Source of the DNA: an uncultured Kofleriaceae bacterium | GTDB taxonomy: Bacteria > Myxococcota_A > Polyangia > Haliangiales > Haliangiaceae | Reading direction: 5' to 3' | NCBI GenBank assembly: GCA_964617845.1 | Contig: CAZUAR010000003.1 | Coordinates: 56,518 to 69,907, forward strand | Length of the DNA stretch: 13,390 nucleotides | Notes under the pieces: model-generated | Databases searched by the model: none | What the model was told of the DNA's origin: nothing | What the model saw: the letters and a program-made list of their open reading frames with translations, nothing else | Shown: piece by piece, positions 1 through 13,390 of the stretch | How positions within the stretch are numbered: the first letter of the stretch is position 1 | How the letters are laid out: each line of letters starts with the position of its first letter | Program-made: the position numbers and the translations under genes

Positions 1-177
1 CATCGTCGGCGTCTGCGGCATCGTCGGCGTCTGCGGCATCGTCGGCGTCTGCGGCATCGTCGGCGTCTGCGGCGTCGGCGCCGGCTGCGGTTGAGGCTGT
101 GGAGCCGGCGCCTGCGCGAGAGCGGAGCCGGCGGTAAGCGAACAGAACGCGATCAGACCAAGGCGCGAGATGCCCAT
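1..177 (-). CDS. Secreted protein (5' part only; gene continues past window start) with Sec signal peptide and tandem PQTPTM repeats
   Basis: Seen in sequence. ATG at 177-175 on the minus strand, with a GGGGGAA Shine-Dalgarno-like run 6 nt upstream. Hand translation gives MGISRLGLIAFCSLTAGSALA|QAPAPQPQPQPAPTPQ(TPTMPQ)n: a Sec-type signal peptide (n/h/c regions, ALA-Q cleavage site) followed by Pro/Thr/Gln-rich repeats. The frame is open to position 1. It is too short (59 codons in-window) to appear in the ORF track. Product unknown. Confidence 0.45.
   Translation of the reverse strand, partial: MGISRLGLIAFCSLTAGSALAQAPAPQPQPQPAPTPQTPTMPQTPTMPQTPTMPQTPTM
2..73. repeat. Four perfect, contiguous copies of the 18-bp unit ATCGTCGGCGTCTGCGGC; array may continue past the window edge
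   Basis: Seen in sequence. Positions 2-19, 20-37, 38-55 and 56-73 are identical, followed by a degenerate GTCGGCGCCGGCTGCGG. On the minus strand the unit is in frame and encodes PQTPTM. This is a coding minisatellite, not a CRISPR array: there are no spacers. Confidence 0.9.
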
Positions 178-320
178 GTGTTGTTCCCCCGTCACCAGTA
201 AACGGGAGATCGGCGTCGCGTATCCATCGTGCTCACCGTGAGTCACGGGTGAGCGTTTCGGGTAAGCCTGGGTGTTCTCGACGAGAGCTAACGCAATGCT
301 CGGATCAAGTGGTCTGAGCG

Positions 321-1055
321 TTAGCGGCCTTGCGTCATCTTCAGCATCACGAGCGGCGTCTTCGCGATGATGCCGAGCTCGGTGCGCAGGAACGTACCCA
401 GGTTCTCCAGCGACGCGGTGTACGCGAGGTCGTAGAGCAGCTTGATCCGCATGTCGTCGGCGAGCGAGCCCTTGGTCTCGTCGAGCTGCCACGGGTTCTG
501 CAGCGTCGACGCGAGCTTTCCGATCTCCGATCCCTCGGGGATCGAGCCCGTGTAGCCGAGCGAGATCTGCGCGAGGCCCGTGATGCCGGGCTTCACGTCG
601 CGCATGCGCTCCTCGAACAGCGGGATCGCGTAGGAGAGCTGCTGGAGCAGCTCGGGGCGCTCGGGGCGCGGGCCGACGAGCGACATCTTTCCGCGCAACA
701 CGTCCCAGAACTGCGGCAGCTCGTCGAGCCGCGACTTGCGGAGGAACTTGCCGACGCGCGTGATGCGAGGATCATCGGCGCCCGCGACGACGACGCCCGT
801 GAACTTCTCCGCGTCCGGGATCATCGTGCGAAACTTGTGCATCTCGAACTCGTCGAACTCGTAGGTGCGCACGCCGTTCGCGCGCGTGACCTTCTTGAGT
901 GACCCCGCGCGGCGCTGCTTGAACATCACCGGGCCGGGGGAGTCGATGTAGATCGCAGCCGCGATGATTGGCAGGAGCGGCGCGGTGAGCACCATGCCGA
1001 CGGTGGCTCCGAGGATGTCGATCGCACGCTTCGCGATTTGAACGGGTCTTCGCAC
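321..1055 (-). CDS. Polyprenyl-phosphate sugar-1-phosphate transferase (bacterial sugar transferase family, PglC/WbaP C-terminal type); priming glycosyltransferase
   Basis: Seen in sequence. Family motifs are present: one N-terminal hydrophobic helix (ILGATVGMVLTAPLLPIIAAAIYI), then KFRTM, DELPQFWDVLRGKMSLVGPRP and KPGITGLAQI. The 90 residues of the ORF-track frame upstream of this are Arg-rich non-coding-like, so I put the start at the in-frame GTG at 1055-1053 (VRRPVQIAKRAIDILG...). A CTG at 1073 is the alternative. The stop is at 321. Confidence 0.8.
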   Translation of the reverse strand: MRRPVQIAKRAIDILGATVGMVLTAPLLPIIAAAIYIDSPGPVMFKQRRAGSLKKVTRANGVRTYEFDEFEMHKFRTMIPDAEKFTGVVVAGADDPRITRVGKFLRKSRLDELPQFWDVLRGKMSLVGPRPERPELLQQLSYAIPLFEERMRDVKPGITGLAQISLGYTGSIPEGSEIGKLASTLQNPWQLDETKGSLADDMRIKLLYDLAYTASLENLGTFLRTELGIIAKTPLVMLKMTQGR

Positions 1056-1210
1056 GAAGTGGTCTTCATGCAGACGCGAGACCAAGCGCAATTCGCAGGA
1101 GCTCCGCAGGTCATGCCGATGCAGAAGCGCACGTTGCGATCGAATCGCACGGGACGACGTGCGCGAGTGCCTCGAAGGTTCGCGTCGACGCGTGGCACGA
1201 GTGTTGATGT
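1056..1210. promoter_or_regulatory. Divergent intergenic region between the priming transferase gene (minus) and the kinase/STAS-led polysaccharide operon (plus); probable divergent promoters
   Basis: Inference from gene arrangement. It contains a short inverted repeat TGCGAT-N3-ATCGCA at 1135-1149. No promoter consensus could be assigned confidently in this high-GC sequence. Confidence 0.35.
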
Positions 1211-1678
1211 GTGTCCGGCGCGATGGCCGACAAGATCTGGCTGACCGTCCCCGGCGCGTTGCGCTATCGCGCGCTCGCCGTGCGCGTCGTCGCGGAGGCG
1301 GCGCGGTTGGTCTCGGGATCGCCACGCCGCGACGAGAACGATCTGCTCGCGAGCGACGTGCGCGACCCGTTCGATACGGCGGTGGTCAGCGCGTTCATGG
1401 AGATCTTCAACAACGTCGCGATTCACGCGTACCGGCGCGAAGCGACCGGCCGCATCGAGATCTCGATCACCGCCGGAGATCGCGAGATCGTGATCGAGGT
1501 TCTCGATCACGGCAGGCCGTTCGATCCGTCCAAGGTGCCGGCGCTGCCGTCGGAGCTGGACGATGCATCGCTCCCCGAGGGCGGCATGGGCATCCACATC
1601 GCGCGAACGATGCTCGACGACGTCTCGTATCAGCCCGGCCCACCGAACAAGTGGCGACTGTCGAAAGTGAGGACCTGA
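1211..1678 (+). CDS. RsbW/SpoIIAB-like anti-sigma factor / GHKL serine protein kinase (HATPase_c)
   Basis: Seen in sequence. N-box (AFMEIFNNVAIHAY), G1 (VLDHGRPFD) and G2 (EGGMGIHIARTM) boxes of the GHKL ATPase fold are present, and the size (155 aa) is typical of RsbW/SpoIIAB. GTG start at 1211; an ATG at 1220 is the alternative. Stop TGA at 1676-1678. Confidence 0.8.
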   Translation: MSGAMADKIWLTVPGALRYRALAVRVVAEAARLVSGSPRRDENDLLASDVRDPFDTAVVSAFMEIFNNVAIHAYRREATGRIEISITAGDREIVIEVLDHGRPFDPSKVPALPSELDDASLPEGGMGIHIARTMLDDVSYQPGPPNKWRLSKVRT

Positions 1679-1983
1679 TGATGACACCGTATGAAGTTTC
1701 TCGGTCGACCGATGCGACGCGGCTCGTGGTGCGCGGCTCGCTCGACATCAACACCGCGCCGGCGCTCGCCGAGGAGATCGACAAGATCATCGAAGCGAAG
1801 CCGACGAAGGTCGACGTCGATCTGACGCCGCTCGATCTCATCGACAGCTCGGGCGTCGCGGCGCTCGTGAAGCTGTACAAGGGCATTCGCAGCGCCGGCG
1901 GCCGCATCGCGATCTCGGGCGCGCGCGATCAGCCGCTCGCGATCTTCAAGCTGCTGCGCATGGACAAGGTCTTCGACCTCTAG
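1678..1983 (+). CDS. STAS-domain anti-sigma-factor antagonist (SpoIIAA/RsbV-like)
   Basis: Seen in sequence. The 101-aa protein carries the conserved phosphorylatable-serine motif LIDSSGVAALV and the STAS fold pattern. ATG at 1678 overlaps the upstream TGA by 1 nt (TGATG). AAGTGAGGA Shine-Dalgarno 7 nt upstream. Confidence 0.85.
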   Translation: MMTPYEVSRSTDATRLVVRGSLDINTAPALAEEIDKIIEAKPTKVDVDLTPLDLIDSSGVAALVKLYKGIRSAGGRIAISGARDQPLAIFKLLRMDKVFDL

Positions 1984-1989
1984 AACGCC

Positions 1990-3285
1990 ATGCTGCGCGT
2001 TCTCGCGATCACGAAGATCTTCCCCAACGCCGCCGAGCCGCTGTCTGCCCCGTTCAATCGGCAGCAGTTCGCAGCGCTCGCGCGGCACTGCTCCCTCGAG
2101 GTGATGGCCACGATCCCGTGGTTCCCGGGTGCGAGCCTCGTCCACGGCTCGAGCGCGGGAAAGCTCGTCGGTGTTCCCGGCGAGGAGACGATCGACGGCA
2201 TCACCGTCACCCATCCGCGCACGCTCTTCGTGCCGCGCCTCGCCCACGCGACGTGGGGGCCGCTGTACGCGGCGTCGATCGCGCGTGCGGTGATGCGCTA
2301 TCGGGGACGCGTCGACGTCGTGCTCGGCTCGTGGGCATACCCCGACGGGTTCGCGGCCGTGATCGCGGCGCGCATGCTCGGTGTGCCGTGCGTCGTGAAG
2401 CTGCACGGGAGCGACATCAACCAGATCGCGAAGCTGCCGGGTCCTCGCAAGCTGCTCGGGTGGGCGTTGCCGAGGGCCGCGCGCGTCGTCGCGGTGAGCC
2501 GCGCGCTCGCCGACGAGGTCGCGACGCTCGGCGTGCCGCGCGACAAGATCGCGATCGTCATGAACGGCGTCGATGCGTCGCTGTTCCATCCGCGCGATCG
2601 CGCGGGTGCGCGCGTGGAGCTCGGGCTCGACGAGAGGCCGCTCGTCCTGTACGTCGGCAACCTCAAGGCGGACAAGGGCGTCCTCGACCTCGCGAAGGCG
2701 TGGGAGCGCGTCGCCGCGCAGATGCCCGATGCGCGGCTCGCGATCGTCGGCGGTGGTCCCGCCAAGGACGAGCTCGCGGCCGCCGTCGAGCGGTTCGGCG
2801 GCAAGCTCGGCGAAGGTCGAGCGCGCTGTGCGAAGGATGATCGCGTGCTGCTCCTCGGCCCGCGGCCGCTCGCGGAGGTTCCGCTGTGGATGGCCGCGGC
2901 CGATGTCGTCACGCTGCCGAGCCACGCGGAGGGCACGCCCAACGTCGTGCTCGAGGCGCTCGCGTCGGGTAGGCGCGTGGTCGCTACCCGTGTCGGCGGC
3001 ATCCCGGATCTCATCACGCGAGGCGAGCTCGGCGCGCTGGTACCGCCGCGCGATCCCGACGCACTCGCCCGTGCGCTCGCGCTCGCGCTGCGCACACCGT
3101 ACATCCCCGCCACGGTCGCTGCTCTCGGCGCACGGGGTGGTTGGGACGCAAGTGCCTCCGCCCTGCACCAGGTGCTGCTTGGCGCGGCGAGTGCTTCGCA
3201 ACCGGGGACGTCATGGAGCGCCCCTCCCTCTCCCAGCTCGGAGACCGCTGGTACTCGTCCGAGGAGCGCATCACCGCCGCGATGA
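1990..3285 (+). CDS. Glycosyltransferase family 4 (GT-B; Glyco_trans_4 N-domain plus Glycos_transf_1 C-domain)
   Basis: Seen in sequence. N-terminus MLRVLAITKIFPNAAEP is typical of GT4. The C-domain has the EX7E-type region (PSHAEGTPNVVLEALASGRRVVATRVGGIP). ATG at 1990 lies 6 nt after the STAS stop. The last ~25 aa are low-complexity and overlap the next gene, so the exact C-terminus is uncertain. Confidence 0.85.
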   Translation: MLRVLAITKIFPNAAEPLSAPFNRQQFAALARHCSLEVMATIPWFPGASLVHGSSAGKLVGVPGEETIDGITVTHPRTLFVPRLAHATWGPLYAASIARAVMRYRGRVDVVLGSWAYPDGFAAVIAARMLGVPCVVKLHGSDINQIAKLPGPRKLLGWALPRAARVVAVSRALADEVATLGVPRDKIAIVMNGVDASLFHPRDRAGARVELGLDERPLVLYVGNLKADKGVLDLAKAWERVAAQMPDARLAIVGGGPAKDELAAAVERFGGKLGEGRARCAKDDRVLLLGPRPLAEVPLWMAAADVVTLPSHAEGTPNVVLEALASGRRVVATRVGGIPDLITRGELGALVPPRDPDALARALALALRTPYIPATVAALGARGGWDASASALHQVLLGAASASQPGTSWSAPPSPSSETAGTRPRSASPPR

Positions 3286-4328
3286 TCACGGAGCTGCAAC
3301 GCGTGCGCAGGCGCGCGGCGGCTCGGCCGTTCTTGACGCTCTTTCTCGCGGCACTCCTCACCTCGGCGCTCGCGATCGTGATCGTGACCAAGCACCGCAA
3401 GCTCGAGGCCGAGGTCGTCCTCGCGCTCACCGAGGGCACGCTCTCGAGCGACCACTCCGGTCTCGCGGCGCAGGAGCTGCGCGAATACGTCTCGTCGGTC
3501 CTGTTGTCCGACAAGAACGTCGCCGAGGTGATCGTGGATCAGGACCTCTATCGCATCCGCGAGCGCATGGGCATGGCCTACGCCATCACCGAGCTGCGGG
3601 AGCAACTCGAGGTCGACGTGTGGAAGAACACGTTCGTCTACTACCGCGACTCCGAGTCCAACGCGCGCAAGTCCGCGCGCATCGGCCTCACGGTGATCGA
3701 CACCGACCCCGACAAGGCATATGGCATCGCGCGCGCACTGGCTGACATCATGATCCGCACGCACGACGCCGAGCGCTTGAAGCTCACGAGTGCGCTCGCC
3801 GCACAAGTGCAGCTGATGCGCGAGACGGTCGAGTCGGAGCTGGAGAAGCTCGCCCACCGGATCAGCGAGAAGCAGGCGGCGATCGGCATCGCGTACAAGG
3901 ACGGCAAGAACGGCGTCGCGGCGGCGCTGATGGTCGACCTCGCGGATCTCGACGCGCGCCACAAGGACCTCGAGACTCAGCTCTCGCAGATCGCCACGAG
4001 CCGCGACGCCGTCGCCGACCAGATCTCCGCGGCCGGCCTCGACATCACGCTCGAGGTCGTCGCCGAGAAGCGACCGGATCGCCCTGTCACGTCGACGTTC
4101 GCGCTCGTGCTCGTCATGTGCGTCGTCGCGACAGGCGCGCTGATCGCGTCGGCGATGGTCGTCAGCACGTTCGATCCGCGCGTGCATCACGCCGACGACG
4201 TCGCCCGGCTCGGGCTTCCTGTCCTCGGTCACGTTCCCGCTTTCACCGGCGATCGCGTCGGTTCGTTACGCAAGCGCGGCGCACGCCGCAGTAGCTCAGG
4301 GGCAAGACTATGGCACTCGCACCGATAA
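3213..4328 (+). CDS. Polysaccharide co-polymerase-like inner-membrane protein (PCP/Wzz-like; two TM helices flanking a coiled-coil periplasmic domain), paralogue 1
   Basis: Seen in sequence. TM1 is FLTLFLAALLTSALAIVIVT. A roughly 270-aa hydrophilic, helical, Ala/Glu/Leu-rich domain follows. TM2 is FALVLVMCVVATGALIASAMVV. A C-terminal cytoplasmic tail carries DDVARLGLPVLGHVP, which resembles the BY-kinase-activating tail of PCP-2b proteins such as CapA and YwqC. ATG at 3213; a TTG at 3141 is an unlikely alternative. Family assignment rests on topology and the tail motif only. Confidence 0.55.
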   Translation: MERPSLSQLGDRWYSSEERITAAMITELQRVRRRAAARPFLTLFLAALLTSALAIVIVTKHRKLEAEVVLALTEGTLSSDHSGLAAQELREYVSSVLLSDKNVAEVIVDQDLYRIRERMGMAYAITELREQLEVDVWKNTFVYYRDSESNARKSARIGLTVIDTDPDKAYGIARALADIMIRTHDAERLKLTSALAAQVQLMRETVESELEKLAHRISEKQAAIGIAYKDGKNGVAAALMVDLADLDARHKDLETQLSQIATSRDAVADQISAAGLDITLEVVAEKRPDRPVTSTFALVLVMCVVATGALIASAMVVSTFDPRVHHADDVARLGLPVLGHVPAFTGDRVGSLRKRGARRSSSGARLWHSHR

Positions 4329-5818
4329 CTCCTCGCGACAAGCTGCAACGCATCACCGACCTCGCTCGCAAGACGGCGCGGTACTGGTGGATGATCGCTC
4401 TGTTCGCCCTCGTCGGCGGCGCGCTCTCGCTCGCGTTCGCGGTGTTCAAGCCGAAGAACTACCAGTCGTGGTCCACGCTGTTCTATCAGGAGCGAATCCA
4501 GTCGAGCCTGATGTCGCCGAACCGCGAGGAGATGGTCCAGCGCAACATCGGCGATCGCTACCGCGAGCTGTTGCTCGCGCGCTCGCAGCTGATGCAGATC
4601 GTGACCGACCCGGCGCTCGATCCGTTTCCCGACGAGGACGATGTCGAGGTGAAGATCGACGAGCTGCGCAAGGTCATCAAGTTCGAAGCGCGTGGCGCGA
4701 ACGCCTTCCGTATCAACTTCCGCGACACGGATCCGGCGCGCGCGAAGCGAGTGACCGAGAAGCTGACCTCGATGCTGCAGGCCAAGGACGAGGAGCTCCG
4801 CAACGATCAGGCGACGCGCACGGTGAACTTCGCGACCACCCAGAAGGAGGCGGCGGCCAAGGAGCTCGCGAAGAGCGAACAGGCCCTCGCCACCTTCCTC
4901 GCCGCGCACCCCGAGTTCGCCGAGGAGACGAGCCAGGGCAACTCCGAGGGCGCGTCGATCCGCGCCATCCGCGAGCCCAAGACCAAGAAGACCGGTAACA
5001 GCCGCCTCTACGCGCTCGAGCGCCAGCGCCAGCGCATCCAGGCGCGCCTCGACGCGAGCCCCGACGGTCCTCCGGTGCGCATCATCGCGCCGCCGAGCCC
5101 CGAGCGCGTCGCCGCCGAGGCCGCGGCCAACGAGGCACAGCGCCAGCTCACCGCGGCGCAGCGCGAGCTCGACGGTGCACTCAGCCGGTACACGGAGAAG
5201 CACCCCGAGGTGATCAAGGCGCAGGCGAACGTCGCGGCCGCGCAACAGCGCTACCGCACCGCGCAGGCCGCGGTGCCGCCGCTCGTCGAGACCGCCGTCG
5301 CCCCGACGTCCAAGCAGGACCGCGAGAAGCTCGAGAAGCAGCTGGCGCAGCTCGAGGAGCAGATCGCGAACGCGCAGTCGTCCGGCGACAAGAAGGACGC
5401 GTCGCAGACCGACAAGACGACGAACTGGGTCGTGAAGCTCGAGACGGAGCACGCGATCCTTCGCCGCGAGGTCTCCGAGCAACGCGAGCGCGTCGGCTCG
5501 CTCGCCGCGTCGGTGTTCCGCGCGCAGATCGACGCGAGCCAGAAGCTCGCCGAGCAGGGCGGCCGGCTCTCCGTCGTCGATCCGGCGTTCAAGCCCGTGA
5601 AGCCCACCGGCCCCGGCAAGACGATCTTTCTCCTCGCCGGCATGATGCTGTTCCTGACGCTCGGCACGGGGCTCGCGCTCGGCCTCGCGATGATCGACGA
5701 CCGCATCTACCACCGCATCGACCTCGACAACCTCGGTATCGGGGTTCTCGCCGTGATTCCGCCCGCGCAGTCCCTCAAGGGACTGAAGCCGGCGCCGAAG
5801 AAGGAGCAGCGCAAGTGA
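4310..5818 (+). CDS. Polysaccharide co-polymerase, PCP-2b type (Wzz N-terminal domain, long coiled coil, C-terminal TM and basic cytoplasmic tail; no fused kinase domain), paralogue 2
   Basis: Seen in sequence. Wzz-type N-terminus [37 protein letters not shown] (the P-x-Y-x-S-x-S-like pattern after TM1). Extended Q/A/E-rich coiled-coil segment. C-terminal [26 protein letters not shown] followed by [15 protein letters not shown] and a Lys-rich tail. ATG at 4310 overlaps the upstream gene by 19 nt. Confidence 0.8.
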
Positions 5819-6636
5819 CCACGTCGCGACCCAGCCTGACGATGACCGCGATCGGTCTCGGCAACCACAACCCGCGCACCACGCTCACGCGTGGCTCGAT
5901 GTCGGCCGTCGATCCACGCGCCACCGTGGCACTCGCTCCGACCGAGGCGCGTCCCCCCAGCGCGGCCGCGTGCGAGGTGCAGGTGATGCAGCACCAGCTG
6001 CCACGCCACGCACGCTCCGACCGGCGCCTCGCCGTCGCCCTCGCGCCCGACTCGGCGCGCGCCGCCGCGTTCCGCGTGCTGCGCCACCACCTGCTCGAGC
6101 TCGGCAAGCCGCAGTGCGTCGTCGTGACCAGCCCGCAACGCGGCGACGGCAAGACGACGACCGCGATCAACCTCGCGTGCGCACTGTCCGAGTGCGGCCG
6201 TGCGAGGGTGCTCCTCGTCGAAGCGCACCTGCGCCGCCCGCAGCTCGCCGGCGTGTTCGAGTTCGTGCCGCCTCGCTGCTTCGCGGATCAGCTGCTCCTG
6301 CATCGCAAGGATCCGCTGTCGCCGTGGACGCTCGTCGAGATCCCCGAGCTGCACCTGCACGTCGGCGCGATCAACCCGAAGTTCGAGCGCGGCCAGCTCC
6401 TCGACGGCCCCGCGTTCTCCATCGCGATGGAGCGCCTGCGCGTCGCCGGCTACGACCACATCGTCATCGACGCGCCGCCCGTCCTCGGCTCCGCCGACGT
6501 GAACCTGATGGCCGACGCGGCCGACACGGTGCTGCTCGCTCTCCGCGCGCGCCGCTCGACCGCGCGCGACCTCCGCGCGGCGATCGATCAGATCGGCGAG
6601 CGCAAGGTCGGCGGCACGGTCCTGGTCGAGGAGTAG
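5815..6636 (+). CDS. BY-kinase-family P-loop ATPase (CapB/Wze-like) lacking the C-terminal tyrosine cluster
   Basis: Seen in sequence. N-terminal RK helix [11 protein letters not shown]. Walker [21 protein letters not shown] at about 6127-6159. Walker A' is [11 protein letters not shown] at about 6208-6240, where the canonical DxD has become E-A-H. Walker B is HIVIDAPPV. The protein ends at ...[14 protein letters not shown] immediately after the last beta-strand, with no Tyr-rich tail. GTG start at 5815 overlaps the upstream stop (GTGA); the start codon is uncertain, and in-frame ATGs lie downstream. Confidence 0.8.
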
Positions 6637-6652
6637 CGAGCGGCCCGAGTCC

Positions 6653-8107
6653 CTAGCGGCGACAGGTCGCGATCTCGATCAGCTCGCGCCGGCTCCGCTC
6701 CCACACGCGCTCGTCGGTCGGCCAACCAGCGACGGGCATCGTGCGAGCGACGACCATCGCGGTCGCCATCGGATCGCACGCCTTCGCGAGCTCGAGCAGC
6801 TCGCGATCCTGCTGCCCGCGCCGCAGGGCCGCGAGTCGAAGCGTCGGACGGCATCCGCCGTCGGCCGGTAGCGCGAGGACGCCGTCGAGGTTGCCGTGAT
6901 CCTCGCCGTCGTCGAAGCTGACGGGGTCGCGGAGGTCGAGCGCGCGGCCCGGCAGCGGCGCGCCCTTGCGGTTGTGGCGGTCGTGCCAGTACAGCGCGTC
7001 CCACACGTACCACTGCGGGATGCCATCGCGATGCATGAGCCAGCCCCATGTCCTCGGACCTGGGGTCTCGGCGTCGAGGATCATCGCGCCCGAGTACGGA
7101 GGAAGTCCGTTGTAGGCCCACGCGCCGCTCCGGGGCGCGGGTCGGAGCTGGATGAATTGATCGACGAGCCCGAGCCACTCCGGTCTGGGCGGTGCAGTGA
7201 CCGCGAAGCGGAACGTGTTCGGTCCACCGCCCGCGGCGCGGATCACCGTGCCGAGCGCGACGACGTCCTGGATGCGCTTCGCGGTCCGGGGCTCGTCGAT
7301 CGGAATCGCGAACGGCACGTGTCCCGTGCCCCTCGTGGCGGCGATCCAGGCACGCACCTCGTCGCCGGCCTTCGCCGGATCGGCGGAGATGACCACCGGC
7401 ACGTCGCGGATGCCCGCGAAGTCGGCCTTGCGGCTGGGCCACCAGTCGATGTGGATGTCGGGGGTGAGCAGCACGCCGTGATCGCGGAACATCGACATGC
7501 ACGCGCGTTCGGCGGCGCTGGGAACCGCGCGCGAGGGCATCGCGCCCTTCGAGGCCCATGCGAGCTCGCGAGGGTCTTCGTAGGCCCACACGCGCGGCGG
7601 ACGGGTCGGGATCGTGACGTCCGCGACGGCGAGCTCGACCGGGTATCGCGTGTCTCCGACGATCAGCGCGCCCTGCAAGCTCCCGATGGCCATCTCGCGT
7701 GGAACGCGAACCTCGACGTACCGCACGTGCGATGGGCTCGATGGCGATGGGCGCGGGATGAGGCCGTCCGCGTACCGCCCCTTCCCCGCGCTCGCGCCGT
7801 ACAGCCCGGGCGTCGAGGGGCGAGCGACCTCGATGGCCTCCACATCGAACACCCGCACGTCGACACCTTCGAGCTCGAAGACGATGGGCGCGTCGTTCGA
7901 TGTGACGACCTGAAGGCCGATCGTCTCGCCGCGCGCCGCGACCAGCGATAGCCGCTCGCCGTCGAACCACGGCGTGACACGCGGGAGCGGATCGCCGATC
8001 CGGTAGCGCGTCGACTCGCCGAGCACCGCGATCGATGGCCCTGGATCGGTCGCCCCGGCGGGATCGCAAGCAGCGAGCGCCAGGGCACAGGCGAGGACGC
8101 GCGACAT
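6653..8107 (-). CDS. Lipoprotein of unknown function (484 aa), candidate polysaccharide-active hydrolase by genomic context only
   Basis: Seen in sequence. ATG at 8107-8105. Lipobox MSRVLACALALAAC|D (LAAC, with +2 Asp). Natural, Trp/Tyr-rich composition (for example WAYNGLPPYSGAMILDAETPGPRTWGWLMHRDGIPQWYVWDALYWHD). The overlapping frames are Arg-rich artefacts. The ORF-track frame upstream of this ATG (to 8344) looks non-coding. I do not recognise a family. Confidence 0.65.
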   Translation of the reverse strand: MSRVLACALALAACDPAGATDPGPSIAVLGESTRYRIGDPLPRVTPWFDGERLSLVAARGETIGLQVVTSNDAPIVFELEGVDVRVFDVEAIEVARPSTPGLYGASAGKGRYADGLIPRPSPSSPSHVRYVEVRVPREMAIGSLQGALIVGDTRYPVELAVADVTIPTRPPRVWAYEDPRELAWASKGAMPSRAVPSAAERACMSMFRDHGVLLTPDIHIDWWPSRKADFAGIRDVPVVISADPAKAGDEVRAWIAATRGTGHVPFAIPIDEPRTAKRIQDVVALGTVIRAAGGGPNTFRFAVTAPPRPEWLGLVDQFIQLRPAPRSGAWAYNGLPPYSGAMILDAETPGPRTWGWLMHRDGIPQWYVWDALYWHDRHNRKGAPLPGRALDLRDPVSFDDGEDHGNLDGVLALPADGGCRPTLRLAALRRGQQDRELLELAKACDPMATAMVVARTMPVAGWPTDERVWERSRRELIEIATCRR

Positions 8108-8162
8108 CGTCCCAGGCGCAGCAAAGCCCGAGCCGGCCCGCAAATCGCAGAGCCACACGCCG

Positions 8163-9470
8163 ATGGCAACGCCAACCCGCGTAGAGACTCGGATCTCGCC
8201 GACGGAGGGCGATCCGTCGAGCGAGCGAGCGCAGAGCGACGCGCGCGCGGGCGCACGTGTGGCCGCGCAGCACGCGAGGGTCGTCGCTCCCGTCGAATCG
8301 CTGCCGATCATCGCGTTCGCGAAGGACTGGCACGAGGATCCCACGTCGAACCATCACGTGCTGCGCGAGCTCGCGAAGACGCGGCGCGTGCTGTGGCTCA
8401 ACTCGCTCGCGACGAGGACGCCGAGCCTCGCGAGCGGTCGCGACCTCGGCAAGATCAAGCGCAAGCTCGTCGAGTTCTCGAAGGGTCCGGTGAACGTCGA
8501 GAACGACCTGTGGGTGTTCTCGCCGCTCGTGCTTCCGCTGCCGCACGAGGCGTGGGCGCGATCGATCAACAAGCAGGTGCTACGCGCGACGATCCGTGGC
8601 CTGCGCTGGAAGCTCGGGATCGACAGGTTCCAGCTGTGGACGTTCCTCCCGAACAGCGCGGACTACGTCGGGATGCTCGGCGAGGAGTCGAGCGTCTACT
8701 ACTGCGTCGACGAGTGGTCGCTGTTCTCGTATCTGGATCGCGAGCAGACGGTCGCGGCCGAGAAGGCGCTGCTCGGCAAGGTCGATGCGGTGTTCGCGAT
8801 CAACCACGCGCTGGCAGAGGCGAAGCGAGGCGTGAACGCGTCGACGTTCGTGAGCCCGCACGGCGTGGATCACGCCCTGTTCGCGAGCGCGCTCGACGAG
8901 GCGACCGTGGTGCCGGCAGACATCGCCGCGATCTCGGGCCCGCGGATCGGGTTCTACGGGACGATCCGCGACTGGGTCGACCTCGAGCTCGTCGCCCATG
9001 TCGCGAAGGCGCGACCCGCGTGGTCGATCGTGTTGCTCGGCCAGGTGCTGTGCGATGCGAGTGCGATCGCCGGGCTGCCGAACGTTCACCTCCTCGGGCA
9101 GAAGCGGCACGACGAGCTGCCCGCGTACTGCAAGGCGTTCGACGTCGGCATCATTCCGTACCGGATCGATGACCGGATGACGTTCGTCAATCCGCTGAAG
9201 CTGCGCGAGTACCTGTCGGCGGGGTTGCCGGTCGTGTCGACGCCGGTGCCCGAGGTCGCGCGGTACCGCGAGTGGTGCCGGATCGCGGCGACGCCACCGG
9301 AGTTCGTCGAGGCGATCGAAGCGGCGCTCGCCGAGTGCAAACCGGCGACGCGCGCCGCGCGAAGCGCCGCGATGAAGAACGAGACGTGGTCGGCGCGCGT
9401 CGCCGACGTGATGCGAACTGTCGACGAGATCAGCCAGAGCAAACAGACCAAGGGAATGAAGGGAACATGA
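8163..9470 (+). CDS. Glycosyltransferase, GT-B fold (GT4/group-1 like)
   Basis: Seen in sequence. C-terminal nucleotide-sugar-binding region GIIPYRIDDRMTFVNPLKLREYLSAGLPVVSTPVPEV and the overall GT-B pattern. Start is uncertain: ATG at 8163 leaves only 55 bp to the divergent lipoprotein gene, a GTG at 8259 is the alternative, and the first ~40 aa are low-complexity. Stop TGA at 9468-9470. Confidence 0.75.
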   Translation: MATPTRVETRISPTEGDPSSERAQSDARAGARVAAQHARVVAPVESLPIIAFAKDWHEDPTSNHHVLRELAKTRRVLWLNSLATRTPSLASGRDLGKIKRKLVEFSKGPVNVENDLWVFSPLVLPLPHEAWARSINKQVLRATIRGLRWKLGIDRFQLWTFLPNSADYVGMLGEESSVYYCVDEWSLFSYLDREQTVAAEKALLGKVDAVFAINHALAEAKRGVNASTFVSPHGVDHALFASALDEATVVPADIAAISGPRIGFYGTIRDWVDLELVAHVAKARPAWSIVLLGQVLCDASAIAGLPNVHLLGQKRHDELPAYCKAFDVGIIPYRIDDRMTFVNPLKLREYLSAGLPVVSTPVPEVARYREWCRIAATPPEFVEAIEAALAECKPATRAARSAAMKNETWSARVADVMRTVDEISQSKQTKGMKGT

Positions 9471-11551
9471 GCACCAAGAAGCTGCGCGCCGGCATGGTCG
9501 GCGCAGGAAACATCTGCGAGTTCCACGTCGCTGCCATCCAGAAGCTGGCGAGCGCGCCCCAGAGCGAGGTCGAGCTGATCGGCGTCGCAGACCTCGACGC
9601 GGAGCGTGCCGCGGCGAACGCCGAGAAGTGGGGCACGCGGGCGTATGCGGATCTGGACGCGCTCGTCGCGGCGGGCGCCAACGTGATCCACGTGCTCACG
9701 CCACCCTCGTCGCACGCGGCGATCGCGCGCGCGGCGCTCGAGCGTAGATGCCACGTGCTCGTCGAGAAGCCGATCACCGAGGACGCCGAAGAAGCACACG
9801 CACTCGGCGAGCTGGCGGCGAAGAAGGGGCTGACGATCAGCTGCAACCACTCGCTGCTGTTCGACCCGCAGATCGTGCGTGCGCTCGACATGGTCAAGGC
9901 TGGCAAGCTCGGCGAGATCGTCGGCGTCGACATCCTGCGCGGAAGCGAGTACCCGCCGTACGAGGGCGGGCCGCTGCCGCCGTGGTACCGCGACGCGGGC
10001 TATCCGTTCCGCGACATCGGCGTGCACTGCCTCTATCTGATCCAGGAGCTGCTCGGGCCGATCACCAACGTCGACGCGAAGTGGCGCTCGCTCGGCGGCG
10101 ATCCGAACCTCGCGTTCGACGAGTGGCGCGCGCTCGTCGCGTGCAAGCGCGGCCTCGGGCAGCTGCAGATCACCTACAACACGAAGCCGATGCAGTCGCA
10201 GCTGATCATCCACGGCACCAAGGGCGTGCTGCGCGTCGATCTGTTCGCGATGTTCCACGGCAAGCGCGCGTCGACGCCGCTGCCCAAGGCGGCCGAGCGC
10301 TTGATCAACGCGTTCACCGATTCGCTGCAGCCGCTCGTCGACGTTCCGGTGAACGTCGTGAAGTTCGTGCGCAAGCAGGTGCAGTCGTATCAGGGCCTGC
10401 GCGACCTCGTCGCCGACTTCTACGCGCGGCTGCTCGGCAACAAGGAGCCGGCGGTCTCCGTCGACGACGCGGCCAACGTCGTCGCGTGGGTCGAGAAGGT
10501 CGCGCGCGCGGCCGACGCGGATCACGCGCGGAACCTGTCGCGGTTCCAGACGTCGGATCGGATCCCGTTCGTCGTGACCGGTGCGTCGGGGTCGCTGGGC
10601 AAGGCGGTCGTGAACCGCTTGCTCGCCGACGGACATCGCGTGCGCGTGTTCCAGCGCAAGATCCCCGCGCAGGCGCGCGAGGGCGTCGAGTACGTGTTCG
10701 GCAACCTCGGCGATCCGAAGGCGGTCGACAAGGCGATCCGCGGCGCCGAGGTCGTCATCCATTGCGGCGCGGCGATGAAGGGCGGCTGGCCGGAGCACAA
10801 GGGCGGCACCGTCGTCGGCACGCAGAACGTGATCGATGCGTGCAAGAAGCACGAGGTGCGGCAGCTCGTGCACATCTCGTCGATGTCGGTCGTCGATTGG
10901 GCCGGCAGCGCCGGGACCACCGTCGGCGAAGGCGCGGCGCTCGAGCCTCGCCCCGACGAGCGCGGCGCGTACACCCGCGCGAAGCTCGAGGCCGAGAAGC
11001 TCGTGCGCGAGGCAGCGGCGGGCGGCTTCCCCGCGGTGATCCTGCGCCCCGGGCAGATCTTCGGCGGCGGGATCCCGCTGATCAACGGCGCGGTCGCGCG
11101 CAACGCCGGCGGACGCTGGCTCGTCCTGGGCGACGGAACGATCGAGCTACCGTTGATCTATATCGACGATGTCGTCGACGCGATCATGCGCTCGGTGCAG
11201 CTGCGTCTCGTCAGCGGCGAGGTGATCCAGCTGATCGATCCCGAGAAGCTCACGCAGGCCGACGTGCTCGCGCTCGCCGGCGAGAACAAGCCGCAGCTCA
11301 AGGTGCCGCGCTCCGTCGTGTTCGCGCTCGGCAAGCTCAGCGAGCTGCCGCTCGGTGCGCTCGGCAAGCCGAGCCCGATCGCGCTGTACCGCCTGCAGTC
11401 GGCCCTCTCGCGCATGCACTACGGCAGCGACGTCGCCAAGAACGTCCTCGGCTGGGCGCCGCGCGTCGGTGTTCGCGAGGGCATTCGGCGCGTGACCGGG
11501 GCGGCGCCACGCGGCAGCGCGACACCCCCACTGCGCGTCGCGGCGCCTTGA
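9467..11551 (+). CDS. Fusion protein: N-terminal Gfo/Idh/MocA-family NAD(P)-dependent oxidoreductase plus C-terminal extended-SDR NAD-dependent epimerase/dehydratase-like domain (694 aa); putative nucleotide-sugar modifying enzyme
   Basis: Seen in sequence. ATG at 9467 overlaps the upstream stop (ATGA). Gfo/Idh/MocA Rossmann region MVGAGNICEFHVAAI and LVEKP at 9491 onward. A second Rossmann motif VVTGASGSLGKAVVNRLLADGHRVRVF at about 10566-10640, with the SDR catalytic pattern S (HISSMS) and YTRAK (YxxxK). The upstream 65 codons of the ORF-track frame are Arg-rich and non-coding-like. Confidence 0.8.
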   Translation: MSTKKLRAGMVGAGNICEFHVAAIQKLASAPQSEVELIGVADLDAERAAANAEKWGTRAYADLDALVAAGANVIHVLTPPSSHAAIARAALERRCHVLVEKPITEDAEEAHALGELAAKKGLTISCNHSLLFDPQIVRALDMVKAGKLGEIVGVDILRGSEYPPYEGGPLPPWYRDAGYPFRDIGVHCLYLIQELLGPITNVDAKWRSLGGDPNLAFDEWRALVACKRGLGQLQITYNTKPMQSQLIIHGTKGVLRVDLFAMFHGKRASTPLPKAAERLINAFTDSLQPLVDVPVNVVKFVRKQVQSYQGLRDLVADFYARLLGNKEPAVSVDDAANVVAWVEKVARAADADHARNLSRFQTSDRIPFVVTGASGSLGKAVVNRLLADGHRVRVFQRKIPAQAREGVEYVFGNLGDPKAVDKAIRGAEVVIHCGAAMKGGWPEHKGGTVVGTQNVIDACKKHEVRQLVHISSMSVVDWAGSAGTTVGEGAALEPRPDERGAYTRAKLEAEKLVREAAAGGFPAVILRPGQIFGGGIPLINGAVARNAGGRWLVLGDGTIELPLIYIDDVVDAIMRSVQLRLVSGEVIQLIDPEKLTQADVLALAGENKPQLKVPRSVVFALGKLSELPLGALGKPSPIALYRLQSALSRMHYGSDVAKNVLGWAPRVGVREGIRRVTGAAPRGSATPPLRVAAP

Positions 11552-12612
11552 TGCGCGCGGCGATGCGTGACGAGGTCCTCGCGTCGCGCGTGCTGCGCGG
11601 CGCCGTGATCCTCGCCGCGCTCGCATGCGCGGCGGCCGCGCGGGCCGACACGATCGTCACCGTGCAGCTGTCGCCGGACGGCCAGCAGCTCGCGCAGCAG
11701 CTCGGCGTCACGCCCGAGCAGCTCGCCGCGCAGGTGACGCGCGCGGTCGACGACGCGTACCAGACGGCGAACATCGAGGAGTTCCTCGAGTCGTTCGTCG
11801 ACGCGACGTCGTTCTCGTCGCGCGGCATCGGTGTCGACTACGCCTCGCAGCCGACGGGCTTCATCGCGGGCTTCGCGGTCAACCTCGCCGCCGCGGGCGA
11901 CCAGGAGCTGCGCGCCGACGAGCGCCCGACGGCGGGCCTCGCCGCGAACGTCTCGGTGCTCGTCGGGATGAACCTCGCCGAGTGGAAGCTGTCGCGTTGG
12001 ACGATCTTCGCGAACGGGTTCTATCGCAACGCGGAGCTCGAGCGCCTCGACGGCACGATCCTCAGCGCGGGCGCTCACGTGCAGTACACGATCATCCCCG
12101 CGCCCGCGGACGGCGGCACCGGGACGTTCGTGCGCTGGATCGGCCTCGCGGCGACGAGCGGCCTCGAGCTCACGCGCTGGTCGCTCGGCACGGGCTCCGA
12201 CACGCTGTCCACGGACTTCGACGTCGGCAGCGGCAACAACACCGCGCACGTCGACGTCGACTCGACAGGACAGCTCGATCTGCGCTCGCAGGCGATCACG
12301 GTGCCGCTCGAAGCGACCACCGGCCTGCGCGTCATGTGGCTCGCGACGCTCTACGCCGGCGTCGGTGTCGACTTCACGCTCGGCAACGCCGACGTCACCG
12401 CGAACATGAACGGCATCGCGCGCGCCGACGACGGCCGCGAGCTCGGCACGGTCGCCATCACCGGCGAGGGCTACGCGAACGGATCGCCCGCGACGCTGCG
12501 CGCGCTCGTCGGGCTGCAGCTGAACCTGTGGAAGCTGAAGCTGTTCTCGCAGCTCAACGCATCGCAGTCGCCCGCGGTGAGCGTCGCGTTCGGTCTCAAG
12601 TTCGTGCAGTAG
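11551..12612 (+). CDS. Secreted beta-rich protein, putative outer-membrane beta-barrel (candidate polysaccharide-secretion porin by context)
   Basis: Seen in sequence. ATG at 11551 overlaps the upstream TGA by 1 nt (TGATG); a second in-frame ATG sits at 11563. Signal peptide RVLRGAVILAALACAAAARA|DT. Many short amphipathic strands rich in W/Y/F (for example RWTIFANGFY, FVRWIGLAATSGLELTRWSLG, LRVMWLATLYAGVGVDFTLG). The C-terminus is AVSVAFGLKFVQ, with alternating hydrophobics and F at -3. Only the 3' third of the 954-aa ORF-track frame is real; the upstream part is an alternate frame of the fusion gene. Confidence 0.5.
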   Translation: MRAAMRDEVLASRVLRGAVILAALACAAAARADTIVTVQLSPDGQQLAQQLGVTPEQLAAQVTRAVDDAYQTANIEEFLESFVDATSFSSRGIGVDYASQPTGFIAGFAVNLAAAGDQELRADERPTAGLAANVSVLVGMNLAEWKLSRWTIFANGFYRNAELERLDGTILSAGAHVQYTIIPAPADGGTGTFVRWIGLAATSGLELTRWSLGTGSDTLSTDFDVGSGNNTAHVDVDSTGQLDLRSQAITVPLEATTGLRVMWLATLYAGVGVDFTLGNADVTANMNGIARADDGRELGTVAITGEGYANGSPATLRALVGLQLNLWKLKLFSQLNASQSPAVSVAFGLKFVQ

Positions 12613-13390
12613 GCTCGGCGAGCCCCGCGGCGACGAGGATCGCGCGCGCCACGCGGGCACCGTCGACGGCCGCCGACACGATGCCGCCCGCGTAGCCCGC
12701 GCCCTCCGCGCACGGATACAGCCCCGCGATGTCCGGCGACACGAGCCGCTCGGGATCGCGAGGCACGCGCACCGGCGAGCTCGTTCGCGACTCCACGCCG
12801 ACGAGGACCGCCTCCTCCGTCAGGTAGCCGCGCATCTGCTTGTCGAAGTGCACGAGCGCTTCGCGCAGCCGCGCCGCGAGCGGGACACCGATCGTGTCGA
12901 GCACCTCGCCGACATCGGTGGCGAACAGCCCGGGCTGATAGCTCGTGCCGGGCACCGTCGACGACGCCTTGCCGCGCACGAAGTCGGTCGCCCTCGTCGC
13001 CGGCGCGCGCAGCTCGCCACCGCCCGCGCTCGCCGCCGCGCGCTCGAGCTTCGCCTGCAGCTCTACGCCGCCCATCGGGCGCGCGAGGCCCAGGCGATCG
13101 AGATCCGCGAGCTCCACCGCCACGACCAGCCCCGAGTTCGCGTACGGCGAATCGCGCCGCGACAGGCTCATGCCGTTCACCACCACGCCGTCCGCTTCCG
13201 TCGACGCCGGCACGATCCAGCCGCCGGGACACATGCAGAACGAGAACGCCCCGCGCCCATCGCTCGGCGTGAACGCCAGCCGATACGGCGCCGCCGGCAG
13301 CTTCGGATGCCCGGCCACGCGCCCGTACTGGATGCGATCGATCAGCGGCTGCGGATGCTCGATGCGCACGCCCATCGCGAACGGCTTTGC
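12596..13390 (-). CDS. FAD-dependent oxidoreductase-like protein (C-terminal portion only; the 5' end lies beyond the window)
   Basis: Seen in sequence. The frame is open to the window end: AKPFA precedes the first in-window Met. Conserved-looking segments include CMCPGGWIVPASTEADGVVVNGMSLSRRDSPYANSGLVVAV and GLYPCAEGAGYAGGIVSAAVDGARVA, which recall uncharacterised FAD-dependent dehydrogenases (COG2509-like). That assignment is from memory, not a search. It overlaps the convergent upstream gene by 17 nt. Confidence 0.5.
   Translation of the reverse strand, partial: AKPFAMGVRIEHPQPLIDRIQYGRVAGHPKLPAAPYRLAFTPSDGRGAFSFCMCPGGWIVPASTEADGVVVNGMSLSRRDSPYANSGLVVAVELADLDRLGLARPMGGVELQAKLERAAASAGGGELRAPATRATDFVRGKASSTVPGTSYQPGLFATDVGEVLDTIGVPLAARLREALVHFDKQMRGYLTEEAVLVGVESRTSSPVRVPRDPERLVSPDIAGLYPCAEGAGYAGGIVSAAVDGARVARAILVAAGLAEPTART

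Follow-up and report, generated by a model that had tools for sequence, protein, structure and literature searches.

Control of bacterial polysaccharide synthesis by a STAS phospho-switch is known from three cases, and the target of one of the STAS proteins, SypA, has been elusive for over a decade. In Anabaena PCC 7120, All4160 is a fusion of a STAS domain and a Bac_transf domain, and its Ser74 is phosphorylated by the RsbW-type kinase Alr3423, which turns the switch off; the SpoIIE protein HenR removes the phosphate and turns it on, and the S74A variant bypasses henR (Harada, Matsuoka and Ehira, Mol Microbiol 2026, PMC13555669). In the same organism the kinase gene all2284 adjoins all2285, which encodes a STAS-GT protein, and the authors of the All4160 study considered the STAS-Bac_transf fusion essentially cyanobacterial and the mechanism lineage-specific (PMC13555669). 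SypA of Vibrio fischeri acts below the level of transcription on an unknown target (PMC10120452). In Pseudomonas aeruginosa, SiaA (HAMP-PP2C), SiaB (RsbW-like kinase) and SiaC (STAS-fold) form a non-sigma switch for aggregation and biofilm formation (PMC7647112, PMC8457831). The Nostoc punctiforme proteins HmpU, HmpV and HmpW are cited as a PP2C phosphatase, a STAS protein and a kinase from a locus tied to motility and polysaccharide secretion, and the STAS protein, whose target is unknown, is regarded as active in its dephosphorylated form (PMC8256260, PMC10120452).

The window analysed here is the whole stretch of 13,390 nucleotides from an uncultured bacterium of the Kofleriaceae, a family of soil myxobacteria. 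What is new in its gene cassette, compared with these systems, is that the parts of an All4160-type switch occur as separate genes beside a dedicated priming-enzyme gene, in a different phylum and across well over 100 environmental genomes and contigs. The features on which the comparison is based are as follows.

321 to 1055, minus strand: small monotopic phosphoglycosyl transferase (PGT), 244 aa, GTG start, Bac_transf 168.5 bits
1056 to 1222, no strand: intergenic region flanked by the divergent PGT and kinase genes, read from the sequence
1223 to 1678, plus strand: RsbW/SpoIIAB-type serine kinase, 151 aa, ATG start, HATPase_c_2
1400 to 1426, 1505 to 1522 and 1580 to 1597, plus strand: N-box, G1 and G2 ATP-binding motifs of the kinase
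1678 to 1983, plus strand: single-domain STAS protein, 101 aa, Pfam STAS and TIGR00377
1843 to 1854, plus strand: DSSG motif (D56-S57-S58-G59) of the STAS protein, aligned with the DSSG of SpoIIAA
1846 to 1848, plus strand: Ser57, the predicted phospho-acceptor of the STAS protein, within DSSG
1990 to 3285, plus strand: GT4 glycosyltransferase, Glyco_trans_1_4 114 bits, Glyco_transf_4 72 bits
3282 to 4328, plus strand: PCP-like protein 1 (PCP1), C-terminal part matching TIGR03007 with 36 bits
4310 to 5818, plus strand: PCP2, a PCP of the Wzz/GNVR type, TIGR03007 140.6 bits
5815 to 6636, plus strand: BY-kinase-like P-loop ATPase, TIGR03018 79 bits, AAA_31

The kinase ORF, for which an alternative GTG start exists at 1211, matched Pfam HATPase_c_2 (PF13581) with 73.4 bits against a cut-off of 27.4 (E 2e-20), and the STAS ORF matched Pfam STAS (PF01740) with 60.5 bits against a cut-off of 22.6 (E 1.6e-16). 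Both profiles were thus above cut-off in the HMM search that had been suggested with the initial annotation, and the scores bore out its calls of an RsbW/SpoIIAB-type kinase and a STAS protein. The ATP-binding motifs of the kinase (N-box E60..N63 N64..H68, G1 D95xG97xxF100, G2 G120 G121 M G) were invariant or nearly so among 28 orthologues; in 46 sequences of 35-97% identity, E60, N63, H68, G97 and G123 were invariant, and N64, D95 and G121 almost so. The AF2 model of the kinase (pLDDT 89) gave SpoIIAB (TM 0.72-0.81) and RsbW (TM 0.67-0.89) as the top PDB folds, histidine-kinase CA domains being clearly poorer matches, and its sequence matched RsbW 6m36 in the PDB with 36.8 bits. By sequence and fold, the closest solved relatives were RsbW, SpoIIAB and UsfX, which are all true anti-sigma factors. 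The kinase remained under the NCBIfam equivalog cut-offs (NF003144, 36.1 against 145; TIGR01925, 27.9 against 135; TIGR01924, 26.7 against 155) and, judged from its sequence, it is a member of the RsbW/SpoIIAB fold family and an orthologue of neither.

The STAS protein, whose closest solved relatives include RsbV and SpoIIAA, passed the TIGR00377 (anti-sigma factor antagonist) cut-off of 53.45 with 55.3 bits and fell far short of the SpoIIAA equivalog model (38 against 115). Weak MlaB-type matches were also obtained (NF033618, 36 bits against a cut-off of 90; 7ch8_K, 22 bits), and these scores were lower than those against SpoIIAA and TM1442. Ser57 lines up with the first Ser of the SpoIIAA DSSG motif, which we take to be the phospho-acceptor Ser58 of B. 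subtilis SpoIIAA. The DSSG motif was intact, as had been reported for this ORF, and xIDSSGVA was present in 80/80 sequences.

At the translationally coupled kinase/STAS junction, the TGA at 1676-1678 and the ATG at 1678-1680 have one base in common, confirming both the TGATG overlap and the kinase-then-antagonist order, inverted relative to the classical operons, that had been described. The GT4 ATG at 1990 begins 6 nt past the TAG stop of the STAS gene (1981-1983), and the downstream genes overlap by ATGA at 3282-3285 (GT4/PCP1), by 19 nt (PCP1/PCP2) and by GTGA at 5815-5818 (PCP2/ATPase). These coordinates agree with a gapless operon of kinase, STAS, GT4, two PCP genes and ATPase, as first proposed. 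In 80 GTDB species loci the kinase-STAS and STAS-GT4 gaps were mostly -8 to +8 nt, and those between STAS and GT4 mostly -1 to +8 nt.

The PGT gene is transcribed divergently from the kinase gene, and Bac_transf is the only Pfam domain that its product carries. It was 42% identical to the catalytic domain of Synechocystis XssP and represents a cassette-specific subfamily with two insertions relative to XssP; its structural model was poor (pLDDT 61, insertion region below 50), and PglC was the sole significant PDB fold match of that model. The region between PGT and kinase presumably holds the promoters of both genes. A sigma-70 scan of the window gave no site, and a conserved promoter or operator in the intergenic region was dropped as a candidate, as the region varied from 27 to 191 nt across loci with no conserved motif outside the gene starts.

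Downstream of GT4, PCP1 had no Pfam match and was only weakly PCP-like, while PCP2 scored under the TIGR03007 cut-off of 278.85 and gave weak Wzz and GNVR matches. The ATPase showed conserved Walker A and B motifs and a Walker A' of the form LLVE.H.RRP. Regulation of BY-kinases usually sits in a C-terminal tyrosine cluster, and 0 Tyr was found in the last 25 aa of the ATPase in 59/59 orthologues. The PCP and BY-kinase-like labels stood as to gene position and content, and need tempering for the weak PCP1 and for an ATPase without the tyrosine cluster.

Conservation was followed in a main sample of 80 GTDB species loci and in a reverse sample of 80 metagenome contigs retrieved with the PGT as the starting point. 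The relatives of the cassette were Kofleriaceae/Haliangiales MAGs, in agreement with the myxobacterial-type origin that had been proposed, and the cassette is seen only in uncultured Kofleriaceae and in related MAGs and metagenomes. In the GTDB species loci the core comprised PGT (74/74), STAS (77/77) and GT4 (72/72); sampling from the PGT side recovered the kinase in 64/64, STAS in 56/56 and GT4 in 38/40, and PGT was never parted from the kinase/STAS pair in about 140 sampled loci. The invariant unit is thus a four-gene core of the small divergent PGT (Bac_transf) with kinase, STAS and GT4, and PGT, kinase and STAS are each a cassette-specific subfamily of their own. Single contigs binned as Acidobacteriota (L009), Geminicoccaceae (L096/P0313/P0393) and Gemmatimonadaceae (P0496) also carried cassette genes; these contigs are short and may be misbinned, and spread beyond Myxococcota is not claimed from them.

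PCP1, PCP2 and the ATPase were found in 66/69, 64/68 and 60/63 loci, respectively, and came after GT4 in two distant cassettes as well, L090 and L098. The block lay on the other side of PGT in L010 and L014, was missing after GT4 in L082, L083 and L084, and was missing in L091-L095. The PCP/ATPase block is therefore separable, and PGT and GT4 are the inseparable neighbours of the pair. Even distant kinases (42-48% identity; L090, L096, L098 and L091-L095) were still encoded divergently beside the same PGT subfamily, and the PGTs held 60-77% identity where the kinases fell to 42-58%. In L091-L095 the kinase gene adjoins PGT and no STAS gene was present within +-10 kb, so a contact of STAS with PGT cannot account for those loci. 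The best 120 PGT relatives were all single-domain, and a natural fusion of STAS with PGT or with GT4 was not seen in the cassette family, the PGT side being covered by these 120. An apparent STAS-GT4 fusion, the 498-aa 'STAS' ORF in L030, was rejected because the assembly is frameshifted there and the ORF contains an internal stop. Co-variation was examined by mirror-tree analysis in 59 loci, using partial correlations of the pairwise distances of PGT, kinase, STAS, GT4, PCP1, PCP2 and ATPase. The partial r was 0.49 for kinase-PGT and 0.57 for kinase-ATPase, and both values were set aside as evidence since the analysis was powerless: the known pair STAS-kinase, its positive control, gave only 0.08.

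No PP2C domain was detected in the window genes by profile searches, as had been noted before. This held for the window and did not extend to the related loci: of the related loci covering both flanks, 26/39 had a HAMP-SpoIIE (PP2C) gene at an upstream distance of 1-9 kb, and the left edge of the window was syntenic with L086, a locus having such a gene. The missing PP2C is thus probably a window-edge effect, given that roughly two thirds of related genomes have a HAMP-PP2C gene upstream; such a gene was absent within 10 kb in about one third of relatives. The PP2C protein has 568 aa, arranged as a TM segment, a periplasmic domain of ~210 aa, a second TM segment, HAMP and PP2C/SpoIIE, and it was accompanied by a conserved PAS-only protein (median 88% identity), for which no PDB relatives were found, and a TPR protein. 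By gene linkage, HAMP-SpoIIE is the candidate cognate phosphatase of the kinase/STAS pair. The HAMP-PP2C with its PAS and TPR partners brings to light an uncharacterised, putatively envelope-sensing input.

Compared with the All4160 module, the cassette shares an RsbW-type kinase, a predicted phosphorylatable STAS serine, a priming Bac_transf enzyme and the lack of a sigma factor, and most of its relatives have a SpoIIE-type phosphatase gene nearby; as all2284 adjoins the gene of the STAS-bearing enzyme, all2285, so the kinase gene of the cassette adjoins the PGT gene. In All4160 and in XssP, whose domain content was checked here to be STAS plus Bac_transf, STAS is the N-terminal domain of the PGT, whereas in the window it is a free 101-aa protein and the PGT is a stand-alone 244-aa enzyme of a different subfamily. 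Further differences are that GT4 is co-translated with STAS in the cassette, that the phosphatase of the relatives is a membrane HAMP protein while HenR is a receiver-domain protein, and that the host belongs to Myxococcota and not to cyanobacteria. BLASTP revealed no similarity between the window STAS and the XssP STAS domain; sequence kinship of the two was therefore rejected, and the likeness is an analogy at the level of domain families, not orthology. As a precedent, All4160/Alr3423/HenR is closer than Syp and HsbA, the two named in the initial annotation (PMC13555669).

Like SypA, which is active when unphosphorylated and stands under RsbW-like kinase and PP2C activities, the window STAS is a single-domain protein encoded within a polysaccharide locus. 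SypE is one kinase-REC-PP2C response regulator, whereas the kinase here is a stand-alone protein of 151 aa and the PP2C of the relatives a separate HAMP membrane protein encoded several kilobases away. The syp locus is also reported to contain genes for a Bac_transf enzyme, a Wzz-like protein and a BY-kinase-like ATPase. Its gene order and neighbours are different from those of the cassette, in which the pair sits between PGT and GT4, and no orthology goes past the domain families. The 'Syp-like arrangement' that had been proposed is thus fitting as an analogy and fails for the architecture, with its stand-alone kinase, separate HAMP phosphatase and no SypE-type fusion.

With SiaABC, the cassette has in common an RsbW-like kinase and a STAS-fold protein, and most of its relatives also a HAMP-PP2C membrane phosphatase. 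The output of SiaABCD is a diguanylate cyclase from the same operon, whereas the cassette has no GGDEF gene and its pair has glycan-synthesis enzymes as fixed neighbours; SiaC is phosphorylated on threonine, and the predicted acceptor here is Ser57. Bacillus RsbV-RsbW-SigB and SpoIIAA-SpoIIAB-SigF share both folds, the catalytic and phospho-acceptor motifs and the nearest solved structures with the pair, but differ in the inverted order, in the sigma gene that is lacking from the operon and neighbourhood here, and in equivalog scores far under cut-off. The Hmp system is tied to hormogonium development and pilus-dependent motility and does not lie between a PGT and a GT4.

We propose that the kinase and the STAS protein are parts of a three-part phospho-switch for one polysaccharide locus that gates repeat-unit initiation through PGT and/or GT4, and we rate the chances of this as about even. 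By analogy, the cassette is best read as a split, trans-acting version of the All4160-type switch. The fixed position of the pair beside the priming PGT suggests on/off control of the polymer by protein phosphorylation and not via a sigma factor, and post-translational gating of polymer synthesis is plausible; we infer the link of the switch to PGT/GT4 from the gene neighbourhood and from the domain-fusion analogy in another phylum. In the proposed mechanism, the kinase would phosphorylate Ser57 and thereby turn STAS off, and an envelope or periplasmic signal would activate HAMP-PP2C, leading to dephosphorylation of STAS. Unphosphorylated STAS would then allow the first committed repeat-unit steps, catalysed by the priming PGT and/or GT4. 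It could make direct contact with the enzyme, as a trans counterpart of All4160 and XssP, in which STAS and Bac_transf are fused, or it could draw the kinase off an enzyme kept inactive by the kinase, with the enzyme in the place of the sigma factor. PGT is the proposed regulated enzyme, and GT4 may be an alternative or additional one.

The pair may instead be a classical anti-sigma/anti-anti-sigma pair, with a sigma factor encoded elsewhere that transcribes the polysaccharide locus among others and with autoregulation explaining the position of the pair. Its nearest solved relatives are consistent with this, being true anti-sigma factors for the kinase (RsbW, SpoIIAB, UsfX) and RsbV and SpoIIAA for STAS, as is the TIGR00377 match. 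The N-terminal helix of the kinase, which in SpoIIAB provides the face for sigma binding and dimerisation, is also strongly conserved among orthologues. Classical rsb and spoIIA operons, however, include the sigma gene, whereas no sigma-70-family domain was found in the window or in the +-8-10 kb covered by eleven distinct annotated neighbourhoods, and this agrees with the initial annotation, which had the pair serving the polysaccharide locus and not a nearby sigma factor. The kinase/STAS order is reversed, the RsbW, SpoIIAB and SpoIIAA equivalog scores are low (36 against 145, 28 against 135 and 38 against 115), and strict linkage to one PGT subfamily would be unneeded for a sigma regulator; we therefore consider a classical pair unlikely.

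In the manner of MlaB, a STAS protein that binds the ATPase MlaF, STAS or the kinase might act on the ATPase and/or the PCPs, gating polymerisation or export and not initiation. These were the targets suggested in the initial annotation, and PCP1, PCP2 and ATPase do come after GT4, both in 60-66 of 63-69 loci and in L090 and L098; the weak MlaB-type matches point the same way, as do the co-varying kinase-ATPase distances, although the positive control of that analysis failed. The block, however, was moved or lost in L010, L014, L082-L084 and L091-L095. With an MlaB score of 36 against a cut-off of 90, lower than the SpoIIAA and TM1442 scores, and an ATPase without tyrosine cluster, we regard such a target as quite improbable. 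Very improbable, in our estimate, is another output altogether, such as a diguanylate cyclase as in SiaABCD/HsbA-HsbD, the PAS/TPR proteins or a target in motility or development, for which the position in the locus would reflect co-regulation. The layout of HAMP-PP2C, RsbW-like kinase and STAS-fold protein is that of SiaABC (PMC7647112), PAS-only and TPR proteins accompany the PP2C, and unknown targets other than sigma factors are common among STAS proteins (PMC8256260). Against this, no GGDEF Pfam domain was detected in the window or in the eleven distinct annotated neighbourhoods, nor another obvious effector domain in the latter, GT4 is translationally coupled to the pair, and PGT accompanied the pair throughout about 140 sampled loci.

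If the switch acts on PGT/GT4, control of the first committed step by phosphorylation would be general in design and not only cyanobacterial, the split system would allow the contact to be examined in trans, and the Bac_transf enzyme SypR would become a concrete candidate partner of SypA. It is a rather doubtful extension that PGT or GT4 takes the place of sigma in a true partner switch, that the cyanobacterial fusions and the split cassette follow one rule, and that SypR is the target of SypA.

The window had also been described as a Wzx/Wzy locus. PGT and PCP-like genes were present, but profile searches of the window genes detected no Wzx, Wzy or OPX/Wza gene, and that description was not upheld for the window. 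Wzx, Wzy and OPX/Wza genes were all found beside the distant cassette L093.

The window has a G+C content of 66-73% and is tiled nearly end to end by real genes. The genes around the kinase-STAS cassette were assigned as follows (window coordinates).

321-1055, minus strand: PGT, a small priming phosphoglycosyl transferase (Bac_transf, 244 aa), upstream of and divergent from the kinase gene
1223 (ATG)-1678, plus strand: kinase, 151 aa, Pfam HATPase_c_2 (73.4 bits, E 2e-20)
1678-1983, plus strand: STAS protein, 101 aa, Pfam STAS (60.5 bits)
1990-3285, plus strand: GT4, 3' of STAS
3282-4328, plus strand: PCP1, weakly PCP-like, 3' of GT4
4310-5818, plus strand: PCP2, Wzz/GNVR type, 3' of PCP1
5815-6636, plus strand: P-loop ATPase, 3' of PCP2

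From STAS through the ATPase, the genes lie on the same strand with junctions that overlap or are gapped by at most 6 nt. The kinase TGA (1676-1678) and the STAS ATG (1678-1680) have one base in common, and an alternative in-frame GTG for the kinase gene was found at 1211. The top NCBIfam matches of the kinase were RsbW and SpoIIAB, both far under their equivalog cut-offs. The nearest solved proteins by sequence were RsbW (6m36) and SpoIIAB for the kinase, and TM1442, SpoIIAA and RsbV for the STAS protein. The AF2 model of the kinase (pLDDT 89) was best superposed on SpoIIAB (TM 0.72-0.81) and RsbW (0.67-0.89), with histidine-kinase CA domains far behind. D56-S57-S58-G59 of the STAS protein aligned with the DSSG of SpoIIAA, in which the first Ser is the phospho-acceptor Ser58. 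Profile searches, including Pfam and NCBIfam, revealed neither a sigma-factor domain nor a PP2C domain in any window gene. Taken with the gene assignments, this result showed that the initial annotation was correct in its description of the domains, the overlap, the operon content and the lack of sigma and PP2C domains within the window. Wzx, Wzy and OPX genes are all absent from the window, which therefore does not establish the pathway type of this locus.

Relatives of the kinase numbered 844 at E<=1e-5; the best 120 of these were all at least 70% identical, and every named one among them was from Kofleriaceae. A scan of one genome per GTDB species gave 109 relatives, the best 80 of which were all MAGs assigned to Kofleriaceae, Haliangiales, Myxococcales or "Deltaproteobacteria", with one Acidobacteriota; all members came from uncultured organisms. 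The window proteins were then mapped by tblastn onto these 80 loci, counting only loci with enough DNA on the relevant side. The results showed the divergent PGT in 74/74 loci, STAS in 77/77, GT4 in 72/72, PCP1 in 66/69, PCP2 in 64/68 and the ATPase in 60/63. DSSG was kept in 80/80 STAS sequences, and the kinase-STAS and STAS-GT4 spacings were mostly -8 to +8 nt. Sampling from the PGT side (80 metagenome contigs) agreed with this picture: a divergent upstream kinase gene was present in 64/64, STAS in 56/56 and GT4 in 38/40. Within the best-80 kinase family, the unit of PGT and divergent kinase-STAS-GT4 was never broken. A 498-aa STAS-GT4 "fusion" ORF in one locus (L030, 10489-11985) was rejected as an artefact of a frameshift in the assembly, which has an internal stop.

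Against 1.84 billion representative proteins, a profile search returned 330 representatives at E<=1e-10. Full-length kinase relatives at 35-49% identity had three signatures in common: N-terminal IRLxVPGxLxYRDLAxRVVAxACRL, central FDxxVVSAFSEAFNNIxIH and C-terminal YxPGxPNxWxLxK. In the related loci L090, L096 and L098 (kinases 46-48% identical), Bac_transf and kinase-STAS-GT4 were found again, followed in L090 and L098 by PCP-like genes and a ParA-like ATPase gene; the L096 contig stops one gene past GT4. In the more distant loci L091-L095 (kinases 42-44% identical, e.g. L093 9190-10453), the kinase divergently adjoins the same PGT subfamily. These loci also contain Wzy_C, Poly_export and Polysacc_synt genes, with a small stand-alone SpoIIE gene at a distance of 8 kb from the kinase and no STAS within +-10 kb. 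L097 represents a second Kofleriaceae system, in which a different glycan locus contains kinase, GT4, SpoIIE and STAS genes. Judged by sequence, the cassette PGTs form their own subfamily: their identity to the window PGT is 60-77%, against only 42-58% for the kinases. Two insertions distinguish them from XssP, PglC and the Pfam model (alignment A3), one of ~13 residues after the RAG motif and one of ~40 residues before the last helices (LGYTGxxxEGSEIxxLAxTLQNPxxxDExxGxLADDMRxKLLYDLAY). The AF2 model of the PGT (pLDDT 61) was too poor for placing them. The STAS proteins of these cassettes, too, retain a distinctive C-terminal RDQPLAIFKLLRMDKVF.

A candidate phosphatase was found in related loci. 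In the closest relatives, L001 and L086 (kinases 97% and 91% identical), a 568-aa HAMP-SpoIIE/PP2C protein is encoded a few kb left of PGT. Its periplasmic region of ~210 aa is bracketed by two TM segments; HAMP follows, and then a SpoIIE/PP2C domain in which the usual metal-binding motifs are present. Three genes travel with it, encoding a divergent 184-aa PAS-only protein, an 845-aa TPR protein and a 299-aa protein. HAMP-PP2C lay within 10 kb of the kinase in 26/39 loci with both flanks complete. Because window nt 1-293 match the L086 gene between the PP2C module and PGT (75% nucleotide identity), the window organism probably has the L086 arrangement, with PP2C some 4-7 kb past the left end of the window. 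The PAS-only gene (L086 2293-2847, minus strand; L001 8499-9053, plus strand; not in the window) is divergent from the HAMP-SpoIIE gene, and its product is the most conserved of the whole neighbourhood (median 88% identity over 32 species), with no PDB relatives by sequence. It still stands beside PGT in eight loci without the SpoIIE gene (L003, L044, L051, L055, L056, L058, L069 and L088).

By analogy, a direct precedent is All4160 of Anabaena PCC 7120, a STAS domain fused to a Bac_transf domain. Its Ser74 is phosphorylated by the RsbW-type kinase Alr3423, the phosphorylation is reversed by the SpoIIE phosphatase HenR, and non-phosphorylatable S74A bypasses henR; another kinase gene, all2284, adjoins the STAS-glycosyltransferase gene all2285 (PMC13555669). 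According to the same authors, such fusions are rare outside cyanobacteria and the mechanism is lineage-specific (PMC13555669). In the Synechocystis fusion XssP (plasmid pSYSM), STAS spans residues 9-99 and Bac_transf 124-310; its catalytic domain is 42% identical to the window PGT, and the two STAS domains have no detectable sequence similarity. Pseudomonas aeruginosa SiaABC has the same layout of HAMP-PP2C, kinase and STAS-fold protein, but its output is a diguanylate cyclase (PMC7647112). We found no paper on a kinase-STAS pair of free-standing proteins within a polysaccharide locus of myxobacteria. The kinase-STAS cassette is best read as a split, trans-acting form of a known kind of switch, in a phylum new for it. 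It gives a specific, testable target hypothesis that bears also on Vibrio fischeri SypA, which acts below transcription and whose partner is still unknown (PMC10120452; PMC8256260).

The established set comprises the parts with intact motifs, their coupling, the four-gene core and, often, a nearby sensor phosphatase. From the established chemistry of the family and the domain-fusion precedent, we infer that the kinase would phosphorylate STAS Ser57, that HAMP-PP2C would take the phosphate off on an envelope signal, and that the unphosphorylated state would let PGT and/or GT4 begin repeat-unit synthesis. STAS might contact the enzyme, which would be the All4160 mechanism in trans; or the kinase might hold the enzyme until STAS removes the kinase, which would be a genuine partner switch in which the enzyme replaces the sigma factor. 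Both wirings fit the data, and the L091-L095 loci, which lack STAS, speak for a direct kinase-PGT tie of some sort.

The whole analysis draws on sequence, gene neighbourhood and analogy. The pair is very likely a dedicated regulator of the window polysaccharide locus at some level. Its post-translational control of PGT/GT4 stands at roughly an even chance. The STAS protein narrowly passed TIGR00377 (anti-sigma factor antagonist; 55.3 vs cut-off 53.45), and eleven distinct annotated neighbourhoods contained no sigma or GGDEF genes; a classical anti-sigma pair whose target is a distantly encoded sigma factor is unlikely. The initial annotation had proposed a Syp-like pair gating polymer assembly, with the ATPase and PCPs as suggested targets; the observation was confirmed and the interpretation supported in part, action on the ATPase or PCPs being quite improbable. 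The PCP1-PCP2-ATPase block is separable from the core: it lies behind PGT on the other strand in L010 and L014, and none of its homologues was detected in the 10 kb downstream of GT4 in the most divergent lineage (L082-L084, kinases 58-59% identical), where ORF-by-ORF reading of L082 showed GT4 and then unrelated genes. As judged from its sequence, the ATPase is not a canonical BY-kinase. It is probably not an autophosphorylating tyrosine kinase, because the last 25 residues lack tyrosine in 59/59 orthologues (no tyrosine cluster) and Walker A' is unusual, with LLVE.H.RRP in place of the usual Asp pair. In a mirror-tree analysis of 59 loci, kinase distances gave a partial r of 0.49 with PGT, 0.57 with the ATPase and 0.08 with STAS; the positive control failed, and the analysis therefore does not discriminate among the readings. 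Some other output of the switch is the least probable of them.

Other genes of the window were noted as well. Window 1-178 (minus strand) encodes the beginning of a secreted protein, whose signal peptide precedes four PQTPTM repeats encoded by an 18-nt tandem repeat (nt 1-72). This region aligns with L086 8879-9121, which lies between the PP2C/TPR module and PGT. A lipoprotein-like protein without Pfam or NCBIfam family is encoded at 6653-8344 (minus strand; true start probably near 8104). It is 38% identical to the product of L097 1085-2635, a gene of the second Kofleriaceae kinase/SpoIIE/STAS locus with a weak GH123_cat match, and may be a glycoside hydrolase travelling with these cassettes. 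On the plus strand, 9467-11551 encodes a Gfo/Idh/MocA oxidoreductase fused to an NAD-dependent epimerase (694 aa), and the next gene, 11548-12612, has weak DUF6588/Lsa36-like similarity and possibly encodes an outer-membrane protein.

What the first reader, a model, noticed from the sequence alone, without database searches (positions are those of the whole stretch)
3213..5818. Two tandem PCP-2b-like co-polymerase paralogues, each with a kinase-docking C-terminal tail, and only one BY-kinase-like partner
Both membrane proteins have the two-TM, periplasmic coiled-coil topology. After TM2, both carry the (D/E)xxxLG(L/I)(P/G)VL(G/A)x(V/I)P motif that in CapA/YwqC-type PCPs activates the cognate BY-kinase: DDVARLGLPVLGHVP in paralogue 1 and [15 protein letters not shown] in paralogue 2. 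Paralogue 2 has a clear Wzz N-domain. Paralogue 1 is more divergent. Two adjacent, differently diverged PCPs feeding one tail-less BY-kinase homologue suggests a hetero-oligomeric co-polymerase ring, or two chain-length modes selected by the regulatory module.
Basis: partly seen in the sequence, partly recalled or inferred. Interest (0 to 1): 0.58.

Follow-up and report, generated by a model that had tools for sequence, protein, structure and literature searches.

The report
Two co-polymerases sharing one tail-less kinase-like ATPase
A myxobacterial sugar-polymer locus encodes two related membrane "co-polymerase" proteins, one short and one long, followed by a single kinase-like protein that lacks its tyrosine tail; the trio is conserved across a whole bacterial lineage and is an undescribed variant of a known export machine, not a new kind of system.

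Summary
3213-4328 (P1, 371 aa) and 4310-5818 (P2, 502 aa) are real genes that overlap by 19 nt. Each has two TM helices, a periplasmic alpha/beta base with a helical hairpin, and a cytoplasmic tail after TM2. P1 gets no Pfam Wzz/GNVR hit, but it is a true co-polymerase (PCP):
- Its profile aligns with the P2 profile (97.6-99.3% probability).
- Its AF2 model matches only Wzc, WzzE, KpsE, WzzB and FepE.
- The best solved-structure match of its family profile is the CapA fragment that activates the CapB kinase.

P2 resembles Wzc and GumC. The downstream gene (5815-6636) belongs to the BY-kinase family. Walker A and B are intact, DxD is replaced by ExH, and the protein ends right after the last strand; 0 of 70 relatives have a C-terminal Tyr.

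P1-P2-kinase is a fixed trio in about 70 species-level genomes (MAGs) of Kofleriaceae and related Polyangia. It also occurs in a distant locus that lacks the RsbW/STAS module.

P1's tail is its most conserved part and keeps the equivalent of CapA Phe221; P2's tail does not. My best reading is a three-part PCP-2 complex that works without tyrosine phosphorylation. A mixed P1/P2 ring remains untested.

This is a new variant of a known kind, of moderate interest.

The parts
3213..4328 (+). P1: short polysaccharide co-polymerase paralogue (371 aa; database call 3282-4328, 348 aa). About 240 periplasmic residues, similar in size to Wzz or CapA.
   Evidence: Conserved in 226 database proteins and 78 genome loci. 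hhalign against the P2 family gives 97.6-99.3% probability. TIGR03007 matches the C-terminal half at 1.8e-9. The AF2 model (pLDDT 75) has only PCPs as top Foldseek hits. GC3 is 0.89 in frame.
3330..3386 (+). P1 TM1 (residues 40-58)
   Evidence: Kyte-Doolittle peak 2.67; helix 39-59 in the model.
4107..4163 (+). P1 TM2 (residues 299-317), preceded by the Pro-rich EKRPDRP (4065-4085)
   Evidence: Kyte-Doolittle peak 2.57; helix 295-319 in the model; motif coordinates.
4170..4268 (+). P1 cytoplasmic tail FDPRVHHADDVARLGLPVLGHVPAF-TGDRVGSL. It is the CapA-like helix-strand docking element, including Phe344 (equivalent to CapA Phe221).
   Evidence: Best solved-structure hit of the family profile is the CapA1 C-terminal fragment in 3BFV/2VED/4JLV (E 0.015). 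It is the most conserved part of P1 (0.84 versus 0.46-0.61). F344 is present in 73 of 75 sequences. The role of CapA F221 is from PMC2422856.
4310..4328 (+). 19-nt overlap of the P1 stop region with the P2 start, with AGGGG 7 nt upstream of the ATG. This implies translational coupling.
   Evidence: Sequence read directly. The overlap is exactly 19 nt in 55 of 70 loci, and the genes overlap in 63 of 70.
4310..5818 (+). P2: long PCP-2-type co-polymerase (502 aa, about 390 periplasmic residues). It resembles Wzc and GumC, and NCBI names it 'GumC family protein'.
   Evidence: TIGR03007 4.5e-41 over residues 22-487. Pfam Wzz and GNVR hits are sub-threshold. The exact database copy is P0274. The AF2 model (pLDDT 71) has Wzc as its top seven Foldseek hits.
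4391..4447 (+). P2 TM1 (residues 28-46)
   Evidence: helix 26-46 in the model.
5624..5680 (+). P2 TM2 (residues 439-457), preceded by the Pro-rich [14 protein letters not shown] (5579-5620)
5693..5767 (+). P2 cytoplasmic tail [25 protein letters not shown]. It is a docking element like the Wzc linker, with Ala (never an aromatic residue) at the CapA Phe221 position.
   Evidence: Aligns with Wzc residues 395-478, which include GIESPEQLEEIGINVYASIP. Column counts are. hhalign pairs it with the P1 tail.
5815..6636 (+). KIN: stand-alone P-loop protein of the BY-kinase family (273 aa; the N-terminal ~50 residues are poorly conserved). Walker A is at 6130-6159, Walker A' ([11 protein letters not shown]) at 6208-6240, Walker B at 6457-6480. 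It ends at GGTVLVEE (6610-6633) with no Tyr cluster.
   Evidence: TIGR03018 2.5e-22 and TIGR01007 3.7e-17. Best solved relatives are VpsO, CapB, BceF, Etk and Wzc. Motif and Tyr counts over 70 relatives are.
1223..1983 (+). Context: RsbW-like Ser kinase (1223-1678) and STAS antagonist (1678-1983, with a DSSG motif). This is the 'regulatory module' of the finding.
   Evidence: Pfam and NCBIfam hits. It is syntenic in nearly all loci but absent from L085.
1990..3285 (+). Context: GT4 glycosyltransferase. Its 3' end overlaps P1 by 73 nt.
321..1091 (-). Context: polyprenyl-phosphate glycosyl-phosphotransferase (priming enzyme), transcribed divergently.
   Evidence: PF02397 4e-49; TIGR03025 3e-61.

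Best explanation
**What is there (shown).** The interval encodes two paralogous polysaccharide co-polymerases whose genes overlap, so their translation is probably coupled.
- P1 is short, about the size of Wzz or CapA.
- P2 is long, about the size of Wzc or GumC.
- They are followed by one stand-alone P-loop protein of the BY-kinase family. It keeps Walker A and B but has lost the C-terminal tyrosine cluster, the second Asp of the DxD (Walker A') motif and the Glu of ExxRxxR.
- The three genes form one conserved module in Kofleriaceae and related Polyangia.

**How it most likely works (inferred).** They probably build a single three-part PCP-2 complex in the inner membrane that does not depend on tyrosine autophosphorylation.
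- The cytoplasmic P-loop protein docks on the helix-strand tails that follow TM2, as CapB docks on CapA and EcpK on EpsV.
- P1 is the main coupling subunit. Its tail is the most conserved part of the protein, is nearly identical to the CapA activator and keeps the Phe that caps the nucleotide in CapA/CapB.
- P2 supplies the tall periplasmic part that works with the polymerase and the outer-membrane export step.
- Assembly and disassembly would be driven by nucleotide state or by binding and unbinding, not by phosphorylation of a Tyr tail.
For: **Both genes are real**
- Protein-level conservation across 74 (P1) and 72 (P2) loci, with stable lengths.
- GC3 is 0.89 (P1) and 0.94 (P2) in frame.

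**They are PCPs and paralogues**
- hhalign E 1.3e-19 (global), 6.4e-15 and 3.1e-12 (N-terminal domain).
- P1 hits the P2-like gene of L084 directly at E 9e-6.
- NCBIfam TIGR03007 hits both.
- Foldseek top hits are all PCPs.

**The tails are docking elements**
- P1 family profile versus CapA C-terminal fragment.
- P2 versus the Wzc TM2 linker.
- In CapA, that fragment forms helix aA and strand bA on CapB, and F221A strongly lowers kinase activity (PMC2422856).

**The tails differ**
- F344 is present in 73 of 75 P1 sequences; the equivalent P2 column is Ala or variable.
- P1's tail scores 0.84 conservation against 0.46-0.61 for the rest of P1.
- The same pattern holds in the distant locus L085.

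**The kinase-like protein**
-. No Tyr in the last 25 residues in 70 of 70 relatives. Walker A' is ExH or ExN.

**The trio is a module**
- The order P1-P2-KIN holds in every sufficiently long locus.
- It survives inversion of the neighbouring block (L055, L063) and transfer to another sugar locus (L085).
- The P1/P2 overlap is exactly 19 nt in 55 of 70 loci.

**Precedent**
- PCP-2 proteins paired with BY pseudokinases that work without phosphorylation: EcpK/EpsV and HfsB/HfsA (PMC12004946).
Against: - No interaction was tested.
- Both tails carry the same helix-strand element. In CapAB this element occupies one site per kinase monomer, so P1 and P2 may compete rather than co-assemble.
- The kinase-like protein stops about where CapB has the adenine-contacting N211/R212. 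I extrapolated this from the numbering in the alignment together; it is not a residue-level alignment. The Phe-capping role of P1 may therefore not carry over.
- No Wzx, Wzy or OPX gene lies within 8-10 kb in three diverged loci. The pathway type is inferred only from the priming transferase and the PCPs.
- All relatives are uncultured MAGs, so no phenotype is known.
Confidence: 0.55

Rival explanations
1. P1 and P2 form two separate homo-oligomeric co-polymerase rings. These compete for the single P-loop protein through mutually exclusive tail docking, giving two polymer-length or export modes.
For: Both tails carry the same helix-strand element, and in CapAB this fills one site per kinase monomer. 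The periplasmic domains differ greatly in height, about 240 versus 390 residues. Precedents exist: the Wzz paralogues behind the modal O-antigen lengths of Salmonella (Wzz_ST and Wzz_fepE; abstract listed), and PssP/PssP2, which act on one EPS.
Against: A fixed 19-nt overlap in 55 of 70 loci implies roughly equal co-expression rather than alternative use. The two genes are never found apart in the loci examined. No second polymerase or exporter is nearby.
Confidence: 0.2
2. P1 is not a co-polymerase in function. It is a CapA-like membrane adaptor whose only job is to anchor or activate the P-loop protein. P2 does all the periplasmic work, and its tail is a vestige of a split Wzc.
For: P1's periplasmic part evolves fast (0.46-0.60) while its tail is nearly invariant (0.84). 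P2 is evenly conserved. Only P1 keeps the Phe221 equivalent.
Against: P2's tail is also strongly conserved (0.80; D463, D464, R465, Y467, V479, L480 and P484 are nearly invariant), which argues against a vestige. P1 keeps conserved base-domain motifs (SARIG, DxDPD) and the full PCP fold.
Confidence: 0.15
3. The P-loop protein is still an active tyrosine kinase that phosphorylates targets other than its own tail, for example the conserved Tyr467 just after P2's TM2, or a glycosyltransferase.
For: Walker A (GDGKTT) and Walker B (IVIDAPP) are intact. Y467 of P2 is Tyr in 70 of 73 sequences. BY-kinases are known to phosphorylate other proteins; CapO and Ugd are mentioned in PMC2422856.
Against: DxD, which chelates the Mg2+ waters in CapB, is ExH or ExN throughout the family. 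ExxRxxR has lost its Glu. No phosphotyrosine phosphatase is in the window.
Confidence: 0.08
4. P1 is an unrelated periplasmic helical protein (LapA/Tol-like or chemoreceptor-like), or 3213-4328 is not translated. This is the refutation case named by the reader.
For: Single-sequence Pfam gives no Wzz or GNVR hit for P1, and only 2 of 31 relatives hit Wzz.
Against: Profile-profile homology with P2, the TIGR03007 hit, a PCP-only list of top fold matches, strong protein-level conservation and in-frame GC3.
Confidence: 0.01

Closest known systems
CapA/CapB of Staphylococcus aureus (PCP-2b plus stand-alone BY-kinase; 3BFV, 2VED, 4JLV)
   Same: The transmembrane modulator and the cytoplasmic P-loop protein are separate. 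P1's tail (FD.R.HD.DDV.RLGLPVLGHVP.F) aligns with the CapA activator fragment [26 protein letters not shown], including Phe221.
   Different: Here there are two modulators for one P-loop protein. That protein has no Tyr cluster and ExH in place of DxD. The host is Gram-negative, and one modulator has a long periplasmic domain. P1's tail continues about 27 residues beyond the CapA end (GD.VGSL plus a basic stretch).
EpsV/EcpK (Myxococcus xanthus) and HfsA/HfsB (Caulobacter crescentus): two-part PCP-2 with a BY pseudokinase (PMC12004946)
   Same: A stand-alone BYK-like protein without a Tyr tail, proposed to act by binding the PCP C-terminus rather than by phosphorylation. The setting is myxobacterial.
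   Different: EcpK lacks all Walker motifs, whereas this protein keeps Walker A and B. Those systems have one PCP and this one has two. Here the genes are adjacent and overlapping, whereas epsV and ecpK are not neighbours.
XrtA/PEP-CTERM-type chain-length determinant and tyrosine autokinase (TIGR03007 / TIGR03018); EpsF/EpsG (TIGR03017 / TIGR03029)
   Same: These are the best-scoring curated families for P2 (4.5e-41), P1 (1.8e-9, C-terminal half) and the kinase-like protein (2.5e-22). The PCP and kinase are also split in a Gram-negative host.
   Different: All scores are far below the curated cut-offs (140.6 vs 278.85; 36.4 vs 278.85; 79.2 vs 230.65 bits). No exosortase is in the window. The kinase-like protein here has no Tyr at its C-terminus.
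PssP and PssP2 of Rhizobium leguminosarum (PMC4182512)
   Same: Two PCPs act on the same exopolysaccharide. The paper's results section reports that PssP2 interacts with PssP, PssT and PssC.
   Different: The pssP and pssP2 genes lie in different chromosomal regions. They are not an overlapping pair sharing one stand-alone kinase-like protein.
Wzc of E. coli (PCP-2a; 7NHR, 9R62-9R6B)
   Same: P2's fold and its TM2-linker sequence match Wzc best. P2 followed by the kinase-like gene looks like a Wzc split just after strand beta-1.
   Different: The proteins are split here. There is no Tyr cluster and no phosphatase, and an extra short PCP is encoded upstream.

Membership tests
Polysaccharide co-polymerase (PCP / Wzz superfamily): P1 | Two TM helices flanking a periplasmic domain, with both termini cytoplasmic | tested here: met
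   TM helices 40-58 and 299-317; helices 39-59 and 295-319 in the model.
Polysaccharide co-polymerase (PCP / Wzz superfamily): P1 | Alpha/beta base domain plus a long antiparallel helical hairpin | tested here: met
   AF2 model at pLDDT 75 with strands 64-74, 132-138, 154-163 and 278-286 and helices 166-229 and 233-261. The top 50 Foldseek PDB hits listed are all Wzc, WzzE, KpsE, WzzB or FepE; best E 4.3e-6, probability 0.99-1.00.
Polysaccharide co-polymerase (PCP / Wzz superfamily): P1 | Match to Pfam Wzz (PF02706) or GNVR (PF13807) at the gathering score | tested here: not met
   No hit for the window protein. Only 2 of 31 relatives hit Wzz, best E 2e-5. Homology shows only at profile level: hhalign against P2 at 97.6-99.3% and TIGR03007 at 1.8e-9.
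Polysaccharide co-polymerase (PCP / Wzz superfamily): P1 | Pro-rich segment just before TM2 | tested here: met
   E.RP.RP at residues 285-291, with R290 invariant and P288 and P291 nearly invariant.
Polysaccharide co-polymerase (PCP / Wzz superfamily): P2 | Topology, fold and sequence match to PCP-2 | tested here: met
   TM helices 28-46 and 439-457. TIGR03007 4.5e-41, full length but below its cut-off. Pfam Wzz and GNVR are sub-threshold. The top seven Foldseek hits are Wzc. NCBI name is 'GumC family protein'.
PCP-2b (modulator of a separate BY-kinase): P1 and P2 | Short cytoplasmic C-terminal extension forming the helix-strand element that docks on the kinase | tested here: met
   By sequence homology only. 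P1 family versus the CapA C-terminal fragment, E 0.015 and the top hit. P2 versus the Wzc TM2 linker. The models show helices 327-333 (P1) and 469-475 (P2) followed by a low-confidence tail.
PCP-2b (modulator of a separate BY-kinase): P1 and P2 | Physical binding to, and stimulation of, the adjacent kinase | not testable with these tools
PCP (function) | Controls polymer chain length or export in a Wzx/Wzy-dependent pathway | not testable with these tools
   Only a priming transferase and glycosyltransferases are in the locus. No Wzx, Wzy or OPX lies within 8-10 kb in L002, L004 or L085.
BY-kinase (bacterial tyrosine autokinase): 5815-6636 | [quoted passage not shown] | tested here: met
   G(D/E)GKTT in 59 of 70 by regular expression; hhhD(A/T)PP in 56 of 70. 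Window sequence: [10 protein letters not shown] and HIVIDAPP.
BY-kinase (bacterial tyrosine autokinase): 5815-6636 | Walker A' motif hhhhDxDxR | tested here: not met
   VLLVEAHLR in the window and ExH or ExN across the family. It aligns with TLIVDGDMR of CapB.
BY-kinase (bacterial tyrosine autokinase): 5815-6636 | C-terminal tyrosine cluster (autophosphorylation sites) | tested here: not met
   0 of 70 relatives have any Tyr in the last 25 residues, and the proteins end ...AGTVLVE. The same holds in distant L085.
BY-kinase (bacterial tyrosine autokinase): 5815-6636 | ExxRxxR ring-contact motif | tested here: not met
   AAFRVLR aligns with EKFRGIR of CapB; the Glu is replaced by Ala.
BY pseudokinase (EcpK / HfsB type) | BYK fold lacking both the Walker motifs and the Tyr tail | tested here: not met
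   The Tyr tail is absent, but Walker A and B are retained. This protein is intermediate between a BY-kinase and EcpK.
XrtA/PEP-CTERM EPS system (TIGR03007 / TIGR03018) | Score above the curated cut-off, and an exosortase locus | tested here: not met
   140.6 vs 278.85 bits, 36.4 vs 278.85 bits and 79.2 vs 230.65 bits. No exosortase was found among the window's ORFs scanned.

The most novel reading that the evidence does not exclude
P1 and P2 co-assemble into one pseudo-symmetric mixed ring with two periplasmic tiers: a short Wzz-like tier facing the polymerase and a tall Wzc-like tier reaching the outer-membrane exporter. This ring sits on a ring of P-loop proteins that cycle by nucleotide state instead of Tyr phosphorylation. 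P1 tails (with Phe344) support the nucleotide-bound state and P2 tails the empty state, so tail exchange replaces the kinase/phosphatase cycle. The neighbouring RsbW/STAS/PP2C partner switch would gate this exchange.
Probability: 0.2. Interest if true: 0.65.

Novelty: new variant of a known kind. Interest (0 to 1): 0.45.

Why it matters
PCP-2 co-polymerases are thought to work by cycling between oligomeric states, with a tyrosine kinase setting the state. BY pseudokinase partners (EcpK, HfsB) were recognised only recently, and how they drive that cycle is an open question.

This trio splits the machine differently. The nearly invariant CapA-like docking tail sits on a short, fast-evolving PCP. 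The long periplasmic domain sits on a second PCP. The P-loop partner still has ATP-binding motifs but no phospho-acceptor tail. That makes it a convenient system for separating 'coupling to the cytoplasmic ATPase' from 'periplasmic co-polymerase function', and for asking whether nucleotide state can replace phosphorylation.

There is also a practical gain. The named copies of P1 relatives that I saw are labelled 'hypothetical protein'. The family has 193 cluster representatives at E<=1e-30 and 877 at E<=1e-3, and it can now be annotated as PCP-like. In addition, the database start of P1 in this genome cuts off a conserved N-terminus.

Tried and rejected
- **Pfam on P1 alone and on 31 relatives.** Almost no Wzz or GNVR signal. 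Taken alone this would wrongly suggest an unrelated family; profile and fold comparisons overturned it.
- **BLASTP of P1 against P2.** Only TM2 plus the tail aligned (E 1e-4), which is not enough to call them paralogues.
- **AF2 of a chimera.** I built P1 tail + kinase-like protein + linker + P2 tail with a 27-row paired alignment, to see which tail docks.
- **Mapping CapB N211/R212 onto the C-terminus.** I searched solved structures with only the last 84 residues, but the alignments stop before the final strand. The statement about N211/R212 therefore rests on extrapolated numbering.
- **Search for Wzx, Wzy or OPX neighbours.** The Pfam annotations of three loci and a hydropathy scan of unannotated neighbours found none.
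- **Literature searches for a described tandem PCP-PCP-kinase arrangement.** These found only unlinked pairs: PssP/PssP2, and XssK/Sll0923 in Synechocystis.
- **Start at 3282.** I considered the database call with its ATGA overlap and rejected it in favour of 3213.
- **Coevolution between tails and the kinase-like protein.** Not attempted, because the tails are almost invariant across about 66 triplets and there would be no statistical power.

Full report
**Setting.** The window has about 70% G+C and comes from a Kofleriaceae MAG. Exact copies of both proteins exist in public data: P0001, and P0274 labelled 'MAG: GumC family protein [Kofleriaceae bacterium]'. The gene order is:
- priming glycosyl-phosphotransferase (321-1091, minus strand);
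- RsbW-like kinase (1223-1678);
- STAS protein (1678-1983);
- GT4 (1990-3285);
- P1 (3213-4328);
- P2 (4310-5818);
- BY-kinase-like protein, here called KIN (5815-6636);
- lipoprotein-like gene (6653-8107/8344, minus strand);
- GT1 (8163-9470);
- GFO/IDH/MocA-epimerase fusion (9464-11551);
- secreted protein (11560-12612);
- part of an FAD protein (minus strand).

- Both ORFs are open at the stated coordinates and have the GC3 signature of coding sequence: 0.89 (P1) and 0.94 (P2) in frame.
- Public gene calls start P1 at 3282, in an ATGA overlap with the GT4 stop. The 23 extra residues carry a GDxWY(E/S)SE motif conserved in relatives that are only about 50% identical. GC3 switches to the P1 frame by about 3180. 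A GGGGA lies 4 nt upstream.
- P2's ATG lies 19 nt inside P1 and is preceded by AGGGG. KIN's GTG overlaps the P2 stop (GTGA) and is preceded by AAGGAG.
- Hydropathy gives two TM segments in each protein: P1 40-58 and 299-317, P2 28-46 and 439-457.

**Is P1 a co-polymerase?** A single-sequence search says little. There is no Wzz or GNVR hit for P1, and only 2 of 31 relatives hit Wzz. BLASTP against P2 aligns only TM2 and the tail. Three independent lines settle the question.
1. NCBIfam TIGR03007 (a chain-length determinant family) matches P1 residues 188-351 at 1.8e-9 and matches P2 full-length at 4.5e-41.
2. Profile-profile comparison of the two families gives 99.3% probability globally (E 1.3e-19). 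For TM1 plus the base domain alone it gives 98.4% and 97.6% (E 6.4e-15 and 3.1e-12). In a distant locus, the P1 query even hits the P2-like gene directly (E 9e-6).
3. The AF2 model of P1 (pLDDT 75) has the PCP layout, and every top Foldseek hit is a PCP: Wzc, WzzE, KpsE, WzzB or FepE.

P2's model (pLDDT 71) matches Wzc in its top seven hits. P1 has about 240 periplasmic residues, similar to Wzz. P2 has about 390, with extra helices at the distal end, similar to Wzc.

**The tails.**
- Searching solved structures with the P1 family profile returns, as best hit, the CapA1 C-terminal fragment fused to CapB in 3BFV/2VED/4JLV. FDsrvhdtdDvaR-lglPvLGhvPgf aligns with [26 protein letters not shown] (E 0.015).
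- In that structure the fragment forms helix aA and strand bA, which completes the CapB sheet. Phe221 stacks on the adenine, and F221A strongly lowers kinase activity (PMC2422856).
- The aligned P1 residue, Phe344, is present in 73 of 75 relatives. F320, D321, H325, D329, R332, G339 and P342 are invariant.
- The tail is the most conserved part of P1: 0.84, against 0.46-0.61 elsewhere.
- P2's tail aligns with the TM2-to-kinase linker of Wzc and is also conserved (0.80). At the Phe221 position it has Ala or variable residues and never an aromatic one.
- The two tails therefore belong to the same kind of element but are not equivalent.

**The partner.**
- KIN's best families are TIGR03018, TIGR01007 and TIGR03029. 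Its best solved relatives are the kinase domains of VpsO, CapB, BceF, Etk and Wzc.
- Walker A (GDGKTT) and Walker B (IVIDAPP) are kept.
- Walker A' is VLLVE(A/T)H(L/V)R rather than DxD. ExxRxxR is AAFRVLR.
- The protein ends at ...GTVLVE, with no Tyr in the last 25 residues in 70 of 70 relatives.
- Extrapolating the CapB numbering, the chain stops about where CapB has the adenine-contacting N211/R212. I could not align this residue by residue.
- It is therefore not a canonical BY-kinase. It is also not an EcpK-type pseudokinase, which lacks all Walker motifs. I treat it as a BY-kinase-like ATP-binding protein without a phospho-acceptor.

**Conservation.**
- One scan of species-representative genomes returned 78 loci. 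Nearly all are labelled Kofleriaceae, Haliangiales, Myxococcales, Myxococcota, Deltaproteobacteria or Proteobacteria MAGs; one is labelled Acidobacteriota.
- In every locus with enough sequence, the order is P1-P2-KIN. It is usually preceded by RsbW-STAS-GT4 and the divergent priming transferase.
- Identity to the window is 32-80% for P1, 40-90% for P2 and 50-87% for KIN.
- The trio stays together where the RsbW-STAS-GT4 block is inverted (L055, L063).
- The P1/P2 overlap is exactly 19 nt in 55 of 70 loci.
- An exhaustive profile search finds 193 cluster representatives at E<=1e-30 and 877 at E<=1e-3. The named ones are 'hypothetical protein' from Myxococcales or Polyangia.
- Two distant members were inspected. 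L084 has epimerase-P1-P2. L085 has GT4, GT4, deacetylase, a GH123-like gene, P1, P2 and KIN, with no RsbW/STAS. L085 keeps the Phe in the P1 tail, has none in the P2 tail, and has a tail-less KIN with VEAN.
- The trio, not the regulatory module, is the evolutionary unit.

**Interpretation.**
- Shown: two paralogous PCPs, conserved overlapping genes (which imply translational coupling), docking-type tails on both, one tail-less BYK-like protein, and strict co-inheritance.
- Inferred: the three form one complex in which the P-loop protein binds the tails, as in CapA/CapB and as proposed for EpsV/EcpK and HfsA/HfsB. Regulation would not depend on Tyr phosphorylation.
- The uneven conservation pattern and Phe344 suggest a division of labour: P1 couples to the ATPase and P2 does the periplasmic work.
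- Whether P1 and P2 mix in one ring, sit side by side or compete for the same docking site could not be tested.
The module itself is genuine: a DSSG motif in the STAS protein, and PAS and HAMP-SpoIIE genes just upstream in relatives. Partner-switch control of polysaccharide synthesis has precedents in SypE/SypA and HenR/All4160.

**Novelty.**
- Already known: split PCP/BY-kinase pairs, BY pseudokinase partners, and pairs of PCPs acting on one polymer (PssP/PssP2).
- My literature searches found no description of an overlapping PCP-PCP pair sharing one tail-less BYK-like protein. Those searches cover only the held library.
- I classify it as a new variant of a known kind, of moderate interest.

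Noticed in passing
window 1223-1983; L007 1388-6235; L004 209-5106: A complete partner-switching set lies next to the sugar genes: RsbW-like kinase, a STAS protein with a DSSG phospho-site motif, and, just upstream in relatives, a PAS protein, a HAMP-SpoIIE (PP2C) phosphatase and a large TPR protein. No sigma factor is in the locus. This resembles SypE/SypA of Vibrio fischeri and HenR/All4160 of Anabaena, where the output is polysaccharide synthesis rather than transcription.
   Followed up: partly
window 6653-8344 (-), probable start 8107: A lipoprotein-like gene (MSRVLACALALAAC|D lipobox) has no Pfam or NCBIfam hit. It is 35% identical (E 2e-74) to the gene directly upstream of the P1-like gene in the distant locus L085, which carries a weak GH123_cat hit. 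A glycoside-hydrolase-like protein may therefore travel with the trio.
   Followed up: partly
window 3213-3285: The GT4 reading frame runs 73 nt into P1. GC3 there follows the P1 frame, not the GT4 frame. Public gene calls start P1 at 3282 and so cut off a conserved 23-residue N-terminus (GDxWYxSE).
   Followed up: yes
window 9464-11551: A single 695-aa fusion of a GFO/IDH/MocA oxidoreductase (similar to UDP-GlcNAc 3-dehydrogenase, 2.4e-29) with an SDR-type NAD-dependent epimerase/dehydratase domain. It is syntenic in many relatives and in some is present only in part.
   Followed up: no
window 11560-12612: A secreted 350-aa protein with a signal peptide and a sub-threshold match to the Lsa36 surface-(lipo)protein family (2.3e-23; 82.8 vs 90 bits), plus a weak DUF6588 hit. 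It is present in only some of the related loci. It could be an outer-membrane component of the pathway.
   Followed up: partly
L086 8001-9368: A 455-aa protein has an N-terminal FHA domain fused to a P1-like region (family profile E about 6.5e-40 for P0239, the representative of its cluster). It has no P2-like or kinase-like gene beside it and sits next to beta-helix and TPR proteins.
   Followed up: no
L002, L004, L085 (8-10 kb on each side of the trio): No flippase-like or polymerase-like multi-TM protein and no Poly_export (OPX) gene is near the trio in three diverged loci. The rest of the presumed Wzx/Wzy pathway must be encoded elsewhere, or the pathway is not a standard one.
   Followed up: partly
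window 4185-4187, 4230-4232 (P1 H325, H340); 6226-6228 (KIN H138): P1's tail has invariant or nearly invariant histidines (RVHD, GHVP). A histidine also replaces the second Asp of the kinase DxD motif across the family. I have no explanation; a shared metal or pH-sensitive contact is conceivable.
   Followed up: no

Follow-up and report, generated by a model that had tools for sequence, protein, structure and literature searches.

Wzx/Wzy-dependent export of capsules and exopolysaccharides is modelled on cycles of tyrosine phosphorylation in the kinase domain of the PCP-2 protein (PCP, polysaccharide co-polymerase). Some export machines manage without the tyrosine cycle, as is known from HfsB, EcpK and PslE. 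Tail-less, kinase-dead BYK-like proteins are by now a recognised class, comprising HfsB, EcpK (2025) and PslE (2026), and the BY pseudokinases EcpK and HfsB act by direct binding to PCP-2 tails (PMC12004946). In all three proteins the whole nucleotide site has been lost, so they are silent on any role that the ATP site may have beyond tyrosine phosphorylation.

The window analyzed here is a stretch of 13,390 nucleotides from an uncultured Kofleriaceae bacterium (contig CAZUAR010000003.1, assembly GCA_964617845.1). Its forward strand carries, at positions 5815..6636, an open reading frame whose 273-residue translation we call BYKL (BYK-like P-loop protein, tail-less). With a probability of roughly 60% we take BYKL to be the subunit that partners a split PCP-2 on the cytoplasmic side. 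It would act with PCP2 and possibly PCP1 from the two genes upstream and, though derived from a BY-kinase, would no longer be a tyrosine autokinase. The BYKL family would then be a natural separation-of-function case, where the residues binding phosphate and Mg are kept while the tyrosine substrate and the Asp proposed to activate tyrosine are gone, and it would permit a direct test of nucleotide binding alone driving PCP-2 function.

Fold and nucleotide site of BYKL

BYKL is a BY-kinase homologue by fold. Residues 1-47 are disordered and the folded domain extends from about residue 55 to 271; the AF2 model has a mean pLDDT of 83.6, with values above 90 in the domain. When this model was compared with the PDB using Foldseek, the best 50 matches were BYK domains only (CapAB, Wzc, Etk, BceF and VpsO, with E values around 1e-11), and phmmer against the PDB returned VpsO at 6.9e-11 and CapAB at 1.9e-10. 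An identity as MinD/ParA/Mrp protein, given by a JGI label, was rejected: the signature lysine (KGGxGK[ST]) corresponds to Q108 in BYKL and is variable in relatives, and BYK domains outscore those of MinD/ParA, structures as well as models, by 3-15 orders of magnitude.

The nucleotide site was compared with the motifs used by BYKdb/isBYK to define BY-kinases, and conservation was followed in the 120 closest BYKL homologues and in 149 more distant cluster representatives at 37-74% identity. Walker A, G110-D-G-K113-T114-T115 (6142..6159, + strand), is an intact P-loop that agrees with GxxxxGK[ST] and is invariant in the close homologues. K113 and T114 are found in 120/120 of these, and among the distant representatives K113 is kept in 134/149 and T/S114 in 146/149. 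Walker B, I216-V-I-D219-A-P-P (6460..6480, + strand), agrees with hhhhDxxP (IVIDAPP), and its aspartate D219 is present in all 120 close homologues and in 145 of the 149 distant ones. The Walker A' motif L133-L-V-E136-A-H138-L-R140-R-P142 (6211..6240, + strand) departs from hhhhDxDxR (LLVE-A-H-L-R), the canonical D-x-D-x-R being replaced by E-x-H-x-R. The phmmer alignment sets it column for column against LLIDCDLRKP in VpsO, LIVDGDMRKP in CapB and LLIDADMRRG in BceF, leaving E-x-H opposite D-x-D. The first-pass annotation had called the protein a BY-kinase homologue with GDGKTT, VIDAPP and an E-A-H replacement of DxD, and all of this holds, the two Walker motifs appearing in the translation exactly as quoted.

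In CapB, D77, D79 and D157 hold Mg waters, and the DxD is labelled as catalytic (PMC2422856). Among 796 BY-kinases hhhhDxDxR is 100% conserved, in a set that was chosen by an algorithm demanding these motifs (PMC4007543). In the close homologues of BYKL the Walker A' pair is ExH in 101 and ExN in 19, with E136 invariant, and the distant representatives have ExN (112), DxN (11), ExH (9), ExD (5), DxH (4) and DxD (1); overall the second position is His or Asn in 261/269 relatives. H138 is conceivable in principle as a general base, an idea against which the free exchange of His and Asn speaks.

The helix that had been noted earlier as an “RK helix” is indeed the alpha2 oligomerisation helix (A84-x2-R87-x2-R90), yet it does not carry the canonical motif. 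In the stretch A84-A-F-R87-V-L-R90 (6064..6084, + strand), aligned to S-E-K-F-R-G-I-R of CapB, the Glu of E-x2-R-x2-R is changed to Ala, and this Ala is invariant in the close homologues, where A84, R87 and R90 are each found in 120/120. The distant representatives have A84 in 112/149 and Asp in 25. The loss of this Glu from EX2RX2R suggests an octamer interface different from those of Wzc and CapB.

Selection acts strongly on the P-loop Lys and Thr, on the Glu that opens the Walker A' pair and on the Walker B Asp, so BYKL most likely still binds Mg-nucleotide, and its nucleotide state would then be the switch, as in relatives of the MinD/ParA type. The base is another matter. CapB contacts adenine and ribose through N211 and R212 (PMC2422856), and an ungapped extension past the aligned “LGVVL” puts V271 and E272 of BYKL at these positions, which are variable across relatives, so base binding may be weak or different. 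Structural constraints, too, can preserve Walker motifs.

The first-pass annotation had proposed an “ATPase or pseudokinase scaffold”, which is the right kind of reading. Taken to its end, the scaffold alternative would have BYKL as a pure pseudokinase of the EcpK/HfsB/PslE type that only binds and stabilises the PCP protein, leaving no role for the nucleotide. Such a role would fit the genomic logic of EcpK/EpsV and HfsB/HfsA, the missing Tyr tail, the altered catalytic motif and the unconserved adenine contacts. However, none of the three Walker motifs is left in EcpK, PslE has no catalytic Lys and HfsB no catalytic residues, whereas in the BYKL family K113, T114 and D219, invariant in the close homologues, reach at least 90% in the distant ones and the first Walker A' position stays acidic. 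Such conservation is difficult to account for unless Mg-nucleotide binding is selected for, and we consider the pure scaffold unlikely.

Two PCP-like proteins and an upstream RsbW/STAS pair

The BYKL gene starts with GTG, 8 nt downstream from a Shine-Dalgarno sequence (AAGGAG), and this start overlaps the stop codon of PCP2 (GTGA). An N-terminal “TT(K/S)RP” conserved among the orthologues supports the GTG start, and by its sequence the BYKL gene is translationally coupled to the PCP2 gene. PCP2 (4310..5818, + strand) is a polysaccharide co-polymerase of 502 residues without a kinase domain, with a TIGR03007 match of 4.5e-41 and weak Wzz and GNVR matches. Past TM2 it has a 24-residue cytoplasmic element followed by a basic tail. 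PCP1 (3210..4328, + strand; start codon uncertain) is PCP-like as well but shorter, with a coiled coil in its periplasmic part and two TM segments. It gave no match in Pfam and a weak one to the C-terminal part of TIGR03007 (1.8e-9). Its TM2 and juxtamembrane element resemble those of PCP2 (E 1e-4), and its cytoplasmic tail is conserved as FDxRVHxxDDVxRLGLPVLGHVP...GDxVGSL...RWRSxR before a moderately Ser/Arg-rich, variable end. The two PCP tails share a conserved D..LG..VL..IP element.

PCP1 and PCP2 lie upstream of the BYKL gene in 68/68 loci with enough sequence, and a PCP1-like gene also precedes fused and distant forms of BYKL. Both split and PCP-fused forms occur in the family, the natural PCP-BYKL fusions of 700-825 residues being collinear with PCP2 plus BYKL. 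We envisage BYKL as docking on the PCP proteins at their juxtamembrane tails in the cytoplasm, where it would help to set their oligomeric or active state.

Further upstream, the initiating phosphoglycosyl transferase gene PGT (321..1055, - strand; Pfam Bac_transf 4e-49) is divergent from an RsbW-STAS operon; PGT orthologues are 244 residues long, with identities of 74-95% in most loci and of 61-95% across all of them. The operon begins with an RsbW/SpoIIAB-like serine kinase (1211..1678, + strand; Pfam HATPase_c_2 2.2e-20, NCBIfam RsbW 4e-9, which is below cut-off). The stop codon of this gene is overlapped (TGATG) by the start of a STAS anti-sigma-antagonist-like protein of 101 residues (1678..1983, + strand; Pfam STAS 1.8e-16, TIGR00377 above cut-off) that keeps the D-S-S-G motif with its phosphorylatable serine (LIDSSGV). 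A GT4-family glycosyltransferase (1990..3285, + strand; Pfam Glyco_trans_1_4 6.5e-33 and Glyco_transf_4) precedes PCP1. The whole block PGT / RsbW-STAS-GT4-PCP1-PCP2-BYKL is kept in 57/60 Kofleriaceae-clade loci whose upstream sequence is long enough; in three loci of this clade no RsbW/STAS lies nearby.

The first-pass annotation had suggested that the serine kinase and the STAS protein perhaps supply the phospho-switch. The proposal would have the pair replace the tyrosine switch by partner switching, directly on BYKL or on its PCP partners. The kept block speaks for it, as does the DSSG serine, and the locus of an 86% identical orthologue (L001) contains a HAMP-SpoIIE phosphatase. A distant locus (L087) even has RsbW-STAS-GAF/SpoIIE directly ahead of PCP1-PCP2-BYKL; SpoIIE phosphatases were seen only in these two orthologous loci, outside the range of the window. 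Partner switching in exopolysaccharide systems is also known for SypA/SypE of Vibrio fischeri and All4160/HenR of Anabaena, which resemble the Kofleriaceae locus in having an RsbW-like kinase and a STAS protein in a polysaccharide locus, here with SpoIIE in orthologous loci. Neither of them implicates a BYK-like protein, and in Anabaena, the system with an identified target, the STAS domain is fused to a glycosyltransferase (All4160/HenR/Alr3423). At the locus studied here PGT and GT4 flank the pair and are equally good or better candidate targets. The tail-less E-x-N architecture is, moreover, older and wider than the pair, which is absent within 9-10 kb in 5/6 distant loci with this architecture, PCP-fused forms included. 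The partner-switching module thus appears lineage-restricted within the BYKL family, nothing found supports a contact with BYKL, and the link between the two is speculative; as a replacement of the tyrosine switch we regard the pair as improbable.

A broader conjecture combines these elements. The tail-less E-x-N/H clade would be a distinct class of PCP-2 partner, a nucleotide-state switch with ATP binding, slow hydrolysis and MinD/ParA-like assembly and disassembly, that serves two PCP-like proteins competing through their conserved tails and that in Kofleriaceae is gated by RsbW/STAS/SpoIIE serine phosphorylation in place of the tyrosine phospho-cycle. As a whole this is a long shot.

The C-terminus and the tyrosines

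BYKL ends with V271-E-E-stop (6625..6636, + strand) right after the last core beta-strand (residues 265-271), and there is no Tyr tail. The alignment with TIGR03018 reaches model position 206/207 at BYKL residue 270/273. In the family profile the last strand aligns with “LGVVL” of CapAB (chain position 251 of 271), placing the stop 3 residues past that equivalent, and Wzc is aligned up to residue 688, its Y cluster starting at Y705. BYKL thus ends approximately 9-10 residues short of where the Y cluster of CapB and Wzc begins, in line with the earlier remark that the protein has no tyrosine cluster and stops where the tail would begin. Its single tyrosine, Y213, is found just before Walker B, where CapB, VpsO and BceF also have Tyr, and the last 60 residues contain none, leaving BYKL without the C-terminal Y cluster by which BYKdb/isBYK recognises BY-kinases. 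No more than 10 residues follow the last strand in 120/120 close homologues and 144/149 distant representatives, and this survey also answers the suggestion that orthologues be inspected for the tail-less form.

With neither a Y cluster nor the Walker A' Asp pair, the canonical cycle of tail autophosphorylation is very probably impossible, as had been supposed in the first-pass annotation. One proposal gives the second Walker A' Asp the task of recognising the Tyr substrate; in Wzc of A. baumannii a D569N substitution, which is natural-like, reduces kinase activity (PMC9800525). In the BYKL family the change of this Asp to His/Asn goes in step with the loss of the whole Tyr tail; with both gone, phosphotransfer to tyrosine would be lost, and hydrolysis would probably be slow or absent. 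The usual switch by tyrosine phosphorylation is therefore probably absent from export machines with BYKL.

One could still imagine BYKL as an active protein kinase that acts in trans, for instance on a juxtamembrane Tyr of PCP2 or on some other pathway member. Both Walker A and Walker B are intact, BY-kinases are known for relaxed substrate specificity (PMC4007543), and PCP2 does have a juxtamembrane Tyr (DDR-I/L-Y-R/H-R) that is invariant in 25/25 aligned orthologues. But the proposed Tyr recogniser and activator is the very residue replaced almost throughout the family, and a search of the PCP1 and PCP2 tails for a Tyr cluster as alternative phospho-acceptor gave none, PCP2 having the one invariant Tyr. 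Nor was a phosphotyrosine phosphatase gene found in the window or in a 20-kb orthologous locus. A kinase acting in trans is thus very improbable.

A frameshift or truncation, which the first-pass annotation had asked to be checked, or a mis-assembly could in principle have cost BYKL a real Tyr tail. This is rejected and has a negligible probability: the three forward frames, translated over 6400-6900, contain not one TAY codon between 6500 and 6900 (260 nt downstream included), a convergent ORF begins 16 nt past the stop, and the same placement of the C-terminus recurs in 120/120 homologues taken from independent assemblies and in 80 species-level genomes whose downstream genes differ.

The family is large: clustering at 50% identity gives at least 217 clusters with E<=1e-30, and at least 108 species-level Polyangia/Kofleriaceae genomes have a member. 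Far from being peculiar to one gene, the tail-less E/D-x-N/H form is what a large family of uncultured myxobacteria normally has. In public annotation BYKL-type proteins are called “CpsD/CapB family tyrosine-protein kinase”, “protein-tyrosine kinase” or “Mrp family ATPase”. Such names are probably mistaken: of the four features that define a BY-kinase BYKL lacks two, and it has no MinD/ParA signature lysine.

Comparison with described systems

The best curated models for the two proteins are those of the XrtA/PEP-CTERM pair, TIGR03007 for PCP2 and TIGR03018 for BYKL (2.5e-22), and the end of the TIGR03018 model coincides with the end of BYKL. Both curated cut-offs are missed by a wide margin (PCP2 140.6 vs 278.85 bits, BYKL 79.2 vs 230.65 bits). 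Members of TIGR03018 have a Tyr-rich stretch directly after the modelled region, and BYKL has no such stretch.

With the split kinases CapB/CapA (S. aureus), PtkA/TkmA and CpsD/CpsC, BYKL shares the fold (Foldseek E around 1e-11, TM up to 0.76-0.80 on target) and the arrangement as split genes with the PCP gene directly upstream. It differs from the CapB type by E-x-H/N for D-x-D, by the absence of the Y cluster, by Ala for the Glu of EX2RX2R, by the lack of equivalents of N211/R212 and by a locus without a cognate phosphotyrosine phosphatase gene.

PslE of Pseudomonas aeruginosa is a PCP-2a protein (PMC13434223) whose cytoplasmic BYK-like domain has no kinase activity and, like BYKL, no Y cluster; its architecture is echoed by the fused members of the BYKL family. 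PslE has lost the catalytic Walker A Lys, which the BYKL family keeps, and its C-terminal tail contacts the polymerase, whereas BYKL has no tail.

The closest likeness is to EcpK/EpsV of Myxococcus xanthus and HfsB/HfsA of Caulobacter crescentus (PMC12004946). Like BYKL, EcpK and HfsB are stand-alone BYK folds without a C-terminal Tyr tail, their genes lie with or beside one for a PCP-2 without kinase domain, the PCP tail past TM2 has a helix-strand docking element, and tyrosine phosphorylation is not needed for the function proposed; EcpK and BYKL both come from Myxococcota. With the BY pseudokinase/phosphorylation-independent PCP-2 subfamily proposed there (PMC12004946) BYKL shares the BYK fold, the lack of a Y cluster, a replaced second Walker A' Asp and a coupled PCP-2 partner, PCP2, without a kinase domain of its own. 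It is not an EcpK orthologue: Walker A and B are present, the extra C-terminal helix in which EcpK and HfsB each end, a basic one in EcpK, is missing, BYKL ending flush with the core fold, and PCP2 is not EpsV (18.2 bits against NF041864, cut-off 800). EcpK and HfsB loci have one PCP gene, while two PCP-like genes precede BYKL. On our best reading of the sequences, BYKL is to be grouped with EcpK, HfsB and PslE, the BY pseudokinases already known, but unlike them it keeps the P-loop, and unlike EcpK and HfsB it also keeps Walker B and the acidic first Walker A' residue.

Motifs and gene ends of the kinase-like protein

The gene at 5815-6636 (+) encodes a 273-aa BY-kinase-like protein, here called BYKL, which the first-pass annotation had described as a BY-kinase homologue without a tyrosine cluster and with an odd Walker A' motif. 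The translation matches the protein quoted there, and both the motif and the C-terminus observation were confirmed. Walker A reads GDGKTT and Walker B IVIDAPP, both of canonical form; Walker A' carries E136-A-H138 at the place of the canonical D-x-D. When BYKL was compared with all PDB sequences using phmmer, BY-kinase domains came out on top (VpsO 6.9e-11, CapAB 1.9e-10, BceF 5.6e-10, then Etk and Wzc), and in these alignments its Walker A' falls exactly on LLIDCDLRKP of VpsO, LIVDGDMRKP of CapB and LLIDADMRRG of BceF. The MinD/ParA signature lysine is absent from BYKL. An AlphaFold2 model from a 52-sequence alignment has a mean pLDDT of 83.6, with the domain above 90 and residues 1-47 disordered. 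The strand-helix order is as expected, the last strand spanning residues 265-271. A Foldseek search of the PDB with this model gives nothing but BY-kinase domains among its best 50 matches (CapA1B1, Wzc, Etk, BceF, VpsO); E values are near 1e-11, and TM scores on the target reach 0.76-0.80.

The C-terminus of BYKL lies flush with the core fold, approximately 9-10 residues short of the kinase tyrosines, since the curated model TIGR03018, whose cut-off BYKL does not reach, is matched up to its penultimate position, reached at residue 270 of 273, and since in the family profile the final strand aligns with 'LGVVL' of CapAB (chain residue 251 of 271) and with Wzc up to residue 688, the Y cluster of Wzc starting at Y705 (PMC9800525). 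Tyrosine codons (TAT, TAC) are missing from every forward frame between 6500 and 6900, and 16 nt past the BYKL stop a convergent ORF begins. At the other end, AAGGAG lies 8 nt upstream of the GTG start, which forms a GTGA overlap with the stop of the preceding gene. The only tyrosine in the protein is Y213, at a position where CapB, VpsO and BceF also have a tyrosine. By motif alignment with Wzc, Q143 presumably corresponds to the internal regulatory tyrosine Y569 of Wzc.

What had been called an 'RK helix' is instead the alpha2 oligomerisation helix, A84-x2-R87-x2-R90. The Glu of the octamerisation motif EX2RX2R is replaced by Ala (A84), and the ring interface may differ for this reason. Ungapped extension places V271 and E272, both variable across the family, at the positions of N211 and R212, the residues contacting adenine and ribose in CapB, so base recognition must differ from that of CapB.

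A family without the tyrosine tail

The 120 best database homologues, 59-89% identical and every one from metagenomes or MAGs, all share LLVE-[TA]-[HN], and their C-termini, none with a tail Tyr, fall no more than 4 residues from a common position. When 1.84 billion cluster representatives were searched, at least 217 clusters matched at E ≤ 1e-30. Among the matches listed, with the close set left out, 149 distant representatives (37-74% identity) were compared. Their Walker A' pair is ExN in 112, DxN in 11, ExH in 9, ExD in 5, DxH in 4 and DxD in 1, from which the wider clade is seen to be E-x-N, with E-x-H as its Kofleriaceae flavour. In this distant set 144 of 149 chains stop no more than 10 residues from the last strand; 134 retain the P-loop Lys and 145 the Walker B Asp. 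The tail-less form is thus borne out by the survey of homologues, and the tail-less E-x-H/N state is a family trait and no accident. A scan of one genome per species gave at least 108 relatives, 80 of which were kept, nearly all Kofleriaceae, Haliangiales or Myxococcales MAGs; profile-search matches bearing names are from Polyangia, Kofleriaceae, Myxococcales and 'Deltaproteobacteria'.

Public databases name the tail-less E-x-N/H members 'CpsD/CapB family tyrosine-protein kinase', 'protein-tyrosine kinase' or 'XrtA-associated tyrosine autokinase', and also 'Mrp family chromosome partitioning ATPase' or 'P-loop NTPase' (names read from P0022, P0038, P0085, P0094, P0292, P0301, P0309, P0322, P0344 and P0351). 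Of these names, those that call the proteins kinases or Mrp ATPases are probably wrong.

C127, C155, W171, H60, H91, H92, H163, H182 and H215 also stand out as conserved in BYKL. The two cysteines and several histidines do not vary among the 120 close homologues. Over 90% of the distant family also keeps C155 and W171, which lie in PPxCFxxQL..HR..P..PW, a family-specific motif C-terminal to Walker A'. These residues could form a metal site, a redox site or a partner surface.

The PCP genes and a putative partner-switching module

The window is a polysaccharide biosynthesis locus with a G+C content of about 65-73%, and the genomes nearest to it are uncultured Kofleriaceae, Haliangiales and Myxococcales MAGs. 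Directly upstream of the BYKL gene lie two genes for polysaccharide co-polymerase-like membrane proteins, PCP1 (3210-4328, +; no Pfam family) and PCP2 (4310-5818, +). PCP1 is the shorter of the two tandem proteins. Downstream, the convergent ORF (6653-8344, -; 563 aa, no Pfam family) is kept in many but not all related loci at 39-74% identity, usually next to GT1 and oxidoreductase-epimerase genes. In the window these are a GT1-type glycosyltransferase (8163-9470, +) and a 694-aa fusion protein in which a GFO/IDH/MocA oxidoreductase is joined to an NAD-dependent epimerase/dehydratase (9467-11551, +). The stop codon of the fusion gene overlaps the start of a gene for a probable outer-membrane protein (11551-12612, +; 353 aa, signal peptide), whose counterpart in an orthologous locus is labelled Lsa36-like; an FAD-dependent protein fragment follows (12596-13375, -). 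No Wzx, Wzy or OPX genes are found in the window; they are present in the distant family loci L085 and L087.

In every one of the 68 related loci (within L005-L084) that extend 3 kb or more upstream, both PCP genes precede the BYKL gene. Furthermore, about a dozen family members of 675-825 aa are natural fusions to a PCP, tail-less and E-x-N (loci L085 and L086; proteins P0165, P0175, P0182, P0187, P0195, P0201, P0202, P0223, P0230, P0231, P0245, P0254 and P0258). They are collinear with PCP2 followed by BYKL: TM2, a DD-x-h-Y/h-..D-h-E-R-L-..-V-L element and a low-complexity linker, then a short strand (VQVMQH in BYKL), the A-x2-R-x2-R helix and Walker A. The long linker that separates the juxtamembrane element from the kinase-like domain is the exact breakpoint between split and fused forms, and corresponds to the disordered N-terminus of BYKL. 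This gene-fusion evidence points to one functional unit of PCP2 and BYKL, with a layout shared by Wzc and by the CapA-CapB pair. A PCP1-like gene also lies upstream of the fused and distant forms, so the two-PCP arrangement is part of the system. Both PCP tails are conserved and contain a D..LG..VL..(I/V)P juxtamembrane element. The cytoplasmic tail of PCP1 is strikingly conserved (FDSRVHDTDDVxRLGLPVLGHVPGFxGDxVGSL..RG...RVPSFLRWRSxR), and that of PCP2 reads IDDRLYRRxDLDxLGIxVLAVIPP before a variable basic tail. The corresponding region is a docking/activating segment in EcpK/EpsV, HfsB/HfsA and CapA/CapB (PMC12004946).

Upstream of the PCP genes lie a Bac_transf phosphoglycosyl transferase gene (PGT; 321-1055, -), an RsbW-like HATPase_c_2 kinase gene (1211-1678, +), a STAS gene (1678-1983, +) and a GT4 glycosyltransferase gene (1990-3285, +). 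The first-pass annotation saw in BYKL an ATPase or pseudokinase scaffold, perhaps with the serine-kinase/STAS pair supplying the phospho-switch. This interpretation finds partial support: its first part points the right way, and the second, as a replacement for the tyrosine switch, is not supported and has a low probability. The RsbW/STAS pair itself, a putative partner-switching module, is a real and conserved part of the locus, since the block from PGT through RsbW-STAS-GT4-PCP1-PCP2-BYKL is kept in 57 of the 60 loci whose upstream sequence is long enough, the STAS protein retains the DSSG serine motif, and SpoIIE genes occur in two relatives: HAMP-SpoIIE and PAS genes in an 86% identical orthologue locus (L001, 2184-4494), and RsbW-STAS-GAF/SpoIIE directly before PCP1-PCP2-BYKL, beside Wzy and OPX genes, in a 56% identical relative (L087, 5099-7398). 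However, the tail-less E-x-N protein is present with no RsbW/STAS within 8-10 kb in three Kofleriaceae-clade loci (L071, L072, L084) and in five of six distant loci (two fused forms and L088-L090). The pair moreover sits between the PGT and GT4 genes, whose products are at least equally likely targets, and known STAS targets do not point to a kinase-like partner: none is established for SypA (PMC4517449), and the target in Anabaena (All4160) is a STAS-fused glycosyltransferase. Candidate targets of the module are PGT, GT4, the PCP tails or BYKL.

A probable nucleotide-binding subunit and its relation to known classes

In CapB the waters of the Mg ion are held by D77 and D79 of Walker A' and D157 of Walker B, and the DxD is labelled 'catalytic' (PMC2422856). 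The second Walker A' Asp has been proposed to recognise the tyrosine substrate and to drive chemistry; kinase activity is abolished in YwqD D81A/D83A and reduced in A. baumannii Wzc D569N (PMC9800525). In the BYKL family the first position remains acidic (Glu or Asp) and the second is Asn or His, which reads as a coherent co-loss of the substrate tyrosine and the substrate-handling residue. The phosphate- and Mg-binding residues K113, T114 and D219 are still under strong selection. Taken together, this sequence evidence suggests that BYKL is most likely the cytoplasmic subunit of a split PCP-2, a subunit that would bind nucleotide and work without tyrosine phosphorylation. Hydrolysis is probably slow or inactive, since the interchange of His and Asn argues against a role as catalytic base.

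BYKdb/isBYK defines a BY-kinase by GK, DxDxR and DxxP plus a Y cluster, and the three motifs are invariant in 796 BY-kinases, a set chosen by an algorithm that requires them (PMC4007543). BYKL lacks two of these four hallmarks, so the name tyrosine kinase should not be used for it. The searchable literature yielded no account of the E-x-N/H clade; non-canonical PCP-2 proteins were reportedly catalogued by Cuthbertson et al. 2009, a list that may include proteins of this kind. A tail-less BY-kinase-like protein as such is no surprise to the specialist. BYKL falls within the wider class of BY pseudokinases, also described as phosphorylation-independent PCP-2 partners, that was put forward in 2025 (PMC12004946) and extended structurally with PslE in 2026 (PMC13434223); orthology with EcpK was considered and rejected. 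Unlike the three studied members of the class, EcpK, HfsB and PslE, BYKL has kept its P-loop. Its clade is large and conserved, and having retained the nucleotide site but dropped the tyrosine chemistry, it offers a clean test case for the function of the ATP site by itself.

Follow-up and report, generated by a model that had tools for sequence, protein, structure and literature searches.

The window analyzed here, a stretch of 13,390 nucleotides, carries at 9467-11551 (+) an intact ORF for a 694-aa protein in which a Gfo/Idh/MocA (GFO) dehydrogenase is joined through a helical linker to an extended SDR, raising the question of whether this is a genuine single gene and, if so, what its two halves might do together. 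The translation runs for 694 codons to a stop and contains no internal stops, in agreement with the first-pass annotation, which had described two domains in one uninterrupted frame and whose quoted motifs are all in place, both in the N-terminal half (G12-A-G14-N-I-C-E-F-H20 and L98-V-E-K-P102) and in the SDR half (T371-G-A-S-G-S-L-G-K-A-V381 and Y502-T-R-A-K506). Third-codon-position GC (GC3) remains at 0.87-0.96 in one frame in all 300-nt intervals starting from 9451 to 11251, and is 0.84 in the interval starting at 11401; the domain junction (10,520-10,570) lies well within this single-frame stretch. An SD-like AAGGGAA stands 5 nt 5' of the start codon (9467), which overlaps the stop of an upstream glycosyltransferase gene as ATGA, suggesting translational coupling, and the stop of the fusion shares TGATG with the ATG of the downstream gene. 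A mis-assembly, frameshift or missed stop merging two separate genes, for which no supporting point was found, is untenable because the fusion is conserved in independent genomes (the same 670-720-aa architecture in 77 independent loci and more than 1,400 full-length proteins), and it is likewise rejected by the single GC3 frame running through the junction and by the conservation of the junction region itself. The fusion is confirmed as a real single gene.

The same survey does away with the notion that this architecture is unusual in the sense of rare. Different MAGs account for the 77 loci, together with the cultured bacterium Labilithrix luteola, whose orthologue (strain DSM 27648) is 69% identical, and the homologs listed include at least 120 at 74-92% identity, every one of them with both domains. 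Clustering at 50% leaves at least 572 representatives at E<=1e-30; among the best 150 of these, 75 are full-length proteins in the GFO>SDR order and 10 are full-length in the SDR>GFO order. Members align end to end over some 670-720 aa, conserved linker included, at 25-92% identity, and have been found in Myxococcota (Kofleriaceae, Labilithrix), Acidobacteriota, Planctomycetota, Nitrospirota, Methylomirabilales and one archaeal MAG. In one further locus (L079), a gene for a 358-aa GFO protein overlaps one coding for an SDR fused to a glycosyltransferase and a NodB-type deacetylase, and the products of these split genes align with the respective halves of the fusion at 26% (332 aa) and 28% identity (336 aa). 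The existence of both domain orders and of one adjacent split-gene pair argues for functional coupling of the domains. No NCBIfam model reaches its cutoff over the whole fusion protein, no PDB chain spanning both domains was retrieved by sequence or by fold, and no characterized bifunctional enzyme with both domains, be it a GFO+SDR or a GFO+epimerase fusion, was found in NCBIfam, the PDB or the literature searched. The fusion belongs to a large family without a curated name, common enough to comprise hundreds of sequence clusters in at least six phyla, for which no experimental study was found.

Both halves are complete NAD(P)-binding oxidoreductase domains of different superfamilies, as first proposed, with Pfam matches above gathering scores and conserved catalytic residues. 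The Gfo/Idh/MocA dehydrogenase spans aa 6-258 and displays the GxGxxG/A Rossmann, EKP and D-x3-H/Y motifs of its superfamily. Its N-terminal Rossmann domain (aa 6-128; 9482-9850, +) matches PF01408 (GFO_IDH_MocA) at 7.9e-26, scoring 91.5 bits (cutoff 24), and features G12xG14, H20, D42 at the end of β2 and E100-K101-P102. The C-terminal α/β domain, for substrate and dimer contacts (aa 138-255; 9878-10231, +), matches PF22725 (GFO_IDH_MocA_C3) at 3.9e-13, scoring 49.9 bits (cutoff 27), and holds the D183-x3-H187 catalytic motif. Across 37 representatives sharing 25-57% identity, G12, G14, H20, D42, E100-K101-P102 and H187 are invariant; the EKP motif is found in 437 of the 439 full-length members, and D183 occurs in this protein and the majority of its family. 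The nearest relatives of this half are indeed sugar C3 oxidoreductases (archaeal UDP-GlcNAc 3-dehydrogenase, GnnA, WlbA, GenD2, KanD2 and DgpA). Its score with the UDP-N-acetylglucosamine 3-dehydrogenase model (NCBIfam NF040723), 102.8 bits against an equivalog cutoff of 450, places the relationship at superfamily or clade level only.

The extended SDR domain (aa 366-680; 10562-11506, +) presents T371-G-x2-G-x2-G378, V392-R393-x3-R397, S471 and Y502-x3-K506, and matches the Epimerase and 3Beta_HSD families of Pfam over aa 369-579 (6e-31 and 4e-25), again above gathering scores. It thus has the TGxxGxxG motif, the Ser-Tyr-Lys triad (YxxxK) and the domain of at least about 300 aa with a C-terminal substrate subdomain that are expected of extended SDRs. 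In the 37 representatives, T371-G372, G375, G378, H432 and K506 are invariant, and S471, Y502, R393 and R397 are conserved in at least 90%; the GFO and SDR motifs are found in 397-437 of the 439 full-length members. The proposal of an extended SDR stands as regards the complete domain, but its reading as an epimerase/dehydratase requires qualification, since the sequence is nearer to the OleD/HpnA/3beta-HSD/Gox2253 group than to GalE, RmlD or PseB: it scores 132 bits with OleD, 103 with HpnA and 64 with SdmB, and only about 26-28 bits with GalE, RmlD and PseB. These scores fall below the cutoffs of the OleD 2-alkyl-3-oxoalkanoate reductase (NF042422, 580 bits), HpnA (TIGR03466, 367.65 bits) and GalE-type UDP-hexose 4-epimerase (TIGR01179, 262.3 bits) models. 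No oleABC or hpn genes lie near the fusion, the surroundings of which are an exopolysaccharide locus, and in fold comparisons NDP-sugar 4-epimerases rank just behind Gox2253.

Between the two halves lies a family-specific connector (aa 261-358; 10247-10540, +), delimited from the secondary structure and pLDDT of an AF2 model of the fusion (pLDDT 84, pTM 0.79). In this model, a low-confidence loop (aa 261-290) that holds the conserved L272-P273...R278 overlaps the first of four helices (275-285, 287-301, 309-323 and 332-358); P273 and G310 are conserved in at least 90% of representatives, and the split GFO of L079 aligns as far as aa 325. The linker is conserved and, in the model, forms a structured helical module rather than a flexible tether, and the confident model is consistent with a fixed two-domain assembly.

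The genes around the fusion place it, as anticipated, within a polysaccharide locus, with glycosyltransferase, glycosylphosphotransferase and PCP genes nearby. Its immediate partner (8163-9470, +) encodes a 435-aa, TuaH-like glycosyltransferase of GT-B fold, which matches Glyco_trans_1_4 at 2.7e-10 and scores 85 bits with the TuaH model, against a cutoff of 550. Wherever upstream DNA is available in Polyangia, a TuaH-like glycosyltransferase nearly always lies directly 5' of the fusion, also in loci devoid of the rest of the cluster, making the pair a concrete two-gene unit. Outside the Polyangia only the adjacency holds: orthology of the adjacent glycosyltransferase across phyla was rejected, given identities of just 24-28%. 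The upstream part of the locus (321-6636) was delineated using Pfam, NCBIfam, synteny and the gene calls of an 89%-identical, 22-kb locus (L078). It comprises a polyprenyl-phosphate glycosylphosphotransferase (ORF 321-1325, -, with its true start probably near 1091), an RsbW-like kinase (1211-1678), a STAS protein (1675-1983), a GT4 (1990-3285), a PCP-like 2-TM protein (3282-4328), a Wzz/GNVR PCP (4310-5818) and a BY-kinase-like P-loop protein (5815-6636), a set that is syntenic in 33-40 Kofleriaceae loci. Neither the window nor the 22-kb L078 encodes an aminotransferase, an acetyltransferase or any other keto-sugar enzyme. Downstream of the fusion, a variable accessory gene (11551-12612, +; frame taken from the GC3 plot) codes for a secreted 353-aa protein, possibly a beta-barrel, with a signal peptide in its translation and 82.8 bits with the Lsa36 family, against a cutoff of 90. 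It occurs in only some related loci, being absent from L002 and L078. The alternative candidates at 11625-12692 (+) and 11419-12660 (-) yield Arg-rich, out-of-frame translations and were rejected, GC3 favoring 11551-12612. Outside the Polyangia, all ten loci examined (eight homologs) are glycan loci, harboring GT4/GT2, Wzx/Wzy, PCP, ABC transporter, Asn-synthase-like amidotransferase or deacetylase genes; in those designated group II, the fusion stands alongside small GT2, GtrA and PMT_2 (GT-C) genes.

Taken together, it seems reasonable to postulate, with a probability of about one half, that the fusion is a bifunctional, cytoplasmic sugar-tailoring oxidoreductase of the exopolysaccharide pathway that works with the upstream glycosyltransferase and carries out a two-step redox conversion. 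In the first step, the GFO domain would oxidize a secondary sugar hydroxyl to a ketone with NAD+, using Lys101 and His187 as its catalytic pair. The use of NAD+ is suggested by the invariant Asp42 at the end of β2, and the oxidation is probably of the C3 type, C3 being the most likely position by analogy with the nearest relatives of the domain. In the second, the SDR domain (Ser471/Tyr502/Lys506) would reduce the ketone made by the GFO domain, probably with NADPH, as suggested by the basic VRxxxR motif after β2. The net outcome would be the inversion of one stereocenter, yielding an epimer, or another redox-tailored sugar, and the substrate would be either a nucleotide sugar to be used by the partner glycosyltransferase or a sugar that this enzyme has just installed on a lipid-linked repeat unit. 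As put forward in the first-pass annotation, the keto sugar may be channeled between the domains and the product may be specific to this polymer. If the domains do hand over a keto intermediate, the fusion would provide a compact means to invert or re-tailor a sugar stereocenter without a separate epimerase, and possibly a single-polypeptide biocatalyst for regioselective sugar epimerization. The family could then also help to predict unusual monosaccharides in exopolysaccharides made by bacteria of soils and sediments, among them Kofleriaceae, Acidobacteriota, Planctomycetota and Nitrospirota.

The two domains might instead catalyze separate steps of one pathway, with no shared keto intermediate, the fusion merely equalizing the amounts of both activities. 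The GFO half could, for instance, act as a 3-dehydrogenase whose 3-keto sugar goes to an unlinked aminotransferase, as such sugars usually do, and the SDR half as a 4-epimerase, 4,6-dehydratase or 4-reductase, in which case this would be an ordinary co-pathway fusion. We regard this arrangement as rather unlikely, for the two domains are joined in either order and once occur in split genes that overlap, which suggests more than membership of a common pathway; neither the window nor L078 has a gene for an enzyme that handles keto sugars, such as an aminotransferase or acetyltransferase, and the linker is a conserved module of structured helices.

Unlikely as well, in our estimate, is a variant of the oxidation and reduction scheme in which the sugar is already on a polyprenyl carrier or repeat unit, where the upstream glycosyltransferase may have attached it, and the fusion acts as a lipid-linked or polymer-level epimerase, the GFO domain oxidizing it and the SDR domain reducing it with inverted stereochemistry. 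The SDR half is nearest by sequence to OleD, HpnA, SdmB and NSDHL, all of which act on lipid substrates. In addition, the glycosyltransferase is tightly coupled to the fusion, the SDR of L079 is itself fused to a glycosyltransferase and a NodB-type deacetylase, and the GT2, GtrA and PMT_2 (GT-C) neighbors in group II are of the kind usually seen in polyprenyl-phosphate-sugar routes. GenD2, KanD2 and DgpA, to which the GFO half is structurally most similar, modify glycosides after glycosyl transfer (PMC4340712), and DprE1/DprE2 offer a precedent for two-step epimerization, in which one enzyme oxidizes a sugar hydroxyl to a ketone and an SDR-type reductase then reduces it with inversion (PMC4366402, PMC6017230). 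The N-domain, however, is just as close to the nucleotide-sugar enzymes GnnA, WlbA and archaeal UDP-GlcNAc 3-dehydrogenase, the C-domain closely resembles NDP-sugar 4-epimerases in fold, the fusion has no transmembrane or obvious membrane-anchoring segment, and the GT2/GT-C context pertains to group II loci and is absent from this window. Were it nonetheless correct, the fusion would be a self-contained, NAD+/NADPH-dependent and widespread functional counterpart of mycobacterial DprE1/DprE2 on lipid-linked or polyprenyl-phosphate sugars, and would introduce a rare epimeric sugar (e.g. allo- or gulo-configured) into the exopolysaccharides of many uncultured phyla.

Still another function, which we consider highly improbable, would be that of a UXS/ArnA/NSDHL-type oxidative decarboxylase of a uronic-acid sugar in the SDR half, with the GFO domain oxidizing or reducing the sugar further. 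The SDR matches include the decarboxylating 3-dehydrogenase NSDHL and the decarboxylase EvdS6, the adjoining glycosyltransferases are similar to TuaH and TuaC, which are teichuronic-acid enzymes, and distant loci repeatedly contain Asn-synthase-like amidotransferases, as is typical where uronic acids are amidated.

The proposed sugar-tailoring oxidoreductase can be set against several known systems. WbpB/WlbA, GnnA and archaeal UDP-GlcNAc 3-dehydrogenase have in common with its N-domain the fold, the EKP lysine and the D-x3-H motif; such UDP-sugar 3-dehydrogenases are the best NCBIfam match of that domain (103 bits, cutoff 450), stand close to it in sequence as well as fold and, like the fusion, are found in glycan loci. 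They are, however, enzymes of a single domain, about 310-350 aa long, that pass their 3-keto product to an aminotransferase, whereas the fusion has an SDR partner, a 100-aa helical extension after the GFO domain and no aminotransferase nearby. The aminoglycoside 3''-dehydrogenases GenD2 and KanD2, with an identity of just 22-24%, have pseudo-oligosaccharide antibiotics as substrates and work with a transaminase, and neither is fused to an SDR. On the SDR side, none of the Gox2253, OleD, HpnA and 3beta-HSD/NSDHL-like enzymes, the substrates of which are beta-keto acids, sterols or unknown, carries a GFO domain, and the scores of the fusion are far under their equivalog cutoffs. DprE1/DprE2, the decaprenyl-phosphoryl-ribose 2'-epimerase, share the proposed two-step logic by analogy only, the oxidase halves not being homologous: DprE1 is a flavoenzyme unrelated to Gfo/Idh/MocA, while the oxidase half here is of the NAD-type Gfo/Idh/MocA kind and not an FAD-dependent oxidase, and DprE1 and DprE2 are separate proteins acting on lipid-linked ribose in Actinobacteria. 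ArnA also contains an extended SDR within a bifunctional nucleotide-sugar enzyme, although its partner is a formyltransferase instead of a GFO domain. Conversely, the MviM-WecE fusion joins a GFO dehydrogenase to the next enzyme of its pathway (PMC2064935), that partner being an aminotransferase where the fusion described here has an SDR.

The open reading frame at 9467-11551 (+) translates into 694 residues with no internal stops, and the description in the first-pass annotation of two different Rossmann domains within a single uninterrupted polypeptide was borne out by the translation, the Pfam domains and the continuity of the coding frame. All the motifs it had quoted occupy the expected residues: GAGNICEFH (aa 12-20), LVEKP (aa 98-102), TGASGSLGKAV (aa 371-381) and YTRAK (aa 502-506). 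A Pfam scan, proposed together with that description, detected a Gfo/Idh/MocA (GFO) N-terminal Rossmann domain (aa 6-128, 7.9e-26), the GFO C-terminal alpha/beta domain (aa 138-255) and an extended-SDR domain (aa 369-579; Epimerase 6e-31, 3Beta_HSD 4e-25). Because the window, with ~69% GC, is full of long spurious ORFs, codon-position GC was examined by measuring GC3 per 300-nt window along each frame. GC3 is 0.87-0.96 in one frame for all 300-nt windows starting from 9451 to 11251, and 0.84 at 11401; this single frame passes unbroken through the domain junction (10,520-10,570), and in it position-1 GC exceeds position-2 GC, the pattern expected of the + strand. At 9467 the start ATG, with AAGGGAA before it, overlaps the stop codon of the gene upstream (ATGA), and the TGA of the fusion in turn overlaps the ATG of the following gene (TGATG). 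A mis-assembly or missed stop can in practice be dismissed.

The alignment of 37 full-length representatives (25-57% identity to the window protein) reveals invariant residues in the GFO half (G12, G14, H20, D42, P80, H83, E100-K101-P102 and H187) and in the SDR half (T371-G372, G375, G378, H432, T452, K506, R527 and P614), with S471, Y502, R393, R397 and P273 among the residues at least 90% conserved. Likewise, EKP is present in 437 of the 439 full-length members, TGxxGxxG in 428, YxxxK in 399 and a VRxxxR directly after the SDR beta2 strand in 397. Such conservation across the family indicates that both active sites are under selection and that neither half is a pseudo-enzyme. An Asp ending the GFO beta2 strand classically selects NAD over NADP, and a basic VRxxxR after the SDR beta2 strand resembles NADPH-using extended SDRs; on these motifs, the putative cofactors would be NAD for the GFO half (Asp42) and NADPH for the SDR half. 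In a confident AlphaFold2 model from 38 sequences (pLDDT 84, pTM 0.79), the two Rossmann domains are connected by a family-specific module comprising a loop (aa 261-290, with L272-P273...R278) and four helices (aa 275-358). The confidence for this loop (10247-10336) is very low (pLDDT 40-46), yet its L272, P273 and R278 are invariant or nearly so in the family, and it may act as a mobile lid or form part of the domain interface.

The window protein belongs to both the Gfo/Idh/MocA and the extended-SDR superfamily, with all their defining features, and an NCBIfam scan of it returned no curated model at or above cutoff. The top NCBIfam match of the N-domain is the archaeal UDP-GlcNAc 3-dehydrogenase (103 bits vs a cutoff of 450), and those of the C-domain are OleD (132 bits vs 580), HpnA (103 bits) and SdmB; against GalE, RmlD and PseB it reaches only ~26-28 bits. 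Equivalog membership (UDP-GlcNAc 3-dehydrogenase, OleD, HpnA, GalE) was rejected and, since all scores are far below cutoffs, the fusion lies outside every curated equivalog. PDB sequence matches are DgpA, GnnA and WlbA for the N-domain and Gox2253 (3wj7, 8e-16), an archaeal epimerase and NSDHL for the C-domain; no solved chain in the PDB spans both halves, the TM-score on the query in the fold search being at most 0.40. No characterized enzyme matching the fusion, nor any report of a GFO+SDR enzyme, was found in the PDB, NCBIfam or the literature searched, and public annotations read only 'NAD-dependent epimerase/dehydratase family protein' or 'predicted dehydrogenase/nucleoside-diphosphate-sugar epimerase'. 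The window protein is an ordinary member of a large family for which no characterized member was found.

The architecture had been called unusual, a term that does not hold in the sense of rare: a search of 5.8 billion proteins gave 1,439 matches, and 77 loci encoding the fusion were found when each species was scanned through a single genome. Among 1.84 billion representatives of 50%-identity clusters, 572 matched at E<=1e-30 in an exhaustive HMMER search. The 120 matches listed (666-737 aa, 74-92% identity) all carry both domain sets, their named sources being Kofleriaceae and Myxococcota MAGs; the 77 loci belong nearly all to Kofleriaceae, Haliangiales or Polyangia MAGs, with Labilithrix luteola DSM 27648 (69% identity) as cultured carrier. 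Among the best 150 of the 572 representatives, for which domain order was classified, 75 are full-length GFO>SDR proteins (N- to C-terminal), 23 contain both domains and are shorter, 10 are full-length in the reverse SDR>GFO order (690-730 aa; P0180, P0194, P0205, P0219, P0231, P0243, P0247, P0253, P0256 and P0268) and the remainder are single-domain pieces. Two further groups emerged from profile searches. The first, a large clade of ~705-aa proteins that are ~42% identical, belongs to Acidobacteriota ('Ca. Acidiferrum') and has a member in Planctomycetota; the second, group II, shares 25-32% identity with the window protein and comes from Methylomirabilales, Nitrospirota, 'Deltaproteobacteria' and a single Hodarchaeota MAG. 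On the protein, genome and profile search results, the fusion architecture is genuine, old and not rare. Three longer representatives (P0134, P0141 and P0235; 828-1039 aa) presumably carry an extra domain. At two related loci (L068 and L069) the tblastn match spans only ~aa 130-676 of the fusion at ~60% identity; truncation, a frameshift or divergence of the N-terminus could account for this.

The window is an exopolysaccharide locus. A polyprenyl-phosphate glycosylphosphotransferase (321-1325, -) is followed by an RsbW-like anti-sigma kinase (1211-1678, +; HATPase_c_2), 94% identical to its orthologue in the related locus L078, and by a STAS-domain protein (1675-1983, +), the gene of which holds the same position in ~25 related loci. 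This partner-switching pair, flanked by the phosphoglycosyl transferase and the locus's first glycosyltransferase, suggests that polymer synthesis is controlled post-translationally or through a sigma factor. Next after the STAS gene come a TuaC-like GT4, two PCP-like genes in tandem, encoding a 2-TM coiled-coil protein with no Pfam match (3282-4328, +) and a Wzz/GNVR protein with weak matches only (4310-5818, +), and a BY-kinase-like P-loop protein (5815-6636, +; Walker A GDGKTT) from which the C-terminal tyrosine cluster is absent. A lipoprotein gene (6653-8107, -; ~485 aa, signal MSRVLACALALAAC), with no Pfam or NCBIfam matches, precedes the glycosyltransferase-fusion pair in divergent orientation and is conserved there in most Kofleriaceae loci; in the window, the glycosyltransferase of this pair is a TuaH-like GT-B enzyme (8163-9470, 85 bits). 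The ATG overlapping the fusion stop begins a secreted 353-aa protein (11551-12612, +) that resembles the Leptospira Lsa36 surface-protein family (82.8 bits vs a cutoff of 90) and is possibly a beta-barrel; its gene is variable, being found in L001, L003, L007, L011 and other loci and missing from the close relatives L002 and L078. Two other ORFs, 11625-12692 (+) and 11419-12660 (-), were rejected as the downstream gene, being Arg-rich and out of frame. A convergent gene for an FAD-dependent protein is the last in the window. In nearly all of the 77 loci that include upstream DNA, this glycosyltransferase is encoded directly before the fusion, and since the adjacency persists even in loci lacking the PCP, kinase and GT4 genes (L032, L037, L045, L048 and L070), the conserved unit in the Polyangia is the glycosyltransferase-fusion pair.

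Outside the Polyangia, all ten contexts examined, representing eight homologues, are glycan loci. Those of Acidobacteriota (L079, L080) contain an upstream GT4, Wzx, NodB-type deacetylases and an Asn-synthase-like gene; that of Planctomycetota (L081) comprises a GT4, a heparinase II/III-like gene, the fusion, a GT1 overlapping the fusion stop and an ABC-2 transporter, and L082 is a shorter locus with the same protein. In Methylomirabilales, L083 encodes a GT4, a GT2-GT4 fusion, the GFO-SDR fusion, a GT2, DegT, a deacetylase, an Asn-synthase and PMT_2. L084 encodes Wzx, a GT4, the GFO-SDR fusion, two GT2 genes, PMT_2 and Poly_export. Further glycan loci are L085 (Nitrospirota), L086 and L087 (archaeal MAG). 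For the reverse order one context was examined: in L088, a polysaccharide locus of the Wzx/Wzy type, the fusion (8001-10118) lies between a GT2 and Wzx, and Wzy is nearby. Adjacent glycosyltransferases share 24-28% identity across phyla and do not appear clearly orthologous. An Asn-synthase-like amidotransferase (GATase_7 + Asn_synthase, ~630-655 aa) recurs near the distant family members of L079, L083, L085 and L086, immediately downstream of the fusion in the last, and hints at amidated uronic acids in these polymers; the window has no such gene.

In L079, and also in L080, the full-length fusion coexists with a split version. The split GFO gene of L079 (1312-2388, 358 aa) overlaps a gene (2385-4658, 757 aa) coding for an OleD/HpnA-like SDR, a GT1 and a NodB-type polysaccharide deacetylase, and, aligned with the corresponding half of the window protein, the split GFO is 26% identical over 332 aa and the split SDR 28% over 336 aa. 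Because both fusion orders and one adjacent split pair occur, with a glycosyltransferase gene beside that of the fusion at some loci and a glycosyltransferase domain joined to the SDR itself at L079, the GFO and SDR pairing is a classic signature of functionally coupled proteins; that the two halves are independent activities of the same pathway is, beside this signature, unlikely. Two intact, conserved redox active sites, on obligately associated domain types, are found in glycan loci, tightly coupled to a glycosyltransferase in the Polyangia lineage. The earlier proposal of a bifunctional enzyme in a glycan pathway agrees with the conserved active sites and the exopolysaccharide locus; its nucleotide-sugar substrates and its channelling are assumptions. 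We put at roughly 0.85 the probability that the protein is a bifunctional glycan-pathway oxidoreductase with its halves working together.

It seems reasonable to postulate that the GFO half would oxidize a secondary hydroxyl of a sugar to a ketone with NAD+, most probably at C3 given the identity of its nearest relatives, and that the SDR half would reduce this ketone, probably with NADPH, yielding an inverted stereocenter or another redox-tailored sugar. This specific oxidize-then-reduce relay is tentative, at slightly below even odds, and the best explanation overall stands at about an even chance. A somewhat less probable alternative than independent activities is that the fusion acts on an already-transferred sugar, in the manner of the mycobacterial decaprenyl-phosphoryl-ribose 2'-epimerase DprE1/DprE2, an oxidase and an SDR-type reductase on separate proteins; the fusion of glycosyltransferase to SDR in L079 and the GT2/GtrA/PMT_2 contexts of group II point in this direction. 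A reductase is favored as the keto-sugar consumer because neither the window nor the 22-kb relative L078 encodes an aminotransferase, and because the SDR half scores highest against OleD, a family that NCBIfam names 2-alkyl-3-oxoalkanoate reductase, a keto-reducing enzyme; an SDR half acting as oxidative decarboxylase is improbable indeed. That the fusion is an artefact is, with one frame running through the junction, barely conceivable.

The fusion as such is unlikely to startle a specialist. The coupling seen in both fusion orders and the split pair, the wide spread of the family and its clean pairing with a glycosyltransferase nonetheless pose a concrete, testable question, and the oxidize-then-reduce relay would possibly be a new route to rare sugar epimers. 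Fused sugar-tailoring enzymes are familiar, ArnA being one. MviM-WecE is another (PMC2064935). With regard to substrate, the known systems offer two candidate types for the fusion: a nucleotide sugar, as in GnnA and WlbA, or an already-transferred sugar, as in GenD2, KanD2 and DgpA.
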